A DNA stretch of 30,977 bases from an uncultured Atribacterota bacterium (GTDB lineage Bacteria; Atribacterota; Phoenicimicrobiia; Phoenicimicrobiales; Phoenicimicrobiaceae). The number at the start of each line of letters is the position of its first letter. Position 1 is the stretch's first letter. The position numbers and the translations under genes were made by a program. Where the stretch lies: NCBI GenBank assembly GCA_965602765.1, contig CBFCZX010000001.1, positions 1 to 30,977 of the forward strand. The letters are read 5' to 3'. This document shows, piece by piece, positions 1-30,977 of this stretch. Under the pieces are notes generated by a model that saw only the letters and a program-made list of their open reading frames with translations, searched no databases and had not been told where the DNA came from.

Positions 1-52
1 CAGGACACTGCGGGTATGAACCGCATGCTCTAGCCATCTGAGCTACACCGCC
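1..52 (-). tRNA. tRNA-Met(CAU), probably elongator; 3' part runs off the window
   Basis: Minus strand reads GGCGGTGTAGCTCAGATGGCTAGAGCATGCGGTTCATACCCGCAGTGTCCTG; anticodon arm GCGG-TTCATAC-CCGC; resembles Firmicute elongator tRNA-Met rather than Ile2. Confidence 0.85.
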
Positions 53-54
53 AA

Positions 55-86
55 AGTTAGTTAGCTGGTTAGTTAGTTAGCTGGTT
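55..86. repeat. Exact 16-bp tandem duplication (AGTTAGTTAGCTGGTT x2) in the tRNA-Met 5' leader
   Basis: 55-70 and 71-86 are identical. Confidence 0.9.
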
Positions 87-161
87 TATAATTAAATTAA
101 CAAAATAGTATATTCATCAACTTACTTATAACTAATAATATTCATTGATTTGTTATACTAG

Positions 162-196
162 AAAAACCCCTATCATTTTTTTGATTAAGAGGTTTT
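162..196 (-). terminator. Possible intrinsic terminator after tRNA-fMet
   Basis: Minus strand AAAACCTCTTAATCA-AAAAA-TGATAGGGGTTTTT, an imperfect stem ending in a U-run. Confidence 0.45.
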
Positions 197-202
197 ATGA
201 TT

Positions 203-279
<77 letters not shown>

Positions 280-337
280 TCAAATTTTAAACTATGTTAT
301 GTGAATAGTATCATTTCAATTTTATTTATCATAAAAG

Positions 338-423
338 TGCCGGAGGCCGGAATCGAACCGGCACGAACCTTACAGCTCGCAGGATTTTAAGTCCTGTGCG
401 TCTACCTATTCCGCCACTCCGGC
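338..423 (-). tRNA. tRNA-Leu(UAA), long variable arm, CCA not encoded
   Basis: GCCGGAGTGGCGGAATAGGTAGACGCACAGGACTTAAAATCCTGCGAGCTGTAAGGTTCGTGCCGGTTCGATTCCGGCCTCCGGCA. Confidence 0.95.
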
Positions 424-435
424 AGACTGCAAATA

Positions 436-464
436 ATTATATGATAAATCCCTCTACTCGTCAA
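436..464 (-). promoter_or_regulatory. sigma70-type promoter of the tRNA cluster
   Basis: TTGACG (464-459), 17-nt spacer, TATAAT (441-436), about 12 nt upstream of tRNA-Leu. Confidence 0.8.
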
Positions 465-822
465 TAGCATATAAATAATAATATCTGTTTATTGTCAGAA
501 AATTACAAATATCGGAACGAGAATAGGTAAATTGAAAAAGAAATACAAATTATGATATTTTTTTGTATTAAACAAAATTCTACTTAGCTAAGTCATTCAT
601 TTTGCATTGTATCTCATTTTCCGGAAAAAAGTTTTATTTTCTAAGAATAGTTAATCATTTGCGAATAAATTACATGCAACAGTTACTTTCCTTGGAATTA
701 CTTGTTTTTAATTTAGGTAAAGTTCAATATGCTTTATTTTTTCTTTATTTATAAGCCTTGTCCATGACACTAATCCTAATTAGATATTTTCGAAAAGCTA
801 TTTTTTATAGTTTTTTTTAAAT

Positions 823-2402
<1,580 letters not shown>

Positions 2403-2469
2403 TTAAAATTATGTTTATCGTGTAATAGTATTCTCAATTTATCTTAATAAATTATTTTCCATTTTCAAC

Positions 2470-3837
2470 TTAACCGTTAAAATATTTAAATAAAAAAGAA
2501 CCGAGGCTAAAATAAATCAGCAAACTTCCAACATCCACAGTTGTTGTGATAAATGGGCCGGTAGCTATAGCAGGGTCGATATTAATTTTTGTAAAAATTA
2601 AAGGGAGTAATGTTCCAACGGTAGCTGCGGCCATCATTGTAATACATAAAGACAAACCGATAGCTATCCCTAACAAATGATTATTTTGCCAAAGCAAAGC
2701 AACAATACCAATAATAACCCCTGCAATACATCCAATTAGTAATCCAACTTTTGCTTCAGTCCAAATATTTCTCCATAACTCATCCAGTTTTAATTGACCA
2801 GTTGCTAGAGCACGAACCGTAATGGTGGAAGATTGAGCACCTACATTACCACCCATTGCCATAATGATTGGGATAAAAAAAGCTAAAGCTACCACGGTTT
2901 GCAAAATATCGGAATGAAATTTTATTATGGATCCGGATATTATTTCCCCAAACATACAAACAAATAACCAGGGAAGACGAGCTTTTGTCCTGGTAAATGA
3001 GTTTGCTTTTATTAATTTATCTTCATACACCTCAAATGAACCGACCATCTTATGAATATCTTCAGTTACTTCTTCTTCTAAAACATCGATAACATCATCA
3101 ACTGTAATTATCCCTAATAAAACCAATTTTTTATTGATGACCGGTAAAGCCAAAAAATCATAATCAGAAATTTTACGAGCGGCTTCTTCCTGGTCTTCAT
3201 TGTCGAATACACTGACAACATCTTCTTCCATTATTTCTGATATTTTTACATCAGGTTTCGCTAAAATTAGGTCACGTAACGATAACACTCCAATCAGTCT
3301 TTCCTTTTTATCGATAATATACACATAATAAATCATTTCCGCTTCCGGACTTAGTTCTCTGATTTTATTGATTGCTTCACCGGCAATCAGATTCTCCGGG
3401 AGAGATACAAATTCATTATTCATAATACTTCCAGCAGTATTTTCCTCGTATTTTAGAAGTTCTTCAATGCCAGCAGCTTCTTCTTTCGGCATTAAATCCA
3501 ATAGTTCGCGTGATTGTTGAGGGGCTATTTCTCCCAGAAAATCAGCTGCTTCATCCGTATCCATCTCCTCTAAAATATCAGAAACCTTTTCCTTGCCCAA
3601 AGCATCCATAATATTTGTCTGAAGATCAGAATCCAACTCAGTGAATAGTTCCGCAATTTTTTCATCATCTTTTAATATTTTGAATATTTCAATGATTTTT
3701 TCGAAAGGTATGTAGTCAACGATTTCCGAAAATTCTGTAGGATATAAACCATCTATGATTTCTTTTAATTTTTCATTTTTTTTGCCTTCTAATAGTCTAA
3801 TGATTGTTTTGGCAAATTTTTTTCTTTTTTCTTCCAT
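2470..3837 (-). CDS. mgtE: MgtE magnesium transporter
   Basis: N-domain, CBS pair (AGSIMNNEFV, GIITVDDVID), TM motifs MAMGGNVGAQS and DPAIATGPFITTTVD. Confidence 0.97.
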   Translation of the reverse strand: MEEKRKKFAKTIIRLLEGKKNEKLKEIIDGLYPTEFSEIVDYIPFEKIIEIFKILKDDEKIAELFTELDSDLQTNIMDALGKEKVSDILEEMDTDEAADFLGEIAPQQSRELLDLMPKEEAAGIEELLKYEENTAGSIMNNEFVSLPENLIAGEAINKIRELSPEAEMIYYVYIIDKKERLIGVLSLRDLILAKPDVKISEIMEEDVVSVFDNEDQEEAARKISDYDFLALPVINKKLVLLGIITVDDVIDVLEEEVTEDIHKMVGSFEVYEDKLIKANSFTRTKARLPWLFVCMFGEIISGSIIKFHSDILQTVVALAFFIPIIMAMGGNVGAQSSTITVRALATGQLKLDELWRNIWTEAKVGLLIGCIAGVIIGIVALLWQNNHLLGIAIGLSLCITMMAAATVGTLLPLIFTKINIDPAIATGPFITTTVDVGSLLIYFSLGSFLFKYFNG

Positions 3838-3936
3838 GATTTCACCCCTTTCTTAAATTATCGGAATATACCAGTTTTAGATTCAAGTCATGACCTTTTA
3901 TCAATATAAGGATTTTATTTATCTATTCTCTATCTT

Positions 3937-4206
3937 TTATTCATAGTCTTTCTTTATTATTTCCTCTAATACCTTGTATAAAGATGATGCATTTTTTGCT
4001 TGAACATTTTTTATCGGAACCTCTAAGACTACCAAGCGAATAATTTTAGAAGGAAACCGAATTTCTATTTCGTCATCCTTTTTAATTTCATCTCCAGCTT
4101 TGGCTATTCGCAGGTTAACTTTCACGCATTTTGCCAGACACGCTTTCTTTGCCTCTGTCCTTCTTTTAATTATCCTACTTATTTTTAGATATTTATCAAT
4201 TCTCAT
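3937..4206 (-). CDS. S4-domain RNA-binding protein (YabO/RqcP/HslR-like)
   Basis: MRIDKYLK..IIKRRTEAKKAC S4 signature; start placed at ATG 4206. Confidence 0.9.
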   Translation of the reverse strand: MRIDKYLKISRIIKRRTEAKKACLAKCVKVNLRIAKAGDEIKKDDEIEIRFPSKIIRLVVLEVPIKNVQAKNASSLYKVLEEIIKKDYE

Positions 4207-4211
4207 GTTTA

Positions 4212-4290
4212 TCAATGGGCCAATTTGCTAATTAGCTAATTCTCCAATATATTTATTTCCCAATTACTGATTCATCAATTCACCAATGTT
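4212..4290. repeat. Degenerate 8-nt-period minisatellite, about 10 units, consensus YYAATTNN
   Basis: tcaatggg ccaatttg ctaattag ctaattct ccaatata tttatttc ccaatta ctgattca tcaattca ccaatgtt. Confidence 0.65.
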
Positions 4291-4598
4291 AAATATTTAA
4301 AATGAAGAAAATATCATAATAATCATATAACATAAAATCGGCTGATTTTTTAAAATTAATTATCAATACATCTGAATAAGTTTAAGTAAAATTAATCAGC
4401 GGCTTGTCTTTTATATTTTTTAATTTTAAATTAAAAAAATATTGTATTCTATATTACTATCATTACACATTCCGATTATAGTAATGTGGTTCTTCATCTC
4501 TTTTTCTTTTATTTTGATTATTTAAATTCAGCCTGTCTTTATGCTTATGGTTTCAGTGTTATGCTCAATATTTAAATCTGATGATTCTATATACTCTA

Positions 4599-6080
4599 TT
4601 ATTCTTTTGTTTTTAGTTGCGGGAAAAGAATAACCTCTTTAATTGAGCTTGAATTGGTTAACAGCATCATTAATCGATCGATACCGATACCTAAGCCACC
4701 CGCTGGTGGCAAGCCATATTCTAAAGCTTCTATATAATCTTTATCCATAAAATGACTTTCCAAATCTCCAGCTTCCTTTTTGGCAGCCTGTTCTTCAAAT
4801 CGTCTTTTTTGTTCTGTAGGATCATTTAATTCTGTAAAAGCATTGGCCAACTCCATTGAATTAATAAATAACTCAAAACGTTCAACCAATTCAGGGTTAT
4901 CTTTCTTCTGTTTTGACAGAGGAGATACTTCCAGGGGATAGTCAATGATAAAAGTGGGTTGAATTAATGTCGGTTCTACATATTTTTCAAAAAGCTCATT
5001 GGTAATCTCCCCTCTACTGGCGCTATTTTTAATGTCCAGGTTGTTTTCCCTTATAATTTTTACAAAATCCTTCTCAGGTAATTTTTCCATATCAATGCCA
5101 CATGTTTCTTGAATAGAATCATGCATGCTTATTTTTTTCCAGGGAGAGGAAAAATTGATTAACTTTCCCTGATATTCAATTTCCAGTTTTCCCAATACAT
5201 TTTTAACAATATATACAATTAATTCCTCGGTAATCTGCATCATGGTATGGTAGTTGCCGTAAGCTTCATATAGTTCAACCATGGTAAATTCAGGATTATG
5301 TTTGGTGGAAATCCCTTCATTTCTAAAATTACGGCTTAATTCATATACTTTTTCCAGCCCTCCAACCAATAATCGTTTCAAATATAGTTCCGGAGCTATT
5401 CTCAAATAAAAATCCCTGTCTAGAGCATTATGGTGTGTAATAAATGGCCTTGCCGTAGCTCCACCGGGAATGGGCTGCATAATTGGAGTTTCAACTTCCA
5501 GATATCCTTTGCTGTCTAAAAAATTTCTCAATGATCGAATCACCTTGCTTCTTTTTATAAAAATATCACGAACTGAAGAATTGACAATTAAATCCAAATA
5601 TCTTTTCCTGTATCTTGTTTCTATGTCTTTCAGACCATGCCATTTTTCAGGCAAGCTACGGATTGATTTACATAATAGAGTTAGTTCTTCAGTAAAAATA
5701 GTTAATTCTCCCATTTTTGTTCTAAATACTAAACCAGTAATTCCAATAATATCTCCAACATCAATCTTACTAAAAAGTTCGAAAGTTTTCTGGCCCACTT
5801 TATTGGATTTTATATATATCTGCATTCTACCTTCAATATCTTCAATATCAGCAAACGCAGCTTTTCCATGTTTTCTTAGAGCCATTATTCTTCCGGCGAT
5901 AGTCACTTTTTCTTGACTGCTTTCACCAATTCCAAGTTGATTGAATTTTTGGATTACTTCTCCAATTTTATGCTTTCTTTCAAATCTTTGTCCAAAAGGA
6001 TCAATTCCTTCTTTTTTTATATTTTCTATCTCGCTTCTTTTAATAGAAATCATTTCTTCTGTGCTCTTTTTTATTTCCAT
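4599..6080 (-). CDS. lysS: Class II lysyl-tRNA synthetase
   Basis: OB-fold N-terminus, GGATARPF, FRNEGIS.KHNPEFT, GGLGIGIDRL; start at ATG 6080 after an AAGGA SD. Confidence 0.99.
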   Translation of the reverse strand: MEIKKSTEEMISIKRSEIENIKKEGIDPFGQRFERKHKIGEVIQKFNQLGIGESSQEKVTIAGRIMALRKHGKAAFADIEDIEGRMQIYIKSNKVGQKTFELFSKIDVGDIIGITGLVFRTKMGELTIFTEELTLLCKSIRSLPEKWHGLKDIETRYRKRYLDLIVNSSVRDIFIKRSKVIRSLRNFLDSKGYLEVETPIMQPIPGGATARPFITHHNALDRDFYLRIAPELYLKRLLVGGLEKVYELSRNFRNEGISTKHNPEFTMVELYEAYGNYHTMMQITEELIVYIVKNVLGKLEIEYQGKLINFSSPWKKISMHDSIQETCGIDMEKLPEKDFVKIIRENNLDIKNSASRGEITNELFEKYVEPTLIQPTFIIDYPLEVSPLSKQKKDNPELVERFELFINSMELANAFTELNDPTEQKRRFEEQAAKKEAGDLESHFMDKDYIEALEYGLPPAGGLGIGIDRLMMLLTNSSSIKEVILFPQLKTKE

Positions 6081-6189
6081 CCATCCATCCTTTATTAATT
6101 TTCTGATAACAAAATGATTTAGCAACCTGCATTGTATAAACTAAAGAAGGCAGCAGTATAATTTTATGCCTTTAATGTCATATAAATAA

Positions 6190-6240
6190 ATAATGAACAA
6201 AGCATGCTATATTTGAAATATCTAAAACTTTGTTCATTAT
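6190..6240 (-). terminator. 13-bp inverted repeat downstream of greA, possible terminator
   Basis: ATAATGAACAAAG (6190-6202) / CTTTGTTCATTAT (6228-6240), followed on the minus strand by TTATTT. Confidence 0.45.
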
Positions 6241-6274
6241 CGCATTTATTACAAACTATTCTCTATTTGAAAAA

Positions 6275-6748
6275 TTATTTAATATCTAAAACTTTAAATT
6301 TAAGTTGCCCCGCAGGAACTCTAATTTCAACAATATCCCCTTTCTTTTTTCCCAATAAAGCTTTACCAATGGGAGAAGAGATGGATATTTTACCAAAATC
6401 CGGTTCAGCCTCTACATAATCCAATATGATAAATTTATTCTTCTTTTTAAGCTTTAAATCTTCGACAGATACTTCCGATCCTAATGACACAAATTCCAGA
6501 TTTTTTTTATTTTCATCGATTAACTCATAATTCTCAATGATTCGCTCAAGCGAAAATATTCTTCCTTCAATAAAAGCTTGCTCATTCTTTGCAGCATTAT
6601 ATTCTGCATTTTCAGCAATTTCTCCAAAACTTACTGCATTTCTTATTTTCTCGGCAATTTCTTTTCTCTTAACTCTTTTAAGATGGTGTAATTCTTCCTC
6701 TACCTTTTTTAAACCTTCTGAAGTTAACATCACTTTTTTATCAAACAT
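6275..6748 (-). CDS. greA: Transcription elongation factor GreA
   Basis: LTSEGLKKVEEEL, GEIAENAEYNAAKNEQ, ISISSPIGKALLG; start at ATG 6748 after a GGAG SD. Confidence 0.97.
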   Translation of the reverse strand: MFDKKVMLTSEGLKKVEEELHHLKRVKRKEIAEKIRNAVSFGEIAENAEYNAAKNEQAFIEGRIFSLERIIENYELIDENKKNLEFVSLGSEVSVEDLKLKKKNKFIILDYVEAEPDFGKISISSPIGKALLGKKKGDIVEIRVPAGQLKFKVLDIK

Positions 6749-6819
6749 TGAACATATCTCCAATGACAATTATAGTATAGTACATTTTATGTATTTTAAT
6801 GATTATAAATTAAATATAA

Positions 6820-6850
6820 GCACTATTATTCTTTAATAAAGTAATAGTGC
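6820..6850 (-). terminator. Candidate attenuator hairpin in the greA leader
   Basis: GCACTATTA-CTTT-ATT-AAAG-AA-TAATAGTGC followed by TTATATTT, lying between the promoter and the start codon. Confidence 0.5.
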
Positions 6851-6876
6851 CTATATAAATGGTTATCTTTATAGGA

Positions 6877-6905
6877 ATTATAAGATATTGGATTTTTCTT
6901 GTCAA
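6877..6905 (-). promoter_or_regulatory. Perfect-consensus sigma70 promoter of greA
   Basis: TTGACA (6905-6900), 17 nt, TATAAT (6882-6877). Confidence 0.85.
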
Positions 6906-7013
6906 ATAAATTTAATCATTGTCTTTATGTAAATAAATAAAAAATTATTTACATGTTTGTTTTCTTTCTAGCAGTGCTATCCAAATTCACAAAATATAAA
7001 TAGCAATTGAATG

Positions 7014-8204
7014 CTATATTATTCCTAATTTTTTACCCGATCTTTCGAAAATATCTAATGCCTCTTCAATGTCTTCATCTGTATGGGTTGACAAAACATG
7101 AGACCTGAGCCTATTTGTTCCTCTTGGTACTGCGGGGAATATAATCGGACAGATAAAAACTCCTTCTTCGTTGACCATTTTACAAAGTTCAAGCGTATCT
7201 TCTTCATTACCAATAATAAGTGGTACGATAGCAGTAATACTCTCCCCGATATTGTAGCCCATTGCGCGAATTCCTGCTCTAAATTTTTTCATATTTTTCC
7301 GTAAATTTTCAATGCGTTCCGGTTCATCTTCAATAACTTCCAAAGCAGCTTTGGCCACTGCAGCTGTAACCGGAGGAAGTGGAGCAGAAAATATAAATGG
7401 CCTAGAATTATGTCTTAAATAATCCACCATATCTTTTTCCCCTGCTATATACCCTCCAACCGAAGGAATGGTTTTGCTTAAAGTACCCATATGAATGTCA
7501 ACTGCATTCTTTAGTCCAAAATGTTCTTCTATTCCGTGGCCAGTTTTACCCAAAACTCCAATAGAATGCGCTTCATCCACCATAACTTTAGCATTGTACT
7601 TTTTAGCTAATCTTGATATTTCGGGTAAATTAGCTACATCTCCCTCCATACTGTATACTCCGTCTACTATGACTATTTTGTTGATAAATTCATCAGAATT
7701 TGCTAAAATTCTTTCCAAACTGTTCATATCATTATGTAAAAAAGTTTTATATCTTGCTCCGGAAAGCATACATCCATCAATTATGCTGGCATGATCTATT
7801 TTGTCCATAATAATCAAATCTCCTCTTTGGTAAAGAGAAGTAATTGCAGCCAAATTTGTTACATAACCGCTGGTATATGTTATTGCAGCTTCTGCTCCCT
7901 TAAATTCTGCAATCTTCGTTTCCAATTCTTCATGCATTCTGGTGGTTCCCGATAAAAGGCGTACTCCGGAAGTTCCTGTTCCATATTTTTCCAGCGCTTT
8001 GATTGCTGCTTCTTTTAATCTGGGATGGTCAATTAAACCCAGATAGTTATAAGATGCAAACATAATTTTTTCTTTTCCATCGATTAATACTCTTGATTCT
8101 GATGCATTCTCAACAGTCTTTAAATAAAAGAATTTACCATCTTCTTTCATTTTATTGACTCTCTGCTTGAGTTCATTAATCCTATTTTCTAATAAAATTC
8201 CCAT
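7014..8204 (-). CDS. PLP-dependent alpha-oxoamine synthase (BioF/Kbl/serine palmitoyltransferase family)
   Basis: FASYNYLGL, DKIDHASIIDG, DGVYSMEGD, VDEAH, GTLSK (PLP lysine); substrate undetermined. Confidence 0.9.
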   Translation of the reverse strand: MGILLENRINELKQRVNKMKEDGKFFYLKTVENASESRVLIDGKEKIMFASYNYLGLIDHPRLKEAAIKALEKYGTGTSGVRLLSGTTRMHEELETKIAEFKGAEAAITYTSGYVTNLAAITSLYQRGDLIIMDKIDHASIIDGCMLSGARYKTFLHNDMNSLERILANSDEFINKIVIVDGVYSMEGDVANLPEISRLAKKYNAKVMVDEAHSIGVLGKTGHGIEEHFGLKNAVDIHMGTLSKTIPSVGGYIAGEKDMVDYLRHNSRPFIFSAPLPPVTAAVAKAALEVIEDEPERIENLRKNMKKFRAGIRAMGYNIGESITAIVPLIIGNEEDTLELCKMVNEEGVFICPIIFPAVPRGTNRLRSHVLSTHTDEDIEEALDIFERSGKKLGII

Positions 8205-8228
8205 AATTATTCTCCCTTTTTTAATTAA

Positions 8229-9137
8229 TTAGTTTAATTTCTCTATTCTCGGTTTGAATCCTATTTTTTCAATTAATTTGAGATAATCATCTGGTAACAA
8301 TTCCTCCGGGGATTTTCCCGAAACTGCTACTAAAGTCGCTTGAAACACATTAGTCCCAAAAGATCTACCTTCAAATTCAGGTGTTGTAGTTATCAAGTAA
8401 CTTACCCCTCTGTTTTTCAGGTCTTTTACATTAGCACTAGTAACAGTATTGGTAATGACTATTTTTCCTTCCATTTCTTCTGGCATATATTGACTTATTC
8501 CTAAATAGTCACCCGCTATAATATCTGCTTTTTGAAAATATTTAATATATTTTGGATTGGATTTCTCCTGTTTTTCACCTGTTGGATATAAGTATTTGAT
8601 GGGCACGTGGACAAATATCGGCAACAATATCCGGGCAATTTGGTTGATGGTTTTAAAAGAATGCATGGGGATAGGAACATTTAAGCAGAAGATTAAATCA
8701 CCAAATGTCATTTCACACCCTGCCTCAATTAATCCTTCAGCCAATCCAAACCGGTCTACGGTAATGGTTACTAAAGCTTTTTTACCTTTTAAAACAATAT
8801 CGGTCTGGTTTTCAACGTACTTGACTACGCTTTTTTCTAAAACATATTTAATCCCAGTACCATCAACGATAGGAGTGTTCTTAATGACACTAACAATCCT
8901 TTCAGATTCCTTTATGGTATATCTTTTTCCATTAGGACCGGAGTATAAATAGAGATCTGTTCCTCCCAGGCTGAAAATATCAACTTTTCCATCATATTCT
9001 TGAAATACCTGTATCATCTTTTTTACGTCTCCATCAGTTCCTCTCCTTTCTATCTCGACCTTTTCACCCAATATTTCAATTTGCACTTTATGGTCTCTTG
9101 TTGAAGAACCCAAACTAACTCCTAAGACTTTCTTCAT
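8229..9137 (-). CDS. Conserved uncharacterised protein (family often auto-annotated 'quinate 5-dehydrogenase')
   Basis: VSLGSSTRDH, ERRGTDGD, TTTPEFEGRSFGTNV motifs recalled from this family; no catalytic evidence for the name. Confidence 0.65.
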   Translation of the reverse strand: MKKVLGVSLGSSTRDHKVQIEILGEKVEIERRGTDGDVKKMIQVFQEYDGKVDIFSLGGTDLYLYSGPNGKRYTIKESERIVSVIKNTPIVDGTGIKYVLEKSVVKYVENQTDIVLKGKKALVTITVDRFGLAEGLIEAGCEMTFGDLIFCLNVPIPMHSFKTINQIARILLPIFVHVPIKYLYPTGEKQEKSNPKYIKYFQKADIIAGDYLGISQYMPEEMEGKIVITNTVTSANVKDLKNRGVSYLITTTPEFEGRSFGTNVFQATLVAVSGKSPEELLPDDYLKLIEKIGFKPRIEKLN

Positions 9138-9161
9138 GTTTAACCCTCCAAAATTCTATTT

Positions 9162-9686
9162 TCAAACCTTTACTTCTTTTACAATTTCCATTATTTTTTC
9201 GGGATTGATATACTTATCTTCTTTGATGGGTGAATGACCGATAACTTTCCCGATTACCTGCACGTTAAATATTTTTTCGACCACAGGAACTCTCCTGTCT
9301 GATCCTAAAAATATTATCAAATCAAAATCTGACAATTGAACGATCACATCCATAATTTTATTAAACAATTCAACTTTGCTTTTTTCTTTAATAAATTCAT
9401 ATCTTTCTTTTTGGGTAAGAAGTAAAATAAATTCAATTCCTATTTCTTTTGCAGATTTAATAATTTCCTCTTTGTTCTTAATTGGAAATCCGATTAAAGC
9501 AATTTTTTTTCCTTTTCTTATCTCTCCCAGGCTTTCTAATCTTGATACAAAAGTCCTCTCGATACCTAACTTACGGGCAACTCCTTCTTGTGTAATACCC
9601 TCAGAGCGTAAATCTAAAATTCTATTTATTTCCTTATTTACTTTTTCCTTGCTAATAACTTTTTCACCGATTCTGATAAAATGCAT
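9162..9686 (-). CDS. HTH transcriptional regulator
   Basis: GITQEGVARKLGIERTFVSRLE HTH; start at ATG 9686 after a CAGGAG SD. Confidence 0.8.
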   Translation of the reverse strand: MHFIRIGEKVISKEKVNKEINRILDLRSEGITQEGVARKLGIERTFVSRLESLGEIRKGKKIALIGFPIKNKEEIIKSAKEIGIEFILLLTQKERYEFIKEKSKVELFNKIMDVIVQLSDFDLIIFLGSDRRVPVVEKIFNVQVIGKVIGHSPIKEDKYINPEKIMEIVKEVKV

Positions 9687-9698
9687 TTCGAAAACTCC

Positions 9699-9719
9699 TG
9701 TATACATTTTTGTATACAT
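9699..9719. promoter_or_regulatory. Candidate operator: two TGTATACA palindromes at 12-bp period
   Basis: TGTATACAT-TTT-TGTATACAT, overlapping the predicted transcription start and abutting the SD. Confidence 0.6.
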
Positions 9720-9721
9720 GT

Positions 9722-9750
9722 AATATAGCATAGTCCATACTCTATGGCAA
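9722..9750 (-). promoter_or_regulatory. sigma70 promoter with extended -10
   Basis: TTGCCA (9750-9745), 17 nt ending TGC, TATATT (9727-9722). Confidence 0.65.
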
Positions 9751-10330
9751 ATTTTATTTTCCTTTTATTTCATATCTTCAGACAGATAGCCACTTTTATA
9801 TTTTTTGCGAAAGTAAATATATTCCCAACTCTGTATTTTTCTTTAAAGCATAGGAATTTTTTTATCATTTACAGATAAATTAATTTGTACAGGCTTTCGG
9901 GAAAGTAGAAATATAGATGTCTTAGATATTTAAAAGAGGGATTCTATGAATTACCGTCATGAAGAATAACAAAATAATTTCATTATTATTTGATGCTTAA
10001 AAAATTACCCATGACTTTTATCGGACTGTTATATCATGTAACAAAGAGTTATTAATGTGTAAAAAATTCTGCATTTCTTTTCCATTGAATAGTCACATTA
10101 GCATTTAGGGGGATAATGCTTTATTGAAAAAAAATGAAATAATTTTACGCAATAATAAAATCACCATATAATAAATATATTCAAAAGGAAAGAATTAATA
10201 CCTTTCAAGGTCAATACACAAATATTCATTTGTTGCTCAGAAATGGAGGATGGATGAATTAGAATTCATGGAGAGGATCACACTGCAAAAATCATAATAA
10301 AAAGTTAATGCCTTTTTGGCTGCATTGATT

Positions 10331-11422
10331 TTATTCAATGATTCCTCCTCCCAATAAGGAATCGTTTTTATAAAAAACTGCAGCTTGTCCCGGTGTAATT
10401 GCTCTTTGAGGTTTTTTAAGTTCAACCAATATTTTCTTATCTTCAGCATCGCATAAGGCTGCAGGTGAATCGTAGCAGTTATACCTTATTTTTACATTAA
10501 CATTTATTGGGAATAGCCATTTCTTACCTGATACAATATTTAAATGGTTGACCCTGAATTTACTTCTATATAAATCACTATTCTCACCTAAAATAACTTC
10601 ATTATTTTGAGCATTAATCTTTATAACATATTTACGTTCATTAAAAGAAACGCCTAATTTCTTTCTTTGTCCAATAGTATAAAAGGGAATTCCCTGATGC
10701 TTACCTAATACATTTCCCATGGTGTCTTTAAAATAACCTGTTGTGATTTTCTTTAAAACATTTCTTTTAAGGAAATTTCTATAATTATTATCTGGTATAA
10801 AACAAATTTCCTGACTTTCTCGTTTATTATGATTTTTCAATCCATATTTATCCGCCAGTTTTCTGACATCTTCTTTCTTTAATTCTCCTAGTGGGAAAAG
10901 TACGTGAGATAAAATTTCTTGATTTAATTTATAAAGGAAATATGATTGATCCTTTTTTTCATCTTTTGCTTTTTTTAAAACGTGCAAATTTGTTTGCCTA
11001 TTGAATTCATTGATGGCATAATGGCCGGTAGCTATATAATCCATTCCAACTTTGAGGGCTTTTTTTAGAAAATATCCGAATTTTAATTTTAAATTACATA
11101 CTGCACAAGGATTTGGTGTTCTACCTGCCAAGTACTCATTCTTAAAATAATCGATTACTTCTTCATTAAACTCGCGTGAAAAATCCCAAACTGTCCATGG
11201 TATGTGCAATGCACTTGCAACCTGTTTAGCAGTTTTTATATTCTTTTCGTTGGCATTATAATCTTCAATCCCTTTAAAATTTACCGTTTTACCGTTGTAA
11301 AGATTCATAGTAATCCCACTTACGTCATATCCCTCTTCTTTTAATAAAACAGCTGCTAAAGAACTATCTACGCCCCCACTCATAGCAATCAATATTTTCT
11401 TTTTACTTTTTCTTTTTATCAT
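10331..11422 (-). CDS. mnmA: tRNA 2-thiouridylase MnmA, CxxC...C type
   Basis: SGGVDS PP-loop, TPNPCAVCN, ATGHY, KDQSYFL, ESQEICF, AITPGQ. Confidence 0.97.
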   Translation of the reverse strand: MIKRKSKKKILIAMSGGVDSSLAAVLLKEEGYDVSGITMNLYNGKTVNFKGIEDYNANEKNIKTAKQVASALHIPWTVWDFSREFNEEVIDYFKNEYLAGRTPNPCAVCNLKLKFGYFLKKALKVGMDYIATGHYAINEFNRQTNLHVLKKAKDEKKDQSYFLYKLNQEILSHVLFPLGELKKEDVRKLADKYGLKNHNKRESQEICFIPDNNYRNFLKRNVLKKITTGYFKDTMGNVLGKHQGIPFYTIGQRKKLGVSFNERKYVIKINAQNNEVILGENSDLYRSKFRVNHLNIVSGKKWLFPINVNVKIRYNCYDSPAALCDAEDKKILVELKKPQRAITPGQAAVFYKNDSLLGGGIIE

Positions 11423-11457
11423 TGAAACAGTCTCTCTAAATTGTATACATTCTATTA

Positions 11458-12444
11458 TTAAATCCTTAAACTATCTAAATCATTTTCTTCAAGTGGTTTT
11501 ACTACTTTAATGACAGGACTCTCATGAGGTAATTTGTAGTGACAATCAATTTTTAATTCATCAAAATCAGCTTTATCGCAATATCTTGAAGTAATTCTAC
11601 ATGCCTGAATGATTAATTCTTCATTTAAGTTATCATTTATTTTTAATAATGAAATAGGGCCTTTTACATTTCTCGCTTTCAACAAAACATCTCCATTATG
11701 AAAATATTGCTCAATCTGATTATTTTCGCTTTTATTTCTTCCCACAACAAGTTTAGTATTTTTATCCATTCTGAAATGTCTTCCAATTTTCAATAATTCT
11801 ATATCTCGAAGGGAATACTTGTCTTGTGTAAATAAATCCTTCAATCGATTAGAAAAACCTGGTTCGGTCAATTTGCACCCCCCTGCGGGTGAAGGATAAT
11901 TTACTATTCCCATCTGAGAAGCTAGCTCAATTTGTCTTTTTCGGGAACGGCCTGATATATTTAATAATTGACTCCTGTTAACAACGCCAGTTTTTTCCGG
12001 AATTGTTTCTTCTAGTAGCAAAGCAGATAATGGTCTGAGTATCAAGCCGGAATATCCTGATTCTTTTTCTATTAATCGCAAACTGGCTTTGTTTTGCGAC
12101 ATTGGCCTTTCACCTAACACTTCTCCGCTGATAATAAATGAAGCGTTAATTTTAGACATAAATTCTCCTGCTTTTTTAAACATAAATGTATGGCAATCGA
12201 TGCAAGGATTTATATTTTTACCATATCCGTGAGTCGGATTTTTAAGAATTTCCATGTATTCATCAGTGATATCTATAATATTCAGCTGAATACTATTATT
12301 CTGTATCAAAGATTGCTCCATTCCAAAAAAAGGAGTTCTAAAATTTATTCCAATAACTTCTATTCCTTGATTTTCGATCAATTTAATTGCTAATATGCTA
12401 TCTAATCCCCCAGAAAATAATGCAACTGCTTTTATCTTATTCAC
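11458..12444 (-). CDS. ThiI/MnmA-like PP-loop tRNA sulfurtransferase with a C-terminal DUF814-like domain
   Basis: SGGLDS, NPCIDCH, GEVLGERPMSQ, PAGGCKLTEP, LLKIGRHFR; GTG start overlaps the rrf2 stop. Confidence 0.75.
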   Translation of the reverse strand: MNKIKAVALFSGGLDSILAIKLIENQGIEVIGINFRTPFFGMEQSLIQNNSIQLNIIDITDEYMEILKNPTHGYGKNINPCIDCHTFMFKKAGEFMSKINASFIISGEVLGERPMSQNKASLRLIEKESGYSGLILRPLSALLLEETIPEKTGVVNRSQLLNISGRSRKRQIELASQMGIVNYPSPAGGCKLTEPGFSNRLKDLFTQDKYSLRDIELLKIGRHFRMDKNTKLVVGRNKSENNQIEQYFHNGDVLLKARNVKGPISLLKINDNLNEELIIQACRITSRYCDKADFDELKIDCHYKLPHESPVIKVVKPLEENDLDSLRI

Positions 12445-12904
12445 TATTTATCGTTACCCTTCCAACTTTGTTTGTTATTTTACATAGATCTGCTAGCGAA
12501 ATATTATTTAAGTATACATTTATTTTTTTAGAAATATCTTCCAAAAATATTTTTATTGCGCAATCTTCAACTAAATCACATTGATTTTTAATGCTTTTGT
12601 TTTTCTGATAGTTGCTATCGATACAGTTAACGAGTGCTATAGGTCCTTCAACTGCTCTTATAATTTCTCCTGTATTAATCTTCTCGGCTTTTCTAGATAA
12701 ATAGTAACCACCACATGCTCCTCTTGCACTTTTAACCAAGCCAGTTCTTTTTAATTTATTAAATAATTGCTCCAGGTATTGCAATGAAATTCCTTGCCTT
12801 AAAGAAATGTCCTTTAGGCAAATCGGATTTTTAATACTGCTTTGATTTTTAGCTAAATCGATCATGGCACGCAGGGAATATCTTCCCCGGGTAGATAATT
12901 TCAT
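12437..12904 (-). CDS. Rrf2-family regulator, IscR-like (three Cys)
   Basis: MKLSTRGRYSLRAMIDLA, YLEQLFNKL..GLV.S.RG..GGY, three C-terminal Cys. Confidence 0.92.
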   Translation of the reverse strand: MKLSTRGRYSLRAMIDLAKNQSSIKNPICLKDISLRQGISLQYLEQLFNKLKRTGLVKSARGACGGYYLSRKAEKINTGEIIRAVEGPIALVNCIDSNYQKNKSIKNQCDLVEDCAIKIFLEDISKKINVYLNNISLADLCKITNKVGRVTINSE

Positions 12905-13107
12905 TGGCTTTCTCCATTCTGTAATCTCAATAGATTGTATCTCTTTTCTTTCTCAATAAATCAAATCATATATCATCATTTTCTAAAATGCTATCAATAC
13001 AATTAATTCTTTGCTTATACGATAAATACATACATTAATTCTTTCAGACTCTTATTGTACAAAAAATAATTCAAACATTGTTTCATTAATTAAGAAAATT
13101 ATTTAAA

Positions 13108-13140
13108 ATTATAGTATTTATGACTATTTTTGTCAACATT
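13108..13140 (-). promoter_or_regulatory. Perfect-consensus promoter overlapped by an IscR type-1-like box
   Basis: TTGACA (13136-13131), 17 nt, TATAAT (13113-13108); 13116-13140 on minus reads AATGTTGACAAAAATAGTCATAAAT, 19/25 matches by hand to the recalled ATASYYGACTRwwwYAGTCRRSTAT. Confidence 0.75.
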
Positions 13141-13456
13141 CTTCATGCAAAATGTTTATATCCTTATTTTTAAAAAAAGCAATGACAATAATGTTATTTA
13201 GAAAAAACAATAAGTAAATATAGAGACATCATTATCTAGGATTACTACAATATTCGAAAATATATTTTTTTACAATCGAATTGGAAAAAAATATATTCCT
13301 TCAATATCTCATTCTGCTGAAAATATTTCTTATTTTTTTCAACAACGGTCTTCATAAAGAATCAGGGTGAATAATAGTAGAAAACAGACAGGTAAATATT
13401 TTGCTTTATTAATTTTATATGCTTAATATGATATACAAACTTTAAAAAAGTTTACA

Positions 13457-13503
13457 TAAAAAGTAAAGGGGAAATTGCAATGCAGTTTCCCCTTTACTTT
13501 TTA
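13457..13503 (-). terminator. Intrinsic (bidirectional) terminator after ferredoxin
   Basis: Perfect 18-bp arms TAAAAAGTAAAGGGGAAA / TTTCCCCTTTACTTTTTA. Confidence 0.85.
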
Positions 13504-13521
13504 TATTTTTCCATTAGTTAT

Positions 13522-13707
13522 TTACTCACAGGTTATTGCTTCAACCGGGCAATCTTCCGCTGCCTGTTTGCATGATTCTGATAAATTTTCAGGTACATTG
13601 GTAACTTTTGTTGTGGCCATGCCATCTTTTAATTCAAATACTTCGGGACAAGTATCTTCGCAAAGTCCACATCCCGTACATAAATCCTTATCTACCTTGG
13701 CTTTCAT
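13522..13707 (-). CDS. Monocluster [4Fe-4S]/[3Fe-4S] ferredoxin
   Basis: CTGCGLCEDTCP and distal DCP; GGAGGG SD. Confidence 0.93.
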   Translation of the reverse strand: MKAKVDKDLCTGCGLCEDTCPEVFELKDGMATTKVTNVPENLSESCKQAAEDCPVEAITCE

Positions 13708-14106
13708 TTTATCCCTCCTTCTTTTGTCTAGTATTTATCCAAAAAAACATAAAGTTTCTTTAAAATAAAATAACTAAAATGTTTTAAGAAGAAAAACTCC
13801 AACAATACTAGAGTAACTTAAAAATGAATTGATTTCAAGTATTTCATTATAAGCATACATCGGTGATTGAAACTTTGCATAATTTTAAAAAAATATTTCT
13901 ATTATCTTACAATGCATTTTCTATAAAATCAATAAAATGATAAATTGAATTAAATTCTAATAATTTTCTTGATAAAAAAAGGTATTTCCTAAAATATCCA
14001 TTAAATAAATATTGCGAGTAAATATTTAATTTTTTTATGGACAATAATATGCGGTTTATTGATACCTCTTTTTCTTGCTCAGATATATTTAAATGGTTGT
14101 GTTATG

Positions 14107-15108
14107 TTATTTCAGTATTTCAATGATGGCTCGAGTATATTTGATCGTGTCTGCTTTACCACCCAGATCAGGTGTTATTATTTTACCTTCCTTTAATACG
14201 CGCATCATCGCTTTTTCTATTCTATCCGCTGCATTTTTCTCTCCCAAATGTCTTAACATCATAACTCCGGAAAGGATAGTTGCGGTAGGATTCGCCGAAT
14301 GCGCTTTCAATCCTTTTGGTGCCGTACCATGAACCGGCTCAAATACTACCGTTTCATCTCCGACATTCATTCCGGGCACTACACCTAGCCCGCCTACCAG
14401 GCCGGCAGATAAATCGGATAGGATATCGCCATACAGGTTAGGCATAACCAATATTTCATAATCTTGGGGCATTTGAACCAGTTTCATGCTCATTGCATCG
14501 ACAATCATCTCTTCAAAAATAATCTCTGGATATTTTTGCGCGACTTCTTTCGCACACGCTAAAAAAAGACCATCGGTACATTTCATAATATTTGCTTTAT
14601 GCACCACTGTTACTTTTTTTCTTCTTTCATTCCTTGCTAAGTCAAATGCAAATTTTGAAATCCTTTTACTAGCTTTTCTGGTAATCACCTTGATGCTCTC
14701 CGCAGCATCCTCTCCAACCATATGCTCTATTCCGGAATATAGACCTTCAGTATTTTCCCTTACAATCACTAAATCAATATCAGAATATTTTGATGGTATA
14801 CCCGGATAATTTTTTATTGGTCTTACATTAGCATAAAGATCTAAAGATTTTCTTAGTGTAACATTTATACTCCTAAAACCTCCTCCTATGGGTGTTGTTA
14901 CCGGTCCTTTCAGAGCAACTTTATTCTTCCTGATATTATCTAATAAATGCTTTGGAAGCGGTGTGCCATATTTTTTAATTACTTTTTCGCCCGCCTCTAC
15001 TATCTCCCAGTTAATATTTACACCACTTGCTTCTAGAACCATTCTTGCTGCACTGGTAACTTCCGGACCTATTCCATCTCCCGGTATTAAGGTAATGGTA
15101 TACTTCAA
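14107..15108 (-). CDS. icd: Isocitrate dehydrogenase (short IDH/IPMDH-family type)
   Basis: LIPGDGIGPEV, SINVTLRKSLDLYANVRP, RENTEGLY, HKANIMK, PNLYGDILSD; TTG start; operonic with aconitase and citrate synthase. Confidence 0.8.
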   Translation of the reverse strand: MKYTITLIPGDGIGPEVTSAARMVLEASGVNINWEIVEAGEKVIKKYGTPLPKHLLDNIRKNKVALKGPVTTPIGGGFRSINVTLRKSLDLYANVRPIKNYPGIPSKYSDIDLVIVRENTEGLYSGIEHMVGEDAAESIKVITRKASKRISKFAFDLARNERRKKVTVVHKANIMKCTDGLFLACAKEVAQKYPEIIFEEMIVDAMSMKLVQMPQDYEILVMPNLYGDILSDLSAGLVGGLGVVPGMNVGDETVVFEPVHGTAPKGLKAHSANPTATILSGVMMLRHLGEKNAADRIEKAMMRVLKEGKIITPDLGGKADTIKYTRAIIEILK

Positions 15109-15138
15109 TTCAATTTTCCTCCCTTTATAATCGAGTAC

Positions 15139-17076
15139 CTATTCTTTTTTTTGAGATTTTATCAAGTTTAAAAAACCGCCAGCAATTGTCATTTCTTTTT
15201 GTCTTTGACTAAGATTCAAATACATTTTGCACTCTCTTTTTTTACTCTTATTTATTATGCAGATAATTCCACTTTTTTTTATCTGCTGCACTATATTTTC
15301 AATCAACAATTCATCCATCTCATCTATATGATCATATTCTGATGGATCTTCAAAGACCAAAGGCAATATTCCGTTGTTAATTAAATTAGTTTTATGTATC
15401 CTTGCAAATGATTTCGCCAAAACTGCTTTTACTCCAAGATAAAGAGGAACAAGTGCAGCATGTTCCCTGCTTGAACCCTGACCATAGTTTAAGCCTCCCA
15501 AAATAAAACCTCCTTTAAATTTTCTGGCTTTTTTTGGGAATTCTTTATCACATATTGTCAGGCAATAATCTGAAAGATAGGGAATATTTGACCTGTAAGG
15601 CAACAGTTTGGCAGAGGAAGGCATGATATGATCAGTGCTTATATTGTTTCCTACCTTAATTAAAACTTTTCCCTGTAAATGTAAGCCCATTGGTTTATTT
15701 ACTGGAAATGGTTTAATATTAGGACCTCTTATTATTTCGACTTTTTCATCATTATTTACCGGCGGAACTACCAGGTTATCATTAACCGTAAAACTTCCGG
15801 TTATTTTATCTTCTGGATAATTTTTTAATCCCAATTCTCTTGGATCTGTAATAAAACCGGTAAGAGCGGATGCAGCAGCTATTTCCGGACTGGCTAAATA
15901 AATGTCTGCTGAAATTGTCCCGGATCTTCCTTTGAAATTACGGTTAAAAGTTCTTAATGATATACCATTGGTAGACGGAGATTGCCCCATCCCAATACAA
16001 GGACCACAAGCACACTCAAGAATTCTAGCCCCAGACATAATCAAAGATGCCAAAGCACCATTTTGTGCAAGTAATGTTAAAACCTGCCTTGAACCCGGTG
16101 CTATTGCCAGAGAAACATGCTCTGCTATTGTTTTTCCTTTGAGAATTCCTGCGACTCTCATCAAATCACTATATGAAGAATTAGTACAACTGCCAATTAT
16201 AACCTGATTTACTTTAGTATTTTTTAAAGAGGATACACTAACCACATTATCCGGACTGTGTGGGCAAGCAACCAAGGGTTCAAGCTGAGAAAGGTTAATG
16301 GTCATTTCTTCATGATAATCAGCTCCTTGGTCCGCTTTTATTTTTCGATAATCCTGCCCCCTATTTTGATTTTTGAGAAAATTCAGGGTTACTTCATCAC
16401 TTGGAAATATTGAAGTAGTTGCACCTAATTCGGCTCCCATATTAGTAATGGTAGCTCTTTGAAATACAGATAGGTTCTTAACACCTTCACCGGTATATTC
16501 TAATATTTTACCTACTCCACCTTTTACGGTTAATCTCTTCAAAATCTCAAGTATAATATCTTTGGCCGATATCCAGGGATTCAATTCACCCTTCAAATCC
16601 ACTTTTATTATTTGTGGCATAATGAAATGATATTTTCCTTGAGCCATGGCTATGGCAACATCCAATCCTCCTGCCCCAATCGCCAACATTCCCAGACCTC
16701 CGGCTGTTGGCGTATGACTGTCGGAACCTAAAAGTGTTTTTCCGGGTATGCTAAATCTTTCTAAATGAACTTGATGGCATATACCATTCCCTGGTTTAGA
16801 ATAATATATGCCATATTTCTTGGCAATGGTCTGAATAAAGAGATGGTCATCAGCATTTTCAGGGCCTGATTGAATCATATTATGGTCAACATAAGCCAAT
16901 GATCTTTCTGTTTTTAATTTTTTTACGCCTAGTGCTTCAAGTTGAAGATAAACCATAGTGCCAGTTGAATCCTGTGTTAATGTTTGGTCAATTTTGATTG
17001 TTATTTCTTCCCCGGGAAACATCTTGCCTTCTAATAAATGGTTTTTTATTAATTTTTGGGCAACTGTCAATGGCAA
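15139..17076 (-). CDS. Aconitate hydratase (single-chain, ~645-aa type)
   Basis: GICHQVH, GSDSHT, IGSCTNSS, CGPCIGMG, STDHI, NYGQGSSREHA; TTG start with AGGAGG SD. Confidence 0.92.
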   Translation of the reverse strand: MPLTVAQKLIKNHLLEGKMFPGEEITIKIDQTLTQDSTGTMVYLQLEALGVKKLKTERSLAYVDHNMIQSGPENADDHLFIQTIAKKYGIYYSKPGNGICHQVHLERFSIPGKTLLGSDSHTPTAGGLGMLAIGAGGLDVAIAMAQGKYHFIMPQIIKVDLKGELNPWISAKDIILEILKRLTVKGGVGKILEYTGEGVKNLSVFQRATITNMGAELGATTSIFPSDEVTLNFLKNQNRGQDYRKIKADQGADYHEEMTINLSQLEPLVACPHSPDNVVSVSSLKNTKVNQVIIGSCTNSSYSDLMRVAGILKGKTIAEHVSLAIAPGSRQVLTLLAQNGALASLIMSGARILECACGPCIGMGQSPSTNGISLRTFNRNFKGRSGTISADIYLASPEIAAASALTGFITDPRELGLKNYPEDKITGSFTVNDNLVVPPVNNDEKVEIIRGPNIKPFPVNKPMGLHLQGKVLIKVGNNISTDHIMPSSAKLLPYRSNIPYLSDYCLTICDKEFPKKARKFKGGFILGGLNYGQGSSREHAALVPLYLGVKAVLAKSFARIHKTNLINNGILPLVFEDPSEYDHIDEMDELLIENIVQQIKKSGIICIINKSKKRECKMYLNLSQRQKEMTIAGGFLNLIKSQKKE

Positions 17077-17136
17077 TTTTCATTCCTCCTGTTTAGTTTT
17101 TTAGTGATGATTGAAAATATTTTAACATAGTTCTAA

Positions 17137-18531
17137 TTATTTGGTTGGTAAAATAGGAAATATTTCAGGAAAATATTTTCGAGCTAATAATTCTAGTTCT
17201 TCATCACTTATTACAGTTGCTCTTTTATTTTCATACTCTTCTTCAACCCATTTTTTTATTTCTAGTATTCTAACATCCTTTTTATTAATCTTTTTTTCAT
17301 CTTTTAAATTGAAAAAAGTATTTATCCAAGCAGCAATTCCAGCAATTCCGGAATGAGCACCTACGGCAATTACCACAGGTTTTTTTAAGATTTTATGTGT
17401 ATCAAATATATTATAGATTTCTTCATTTTTTAATATACCATCTGCGTGAATTCCTGCCCTCGTTGCATTAAATGCTTTTCCTACAAAAGGTGTTCTTGGA
17501 GGTATTTCGTAATGAATGACATTTTCAAAGTAATCGGCTATTTCAGTTATTATTTCAAGCTTCATATTTTTAATAGTGCCCCGCAGCTGTGCATATTCAA
17601 TTATCATTGCTTCTAAGGGACAATTTCCCGTTCTTTCACCTATACCTAAAAGAGAGGTATTCACTGCAGCAGCCCCATAAAACCAAGCTGTCGATGAATT
17701 GGATACTGCTTTATAAAAATCATTATGTCCATGCCATTCAATCCACTCCGATGGCACACCGGAATAATGTCGAAGCCCGTAAATAATCCCTTGAACACAT
17801 CTTGGCAATGCTGCACCCGGATAGGATACTCCCAATCCTAAAGTGTCACAAGCCCTAATTTTAATCGGAATTTTTGCTTTATTCGATAAATCCATTAATT
17901 TATTTGCAAAGGGGACTACAAAGCCATAAAAATCAGCTCGAGTAATATCTTCAAAATGGCATCTAGGAATAATTCCCTGCTCTAGAGCTGCTTCCACAAT
18001 AGAAATATACATATCCATCGCTTGCTTTCGTGAAAGATGAAGTTTTTTGAATATATGGTAATCAGAACAAGATACCAATATACCTGTTTCCTTTATTCCT
18101 ATTTGTTTAACCAGCTTAAAATCATCTTTTTTTGCCCTTATCCAGGTAGTCACTTCCGGATATTTATAATTTCTATTTAAGCATTTTTCTATTGCATCTC
18201 GATCTTTTTCAGAATAGATGAAAAATTCTGTCTGTCTTATTATGCCTGATTTATTATCTAATCGATGCAGGAAATCATAAATCGATAATATCTGTTCTGC
18301 CGTATATGGTGATCTGGATTGCTGCCCGTCTCTAAAAGTTGTATCAGTCACCCAGATTTCACTTGGGACAAATGAGGGCACATGTCTATGATTAAAAGTG
18401 ACTCGAGGTATTTCATCAAATGGAAATACTTCCCTAAACAGATTTGGTTTTGTTACATTTTGCAAGTTGTATTTATATATTGACTGTTCTAATAAATTAG
18501 AACGTTTACTAAATATTACATTTTTAGTCAT
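17137..18531 (-). CDS. Re-citrate synthase (IPMS/HCS DRE-TIM family)
   Basis: DTTFRDGQQ, HGHND, GERTGNCPLE; N-terminal extension like clostridial Re-CS; adjacent to acn and icd. Confidence 0.8.
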   Translation of the reverse strand: MTKNVIFSKRSNLLEQSIYKYNLQNVTKPNLFREVFPFDEIPRVTFNHRHVPSFVPSEIWVTDTTFRDGQQSRSPYTAEQILSIYDFLHRLDNKSGIIRQTEFFIYSEKDRDAIEKCLNRNYKYPEVTTWIRAKKDDFKLVKQIGIKETGILVSCSDYHIFKKLHLSRKQAMDMYISIVEAALEQGIIPRCHFEDITRADFYGFVVPFANKLMDLSNKAKIPIKIRACDTLGLGVSYPGAALPRCVQGIIYGLRHYSGVPSEWIEWHGHNDFYKAVSNSSTAWFYGAAAVNTSLLGIGERTGNCPLEAMIIEYAQLRGTIKNMKLEIITEIADYFENVIHYEIPPRTPFVGKAFNATRAGIHADGILKNEEIYNIFDTHKILKKPVVIAVGAHSGIAGIAAWINTFFNLKDEKKINKKDVRILEIKKWVEEEYENKRATVISDEELELLARKYFPEIFPILPTK

Positions 18532-18574
18532 AATTTTACCCTACCTTTAATATAATTAAAATAATCCTGATGGC

Positions 18575-19873
18575 TTAAGGCCAAATCCCTCTAATTTCCA
18601 TACTTTTTGCAACTTTTGAAATTGCATACATGTATGCTGCAGTACGGTTGTTCACTTTTTTATCCAGACTGATTTTTAAAACCTCGTTAAATGCTGTTAC
18701 CATTAATTCTTTTAGTCTTGAATTTACTTTTTCTTTGCTCCAGAAATAGCCGTAAAGCCCTTGAACCCATTCGAAATAAGATACCGTTACTCCTCCGGAA
18801 TTAGCTAAAATGTCAGGAATTATAAAAATGTTATTTTTAAAGAGAATATCATCTGCTTCCGGAGTAACCGGTCCATTGGCAGCTTCTGCGATTACTTTCG
18901 CTCTAATGCTACCAGCATTTTCCCTGGTTATTACTCCTTCCAAAGCAGCTGGAACAAGTATGTCACATTTCATTTTTAACAAATCATCATTTGAGATGGA
19001 CCTGGCTTTTGAATAATCACTTACGGTACCTGTCCTCATTTTATGTTCAAGTATTTCTACGGGATCAATTCCTTCCAAATTATAAACTCCTCCTTTTGAA
19101 TCACTAACACCAATGATCGTATACCCCTGTTCATGCAACAATCGGGCGGCTATAGAACCGGCATTGCCATAACCTTGAACAACTGCCGTAGCTTTTGATG
19201 GATTTAATTTCAAATATTTCGCAGCTTCTTTTACTATCATCGATAAACCGCGGGCAGTTGCTTCTTCTCTACCCTGTGATCCCCATAAATCAAGCGGTTT
19301 TCCGGTAATTGTGGCATAAGCAGATGAATGACAGATTTTATTATAAGTGTCAGTATACCAGCCCATAATTTTAGGATTTGTATATACGTCAGGGGCAGGG
19401 ATATCTTGTCTCGGGCCGATAATCGCTGATATCTCAAAAATATATCTTCTGGAAAGTCTTTCCAGTTCACCTTCAGACATTACTTTTGGATTACATTTAA
19501 TGCCTCCTTTTCCCCCTCCGAATGGAATTCCAACTATCGCACACTTCCAGGTCATCCAGGCAGACAGGGCTTTCACTTCGTCCAAGCTGACTTCGGGATG
19601 ATATCTCACTCCACCCTTTGCAGGGCCCCTGGCAGTATTAAATTGTGATCTGTAACCTTGAAATACTTTTACTTCTCCGTTATCCATTCTCACAGGAACC
19701 GAAACCATTAATACTCTTTCAGGTTCTTTAAGCTGGTTTAAAATATCAGGATTCAAATTCATTCTTTTTGCAGCAATTTCCAGTTGAATTTTTGCTATTT
19801 CAAAAACATTTGAAGATTTTTTCCTCTCCAATTTGACTAAACTCGCATTTCTTTCACTTATTTGATAAACCAT
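18575..19873 (-). CDS. gdhA: Glu/Leu/Phe/Val dehydrogenase, probably glutamate dehydrogenase
   Basis: GPAKGGVRYHP, GGGKGG, DIPAPDVYT, QGYGNAG, EAANGP, NSGGVTVSYFEW; start at ATG 19873 after an AAAGGA SD. Confidence 0.92.
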   Translation of the reverse strand: MVYQISERNASLVKLERKKSSNVFEIAKIQLEIAAKRMNLNPDILNQLKEPERVLMVSVPVRMDNGEVKVFQGYRSQFNTARGPAKGGVRYHPEVSLDEVKALSAWMTWKCAIVGIPFGGGKGGIKCNPKVMSEGELERLSRRYIFEISAIIGPRQDIPAPDVYTNPKIMGWYTDTYNKICHSSAYATITGKPLDLWGSQGREEATARGLSMIVKEAAKYLKLNPSKATAVVQGYGNAGSIAARLLHEQGYTIIGVSDSKGGVYNLEGIDPVEILEHKMRTGTVSDYSKARSISNDDLLKMKCDILVPAALEGVITRENAGSIRAKVIAEAANGPVTPEADDILFKNNIFIIPDILANSGGVTVSYFEWVQGLYGYFWSKEKVNSRLKELMVTAFNEVLKISLDKKVNNRTAAYMYAISKVAKSMEIRGIWP

Positions 19874-19980
19874 TTTATTTTTTCCTTTCAATATTTAATT
19901 CTAAATTTTTTCATAAATTAAAATAGAACTTAAAGTTTTTCCGGTAGTATAAACACCTCCACATAACGGCTCAGTTTTTT

Positions 19981-20033
19981 AAAATAAAAAGCCTTTTTTA
20001 AGACTGCCTTAGTCTTAAAAGGCTCCCTTGCCT
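19981..20033 (-). promoter_or_regulatory. ANTAR-type attenuator: hexaloop hairpin overlapping an intrinsic terminator
   Basis: AGGC-AAGGGA-GCCT (20033-20020), then AAGACT-AAGGC-AGTCTT; alternative terminator AGCCTTTTAAGACT/AGTCTTAAAAAAGGCT followed by TTTTATTTT. Confidence 0.7.
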
Positions 20034-20061
20034 AATTTTAATTTTTAACTGCAGTGTTGTT

Positions 20062-20081
20062 TTTCTACTCCGGTGTAGAAA
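20062..20081 (-). promoter_or_regulatory. Additional ANTAR-like hairpin (A1/G4 hexaloop)
   Basis: TTTCTAC-ACCGGA-GTAGAAA. Confidence 0.45.
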
Positions 20082-20087
20082 TATTGC

Positions 20088-20121
20088 GTGCTAAAAAATA
20101 CTACATAGTATTTTTTAGCAC
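20088..20121. repeat. Perfect 15-bp inverted repeat just after the ANTAR gene stop
   Basis: GTGCTAAAAAATACT / AGTATTTTTTAGCAC with a 4-nt loop. Confidence 0.85.
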
Positions 20122-20122
20122 T

Positions 20123-20824
20123 TTAATTATTTCTTACTTCATAAGAAAGGATAATTGCTTCAGCTACCTCCTTCATTGAAATTCTCTTATTCATACTATA
20201 TTTTCTCATCAAGGAAAAAGCTTTTTCTTCATTGACGCTTTTTTCCCTCATTAAAATACCTTTTGCTCTTTCAACTTTTTTTCGGGTTTCAAGCTCTTTT
20301 TGAATGATTTCAGTCTTAACGATTAATTCAGTTTTTTCAATTGCAACAGCAGCTTGATTTGCGACTGTACTTAAAAGGCTAATATCTGCTTTTGTATAAT
20401 TGTATAAAGTAGTCGTATAAACATTGAGGACGCCAATCACCTTACTGTTTACCATCATTGGAACACTTGCCATGGAAACTAAGCCTTCTTTTTCTGCAAG
20501 ATTCTTTTCCTTATAGCGGATATCTTTCAACACATCCAAAATAATGACAGGTTTTTTCTCACGCGCTACCAGGCCTACAATCCCCTCACTTATCTTTATT
20601 ACCCTTTTTACTAAATATTCTCTACTCATTGATTGTGTAGCCTCTATGGTAAATTCTTGATTTTTTTCGTTTAATAACCATATGTTACAAATTTTTGCAC
20701 ACATAACGTTTGCTGTTAAAGTAACGATCAATTTCAATATTTCTTCAAGATACATTTCTGATGTTATTGCTCTACTTATTTTATTTAAAGTTTTCAAGTA
20801 ATCTTCAAGATTGTACTTCTGCAT
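20123..20824 (-). CDS. One-component GAF-ANTAR RNA-binding antiterminator
   Basis: GAF (EGIVGLVA, SVPMM..VIGVLNVY, LSTVANQAAVAIE) plus ANTAR (LETRKKVERAKGILM...AFSLMRKYSMNKRISMKEVAEAII); ATG 20824 has better SD spacing than 20833. Confidence 0.93.
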   Translation of the reverse strand: MQKYNLEDYLKTLNKISRAITSEMYLEEILKLIVTLTANVMCAKICNIWLLNEKNQEFTIEATQSMSREYLVKRVIKISEGIVGLVAREKKPVIILDVLKDIRYKEKNLAEKEGLVSMASVPMMVNSKVIGVLNVYTTTLYNYTKADISLLSTVANQAAVAIEKTELIVKTEIIQKELETRKKVERAKGILMREKSVNEEKAFSLMRKYSMNKRISMKEVAEAIILSYEVRNN

Positions 20825-20911
20825 AATTTTCATACCCTTTTACGGACATTTATTTTATAGTATATTTATTATTACTTTACTAAATTAAAGTATTAAAGTA
20901 TAAAATTTTAT

Positions 20912-20971
20912 AAAAAAGCCTGAAAGATAGGTTATGTTCATTTTTACAGAACCTATCTTTCAGGCTTTTTT
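20912..20971 (-). terminator. Riboswitch expression-platform terminator
   Basis: Perfect 22-bp arms AAAAAAGCCTGAAAGATAGGTT (20971-20950) / AACCTATCTTTCAGGCTTTTTT (20933-20912). Confidence 0.9.
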
Positions 20972-21063
20972 CCCAAAAGTGTAACACTTATTTTTTAAAA
21001 ATGTCTGTACCGCTCGGTCCAGCTTCTTTTGGTTATGGAACGGAACCCTAGGCACACTCCTGT
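20946..21063 (-). ncRNA. ykkC-family riboswitch aptamer with P0 helix (ppGpp/PRPP-type architecture)
   Basis: ACAGGAGUGUGCCUAGGGUUCCG...GGACCGAGCGGUACA...ACACUUUUGGGAAAAAAGCCUGAAAGAUAGGUUCUGU; P0 ACAGGA/UUCUGU, P1 UGUGCC/GGUACA. Confidence 0.88.
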
Positions 21064-21089
21064 CTATTTAATATATTTTATTTTATGGG

Positions 21090-21118
21090 ATTATAGCAGG
21101 TCTTCTTGAAAAAGTCAA
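21090..21118 (-). promoter_or_regulatory. sigma70 promoter upstream of the riboswitch
   Basis: TTGACT (21118-21113), 17 nt, TATAAT (21095-21090). Confidence 0.8.
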
Positions 21119-21302
21119 GAAATTGAATAATTATTGTAATTGAACTTTGATATTTTCATCTTAAAAATAATTAGTAATAGTGTCACTACGGAAAAGTGAA
21201 GATGTCTAGTGACTAAATAAAGAATTAGTATGAGTTTGTGTTATCAACTCCCCAATTGAGAATAAGATGACCAGTGGCAGAGATTTAAAAAATTATTTTA
21301 AC

Positions 21303-22250
21303 TCATATGCTATATTCCATAAAATCTTCAGCTAATAAAGTTTGTGGGAAAATTTTTCGAGCTTCAACCAATAAATCCTTTTCGGTCGTTTTGTTATTTT
21401 TACTTTTAGAATTATATCTTGAACTAATATGAGTTAATATGAGCCGTTTTACACCTGCCTCTTTTGCAGCGTTTGCAGCTACCGCAGTTGTTGAATGGAA
21501 ATTACGAAAGGCATCTTCCTTTTCTTTGTAAGAAAAAGTTGATTCATGTATTAAGATATCTGCATTCTTCGCCAAGAAAATTAGATTTTCGGAAAAAGCC
21601 GTATCACTTCCAAACACTATTTTTTTTCTTTCTTTAATACAATCAATAAAATCTTTTCCATGAAAGATTCTACCATCAGGTAATTTGATTGTTTTCCCTT
21701 CTTTCAAAGCTTTATATACCGGACCTGGTTTTATATTGTATTCTCGGGCTTTTTCTATCATAAAATGACTTTGCTTTTTTTTCTCTTCTAAAGAATATCC
21801 ATATGTTTTTAGGTTGTGAGTAAGTTCGCAATATTTCACTCTAAATTCTTCATCTTCGTATATGATTCCTGAGGTAGAACTTGAAGGGATAATATTCACC
21901 TTAATTTCATAAGGAATATAAGTTTTAGACAATTTCAACGTTTCTTTTAAATATAAATCAAGACCTTCGGGACCAAATATTTGAATGTTATGCTGATTTT
22001 TTCCGCAAGTCAAACCTCGAGATGCTAATAATCCGGGAAGTCCGAACAAATGGTCGCCGTGCAAATGAGATATAAATACTTTTTCTAACCTTGATATTTT
22101 CAAAGAAGTTTTTAAAATCTGATGTTGCGTTCCTTCTCCGCAATCCCACAACCACCATTTATTTTTTTTAGAAAAAATCAGTGCTATAGAAGATACGTTT
22201 CTCCTCAAAGAAGGTAAACCAGAACCGGTACCTAAAAAAAATAATTTCAT
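21303..22250 (-). CDS. rnz: Ribonuclease Z
   Basis: FLGTGSG.P, WDCGEGTQ, SHLHGDH, HEST, THISSRY; start at ATG 22250. Confidence 0.95.
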   Translation of the reverse strand: MKLFFLGTGSGLPSLRRNVSSIALIFSKKNKWWLWDCGEGTQHQILKTSLKISRLEKVFISHLHGDHLFGLPGLLASRGLTCGKNQHNIQIFGPEGLDLYLKETLKLSKTYIPYEIKVNIIPSSSTSGIIYEDEEFRVKYCELTHNLKTYGYSLEEKKKQSHFMIEKAREYNIKPGPVYKALKEGKTIKLPDGRIFHGKDFIDCIKERKKIVFGSDTAFSENLIFLAKNADILIHESTFSYKEKEDAFRNFHSTTAVAANAAKEAGVKRLILTHISSRYNSKSKNNKTTEKDLLVEARKIFPQTLLAEDFMEYSI

Positions 22251-22266
22251 AAATTTCCATCCAATT

Positions 22267-22761
22267 TTATTCTTTTTTTGCACATTCGGAAGCTTGCCCT
22301 TTTAATATCTCTATTCCGTGTGGTAAAACATCCAATATTATTTCTAAAGATTCTTCGACTCCTTTAGGGCTACCGGGTAAATTAATAATCAAGGACTCTC
22401 CTCTAATACCGGAAATCGCCCGAGACAGTATAGCTCTATTGGTTTTCCTGAAACTTTCACCTCTAATCATCTCGCTAATTCCGGGTACAGATTTTTCTAT
22501 GACTTCAGAGGTTGCGTCCGGCGTTACATCTCTTTTCGCCAAACCCGTTCCTCCGGTAGTAAAAACTAAATCAAGATGCATTTCATCTACCGCTTTTATT
22601 AGTTCTTTTTTTATTAATTCTTTCTCATCAGGAATAATCTTGTAATATTTTACTTTTCCATCAATTTTCGATATAATATCTTTTATTTTTTTACCACTTA
22701 AATCTTCTCTTTCTCCTCGTGAACCTTTATCGCTTATTGTTAAAATGCCTACACTAATCAT
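22267..22761 (-). CDS. mog: Molybdopterin adenylyltransferase MogA/MoaB
   Basis: TISDKGSRGEREDLSG, TTGGTG...RDVTP, NLPGSPK. Confidence 0.92.
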   Translation of the reverse strand: MISVGILTISDKGSRGEREDLSGKKIKDIISKIDGKVKYYKIIPDEKELIKKELIKAVDEMHLDLVFTTGGTGLAKRDVTPDATSEVIEKSVPGISEMIRGESFRKTNRAILSRAISGIRGESLIINLPGSPKGVEESLEIILDVLPHGIEILKGQASECAKKE

Positions 22762-23210
22762 TAGGAAATCACCTCAATTTTATCGCCAGCTTTTATTATT
22801 CCACCTTCTAATACGCGAGTAAAAATTCCTTCCTTGGTCATGATGGAACTAAATTTTTTTCCTTCAATTTCTTTTAAATATTTTTCTTTTTTTCCGATTT
22901 GAGTCATCTCCAGCGTTACATTATTTCCTATTTTTAGCTTTGTTCCCATGGGCAACTTATGTAAGATAATACCCTCTGTAACTATATTTTCATATAGATC
23001 ACCGTAATTAATGTTTGCTCCCTGCTCTCGCATCTTATTAATGCTATCAATGCTGAGAAGGCTTATCTGTTTATGGTATTTTCCCGCATGAGCATCATTT
23101 TTCAATCCCCAATCTTTAATAATCAATCCTTCCTTGATATTTTTTTTATTTTCTTTTTTTATTTTACTTCGACAAACTGCAATTATTTTACCGACTAATT
23201 TTTTCGCCAT
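22761..23210 (-). CDS. MOSC-domain protein, paralog lacking the C-terminal Cys motif
   Basis: DAHAG.YHKQISLL, ENIVTEG, TQIGK, EGIF..VLEGG.IK.GD. Confidence 0.85.
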   Translation of the reverse strand: MAKKLVGKIIAVCRSKIKKENKKNIKEGLIIKDWGLKNDAHAGKYHKQISLLSIDSINKMREQGANINYGDLYENIVTEGIILHKLPMGTKLKIGNNVTLEMTQIGKKEKYLKEIEGKKFSSIMTKEGIFTRVLEGGIIKAGDKIEVIS

Positions 23211-23216
23211 ATAATT

Positions 23217-23714
23217 TTATTTCTCCATTCCAGATTTTCCTTGATAACGACCGCTTCGCCCTCCGATTTTTTCAACCAGATGTATATTTTGAATCGTCAT
23301 CTCCTTATCTACCGCTTTACACATATCATAAATTGTCAAAGCTGCCACTGAAACAGCTGTTAACGGTTCCATTTCTACGCCAGTTTTTCCAGTATTTTTG
23401 ACTTTTGATTGTATAATAATCTTGTTTTTATTTTTATCAATCTTAAAATAAATATTAATGTGAGTTAAGACCAGAGGATGACACATTGGAATAATTTCGC
23501 TGGTTTTTTTTGCAGCCATAATTCCGGCAATTTGAGCTACTCCTAAAACGTCACCCTTGGACACCTTTCCATCTTTAATCATTTTTAAAGTTGTAGGTAA
23601 CATGACTATTTCGCCTTCCGCAATTGCCATTCTATTTGTGTCCTCTTTGTTGCCAACATCTACCATCTGTGCTCTGCCATCTTTATTAAAGTGAGTAAAT
23701 TCTAATTTGTTCAT
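23217..23714 (-). CDS. moaC: Cyclic pyranopterin monophosphate synthase
   Basis: FTHFN..GRAQMVDV, IPMCHPL, TGVEME, IYDMCKAVD, EKIGGRSG. Confidence 0.97.
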   Translation of the reverse strand: MNKLEFTHFNKDGRAQMVDVGNKEDTNRMAIAEGEIVMLPTTLKMIKDGKVSKGDVLGVAQIAGIMAAKKTSEIIPMCHPLVLTHINIYFKIDKNKNKIIIQSKVKNTGKTGVEMEPLTAVSVAALTIYDMCKAVDKEMTIQNIHLVEKIGGRSGRYQGKSGMEK

Positions 23715-23822
23715 TTTTATCGATAAACCTCCGAACCAAGATTTTTAAAGAACGAACGATTTTAATTTGCAAATATGTATATAAAATAATCTACATTGGA
23801 CGTAATTACCAGTTATTTTTCA

Positions 23823-24269
23823 CTAAATAATTTCTATTGTATCTCCAATTATTACCTTTCCGCTTCTTAAAACCCGGGCAAATATTCCTTCTTTGGGCAT
23901 AATGCACATTCCAATTTTACTTTTAATTTCACAATTATGATGACATTTTTTGCCAATCTGAGTTACTTCCAAAAGTACTTTTTTTCCAATTAATAACTTG
24001 GTACCAGGATTTAATTCATACAGAATGATATTTTCAGTGGTTAGATTTTCTGCAAAACTTCCAAAATCAATTTCAAAGTCCTTATTTTTCATTTTATTGA
24101 TGCTTTCGATTCCTAAAAGGCTGATTTGGCGATGCCATTTTCCGCCGTGAGCATCATTTTTTAAACCATAATCTTTTAATAAAAATCCTGAACCTATATT
24201 TTTTTTCACTGTTCCTTTTTTTTCACTTTGACAAACTGCTAATATTTTTCCTTGACTTTTTTCAAACAT
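23823..24269 (-). CDS. MOSC-domain protein (Cys-containing)
   Basis: DAHGGKWHRQISLL, FAENLTT, TQIGKKCHHNC...CIMPKEGIF. Confidence 0.9.
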   Translation of the reverse strand: MFEKSQGKILAVCQSEKKGTVKKNIGSGFLLKDYGLKNDAHGGKWHRQISLLGIESINKMKNKDFEIDFGSFAENLTTENIILYELNPGTKLLIGKKVLLEVTQIGKKCHHNCEIKSKIGMCIMPKEGIFARVLRSGKVIIGDTIEII

Positions 24270-24484
24270 TTCTTATCAACACCTTTTATTTTAATCCAAT
24301 CATTTTAATCAATTCAATACCTATTTTTATAAACAAAATTTTAATGAAATTCCTCGCAAACAATCATTGCAAAAAATAACAATCATTCATTTTATCATTT
24401 TACGAATTATCGAGATGATTAAAATATTATTTTTTCTTTTTTAATTATGTAATTTCTCCTACTAAAAACGGATTTTATTCGTTA

Positions 24485-25504
24485 TTATCCTCCGATTTGA
24501 GACATTTGAAAAGAAATATCATTCTTTTCTTTTATGTTTAATTGATGGCATGCGGGTTTTAATTTTACTGCTTCAATAATTTTTTCTCTGATCAATTTTT
24601 TTCTTGAATGAGAGGTGTTTTTAGCTGTTTTTTCCAGATTTCTTAATTCATTTTTAAGTTCAATTGCTCTATTAGAAAAAAGACAAGGTCTTATTTTTCC
24701 ATTAGAGGTTAATCTTACCCGATTACAACTTTCACAAAAATGTTGACTTAAAGCAGTAATAAATCCGATAGTCCCCTTGCCACCATCTAATTGATAATAA
24801 CTAGCAGGACCATTACCACGATCAACCTTAACAGGTTTTAACAAATATTTTTTAATCAAGTAATCTCTTATCTCCAATATTGAAATAAAGCCTTTTTTAT
24901 ACTCTGCACTTAATACGTCAGTAGAAGGCATAAATTCGATAAAACGAATATTTATCGGATATTTCAAAGCTAATTGAACAAAATCATCGATTTCATCATC
25001 ATTCACTCCTCTCATCACAACGGTATTAATTTTTACAGGCAGCAATCCTACTGCTATCGCGGTGTGTATTCCGGTTAAAACTTTTTTAAGATTTCCACCT
25101 CGAGTAATCTTCTTATATTTTTCTTCCTGTAAAGAATCCAAGCTGACATTTACTCTTTTTAATCCTGCTTCTTTTAATTGTCCGGCATATTCATCAAGAA
25201 AAAAACCATTGGTTGTTAAAGATATATCATTTAATTTTTTTATTTTATTCAATTGTCGGATAAAGCACGTGACGCCTTTTCTTGCCAGTGGTTCGCCTCC
25301 GGTTATCCTTACTTTTGATATGCCAAGCTCTACTGCTTCTTGAATGATTTCCATTATTTCTTCATATCTCAATATTTCCTGATGAGGAATAAAATTAAAC
25401 GGCTTTTCCGGTTGGCAATAAATACACCGATAATTACATCTATCCGTAATTGAAACTCGAAGATAACTAATCTCTCTGCCAAAATTGTCAATTAATTTAT
25501 TCAT
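24485..25504 (-). CDS. moaA: GTP 3',8-cyclase (radical SAM)
   Basis: ITDRCNYRCIYC, TGGEPL, FCESCNRVRL...PC, C-terminal GG; start at ATG 25504 overlapping the moeA-PBP stop. Confidence 0.97.
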   Translation of the reverse strand: MNKLIDNFGREISYLRVSITDRCNYRCIYCQPEKPFNFIPHQEILRYEEIMEIIQEAVELGISKVRITGGEPLARKGVTCFIRQLNKIKKLNDISLTTNGFFLDEYAGQLKEAGLKRVNVSLDSLQEEKYKKITRGGNLKKVLTGIHTAIAVGLLPVKINTVVMRGVNDDEIDDFVQLALKYPINIRFIEFMPSTDVLSAEYKKGFISILEIRDYLIKKYLLKPVKVDRGNGPASYYQLDGGKGTIGFITALSQHFCESCNRVRLTSNGKIRPCLFSNRAIELKNELRNLEKTAKNTSHSRKKLIREKIIEAVKLKPACHQLNIKEKNDISFQMSQIGG

Positions 25505-27482
25505 CTTGTACTTCCTTTCCGCTGAGGCTGAGATCATAACCTCCCAGGTCCAATATTTTTTTCCGAAACTCATCTGAACGTATAACATCTAGAATTTCAT
25601 TCATTTTATGGTTTGAATAAAATTCCGATGATACAATAATATCATATCTTTCTTTTGTAACCGGTATAAAATCAAGATGAAAAGCTTTGGCTGCAGATAA
25701 AATCCCTAATCCTGCATCTGCAGTTCCTTCCGCAACTGAAGAGGCAACCATTAAATGTGTATATTCCTCTCGAGAATAACCCTGAATATTTGAAGGATCA
25801 TACCCTTTGACCCTTAGGAGGTAGTCTAATAAGACTCTGGTTCCTGAGCCTTTCTGCCGATTGACAAAGATAATGTCCTTTTTCATTAGATCATCGATAC
25901 TTTTTATATTTTTAGGGTTTCCTTTTTTTACATATATTCCCTGTTCCCGATAAGCAAGGTTAATGACTTTAACTGCTTTATCCGGTAAAATTTTCTTAAT
26001 ATAAGTAAAATTATATTTCCCATTTTCGGGATCTAACAAATGGGCGGTGGCAAGGTGTGTTTTTCTTTGTTTTAAGGCTGACAATCCCCCCATACTTCCT
26101 ACATTGAAGGATACTAAATTCAAGTCGGAAAAATTTTTATGTAATTCATTTTTTAAAACATCCAATATCAAGTCATGGCTTCCGGTTACAATGACATTAC
26201 GCTTTATTTTTTCTATATCACGTATGAGTTCCGCATCAACTTCTTCCAAAAAACTCAAGCCTTCTTTATGAGAAGGAATGCGGATAAAAGCATCCGCCTC
26301 AATGAGAGAATTGATGACTCCTGCACCTCTGGGGAGAGGAAATGCCATTATTTTTTTATCTATTTCGCCTAATCTTACTCTTAAAAATTCTTCATTTCCC
26401 AAACGTGAAAATAATTTTTGCGCTACAGTAACATTAATCATTTTTCGAACATCTAATCGCATACCGACTTTTTTAAATATGAGAGGTTTTAAAAATTGTT
26501 CAGCTGAGATAAACATGGATACCGGATATCCAGGCAGGCCAATAACCGGGAGTTTGTTTACAATTCCCAAAATAGTTGGTTTTCCCGGCATGATAGTAAC
26601 TCCATGAACTAAAATCTCTCCTAAATTCTCAATCATCTTTGAAGTAAAATCTTTAGAACCGGCTGATGAACCTGCCAATATCACAACGATATCACTCTGT
26701 TGAACGGCATCTTTTATAACACGCATCAAATCATTCGGGATATCCCGCACAATACCGTAAATGGATGCTTCGCCTCCCCATTCGGAAATCATATTTTTTA
26801 CTACTTTTGAGTTATACTCAATAATTTTTCCAGGGGATATCTTTTCTCCGGGTTCGATAAGTTCATCCCCGGTAGGTATGATACTTACAAGCGGTTTTTT
26901 CCTAACTGAGATTTTATCGATTCCACCAGCTAATAGACCGCCAATATCTACAGGTCTTATTTTGTGATTTTCCGGTAAAATTAATTGATTTGCTACAATA
27001 TCTTCTCCAATGTTTCTAATGTGTTGTCCAGGAAAGGCGGCTGAGTAAATTTCAACTTTTTCACATTTGTTTCTCTCTTCACTTTTTGAAAAAAAAGTTA
27101 CTTGATTTTGCTTTAGAAATACTGTTGCATCTACTATATTAATATCTTCGATTTTTATTACTGCATTACAATCCTGTGGAATAGGATTGCCGGTATTCAC
27201 ATAATAAAAATCGATATTTTTCTTTAACCTTACAGGAGATGATTCAGAAGCTCCAAAAGTATCTTCTGCTTTTACCGCAATACCATCCATAGCAGCAGAC
27301 TGAAAATGTGGTGATGATATTTTGGCAAAAACCGATTCGGCAGTAATCCGCGCTAATGCATCAATTGTAAGAATCAACTCTCTTTCTAAAGGAAGATTTA
27401 ATTTATCCTGCAGTAATGCCATATTCAATTTATGCTGCGCTTCCTTTAAAGAAAGTTTATTTAAATAGATGTTTCTTTTCAA
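25497..27482 (-). CDS. moeA: MoeA fused to a C-terminal periplasmic-binding-like (PBP) domain
   Basis: AAMDGIAV, PTGDEL, PGKPT, LPGYP, then GSHDL, GSMGG, NRQKGSGTR; likely TTG start at 27482 (ORF track gives 27497). Confidence 0.92.
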   Translation of the reverse strand: MKRNIYLNKLSLKEAQHKLNMALLQDKLNLPLERELILTIDALARITAESVFAKISSPHFQSAAMDGIAVKAEDTFGASESSPVRLKKNIDFYYVNTGNPIPQDCNAVIKIEDINIVDATVFLKQNQVTFFSKSEERNKCEKVEIYSAAFPGQHIRNIGEDIVANQLILPENHKIRPVDIGGLLAGGIDKISVRKKPLVSIIPTGDELIEPGEKISPGKIIEYNSKVVKNMISEWGGEASIYGIVRDIPNDLMRVIKDAVQQSDIVVILAGSSAGSKDFTSKMIENLGEILVHGVTIMPGKPTILGIVNKLPVIGLPGYPVSMFISAEQFLKPLIFKKVGMRLDVRKMINVTVAQKLFSRLGNEEFLRVRLGEIDKKIMAFPLPRGAGVINSLIEADAFIRIPSHKEGLSFLEEVDAELIRDIEKIKRNVIVTGSHDLILDVLKNELHKNFSDLNLVSFNVGSMGGLSALKQRKTHLATAHLLDPENGKYNFTYIKKILPDKAVKVINLAYREQGIYVKKGNPKNIKSIDDLMKKDIIFVNRQKGSGTRVLLDYLLRVKGYDPSNIQGYSREEYTHLMVASSVAEGTADAGLGILSAAKAFHLDFIPVTKERYDIIVSSEFYSNHKMNEILDVIRSDEFRKKILDLGGYDLSLSGKEVQDE

Positions 27483-27509
27483 AGCCACGCCCCCCATGTA
27501 TATTCATCA

Positions 27510-28766
27510 TTAAAACAAATTTACTTTTACATTTGTTCCTTTTACCAAACCCTCTACATTTAGATCAATCTTAACCAATCCTGAAGCTAAAACCATATTG
27601 GATATTAATCCCGATTTTCCTAAAATTGGTTTGGCAAAAAATTTCCCTGCTTTTTCATATAAAGCAACTCGGATGTATTCTTCTCTACCAGAATCAGAAG
27701 AAATATTAGCGTCTATTTCTGCTTTAATCTGTTTATTGTATATCAACTCATCATTACTTCCCTCAAACCATCTAAGTAAAGGCTTTAGAAATAAATCGAA
27801 GATAATCATCGCAGATACCGGGTGACCGGGTAAACCGAATATCGGCATATCATCCACCACTGCAATAATAGTGGGTTTTCCCGGCTTTACCGAAACTCCA
27901 TGTACCAGTATCCCTGGCTTACCCAATCGACTAAGTACTTCAAGAGTAATATCTCTGCTGCCTACTGAACTTCCTCCGGAAATAATTATTGCATCTGCTT
28001 CTTTTTTCTGAATTGTTTCTTTTATTTTTTTCTCTAAAATTAACTTTTCATCTTTTACAATTCCTTTATATATTGGAATGGCGTGCATTTCAAGCAGGCA
28101 AGCTCCCAAAGTATAACTATTGATATCTCTTACCTGACCAAAATCGGGAACTTCATTTGCAGGAACAATCTCGTTACCAGTTGAAATGATTGCAATTCTC
28201 GGTTTTTTATAGACTTCAATCTTTAATCTTCCAATGCCTGCTAAAATCCCTATATCCTGCGGACGGATTTTATGCCCTTTTTTCAAGATAGTTTTTCCCG
28301 CCGTCAAGTCTTCATCTTTTCGCACAACATTTTCCCATGGTGCAACAGATTTTCTTATCTCGATATTTTTTTCATCAATTTGCTCAGAGTATTCCAGCAT
28401 AACAACAGCATTGCTGCCGACAGGTAACATTCCCCCTGTCGATATCTTTACCGCTTCTCCTACATTTAATTTAAATTCGGGCTTACACCCCATATCAATC
28501 TCTCCAACAATTTTTAGGTAGGCAGGTAAACTATCGCTTGCTCCAAAAGAATCCTCTGCTTTGATTGCGTAGCCATCCATCGTGGAACGATTAAAACCGG
28601 GCAGGTTAATATCAGTTGAAATATTTTGGGATAATACCCGATCTAAAGCATCAATGATTTTAATTTTCTCTCTATTTTTCTGATGAAGTAATTCTAGATT
28701 CAAGTGACTTTTTAAAAGTTGAATGGCTTTATCCGGTATTGTGACATCAAACAAGGTTTTAGGCAT
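27510..28766 (-). CDS. moeA: Molybdopterin molybdo/tungsto-transferase MoeA
   Basis: RSTMDGYA, STGGMLP, STGNE, SGGSSVG, PGKPT, GLPGHP. Confidence 0.95.
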   Translation of the reverse strand: MPKTLFDVTIPDKAIQLLKSHLNLELLHQKNREKIKIIDALDRVLSQNISTDINLPGFNRSTMDGYAIKAEDSFGASDSLPAYLKIVGEIDMGCKPEFKLNVGEAVKISTGGMLPVGSNAVVMLEYSEQIDEKNIEIRKSVAPWENVVRKDEDLTAGKTILKKGHKIRPQDIGILAGIGRLKIEVYKKPRIAIISTGNEIVPANEVPDFGQVRDINSYTLGACLLEMHAIPIYKGIVKDEKLILEKKIKETIQKKEADAIIISGGSSVGSRDITLEVLSRLGKPGILVHGVSVKPGKPTIIAVVDDMPIFGLPGHPVSAMIIFDLFLKPLLRWFEGSNDELIYNKQIKAEIDANISSDSGREEYIRVALYEKAGKFFAKPILGKSGLISNMVLASGLVKIDLNVEGLVKGTNVKVNLF

Positions 28767-28842
28767 ATCTCAGTTGCCCTCCTATGCAAATCTACTGATG
28801 GATACATCTTTATTTAGTACCTCAGGAATATTAAAATCAAAA

Positions 28843-28875
28843 TAAAAAAGCCAACACAATGTTTGGTGTTGGCTT
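28843..28875 (-). terminator. Leader terminator after the Moco RNA
   Basis: AAGCCAACAC-CAAACATT-GTGTTGGCTT followed by TTTTATTT. Confidence 0.8.
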
Positions 28876-28895
28876 ATAATTGTAAAATACTAACT

Positions 28896-28996
28896 ATGCT
28901 CTCCTTTCCAAACACGGGAGGGACAAAAGTTTCCTTTCGCTCCCCTTCGGCTAAATCACCATTGTTTTCCTTTAGGTAAAATAGCTCGGAGAATAT
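28896..28996 (-). ncRNA. Moco RNA motif, P3-less (Tuco-type) variant
   Basis: CUCCGAGC...ACCUAA...AUGGU...UAGCCGAAGGG...GAAAGGAAAC...CCUCCCGUGUUUGGAAAGGAG upstream of the cofactor operon. Confidence 0.88.
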
Positions 28997-29033
28997 GGGA
29001 ATGATTAATATAATTTCAAATTATCTTTTTAGT

Positions 29034-29062
29034 ATTATATTATTCTTTTTTCATTTTTGCAA
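29034..29062 (-). promoter_or_regulatory. sigma70 promoter of the cofactor operon
   Basis: TTGCAA (29062-29057), 17 nt, TATAAT (29039-29034). Confidence 0.7.
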
Positions 29063-29210
29063 AATATTTTATGAAAATAAGAATTGTTTATTCATTCGTC
29101 CGGAAAAATCAAATAGTGTTGAAAAGTAATACAGTTTAAGTAAAAGCTGAATGTTATTTTCTATTTAATTCATTTATAGAGAAAAATTTTCGAATATAAA
29201 TAATATAAAA

Positions 29211-30065
29211 TCACAATTTTTGACATATTGGACAATAAAAAGAGCTGCGGCCTTCTATTCTTACCATTTCAATAGTATGCTGACATTTGACACACGCTTT
29301 TCCTCTTCTCCCATAAATTTGTATTTCTTGCTCAAATTCTCCCTTTTTACCATCGGTATCCCGAAATGCTCCATCAGATATCGTACTTCCTTTTAGTTGG
29401 ATAGCTTTGCGCAAAACAAGCTGAATCTGCTTATGTAAAATGAATGTTTCATAATAATTTAAAGAAGAGGCTAATCGCATGGGATGAACATGAGCTCTAT
29501 ATAACGCTTCATTTGCATAGATATTTCCTAAACCAACAATTAATTTCTGATTCATTATTAAAGATTTAATTCTTTTTTTTTGATGCATTTTTAACAACTT
29601 GAAGAATAATTCCTTGGTAAATTTATCACTTAGAGGCTCAACACCAAGCTTTGCGATGCTATCAATTTCCATTATACTGTTAACCAGATACACTTTGCCA
29701 AATTTCCGGACATCATTAAAGACCAACCGGGTACTATCGTTAAAACTAAATATAATATGATTGTGCTTTGGTTTTATTAAATTTTTATTAATTTCAAAAG
29801 AATTATTTCTATAGGGATAGATCAAAATACCGGTCATCCCTAAATGGACAATCAATTGGCTTTTTGGAAACAAATCAATAATAATATATTTGCCTCTACG
29901 CAATACTTTTTTTATTGTTTTGCCTTTCAATTCCCTGGTAAATTCCGCTTGGGAAAACTTTTGTATTATTTTTAAATGATTTACAATTACTTTGTTTATC
30001 TTCCGTCCGACAATTTTATTATTTAATTCTAATCTTACAGTTTCAACTTCCGGTAATTCTGGCAT
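29211..30065 (-). CDS. mutM: Formamidopyrimidine-DNA glycosylase
   Basis: N-terminal PELPEVE, HLGMTG, GLGNIYANE, C4 zinc finger CVKC...CPIC. Confidence 0.97.
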   Translation of the reverse strand: MPELPEVETVRLELNNKIVGRKINKVIVNHLKIIQKFSQAEFTRELKGKTIKKVLRRGKYIIIDLFPKSQLIVHLGMTGILIYPYRNNSFEINKNLIKPKHNHIIFSFNDSTRLVFNDVRKFGKVYLVNSIMEIDSIAKLGVEPLSDKFTKELFFKLLKMHQKKRIKSLIMNQKLIVGLGNIYANEALYRAHVHPMRLASSLNYYETFILHKQIQLVLRKAIQLKGSTISDGAFRDTDGKKGEFEQEIQIYGRRGKACVKCQHTIEMVRIEGRSSFYCPICQKL

Positions 30066-30184
30066 GTTTTTCCTCTATTTTTGTTAAAGTAATTTTAACC
30101 TGTTCATTTCATTTAAAAAATAAATTAATTTATTTTTTACCATTATCCAACTTCTTAATCATCAAATAGCAAAACAGTTAACTT

Positions 30185-30835
30185 CTAATTTTCTTCGTAC
30201 GTTTTAAGTATTGTTCGAACTTCCTCTAAATCAGTAATAATATTTTCACCTACTTTTTTATTGTTTCGATCTAAAAAAATCGTATTCATTCCGGCTTGTT
30301 TTGCAGACAAGTAGTCAGATTTCCAGCCATCACCAATATGCATAACTTCTGAAGGATGGACTTCTAATATTCGGGATATTTTTATATACAAATCAGTATT
30401 TTTAAGTTGCTTAAAATCTGATATGGCGGAAAAAGTTCGAGTAAAATATTTTCCTAATTTTAGCATTTTAGGTGATAAAAATTCTCGTGGCATTGCGGAA
30501 ATAACAATTAATTCGTATTGTTCTTTTAAGTCTTCCAGCAGTGGGATGACGGAAGGAAATATTTTAATCTGTGGTTCATATTTTTTTAATATTTCATGAT
30601 GGGAAATATTTAAATCAAAATAGGATATCCAATATTTAAGCTCATACCATTTCAAATTTTTACTTCCCAAGGTTTCATATTCCTTGAAGGAAATTTTTAC
30701 AGCATCTTCGAAAGATATTCGTCTCTTATTGGCTAATAATTCTGGAATTTCCTTAAACCAGATTAAATCATTATATTCAGGGTCCACTAAAGTGCCATCC
30801 ACATCAAAAGAAATAATATTAATCTTTTTATGCAA
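30185..30835 (-). CDS. HAD-superfamily hydrolase
   Basis: Motif I FDVDGTL, motif IV HIGDGWKSD..A..AGM. Confidence 0.9.
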   Translation of the reverse strand: MHKKINIISFDVDGTLVDPEYNDLIWFKEIPELLANKRRISFEDAVKISFKEYETLGSKNLKWYELKYWISYFDLNISHHEILKKYEPQIKIFPSVIPLLEDLKEQYELIVISAMPREFLSPKMLKLGKYFTRTFSAISDFKQLKNTDLYIKISRILEVHPSEVMHIGDGWKSDYLSAKQAGMNTIFLDRNNKKVGENIITDLEEVRTILKTYEEN

Positions 30836-30961
30836 TTTACCAATCCTCCGGTTGTTTTAGTGAATAGTATATCATTCTCATTTTAGATTTACCAGAATTG
30901 ATCTATTTGCATTCAATGACTGTAATACTTCCCCCCTATGTTTTGACCACCATAAAAAAAT

Positions 30962-30977
30962 CCCGGCAGCTTCCTAC
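30962..30977 (-). rRNA. rrf: Probable 3' end of a 5S rRNA, truncated by the window edge
   Basis: Minus strand GTAGGAAGCTGCCGGG followed by a T-run resembles the 5S 3' terminus (GAGUAGG..(G)CUGCCAGG); only 16 nt visible. Confidence 0.5.

Follow-up and report, generated by a model that had tools for sequence, protein, structure and literature searches.

The window, that is, the whole analysed stretch of 30,977 nt, comes from a marine-sediment Atribacterota genome (1.63 Mb, 88% complete) and carries on its minus strand three consecutive ORFs, for an HTH regulator, a middle protein (MID) and an alpha-oxoamine synthase (AOS; table 1). Gaps of exactly 24 nt separate the genes and contain the ribosome-binding sites GGAGGG and GGGAGA. 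The genes lie between mnmA upstream and greA-lysS downstream, and since greA is preceded by a perfect promoter of its own, HTH, MID and AOS form a separate unit. A self-contained operon with its own promoter and operator, equal 24-nt gaps and no bioA, bioB, bioD or tdh neighbors had been described in the first-pass annotation, and all these features were confirmed on the sequence. As the first ATG of the HTH ORF falls within the promoter, translation most likely starts at the inner ATG listed in table 1, behind an AGGAG. Short contigs of at least 99% identity from the RNA libraries of three studies map within the AOS and MID genes; none of them bridges two genes, and DNA carry-over is possible.

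Table 1. Features of the HTH-MID-AOS locus (positions in the window)
Feature	Position	Strand	Remarks
Operon promoter	9722..9750	-	sigma-70-type; TTGCCA, 17 nt, TG-extended TATATT; 10/12 matches
Operator	9699..9718	-	two 8-bp palindromes, TGTATACA-N4-TGTATACA, immediately past the -10 box
HTH regulator gene	9162..9686	-	174 aa from the ATG at 9686; ORF reaches 9731
MID gene	8229..9137	-	302 aa; 'quinate 5-dehydrogenase' in databases
AOS gene	7014..8204	-	396 aa; JS1-Atribacterota-specific clade
greA promoter	6877..6905	-	perfect TTGACA-17-TATAAT; downstream boundary of the operon

The doubled palindrome of the operator occurs only once in the whole 1.63-Mb genome, and even its single sites are rare (24 vs. 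approximately 61 expected). These single sites are found near tctC, gidB and mnmA and not near fatty-acid genes. A genome-wide search for a second operator (exact, with up to three mismatches, and as a degenerate TGTnnACA pair) showed none on other promoters; the sole other match, an unusual site, precedes a GntR gene adjoining a transketolase gene. The same design, TGT(A/G)(C/T)ACA-N4/5-TGTGCACA, precedes the HTH gene in Atribacterota as well as in MAGs labelled Bacillota, Actinobacteria and Sumerlaeota, and related loci show the same relative position of promoter and operator. In family f7, where the AOS gene is divergent from HTH-MID, the operator lies within the HTH/AOS intergenic region, and TGTGCACA sites precede both the HTH-MID genes and the AOS gene.

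The HTH protein consists of an N-terminal resolvase/Fis-type HTH, with weak matches to HTH_7 and HTH_3, and a small C-terminal alpha/beta domain. Its AF2 model (pLDDT 88.7) gives HTH fold matches at a Z of about 6. The C-terminal domain showed generic flavodoxin-like matches only (Z below 7), so no ligand can be named. With the HTH gene directly upstream of MID, as in 53 of 80 loci from other phyla, and a doubled TGTnnACA palindrome past the -10 box, the locus belongs to a recurrent HTH-MID module. Most likely, the HTH protein binds the doubled palindrome, which overlaps the transcription start, and thereby represses its own promoter; the locus would be an autoregulated operon.

MID has no Pfam or NCBIfam match, and its database name 'quinate 5-dehydrogenase' is without support. 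The family comprises 894 representatives at 50% identity, in records labelled Bacillota, Atribacterota, Actinomycetota, Armatimonadota and other phyla, mostly at a fixed housekeeping position; full-text literature searches found no study of it. The best PDB match of the AF2 model (pLDDT 96.6) is the cyanobacterial acyl-ACP reductase (AAR) 6jzq (Z 13.1, rmsd 4.8, 249 residues), followed by the carmabin TAD 9e4s (Z 11.5). Matches of the AAR type lead the next fold type by about 2.5 Z, and LacI/periplasmic-binding-type sensor domains reach a Z of 8–9. By the overall fold of the model, MID may thus be placed with the AAR, PigE-N and TAD proteins. This kinship rests on the predicted fold, since MID has no match to the AAR model TIGR04058 and no significant profile similarity to the neighboring AAR-like proteins (hhalign probability <1%, with a single stretch of 14 columns, GD..F..P, aligned).

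About 47 columns of the MID alignment are at least 80% conserved. None of them is the cysteine of a reductase, as no column exceeds 32% Cys, and a Gly-rich motif of NAD(P) type is present in 2 of 81 members only, whereas the AAR-like proteins encoded next to MID retain GxTGxIG in 29 of 37 cases and the Cys motif in 30 of 37. The loss of both motifs makes a role as reductase, one of the two proposed in the first-pass annotation, unlikely: MID would not be able to reduce thioesters in the manner of AAR. It more likely binds or presents an acyl substrate, or docks on a PLP enzyme. For the latter, an analogy, and no more than that, is found in the C5 haem pathway, in which the AAR/GluTR-type protein GluTR works with GSA aminomutase, a fold-type I PLP dimer (PMC8341465); the reductase domain of PigE, which docks on its own transaminase domain, is a second possible parallel. 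Several family representatives, and two Atlas clusters (56 and 77 members), have MID fused to AAR/PigE-N-like domains. A fusion with AOS is seen in one metagenomic protein, from a single 3.8-kb contig and with a very long branch. A word-index search for longer fused forms gave two uninformative matches, and the complex prediction for AOS and MID (score 0.00) counts neither for nor against an interaction.

In the 80 loci from other phyla, the usual order is HTH, MID, an AAR/PigE-N-like thioester reductase and then greA-lysS. The reductase adjoins MID in about 50 of the 80, in agreement with the layout of HTH, 'quinate 5-dehydrogenase' and reductase that the first-pass annotation had given. For instance, the operon of anaerobic Bacillota has the same HTH and MID families, the same operator design and the same place before greA-lysS, and differs from the present one in its third gene, which is a thioester reductase there and AOS here. 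HTH-MID loci without a third gene, or with unrelated genes, also occur. Thus, MID may serve a separate function, with the third gene as cargo under shared regulation.

Within Atribacterota, MID is present in 78 of 86 genomes, and the third gene follows two complementary distributions. An AAR-like gene is found in 30 of 32 genomes of f3–f6 and in none of the 53 genomes of f1, f2 and f7, whereas an AOS at the MID locus is found in 47 of the latter 53 and in none of the former 32; as related genomes are not independent, this pattern corresponds to two or three evolutionary events only. AOS adjoins MID in f1 and f2. The earlier suggestion that a condensing enzyme fills the slot of the reductase therefore holds for JS1-type Atribacterota. 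The class-III aminotransferase that this annotation also named as part of the usual layout was located in the sister class, at an f6 locus with the order coaX, MID, class-III aminotransferase, SRPBCC, AAR-like. This is a split PigE-like set beside MID, PigE of the prodigiosin pathway being a thioester reductase fused to a class-III aminotransferase. The sister-class loci that were read (f3, f4 and f6) keep MID, and no HTH gene was detected alongside. The AOS genes that adjoin MID come from three clades (JS1, f7 and a ThAOS-like one from a Eubacteriales MAG), which points to repeated recruitment.

The AOS protein is a member of the alpha-oxoamine synthase family (PF00155, 3.6e-59). Its catalytic His, Asp, His, Lys and Arg motifs, including the PLP lysine, align with the structures of serine palmitoyltransferase (SPT), ThAOS and Kbl; DHASIIDG, DEAHS, GTLSKT and RLRSH are invariant within the AOS clade, and by these motifs the enzyme is catalytically intact. 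All NCBIfam equivalogs score below their cut-offs, and the names given by different annotations vary between BioF and Kbl. At the position which determines amino-acid selectivity, all JS1 members have GVRLLSGT, with a valine (Val81); the equivalent residue is Val in Kbl enzymes and in ThAOS (Val79), and Ser in SPT and BioF (PMC11906848).

In the phylogenetic tree, the JS1 clade branches apart from the Kbl, BioF and ALAS references, so the clustering with Kbl or BioF that had been named beforehand as speaking against the first reading did not occur. It groups with a PKS-embedded AOS domain (support 100/99), inside a clade (97/96) that also contains AOS genes with an SPT motif and others linked to FAAL and ACP. 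The tree holds no experimentally proven SPT, because the MAG labelled Bacteroidota gave no SPT reference; characterised cysteate acyltransferase, CqsA, Alb29 and ThAOS sequences were likewise left out. The Bacteroidota label of this MAG looks wrong, since no sampled genome of its phylum reached the SPT cut-off. In the closest AOS from outside Atribacterota (locus L123), the adjoining ORF is not a relative of MID, which lies on another contig of that genome. The genome under study has acpP, and a genome search found no AAR-like gene. No bioB, bioD, bioA or tdh exceeded the cut-off in its 88%-complete sequence. It has a second AOS, a paralogue that falls with the Kbl references in a separate clade and adjoins a GalE-like SDR, similarly to kbl of Bacteroides.

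The operon probably encodes a second pathway to a product that bears an amine and may be a lipid. In the reading that we prefer, and to which we give about an even chance, HTH-MID-AOS is an autoregulated operon in which AOS is a non-orthologous replacement that converts an acyl-thioester into an alpha-aminoketone, with MID as the constant partner. MID and AOS would be co-expressed from the HTH-controlled promoter, as parts of a widespread module with a variable third gene, the product of which would use an acyl-thioester as substrate; this gene encodes the AAR/PigE-N-like reductase in most lineages. In the f6 set, with aminotransferase and SRPBCC, a lipid-binding-type protein, between MID and the reductase, the thioester would pass through an aldehyde to a primary amine. 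In JS1-type lineages, which lack the reductase, a single PLP enzyme in the same slot would condense the same kind of thioester and a small amino acid to an alpha-aminoketone, with loss of CO2; glycine is favored by the Kbl/ThAOS-type Val81, and alanine or serine are possible. Compared with PigE and the cyanobacterial AAR (PDB 6JZQ), both routes would thus lead from acyl-thioester to amine and the AAR fold is kept in MID, whereas the present locus is without reductase and transaminase, and the predicted product is an aminoketone one carbon unit longer and not an alkylamine. Beyond the observed gene order, operator, folds, motif loss, phylogenetic placement and complementary distribution, we infer the amino-acid and acyl substrates, the chain length and a lipid-like product; the use of long-chain acyl groups by AOS is likewise conjectural.

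The alternative that survives best, although we consider it unlikely, is a housekeeping function for AOS, as a short-chain Kbl/ThAOS-type enzyme (a glycine C-acetyltransferase or a broad C2–C8 aminoketone synthase) that stands behind HTH-MID by chance, with the function of MID unrelated. AOS shares with ThAOS of Thermus thermophilus and Kbl (PDB 7POA and 1FC4) the PLP fold-type I, all catalytic motifs and the selectivity valine common to all Kbl enzymes; ThAOS scores 317 bits, near the best PDB match, JGI names the protein glycine C-acetyltransferase, and the existence of HTH-MID loci without a third gene suits this explanation. The scores of the Kbl models (NF005394, 415.2 bits against a cut-off of 460; TIGR01822, 330.1 against 493) and of the BioF/Kbl-related TIGR01825 (441.1 against 535.4) were taken as only moderately low, and Val81 together with the near-equal Kbl and BioF scores fits a short-chain enzyme equally well. 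However, the genome already has its Kbl-clade paralogue beside the GalE-like SDR and no tdh partner over the cut-off, and the JS1 clade lies outside the Kbl/ThAOS-like clade (support 97/96 and 95/97). Chance placement is further opposed by the presence of AOS exactly where the AAR set is missing, by AOS genes of other clades beside MID and by the HTH operator in front of the AOS gene in f7; an operon with HTH and MID also sets this enzyme apart from ThAOS and Kbl.

Less probable still is a sensor/regulator pair of two proteins, HTH and MID, in which MID would bind a ligand and act as co-regulator, and the third gene would vary by lineage, uncoupled from MID physically and metabolically. The resemblance of MID to LacI/periplasmic-binding-type domains, the conserved HTH-MID core with its variable third gene and the conservation of the operator across phyla would all be expected of such a pair. 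On the contrary, MID-AAR fusions recur, the number of highly conserved MID columns suits an enzyme or obligate subunit better, and the f3, f4 and f6 loci have MID without a detectable adjoining HTH gene.

The possibility that AOS is a true SPT with which the operon starts sphingolipid synthesis is one to which we attach little probability. The SPT of Sphingobacterium multivorum (PDB 8GUH and 3A2B) is the best PDB match (339.5 bits), the CFB-type SPT model NF047600 is the best NCBIfam match, and genes with the SPT motif GSRFLNGT are included in the wider clade. The peptides quoted in the first-pass annotation (GTSGVRLLSGT, YLRHNSRPFIFSA and DGVYSMEGD) are present and do align with the Sphingobacterium enzyme. 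Nevertheless, assignment to SPT fails in NCBIfam (441.7 bits; cut-off, 640), GVRLLSGT replaces the serine of GSRFLNGT with Val, and genes for a ketosphinganine reductase or a ceramide synthase are absent from the operon and its direct neighbors; the operon itself has neither a ketoreductase nor an N-acyltransferase gene for sphingolipid synthesis. Literature searches found no sphingolipid report for Atribacterota and no meaningful link between the two, nor a paper connecting oxoamine synthases with acyl-ACP reductases. That AOS is BioF (8-amino-7-oxononanoate synthase) is hardly credible, despite a TIGR00858 score of 407.3 bits close to the cut-off of 426.45 and 42% identity to the Alicyclobacillus BioF of a bio operon, given that bioB, bioD and bioA are all below cut-off in the 88%-complete genome, Val replaces the AONS Ser and AOS stands apart from both BioF references in the tree.

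The replacement of the reductase by AOS next to a constant MID remains our preferred reading, and the interpretation in the first-pass annotation is, overall, partly supported. A bolder and rather improbable extension is that MID is an obligate ACP-docking subunit, which would pass acyl chains from fatty-acid synthesis either to the reductase/transaminase pair or to AOS, so that one class of Atribacterota would make membrane alkylamines and the JS1 class would make sphingoid-like aminoketone bases.

These results correct the annotation of AOS as BioF or Kbl and draw attention to MID, a family of about 900 clusters at 50% identity that has no Pfam or NCBIfam model and carries an unsupported name in databases. 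The exchange of a reductase/transaminase set for AOS within one phylum provides the testable hypothesis that the module makes an amine from an acyl-thioester, and a testable role for MID as the common partner of both enzymes. It also suggests that JS1 Atribacterota, which are abundant in marine sediments, may produce an unrecognised amino compound, possibly a lipid. Were the bolder extension true, long-chain-base lipids would have had a separate bacterial origin, in a phylum dominant in the deep subsurface.

The three genes, which encode an HTH protein, a 302-aa middle protein (MID) and an alpha-oxoamine synthase (AOS), form a real and specific operon located between mnmA on the one side and greA-lysS on the other. 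The intergenic gaps are exactly 24 nt, each with a strong ribosome-binding site, and the downstream greA has a perfect promoter of its own. The ATG at 9686, with AGGAG in front, is the most likely start of the HTH protein, since the promoter-like site overlaps the ATG with which its ORF begins. The genome (1.63 Mb, 88% complete) contains 24 copies of the TGTATACA 8-mer against approximately 61 expected. The candidate operator is its sole pair, whether the search is exact, tolerates as many as three mismatches or uses paired degenerate TGTnnACA sites, and fatty-acid promoters of this genome were not found to carry the HTH site. The ORFs, gaps, promoter and unique palindrome pair thus confirm the separately controlled operon of the first-pass annotation. 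Three RNA-library studies contain short contigs that match AOS and MID at ≥99% identity, which lends weak support to expression of these genes. Past the AOS stop codon, an AT-only inverted repeat missed by the terminator scan may act as a weak terminator or bind a protein.

Features of the operon and its surroundings in the window
Feature	Positions	Strand	Basis or location
HTH gene	9162-9731	minus	ORF call
MID gene	8229-9137	minus	ORF call
AOS gene	7014-8204	minus	ORF call
Promoter-like site TTGCCA-17-TATATT, extended TG	9750-9722	minus	
Candidate operator TGTATACA-N4-TGTATACA	9699-9718		Immediately past the -10 box
Inverted repeat ATGTAAATAA / TTATTTACAT, 8-nt loop	6927-6954		Between AOS stop codon and greA promoter

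The HTH protein matches HTH_7 and HTH_3 weakly. In its AF2 model (pLDDT 88.7), a small alpha/beta domain, for which generic structure matches alone were found (Z < 7), comes after a resolvase/Fis-type HTH. Upstream of the HTH gene, two TGT(A/G)(C/T)ACA palindromes, separated by 4-5 nt and placed straight after the -10 box, are kept in Atribacterota and in MAGs labelled Bacillota, Actinobacteria and Sumerlaeota. Because this design is conserved across phyla, the HTH protein is likely to be autoregulatory.

The AOS protein carries the complete set of catalytic motifs of its family and misses the cut-off of every NCBIfam equivalog, that is, SPT-CFB (NF047600; 441.7 bits against 640), TIGR01825 (441.1 against 535), Kbl (NF005394; 415 against 460) and BioF (TIGR00858; 407 against 426). 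The top structure matches are the serine palmitoyltransferase (SPT) of Sphingobacterium (339.5 bits) and the AOS of Thermus thermophilus (ThAOS; 317.5 bits). In the maximum likelihood tree of 33 sequences, with E. coli BioF and Kbl as characterised references and Alicyclobacillus BioF, Bacteroides Kbl and Roseibium ALAS as database-annotated ones, the AOS of the JS1-type lineage, to which the window belongs, groups with one Bacillota-like gene and a PKS-embedded AOS domain (support 100/99). This group nests in a clade (97/96) with SPT-motif genes, a FAAL-ACP-linked AOS and the AOS of family f7. A separate clade (95/97) contains the Kbl references, the second AOS of the genome and ThAOS-like genes. 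The JS1 enzymes therefore cluster with neither the Kbl nor the BioF references, so the placement that would have refuted the first-pass reading did not arise.

At the position which shapes amino-acid selectivity, every Kbl enzyme and ThAOS have Val, SPT and AONS have Ser, and ALAS has Thr (PMC11906848). The JS1 enzymes have Val there, within GVRLLSGT. The name serine palmitoyltransferase, to which the first-pass label 'SPT-like' pointed, is unjustified, with the NF047600 cut-off missed and Val instead of Ser. Despite its Val, ThAOS takes Gly, Ala and Ser together with C2-C8 acyl-CoAs (PMC11906848). Given this residue and this range, the better guess for the substrate is a small amino acid, with glycine the most likely.

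The second AOS, 33% identical to that of the operon, directly follows a GalE-like SDR gene, as in the arrangement of Bacteroides kbl (the two genes are on contig C61, L002 1480-2715 (-) and 2906-3922 (-)). The two probably represent Kbl and an SDR-type threonine dehydrogenase, so that Kbl function would already be covered. None of bioB, bioD, bioA and tdh was found above cut-off in the 88%-complete genome.

Other AOS loci showed further arrangements. In a Bacillota-like MAG (L101 253-2667 (+)), a FemAB/GNAT-type acyltransferase domain is fused to an AOS with a GSP motif (804 aa), which could combine a long-chain-base synthase and an N-acyltransferase in one protein. The exact SPT motif GSRFLNGT is found in AOS genes of Bacillota-type genomes, flanked by an aldo-keto reductase and an SDR (L121 209-3461) or, in Caldicoprobacter oshimai, adjoining a Zn-dependent alcohol dehydrogenase (L095 117-2682). 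Sphingoid-base synthesis beyond the known phyla is possible for these genes.

MID goes under the name 'quinate 5-dehydrogenase' in databases, although its sequence matches nothing in Pfam, NCBIfam or PDB. AF2 models it with very high confidence (pLDDT 96.6). Among 48,161 PDB representatives, the best fold match is the cyanobacterial acyl-ACP reductase (AAR) 6jzq (Z 13.1, 249 residues), followed by the AAR-like TAD domain of the carmabin pathway (Z 11.5), and by glutamate/shikimate dehydrogenases and periplasmic-binding folds (Z 9-10.6). The family (894 representatives at 50% identity) has about 47 columns at ≥80% conservation. Across 81 members there is no conserved cysteine and the Gly-rich dinucleotide motif occurs in two; profile comparison showed no similarity to true AAR-like proteins. 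With the AAR fold lacking these features, MID is predicted to be AAR-shaped with the AAR mechanism closed to it, and the suggested reductase role is not supported. Several representatives and two Atlas clusters have MID fused to AAR/PigE-N-like reductase domains, and a single metagenomic protein joins AOS to MID.

MID is present in 78 of 86 Atribacterota genomes. In families f1, f2 and f7, MID is found in 46/53, AOS in 47/53 and an AAR-like reductase in 0/53; in the sister-lineage families f3-f6 the respective counts are 31/32, 0/32 and 30/32. Within Atribacterota, AOS thus occurs in just those families that lack the reductase set, these counts reflecting few evolutionary events rather than many independent ones. 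The window-type AOS (≥65% identity) is restricted to f1 and f2 and always adjoins MID. In both f7 genomes, an AOS of a different clade is divergent from HTH-MID, with TGTGCACA sites preceding both divergent genes. In the f3, f4 and f6 loci examined, the reductase lies approximately 2 kb past MID. In the f6 locus the order is coaX, MID, class-III aminotransferase, SRPBCC and reductase, a split version of PigE, which performs thioester reduction and then transamination of the aldehyde (PMC8341465). The window's own genome, which near-identical proteins in databases assign to marine-sediment Atribacterota, has acpP and no AAR-like gene. Its sole SRPBCC relative (contig C106, L136 1504-2877), 24% identical to that of the sister-class operon, adjoins a PEMT/ICMT-type membrane methyltransferase gene. 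Of the first-pass interpretation as a whole, the AOS filling the reductase/aminotransferase slot and its non-Kbl, non-BioF placement hold; the MID reductase role and the SPT label do not, and the long-chain amino-lipid is a hypothetical product.

Outside Atribacterota, the usual order in 80 genome loci is birA, coaX, dusB, HTH, MID, AAR/PigE-N-like reductase, greA and lysS, with the reductases retaining GxTGxIG and the catalytic Cys. In a Eubacteriales MAG, a ThAOS-like AOS lies two genes away from MID. Since AOS genes occur near MID here, in JS1 and in f7, recruitment seems to have happened at least three separate times.

In dozens of Bacillota-type genomes (L016-L089), the HTH-MID(-AAR) unit has dusB upstream, preceded by birA and coaX, and greA-lysS downstream; in JS1 Atribacterota it likewise lies immediately ahead of greA-lysS (window 4599-6769). 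The connection to greA-lysS may be functional or inherited synteny. In some Clostridium loci (L060, L063, L070 and L081), butyrate kinase and a TIM-barrel isomerase-like gene follow MID or the AAR-like gene, as does a 301-307-aa ORF in two of them, so the acyl substrates in these loci may be short or branched. Two MAGs labelled Bacteroidota (L026 and L065) show the Bacillota-type synteny coaX, dusB, MID, and their labels look wrong. The SPT cut-off was reached by none of 41 genomes searched from the phylum of L065's label.

No paper on the HTH-MID module or this AOS variant was found in the literature. In the proposed mechanism, the HTH protein would repress the operon through the doubled palindrome until a ligand of its C-domain lifts repression. 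MID and AOS would act together on an acyl-thioester; two hints that its acyl group is hydrophobic and carrier-bound are the SRPBCC partner in the sister-class locus and the kinship of the AOS clade with carrier-protein-linked systems. GluTR-GSA aminomutase and the two-domain PigE offer an analogy for MID, which may present the acyl group or dock on the PLP enzyme, that is, AOS. The latter would yield an alpha-aminoketone in a single step, standing in functionally for the reductase and transaminase route to an amine.

Follow-up and report, generated by a model that had tools for sequence, protein, structure and literature searches.

In the E. coli bglG operon the regulator gene comes first and an internal terminator is opened by its product, and bglG itself sits behind a terminator that is opened by BglG. 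Riboswitch and ANTAR-type control are combined in eut, where an AdoCbl riboswitch acts via a decoy RNA whose ANTAR sites sequester EutV. In eut the riboswitch controls termination at a B12 element that modulates EutV-dependent antitermination (PMC12591593, PMC5821096). The RNA sites of ANTAR proteins are hexaloop hairpins whose first and fourth loop bases are A and G. Two of these lie ∼5-12 nt apart in eut leaders (Ramesh et al. 2012, PMC3369931), and a linker of either 3 or 14 nt abolished induction by EutV (PMC3369931). For GAF-ANTAR proteins, no characterised member and no ligand were known as of the 2012 survey (PMC3369931).

The ppGpp riboswitch, subtype 2a of the ykkC class, was described by Sherlock, Sudarsan and Breaker in 2018 (PMC6003355), and structures (PMC6031431) and a screen (PMC9881157) have been published. 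Subtype 2 is distinguished from guanidine-I by a pyrimidine in place of the conserved A46, and in the PRPP structure C78 contacts a phosphate (PMC6031431). The associations given for subtype 2a in the main texts include branched-chain amino acid genes, glutamate synthase, natA-type transporters, selB and rex (PMC6003355, PMC9881157), in agreement with the first-pass annotation of the present locus, which had linked ppGpp riboswitches to branched-chain amino acid and glutamate synthase genes. ANTAR genes are absent from the 2a association lists of the same main texts.

The locus described here lies in an uncultured marine-sediment member of the Atribacterota (Phoenicimicrobiaceae; assembly GCA_965602765.1, 88% complete). 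The window analysed comprises positions 1 to 30,977 of contig CBFCZX010000001.1. In minus-strand order, a promoter is followed by a ykkC aptamer overlapping a first terminator, a GAF-ANTAR gene, three hairpins overlapping a second terminator and a gdh operon (Table 1). Profile, promoter and fold searches recovered on the minus strand every element that the first-pass annotation had named, at or near where it had placed them.

Table 1. Features of the locus in window coordinates, in minus-strand order
Feature	Position	Strand	Details
Promoter, sigma-70-type	21090..21118	-	TTGACT-17-TATAAT with TGn extension; 11/12 matches
ykkC subtype-2a ((p)ppGpp-type) aptamer, predicted	20946..21063	-	Helices P0, P1, P1a, P1b, P2, P3
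Terminator 1	20912..20971	-	22-bp stem and U6; fold z-score -7.1
GAF-ANTAR protein, 233 aa	20123..20824	-	Pfam GAF_2 1.5e-21, ANTAR 1.8e-19
Perfect 15-bp hairpin	20088..20121	-	Directly after the ANTAR stop codon; no U tract on the minus strand
Hairpin H1	20062..20081	-	UUUCUAC-ACCGGA-GUAGAAA
Hairpin H2	20047..20058	-	AAC-ACUGCA-GUU; counterpart of GGC-AAAGAA-GCC in relatives
Hairpin H3	20020..20033	-	AGGC-AAGGGA-GCCU
Terminator 2	19981..20023	-	GCCUUUUAAGACU, loop AAGGC, AGUCUUAAAAAAGGC, then UUUUUAUUUU
Shine-Dalgarno-like site, strong	19954..19960	-	GGAGGUG; between terminator 2 and gdh
gdh, glutamate dehydrogenase	18575..19873	-	Pfam; NCBIfam GdhA-type match 1e-170
HMGL-like synthase, probably Re-citrate synthase	17137..18531	-	Pfam; isopropylmalate/homocitrate synthase models sub-threshold only
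Aconitate hydratase	15139..17076	-	NCBIfam PRK07229, 971 bits, above cut-off
Isocitrate dehydrogenase, Iso_dh family	14107..15108	-	Pfam and NCBIfam searches

The earlier call of a ykkC aptamer was borne out by a match to RF00442 that covered the full model length (21062..20955, 51.6 bits, E 6e-8), with bases at the diagnostic positions that are those of subtype 2a. The outermost helix, P0, pairs ACAGGA (21063-21058) with UUCUGU (20951-20946) and covaries, being replaced by UUGGAA/UUCCAA in a copy upstream of brnQ and by GGGA/UCCC in a copy upstream of ilvB. Across 16 sequences the aptamer structure including P0 was 97.2% paired, with 13 compensatory pairs and 0/500 shuffles as good; its helices were 95-99% paired, with compensatory changes present. 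Folded alone, the aptamer part adopted P0 and the four-way junction as its minimum-energy structure.

The position of guanidine-A46 (C49 of the PRPP structure) is occupied by C21012, within GAGCG in the window and AAGCG in 13 relatives, against a consensus of GAGAG. C20981 corresponds to C75, and in the Rfam alignment, on which this assignment depends, A20960 lies opposite it at the position of PRPP-G96. This base is A in 14/14 ANTAR-linked copies as well as in those before ilvB and brnQ; in a copy upstream of purE it is G. A guanidine-I identity was rejected because C replaces A46, the score of 51.6 bits falls below the guanidine-I gathering score of 63 and the gene context is unrelated to guanidine. 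A PRPP (subtype 2b) identity was likewise rejected, given the A at the G96 equivalent and the existence in this genome of a PRPP-like copy that precedes purE and has G. By its diagnostic bases the aptamer is thus of subtype 2a, the ppGpp type, and is predicted to bind a ligand of that class. The genome holds four ykkC-type copies, 3/4 of which score below the guanidine-I gathering threshold, and ilvB and brnQ are both preceded by an aptamer of the same type. The genome also encodes a RelA/SpoT synthetase. In one relative, the tandem of T-box and ykkC element known from the literature stands upstream of ilvD.

The 5' arm of terminator 1 (A6-GCCUGAAAGAUAGGUU) sits within the P3 3' strand, the tail and the P0 region of the aptamer. 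This placement gives an ON-switch layout, as the first-pass annotation had read it from the 3' part of the aptamer forming the 5' arm of the 22-bp terminator. The terminator 1 hairpin alone was predicted at -34 kcal/mol, and the full leader at -57.5 kcal/mol with the terminator versus -29.8 kcal/mol with the aptamer enforced. Terminator 1 is kept in 14/14 ANTAR-linked copies.

The gene behind terminator 1 was confirmed as the GAF-ANTAR gene that had been named earlier. Its start is likely the ATG at 20824 rather than 20833, since database homologues measure 233-234 aa. The ANTAR domain (PF03861) covers profile positions 4-54 of 54, with PDB matches over this part to 6wsh, 1s8n and 4akk, and the single PF03861 hit makes this the sole ANTAR gene found in the genome. 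The GAF domain is nearest to those of PtsP and NifA, in sub-threshold matches confined to the GAF domain. In PtsP and NifA the N-terminal GAF domains have been reported to sense glutamine and 2-oxoglutarate, so that the ligand guessed at first, 2-oxoglutarate or glutamine, gains a little weight from these matches. The 15-bp hairpin that follows the stop codon is not conserved among relatives.

In the second leader, the first-pass annotation had seen ANTAR-type hairpins overlapping a second terminator; the hairpins are there and do overlap it, and they number three, not two. All have hexaloops of the A1/G4 type (ACCGGA, ACUGCA and AAGGGA in the window; AAGGGA, AAAGAA and AAAGAA in relatives), and both bases are retained in all three loops in the window and nearly all relatives. 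The H1 stem is identical in 12/13 loci, with one mismatch in G059, and its loop in relatives is mostly AAGGGA, with variants that include AAAGAG, UAGGAA and, in G035, a 7-nt loop. H2 occupies the same alignment columns as its counterpart in relatives, from which it differs by two compensatory pair changes, and it falls within the hit of a three-hairpin leader model. Covariation in this leader is thin because the relatives are close.

The stem of terminator 2 spans 20023..19991, with a U run to 19981 and a fold z-score of -6.15, and the terminator is present in 13/13 leaders. The GCC of the H3 3' arm is at the same time the G-C base of terminator 2, again in 13/13 leaders, which identifies H3 as the antiterminator element. 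Leader 2 was predicted at -24.5 kcal/mol with the terminator versus -19.9 kcal/mol with H1-H3 enforced. From these features the three hairpins are predicted to be ANTAR target sites. The idea of a wider ANTAR regulon was set aside: across this genome, a generic search for paired A..G.. hexaloop hairpins with a terminator gave 4 hits versus 2 in a reversed-sequence control, the window site alone being convincing.

The promoter at 21118..21090 was the top-scoring site within 8 kb in a promoter scan. What had been called a consensus promoter is more precisely a near-consensus one, with 11/12 matches and a TG extension, and transcription is expected to start near 21083. At the same position nine relatives carry TTGACA-17-TAAAAT or TAGAAT (11/12) and one more carries TTGACA-17-TAATAT (10/12). 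In runs labelled metatranscriptomic, the window is present in part, as short low-depth contigs that probably derive from DNA.

Conservation of the arrangement was assessed by a search across genomes for a ykkC element, an ANTAR gene and hairpins together, a check that had been proposed with the first reading of the locus. A ykkC element lies directly upstream on the same strand in 13/13 orthologous ANTAR loci of related Atribacterota, and where the contig continues, the same three-hairpin leader follows and then gdh or a Re-citrate-synthase-like gene. Recurrence of the whole arrangement in 13/13 loci is more than chance would give, and the two-tier layout of riboswitch, ANTAR gene and attenuated glutamate operon suggested at first is thus, at the level of sequence, conserved as a unit. 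The gene after the ANTAR gene is gdh in 11/12 relatives with a continuing contig. The three-hairpin leader model found one hit per genome, beside the ANTAR gene, in 14/86 genomes. ANTAR and Re-citrate-synthase-like genes are also co-present or co-absent across the order, contig-end cases aside. G068 has a Re-citrate-synthase homologue with no ANTAR gene nearby, and its leader contains neither ykkC nor any other Rfam element.

Beyond these orthologues, the ANTAR homologues of ∼50% identity in other Atribacterota families had a ykkC element in 0/16 loci scanned; at these loci neither gdh nor the hairpin leader was found, and the same-strand flanking ORFs had no Pfam match. A contig scan outside the phylum yielded one Omnitrophota homologue (48% identity), which lacked a ykkC element, and the matches of an exhaustive search of representatives for homologues beyond the phylum were dominated by giant multi-GAF proteins. 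The names of homologues point to the JS1 group of Atribacterota.

Domain matches reproduce the order of gdhA, Re-CS, acn and icd given earlier, with one gene graded as probable: the HMGL-like gene is probably a Re-citrate synthase, and a search for Si-citrate synthase (PF00285) gave no hit in this 88%-complete genome. Together the products of the operon would make glutamate from acetyl-CoA, oxaloacetate and ammonium.

The locus is best explained, with a probability of about 0.68, as a single transcription unit in which two conditional terminators follow one another, controlled by ppGpp and by the GAF-ANTAR protein, the ligands, the protein-RNA binding and the read-through being deduced from sequence and predicted folds. 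In the proposed first tier, transcription would begin at the strong promoter near 21083 and the nascent leader would fold as a subtype-2a aptamer. If no ligand were bound, terminator 1 with its 22-bp stem, by far the more stable structure, would form and end transcription at about 20912. With (p)ppGpp bound, P0 and the P3 tail would hold the 5' arm of the terminator, and RNA polymerase would enter the GAF-ANTAR gene.

In the second tier, the leader RNA alone would terminate transcription at about 19985. Once made, from the same or earlier transcripts, the GAF-ANTAR protein would bind the hexaloops when its GAF domain is active and would stabilise H3, thereby removing the G-C base of terminator 2 and allowing read-through into gdh and the genes for Re-citrate synthase, aconitase and isocitrate dehydrogenase. 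One input would then be a sustained starvation signal; the other, sensed through the GAF domain, would most likely be a metabolite that reports nitrogen or carbon status, such as 2-oxoglutarate or glutamine. The serial arrangement of two terminators in the "AND gate" of the first-pass annotation is conserved. Because ppGpp would be needed both for synthesis of the regulator and, in cis, for arrival of the polymerase at terminator 2, and so would act twice, the predicted circuit is better named a coherent feed-forward AND gate.

Several readings compete with parts of this model. The architecture could be as described and the first switch could sense PRPP, pGpp only, a nucleoside diphosphate or, as a new subtype, an unknown ligand, in which case the upstream signal would not be the stringent response. 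The score under the RF00442 threshold is compatible with this, as is the P3 5' strand, which is ACACUUUU here and ACACCG in the ilvB and purE copies; the equivalent of C78 is therefore U, which leaves the exact ligand among (p)ppGpp-like nucleotides uncertain. Compared with the ilvB and purE copies, the P3-P0 tail has one nucleotide less; the G96-equivalent call accordingly depends on the alignment, and a right-justified alignment would instead place G20961 there. Published screens, moreover, include predicted 2a aptamers that recognise just one of ppGpp and pppGpp, and others that recognise neither. We nevertheless regard a different ligand as unlikely: the copy before brnQ, a branched-chain amino acid transporter gene and a typical 2a context, has the same ACACUUU-type aptamer, the Rfam alignment sets A and not G opposite the C75 equivalent in every ANTAR-linked copy, the purE-linked copy displays what the PRPP type looks like in the same genome, and a link between ppGpp and glutamate synthesis is already published. 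Somewhat less improbable is that the GAF domain senses no second metabolite and the protein is active once made, the circuit then having one input and serving as a positive feed-forward delay or persistence filter. Many GAF domains only dimerise, no GAF-ANTAR protein has a known ligand (PMC3369931), and a serial layout by itself gives delay and noise filtering. What speaks for a second input is that the orthologues are 69-88% identical with a GAF domain spanning the full Pfam model, that its nearest relatives are those of PtsP and NifA, and that a distant GAF-GAF-ANTAR relative adjoins glnA and a gene for glutamine-dependent NAD synthase.

The two tiers might also be uncoupled in cis if a separate promoter, within the ANTAR gene or beyond it, served the gdh operon; the riboswitch would then set only the level of a regulator that acts in trans. 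An independent constitutive promoter downstream of 19981 had been named at the outset among the observations that would undo the cascade. Inserts of 95-365 nt do separate the ANTAR stop codon from H1 in some relatives, and six of these carry a weak 9/12 promoter-like site before H1 (in four, TTAATA-16-GATAAT, 42 nt before H1); weak promoters can hide in AT-rich DNA, and the window has its strong 15-bp hairpin just past the stop codon. The scan of window positions 20123-19873, from the ANTAR gene to gdh, nevertheless found zero promoter-like sites of at least 9/12. In 7/13 loci, the window included, H1 begins 25-42 nt past the stop, a distance that leaves no room for an intergenic promoter, and the only strongly conserved promoter lies upstream of the riboswitch. 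A separate gdh promoter is accordingly judged quite improbable, and even with one the cascade from riboswitch through ANTAR protein to operon would hold. We give very little credence to a leader 2 that is some other attenuator, working through, for example, a different protein, a small riboswitch or a short leader-encoded peptide, with the ANTAR protein acting elsewhere. The spacers are non-canonical (H1-H2 3-5 nt and H2-H3 13-15 nt, outside the 5-12 nt range of eut leaders), an Rfam search of leader 2 matched no family, and the strong Shine-Dalgarno-like site after terminator 2 is kept in relatives as ACAGGAGGUGG, followed there by a mini-frame of 1-7 codons. The persistence of A1 and G4 in all three loops, the overlap of the last hairpin with the terminator base just as in known ANTAR leaders, and the constant position of this leader beside the sole ANTAR gene and nowhere else in these genomes all argue for ANTAR sites.

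With a ppGpp riboswitch and an ANTAR protein in series in one operon, the serial control model implies that cascades can be built wholly after transcription initiation, RNA being the first sensor and an RNA-binding protein the second. The range of ppGpp-type riboswitches would be widened to a new kind of target, an ANTAR-type regulator, and to a new host phylum; the Atribacterota are uncultivated marine-sediment bacteria, to which starvation signalling is central. A three-hairpin ANTAR site would, if true, require a binding mode different from that of an EutV dimer on two hairpins, and it offers a natural test of the way in which hairpin number and spacing affect recognition by ANTAR domains. 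The large GAF-ANTAR family would likewise gain a first cognate RNA together with a candidate class of ligand, with a defined protein, a 70-nt candidate RNA target and a defined pathway as a handle. The full claim is put forward tentatively, at a little short of even odds: that this is the first natural case of a riboswitch-gated RNA-binding antiterminator that gates the rest of its own transcript, an all-post-initiation feed-forward AND gate with an alarmone and a nitrogen or carbon metabolite, the latter read by a PtsP-like GAF domain, as inputs, and that it brings with it a new three-hairpin binding mode and the first cognate RNA and candidate ligand class for a GAF-ANTAR protein.

The authors of the first-pass annotation knew of no description of such wiring, and a literature search that covered the main texts of both ppGpp-riboswitch papers found no prior description of a riboswitch-gated ANTAR gene that gates the rest of the same unit. 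The arrangement is real and conserved, and it combines two known modules in a new way; it is not a new class. The concept is partly anticipated by the eut AdoCbl riboswitch and EutV, the ppGpp aptamer before rex, the tandem of T-box and ppGpp elements, and the hutP and bglG layouts.

With the published ppGpp riboswitches the locus shares an aptamer fold with P0, the diagnostic bases and an ON-switch layout with an intrinsic terminator, as well as the theme of an alarmone turning on branched-chain amino acid genes and glutamate supply. It differs in that the gene directly controlled encodes an RNA-binding regulator rather than an enzyme or transporter, in its host, which belongs to the Atribacterota and not the Firmicutes, and in the variant P3 5' strand. 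The EutV, NasR and AmiR systems are similar in their ANTAR output domain, A1/G4 hexaloops, target in nitrogen or glutamate metabolism, and last hairpin that is mutually exclusive with an intrinsic terminator. Unlike in those systems, there are three hairpins here instead of two, with different spacers, the sensor is a GAF domain, and the regulator is encoded immediately upstream within the same unit, its gene being placed behind a riboswitch.

The linear order of promoter, antiterminator gene, terminator and structural genes, with the protein of the first cistron opening the terminator behind it, is that of hutP-hutH in B. subtilis (PMC12591593). The proteins of hutP and bglG belong to other families, HutP and BglG/CAT, and no riboswitch precedes either regulator gene. 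A two-tier feed-forward logic is found in Geobacter sulfurreducens, where GnfL/GnfM activate transcription of both the ANTAR regulator and its targets, and GnfK/GnfR then relieve the leader terminators of nitrogen genes (PMC2995071). The first tier there is a two-component system working with RpoN (sigma-54) polymerase and not an RNA, the ANTAR protein is a response regulator and the targets are scattered loci (PMC2995071). The eut locus of Enterococcus and Listeria (PMC12591593, PMC5821096) also joins a riboswitch and an ANTAR protein in two-signal control of one pathway; in the present locus, by contrast, the riboswitch would determine whether the ANTAR gene itself, and all that lies beyond it, is transcribed.

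An Rfam scan of positions 19850-21300 with relaxed thresholds revealed one clear match, to the Guanidine-I/ykkC family (RF00442; table). Its score falls below the gathering score of 63, so a default-threshold scan missed the element. Guanidine-I aptamers contain a conserved A46, at which position a pyrimidine is found in ykkC subtype 2; in PRPP aptamers C75 pairs with a conserved G96, whereas ppGpp aptamers lack that G96, so that the guanine of the ligand pairs with C75; and an extra P0 helix formed from both ends is a feature of subtype 2 (PMC6031431). Inspection of the Rfam alignment reveals that the window aptamer has C21012 at the A46 position (GAGCG against the consensus GAGAG), retains C75 as C20981 and places A20960, in the column of a consensus G, across from C20981. 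When the aptamer part was folded by itself, its minimum-energy structure contained a predicted P0 helix, ACAGGA (21063-21058)/UUCUGU (20951-20946), which covaries to UUGGAA/UUCCAA in the copy before brnQ and to GGGA/UCCC in the copy before ilvB. These three published discriminators (PMC6031431) support assignment of the window aptamer to ykkC subtype 2, ppGpp type. Which member of the (p)ppGpp group is the exact ligand is uncertain, since the 5' strand of P3 reads ACACUUUU instead of ACACCG and the ilvB and purE copies have a tail longer by 1 nt. A RelA/SpoT synthetase is encoded in the same genome.

The full structure (P0, P1, P1a, P1b, P2 and P3) was tested on 14 ANTAR-linked copies together with the ilvB and brnQ copies. 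Across these 16 sequences, 97.2% of cells were paired, with compensatory changes at 13 pairs; none of 500 shuffles reached this level of pairing, and slid controls gave 32-44%. Four ykkC-type elements are present in the genome, including that of the window. The other three (before brnQ, ilvB and purE; loci L001, L002 and L004) all have terminator-type expression platforms. The ilvB and brnQ copies lie in contexts published for ppGpp riboswitches, and the purE copy in that published for PRPP riboswitches. At the sequence level, these copies provide an internal calibration for the class of the window aptamer.

Coordinates of the elements of the two leaders and of the other ykkC elements in the same genome
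Feature	Position	Strand	Details
Promoter TTGACT-17-TATAAT with TG extension	21118..21090	minus	11/12 consensus positions
Guanidine-I/ykkC (RF00442) match	21062..20955	minus	51.6 bits, E 6e-8, all 107 model positions
Terminator 1	20971..20912	minus	22-bp hairpin + U6, overlapping 3' end of RF00442 match
H1	20081-20062	minus	loop ACCGGA; stem almost unchanged among relatives
H2	20058-20047	minus	loop ACUGCA; stem AAC/GUU in same columns as GGC/GCC, two compensatory changes
H3	20033-20020	minus	loop AAGGGA; 3' arm = base of terminator 2
Terminator 2	stem 20023-19991, U run to 19981	minus	G-C base supplied by H3 3' arm
ykkC element before brnQ (BrnQ transporter)	C38:4421-4525		63.5 bits; A at G96 position
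ykkC element before acetolactate synthase (ilvB)	C59:4834-4953		55.5 bits; A at G96 position
ykkC element before purE	C42:976-1103		27.6 bits; PRPP-like, G at G96 position

Leader 1, containing the aptamer and terminator 1, gave a folding z score of -7.1 against shuffled controls. The 5' arm of terminator 1 lies entirely between the P3 loop and the 3' strand of P0, inside the 3' part of the aptamer, in agreement with the shared strand claimed by the first-pass annotation. Predicted energies were -57.5 kcal/mol for the terminator fold and -29.8 kcal/mol for the aptamer fold. As modeled, leader 1 has an ON-switch layout that would be off by default. The TTGACT-17-TATAAT promoter upstream was the best promoter-like site among the 8 kb scanned, and the riboswitch-proximal promoter is kept in ten relatives at 10-11 of 12 matches.

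The open reading frame after terminator 1, likewise on the minus strand, encodes a GAF-ANTAR protein (Pfam GAF_2, 1.5e-21; ANTAR, 1.8e-19), the gene that had been placed between the two terminators, and it is the one ANTAR gene found in the genome. Translation probably starts at ATG 20824, because database homologues are 233-234 residues long. The GAF domain was matched best by its N-terminal counterparts in PtsP (EI-Ntr) and NifA and, among solved structures, by PtsP GAF domains 3ci6 and 3trc. Glutamine and 2-oxoglutarate sensing has been reported for the PtsP and NifA domains. A GAF-GAF-ANTAR protein with 40% identity (locus L057; JGI metagenome 3300031952, contig Ga0315294_10000431) is encoded between glnA and an NAD synthase gene on one side and a glutamine-dependent NAD synthase gene on the other, a further nitrogen context for the family. 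From the likeness to PtsP and NifA and the glnA neighbor of this distant relative, we infer that a metabolite of nitrogen or carbon status is most likely the second input. Immediately past the ANTAR stop codon is a perfect 15-bp A/U-rich hairpin (20088-20121), which lacks a coding-strand U tract and is terminator-like when read on the opposite strand. Relatives do not have this hairpin, and several carry unrelated inserts of 95-365 nt at that place.

The RNA from the ANTAR stop codon (20123) to gdh (19873) is much more stably folded than its shuffled controls (z -6.15). In relatives, the conserved block of this second leader consists of three mini-hairpins with six-base loops (UUUCUAC-AAGGGA-GUAGAA, GGC-AAAGAA-GCC and GGCC-AAAGAA-GUCC) followed by a terminator. 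ANTAR targets have A at loop position 1 and G at position 4 (PMC3369931), and both bases are present in all three window loops. When H1-H3 were enforced in fold prediction, just an A/U stem remained of terminator 2, no longer adjoining the U run. The ANTAR-type hairpins proposed to overlap a second terminator are recognizable in the window, three in number. The spacers in the block are 3-5 and 13-15 nt as against 5-12 nt in eut leaders (PMC3369931), and the geometry of leader 2 is therefore non-canonical. A covariance model of the block (R1) matched 14 of 86 genomes, exactly once in each, with every match adjoining the ANTAR gene except one at a contig end, and a generic scan of the window's genome yielded no other convincing ANTAR-type site. 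The window ANTAR protein would thus appear to be a dedicated local regulator.

A strong Shine-Dalgarno-like GGAGGUG (19954-19960) is located ~25 nt past terminator 2, at a distance of 80-100 nt from the true gdh ribosome-binding site downstream. It is kept as ACAGGAGGUGG in relatives (L007-L019), several of which have a mini-frame of 1-7 codons after it (e.g. MVLFYS-stop or ATG-TAA); site and mini-frame may represent a leader peptide or a ribosome loading site.

An independent downstream promoter had been named among the findings that would speak against the cascade. Between the ANTAR gene and gdh, a consensus scan of the window detected no promoter-like site with at least 9 of 12 matches, and H1 starts 25-42 nt past the ANTAR stop codon in 7 of 13 loci, including the window. 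A weak 9/12 site precedes H1 in six relatives, in four of them within an inserted segment, and an internal promoter may be present there. After leader 2 come, on the same minus strand, genes for glutamate dehydrogenase, an HMGL-like synthase, aconitase and isocitrate dehydrogenase, the order previously read as gdh, Re-CS, acn and icd. No Si-citrate synthase gene was found in the window's genome, which fits the HMGL-like enzyme as a putative Re-citrate synthase.

At locus L048 (positions 14951-15369; NCBI Atribacteria MAG, JACUKY010000005.1), a T-box leader (104 bits) directly follows the icd of the module, and a ykkC element (49.8 bits) comes next, before ilvD; this arrangement is the published T-box and ppGpp tandem. 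In the window, the place of the T-box/ykkC-ilvD unit of a relative is occupied by ~1.2 kb of gene-poor, very AT-rich DNA after icd (12905-14106), which may be a rearrangement remnant. A Moco/Tuco riboswitch (RF01055, 75.1 bits; 28885-29003, minus strand) is present upstream of molybdopterin-related open reading frames; its P3 hairpin is missing in the alignment.

The search for ykkC element, ANTAR gene and hairpins suggested by the first-pass annotation was run on 86 Atribacterota genomes, 39 of which, the window's own included, encode a GAF-ANTAR homologue. Orthologues with at least 69% identity numbered 13, across seven genera in two families, and each of the 13 is closely preceded by a same-strand RF00442 match (47.6-65.4 bits). 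Such a match was absent at all 16 loci scanned for ~50%-identity homologues of other families, which also had no gdh or other operon gene within 1.5 kb. These homologues (L020-L035; families f3, f4 and f6) occur without riboswitch, three-hairpin leader or gdh; at L029, the only one of these loci inspected, the genes on either side lie on the opposite strand. At 11 of the 12 module loci with a continuing contig, gdh is the next gene, and a Re-citrate-synthase-like gene is next at the remaining one; the whole five-gene unit is also found on one 192-kb NCBI contig. The genes on either side of the unit are not the same in the window as in relatives. Contig-end cases apart, the ANTAR and Re-citrate-synthase-like genes are jointly present or absent across the order, with neither in ~31 of 52 genomes, several of these being 97-100% complete. 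The unit thus shows the behavior of an accessory module that is self-contained. Homologues of the protein carry database names that point to Atribacterota, and sequencing runs containing the sequence were from marine sediments.

Anatomy and conservation support the two-tier cascade put forward for the window, every element being present and the linkage conserved in relatives. In the proposed mechanism, an alarmone would open terminator 1, upon which the regulator would be made and RNA polymerase would go on. The regulator, its GAF domain permitting, would then bind the hexaloops, hold H3 and open terminator 2, and the operon for 2-oxoglutarate and glutamate synthesis would be transcribed. Because production of the regulator and, in cis, arrival of polymerase at terminator 2 would both depend on the alarmone, the circuit would constitute a coherent feed-forward AND gate, expected to respond to sustained starvation only. 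Its physiology matches the published link of ppGpp riboswitches with branched-chain amino acid genes and glutamate supply.

No relevant combination of a ykkC or ppGpp riboswitch with ANTAR and no link between Atribacter and riboswitches were present in the literature searched, in keeping with the earlier remark that no description was known of a riboswitch gating an ANTAR protein that gates the same transcription unit. ANTAR, GAF and gdh go unmentioned in the text of the two main papers on ppGpp riboswitches. Each module belongs to a known family, and it is their serial wiring that is new to the literature searched. The main value of the cascade is that it is well defined and open to direct in vitro testing.

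Conceptual novelty is lowered by the existence of partial precedents. These include ppGpp aptamers before rex, in which a regulator gene lies behind the aptamer, and tandem T-box and ppGpp AND gates. The bgl operon, another partial precedent, has a regulator gene with an internal terminator behind it. In the hut operon, too, a regulator gene is followed by an internal terminator (PMC12591593). In eut, one pathway is under the joint control of an AdoCbl riboswitch and EutV, through a mechanism unlike that of the window (PMC12591593, PMC5821096). The GnfL/GnfM to GnfK/GnfR system of Geobacter is a two-tier cascade with an ANTAR regulator as its last tier (PMC2995071), and as such a further partial precedent.

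Follow-up and report, generated by a model that had tools for sequence, protein, structure and literature searches.

A ykkC subtype 2a riboswitch, very probably for (p)ppGpp, heads a GAF-ANTAR regulator and glutamate-synthesis operon in an apparent Atribacterota genome

The ykkC-fold RNA on the minus strand at positions 20946-21063 of the window (the whole 30,977-nucleotide stretch of DNA analysed) is very probably an ordinary ykkC subtype 2a ON switch for (p)ppGpp, with ppGpp as the most likely ligand and pppGpp probably bound as well. A first-pass annotation of this DNA had already named ppGpp and subtype 2a as its best guess, and this assignment is supported by every diagnostic position that could be checked and by the gene context. 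The same annotation took an atypical P3 helix as a hint of a new ligand class, a suggestion that is not supported: the one-base-shorter P3 is a common subtype 2a form and gives no sign of a new ligand. What is new is the link of such a switch to a GAF-ANTAR regulator and to an operon containing glutamate dehydrogenase (gdh) and the branch from citrate to 2-oxoglutarate, together with its occurrence in apparent Atribacterota.

The aptamer is preceded by a sigma-70-type promoter (21090..21118, minus strand), which is composed of a -35 hexamer (TTGACT), a 17-nt spacer and a TG-extended -10 hexamer (TATAAT). These hexamers are near-consensus, matching at 11 of 12 positions, and the site ranks first within 13800-21400; transcription from it would start approximately 20 nt ahead of the aptamer. 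At the Rfam gathering thresholds, no match was returned at the aptamer site. In a permissive Rfam scan, the guanidine-I family (RF00442) matched 21062-20955 along the full length of its model with 51.6 bits (E 3e-8; gathering score 63), while no other meaningful match was obtained at this site, and neither ppGpp nor PRPP appeared as a family of its own.

The minimum-energy fold of 21064-20945 alone is a four-way junction that reproduces the ykkC helices P0, P1, P2 and P3, all encoded on the minus strand. P0 consists of six base pairs (21063-21058 with 20951-20946), identified by the fold and by covariation; its 5' strand (21058..21063) contributes A21058, which together with the adjoining unpaired G21057 corresponds to A5/G6 in the numbering of the Thermoanaerobacter mathranii aptamer, and its 3' strand (20946..20951) is likewise supported by covariation. 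The P1/P1a/P1b stem-loop (21006..21056) carries the P1 pairs 21056-21051 with 21011-21006, and its G21013/C21012 correspond to G48/C49. It is followed by the P2 hairpin (20983..21005), recognized in both the Rfam alignment and the fold, and by the ACAC junction (20979..20982), in which C20981 corresponds to C75 and C20979 to C77, the latter also closing P3. According to fold and covariation, P3 (20957..20979) comprises eight uninterrupted base pairs, two of them G-U (20979-20972 with 20964-20957), and a 7-nt loop, with no nucleotide at the G96 position. The single-stranded linker between P3 and P0 (AUAGG, 20952..20956) is identical to A101-G105 of T. mathranii and fits the (A)NARG consensus. 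P0, P1 and P3 of the window copy are perfectly paired in the minimum-energy fold.

The T. mathranii PRPP aptamer sequence, as given in the first-pass annotation, served as a residue ruler. It agrees with the residue numbering of PMC6031431 (C75, A76, C77, C78, G95-G97, A101, A103, G104 and G105), which makes it usable for this purpose, and the window RNA was aligned to the experimentally studied aptamers through published residue numbers. Residues A5/G6 (21058/21057), G48/C49 (21013/21012), C75-A76-C77 (20981-20979) and A101-G105 (20956-20952) are kept on this ruler, and all published ligand-contact residues are retained. In the solved structures, A5/G6 make contact with the ligand's 5' phosphates (PMC6031431, PMC9881157), the equivalent of C75 base-pairs with the guanine of ppGpp (PMC6031431), and the ppGpp binders share the (A)NARG linker consensus (PMC9881157). 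Replacing that C by U in a native ppGpp aptamer has been shown to turn its preference to adenine nucleotides (cited in PMC6031431). The ACAC junction is invariant in 61 of 61 aligned aptamers, as are the A-U pair of P0 and the unpaired G that follows it (A7 and G8 of the alignment). P1 of the window RNA ends in an ACA motif of the '0/1' type (types as defined in PMC9881157), a feature that would lean towards ppGpp over pppGpp by the correlations reported there, and as a correlation only.

The guanidine-I riboswitch shares the P1, P2 and P3 core with the window RNA, and its model is the sole Rfam family matched, with sister aptamers passing the cut-off at 63-65 bits. The identity of the RNA as a guanidine sensor is nevertheless of practically negligible probability, in keeping with the first-pass annotation, which had argued against it on account of P0. 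Guanidine-I RNAs lack P0 and conserve an A at the marker position, which is occupied by a pyrimidine in subtypes 2a and 2b (C49 of T. mathranii; PMC6031431), whereas the window RNA possesses P0 and has C at this position (21012; GAGCG against the GAGAG consensus of the RF00442 alignment). The S-turn G that guanidine-I keeps is absent here, the score lies below the threshold, and neither guanidine carboxylase nor efflux genes are found nearby, in contrast to the guanidine detoxification genes associated with that class. Elsewhere, an aptamer on contig 38 of the same genome (L001:1501-1605) and those of L005-L008 are subtype 2a aptamers that score 63.1-65.4 bits against the guanidine-I gathering score of 63, despite their subtype 2 pyrimidine and P0.

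The PRPP riboswitch (subtype 2b), represented by the T. mathranii aptamer (PMC6031431), has its scaffold, P0, ACAC junction and AUAGG linker in common with the window RNA, but differs from it in nucleotide 96 and in gene context. More than 97% of PRPP aptamers have G96, which is needed for PRPP selectivity and pairs with C75, while ppGpp (2a) aptamers do not always have nucleotide 96 and, when it is present, carry A, C or U instead of G (PMC6031431). The 3' side of lower P3 has five nucleotides in the window RNA and six in T. mathranii, and the two P3 strands of the window RNA, 8 nt against 8 nt, leave no base unpaired and no G96. The first-pass annotation had assigned A to the G96-equivalent position, which is true only of the Rfam alignment, where it forces a C-A mismatch; in the simplest reading of the sequence, nucleotide 96 would be missing altogether, with the strands pairing base for base. 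Moreover, neither a purine gene nor a partner guanine aptamer lies nearby, and the genome has a PRPP-type aptamer of its own, located after a guanine aptamer and before purE. A PRPP ligand for the window RNA is accordingly almost inconceivable.

The observation that the P3 segment is 1 nt shorter and can form a near-continuous helix is itself correct, as the fold gives an uninterrupted 8-bp P3 and compensatory changes support it. The distance from the first C of ACAC to the linker A is 28 nt in the PRPP aptamer (C75-A103), 27 nt in the window RNA and 26 nt in the Thermosediminibacter oceani ppGpp aptamer (C-70 to A-96), so this part is shorter in the T. oceani aptamer, too, than in the PRPP aptamer. 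By residue numbering, the segment after ACAC measures 22 nt both in the window RNA and in the crystallised natural ppGpp aptamer. Residue arithmetic of this kind suggests that a shorter P3 segment is the norm for ppGpp aptamers.

Covariation was assessed in an alignment of 61 aptamers by counting pairs in P0, P1, the inner P1 helices and P3. Paired states account for 96.9% of the cells, and in 13 pairs both partners vary; none of 500 shuffles is as good, and no slid register comes close. Covarying pairs make up four of six in P0, whose presence had been reported in the first-pass annotation, and five of six in P1. In P3, where 94.5% of the cells are paired, pairs 108/128, 109/127 and 112/124 covary, corresponding to three of the five free positions; this result is not circular because the search pattern left those positions free. 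The exception is the third P3 pair, at which the high-GC aptamers located before gltB or ilvB (L064-L126) conserve a purine-purine mismatch, G-G or sometimes A-G; in the Atribacterota copies, U-A or U-G is found there.

Three home-built covariance models, distinct from the published 2a-2d alignments, were prepared from sequences sorted by gene context alone: R1 from 24 bulge-less aptamers of high-GC lineages that precede gltB or ilvB, R2 from 14 A96-type aptamers before ilvB or ilvD, and R3 from five aptamers before purE or purC. On these context-sorted models, which cover only 2a and PRPP, the window RNA scores 77.6 bits with R1 (E 1e-14, 21064-20945), 67.1 bits with R2 and 34.6 bits with R3, whereas true PRPP members score 134-188 bits on R3 and 43-57 bits on R1. 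The R1 and RF00442 scores together confirm the annotated ykkC fold on the minus strand, and the best score falling to a canonical-context model is at odds with P3 as a sign of novelty. By model score, the window RNA groups with the canonical-context ppGpp aptamers of other phyla despite a gap of 25-30 points in G+C content.

The window copy scores lower on RF00442 than its orthologues (51.6 versus 60-65 bits) and has the weakest P1b among them; the points are lost in P1b, away from the pocket, where there are two mismatches and one base is deleted. This weakness could be taken to indicate a decayed aptamer without sensing function, in which case the downstream terminator would act constitutively or be governed by the ANTAR protein alone. 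Such decay is very unlikely, given that the pocket residues are all intact, the perfect pairing of P0, P1 and P3 is preserved, and the element, with compensatory changes, is kept at all 13 orthologous loci.

The genome containing the window (1.63 Mb in 213 contigs) has three further ykkC-type aptamers. One, with a near-identical 8-on-8 P3, lies upstream of the gene for a branched-chain amino acid carrier of the BrnQ type. On contig 59 (L002:1501-1886), a T-box leader (124 bits) is followed by an A96-type 2a aptamer and the acetolactate synthase gene ilvB, an arrangement that equals the published T-box/ppGpp tandem. On contig 42 (L004:965-1191), a guanine aptamer (68 bits) is followed by a G96 PRPP-type aptamer and purE, as in the textbook PRPP tandem; this PRPP-type aptamer has a long P1 insertion and reaches only 27.6 bits on the Rfam guanidine-I model. 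Applied to 100 related genomes, the model hit 44, all within two families of one order, and the hits sort into the same three sequence types (bulge-less, A96 and G96) with the same gene logic as in the window's own genome. The same-genus genomes G001 and G002 (93% and 90% complete) yielded A96- and PRPP-type aptamers only, with neither a GAF-ANTAR orthologue nor a bulge-less aptamer found in them; the nearest GAF-ANTAR orthologues occur in genera other than that of the window, which indicates a patchy distribution or assembly gaps.

A search pattern that fixed nothing but the invariant bases and P3's 8/7/8 geometry was run over one genome per prokaryote species and gave 67 loci, mostly in metagenome-assembled genomes (MAGs) of Atribacterota, to which the window apparently belongs, with a second group in high-GC Armatimonadota, Bacillota and related MAGs. 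Two of the aptamers, labelled as from a Promethearchaeota archaeon (L125) and from Fusobacteriaceae (L117), are of the Atribacterota type with near-identical downstream genes, and their contigs are probably mis-binned. Pooling of the pattern loci with those of the relatives resulted in 63 distinct bulge-less aptamers. The first downstream gene encodes a GAF-ANTAR protein in 14 of the 63, a LivJ-type binding protein in nine and gdh in four; in unrelated high-GC lineages it is the glutamate synthase large subunit gene (gltB) in 12 cases and ilvB in another 12. BrnQ, SNF, DctP, a class III aminotransferase, an M19 peptidase, an M20 peptidase and IlvE are represented once each, and in the remaining five the gene was not identified or the contig was too short. 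The gltB and ilvB genes are signature contexts of the ppGpp riboswitch class (PMC6003355). Sister aptamers thus preceding gltB, ilvB, ilvE, gdh and LivJ/BrnQ carriers, along with a window operon that makes glutamate, fit the 2a association with branched-chain amino acid, glutamate and natA-type transporter genes. Subtype 2c, which senses nucleoside diphosphates, and the orphan subtype 2d are built on the same scaffold, and they have been described next to genes for NUDIX/HAD hydrolases (2c) and EamA/TauE transporters (2d) (PMC7266159); genes of these kinds are absent here and from all 63 related loci, so that membership in either subtype is, by gene context, very unlikely.

Within the window's lineage, the A96 and bulge-less forms govern gene sets without overlap: the A96 form is found before ilvB and ilvD, and the bulge-less form before genes for GAF-ANTAR, gdh, LivJ-type, BrnQ, SNF, DctP, aminotransferase and peptidase proteins, the two never preceding the same gene class. 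This separation could hide a difference in selectivity. It has accordingly to be considered whether the bulge-less aptamers, at least in this lineage, constitute a distinct variant class that binds another ligand or discriminates sharply among the alarmones ppGpp, pppGpp and pGpp, so that branched-chain amino acid synthesis on the one hand and glutamate synthesis with amino-acid uptake on the other could be run as two programmes. In its favour, published 2a aptamers prefer either ppGpp or pppGpp and some bind neither (PMC9881157), and single substitutions switch the ligand of the ykkC scaffold (PMC6031431). However, the known contact nucleotides are all unchanged between the two forms, the bulge-less form also governs ilvB and gltB in other phyla, where it additionally occurs before ilvE, the lack of nucleotide 96 belongs to the published description of 2a (PMC6031431), and the equal length, by residue numbering, of the P3 segment in the crystallised aptamer points in the same direction. 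A distinct class is consequently considered unlikely, and an ordinary (p)ppGpp switch is retained as the preferred interpretation.

An intrinsic terminator on the minus strand (20902..20971) overlaps the 3' end of the aptamer and consists of a 22-nt 5' arm (20971-20950), a 3' arm (20933-20912) and a subsequent U-rich tract. Its 5' arm is perfectly complementary to the 3' arm and takes in P3 from its loop through its 3' strand, then the linker and the opening bases of the P0 3' strand. The minimum-energy fold of the full leader is the terminator (-58.1 kcal/mol, compared with -30.6 kcal/mol when P0 and P3 are enforced; z = -6.6). Because the 5' arm of the terminator overlaps the 3' strands of P3 and P0, ligand-stabilised P3/P0 would act as an antiterminator, which is the layout of an ON switch. 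ON logic has been shown experimentally for the Desulfitobacterium hafniense ppGpp riboswitch (PMC6003355).

The first gene behind this terminator (20123..20833, minus strand) encodes a putative RNA-binding antiterminator protein with a GAF domain (GAF_2, 1.5e-21) and an ANTAR domain (1.8e-19). The rest of the operon (14107..19891, minus strand) encodes glutamate dehydrogenase, an HMGL-like synthase, aconitase and isocitrate dehydrogenase. Judging from the neighbouring genes, the HMGL-like synthase is probably Re-citrate synthase, and the predicted functions of the operon would together convert acetyl-CoA and oxaloacetate all the way to glutamate. The remark in the first-pass annotation that the downstream gene is unusual proved well founded, as this gene is real, conserved and placed at the head of a glutamate-synthesis operon. 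Thirteen orthologues of the GAF-ANTAR protein, sharing 69-77% identity and distributed over at least seven genera, were found; all 13 have the aptamer approximately 110 nt upstream, and in 11 of the 13 loci gdh follows the regulator. In a sister family, the aptamer lies directly before gdh, without the regulator. In one locus (L047, contig 42 of G003), the GAF-ANTAR gene and hairpin/terminator region are apparently followed directly by the HMGL-like synthase and not by gdh, as far as its N-terminal residues indicate.

Between the regulator gene and gdh lies a candidate ANTAR target with a second terminator (19981..20080, minus strand). It contains two hexaloop hairpins (20080-20063 and 20033-20020), both with A as the first and G as the fourth loop nucleotide, and the second of them shares its 3' arm with a strong terminator (20023-19991) followed by a U tract. 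Criteria for ANTAR target hairpins have been set out in PMC3369931, together with a spacing of 5-12 nt in eut leaders; the hairpins at 19981-20080 would fit these rules except for their 29-nt spacer. Related hairpin/terminator sites are present in 10 orthologous loci. Orthologous loci have three ANTAR-type hairpins with spacers of 5 nt and approximately 15 nt, and the window has two hairpins. A perfect 15-bp hairpin is additionally located right after the GAF-ANTAR stop codon (20088-20121); the orthologous loci lack it, and only a plus-strand reading makes it terminator-like. In another part of the window, a Moco/tungsten-cofactor riboswitch aptamer (28885-29003, minus strand; 75 bits) that lacks the P3 hairpin of the model is found upstream of molybdopterin genes.

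Taken together, these elements suggest a two-step gate, proposed here from sequence features. In the absence of ligand, the nascent leader would fold into the 22-bp terminator and transcription would halt ahead of the first gene. Amino-acid starvation would raise (p)ppGpp, which would occupy the pocket formed by P0 and P3; by homology to the solved structures, its guanine would pair with C20981, and its phosphates would be held by A21058/G21057, G21013/C21012, C20979 and the AUAGG linker. Binding would lock P3 and P0 and thereby sequester the 5' arm of the terminator, allowing the polymerase to read through. The resulting transcript would first encode the GAF-ANTAR antiterminator, then reach the second terminator with its ANTAR-type hairpins, and only then continue into gdh and the genes beyond it. 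The alarmone would thus admit the polymerase, after which the GAF-ANTAR protein would have to act at the second terminator, so that starvation may license glutamate synthesis while a second input is supplied through the GAF domain.

In comparison with the described ppGpp riboswitches (PMC6003355, and the natural T. oceani ilvE structure as cited in PMC9881157), the window shares the P0 junction, the marker pyrimidine, the ACAC motif, the (A)NARG-type linker and the lack of G96. It is also alike in its P3 antiterminator ON logic, in its association with amino-acid supply genes, including those for glutamate synthesis, and in the T-box/2a tandem found in the same genome. Glutamate biosynthesis has been linked to ppGpp riboswitches before (PMC6003355, PMC7266159), but the published link is to glutamate synthase (gltB/gltD/glxB) and not to glutamate dehydrogenase or an ANTAR regulator. 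The window differs accordingly in having GAF-ANTAR as its first gene and glutamate dehydrogenase with the citrate-to-2-oxoglutarate branch in place of glutamate synthase. Whereas the class has been described mainly in Firmicutes, the host here is an apparent Atribacterota MAG. With the ANTAR systems EutV, NasR and AmiR (PMC3369931), the window has in common the ANTAR domain and the A1/G4 hexaloop hairpins, one of which shares a strand with a terminator; in contrast to them, its sensor is a GAF domain, its hairpins lie farther apart than the 5-12 nt of the eut leaders, and the regulator itself is under a riboswitch. A paper on ANTAR and gdhA in Geobacter was considered as a precedent and rejected, as gdhA is controlled there through an enhancer-binding protein. 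Within the limited literature collection that was searched, no paper pairing a ppGpp riboswitch with ANTAR or Atribacter was found.

The fully paired, one-base-shorter P3 can be regarded as one normal form of the ppGpp riboswitch, which removes a false lead. The Rfam guanidine-I model detects such aptamers at or just above its threshold, with the consequence that automated annotation would mislabel some of them. If the bulge-less form did possess a distinct selectivity, two chemically distinct starvation programmes would run on one scaffold, and the window copy, by adding a protein antiterminator, would form a two-input gate for glutamate synthesis. Beyond the cultured Firmicutes, the class occurs abundantly among apparent Atribacterota and among high-GC Armatimonadota and Bacillota MAGs. 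The regulon in these lineages takes in several systems for amino-acid uptake as well as glutamate dehydrogenase together with the citrate-to-2-oxoglutarate branch, and in one family an RNA sensor would drive a protein regulator that itself binds RNA, the GAF-ANTAR antiterminator, within the same operon.
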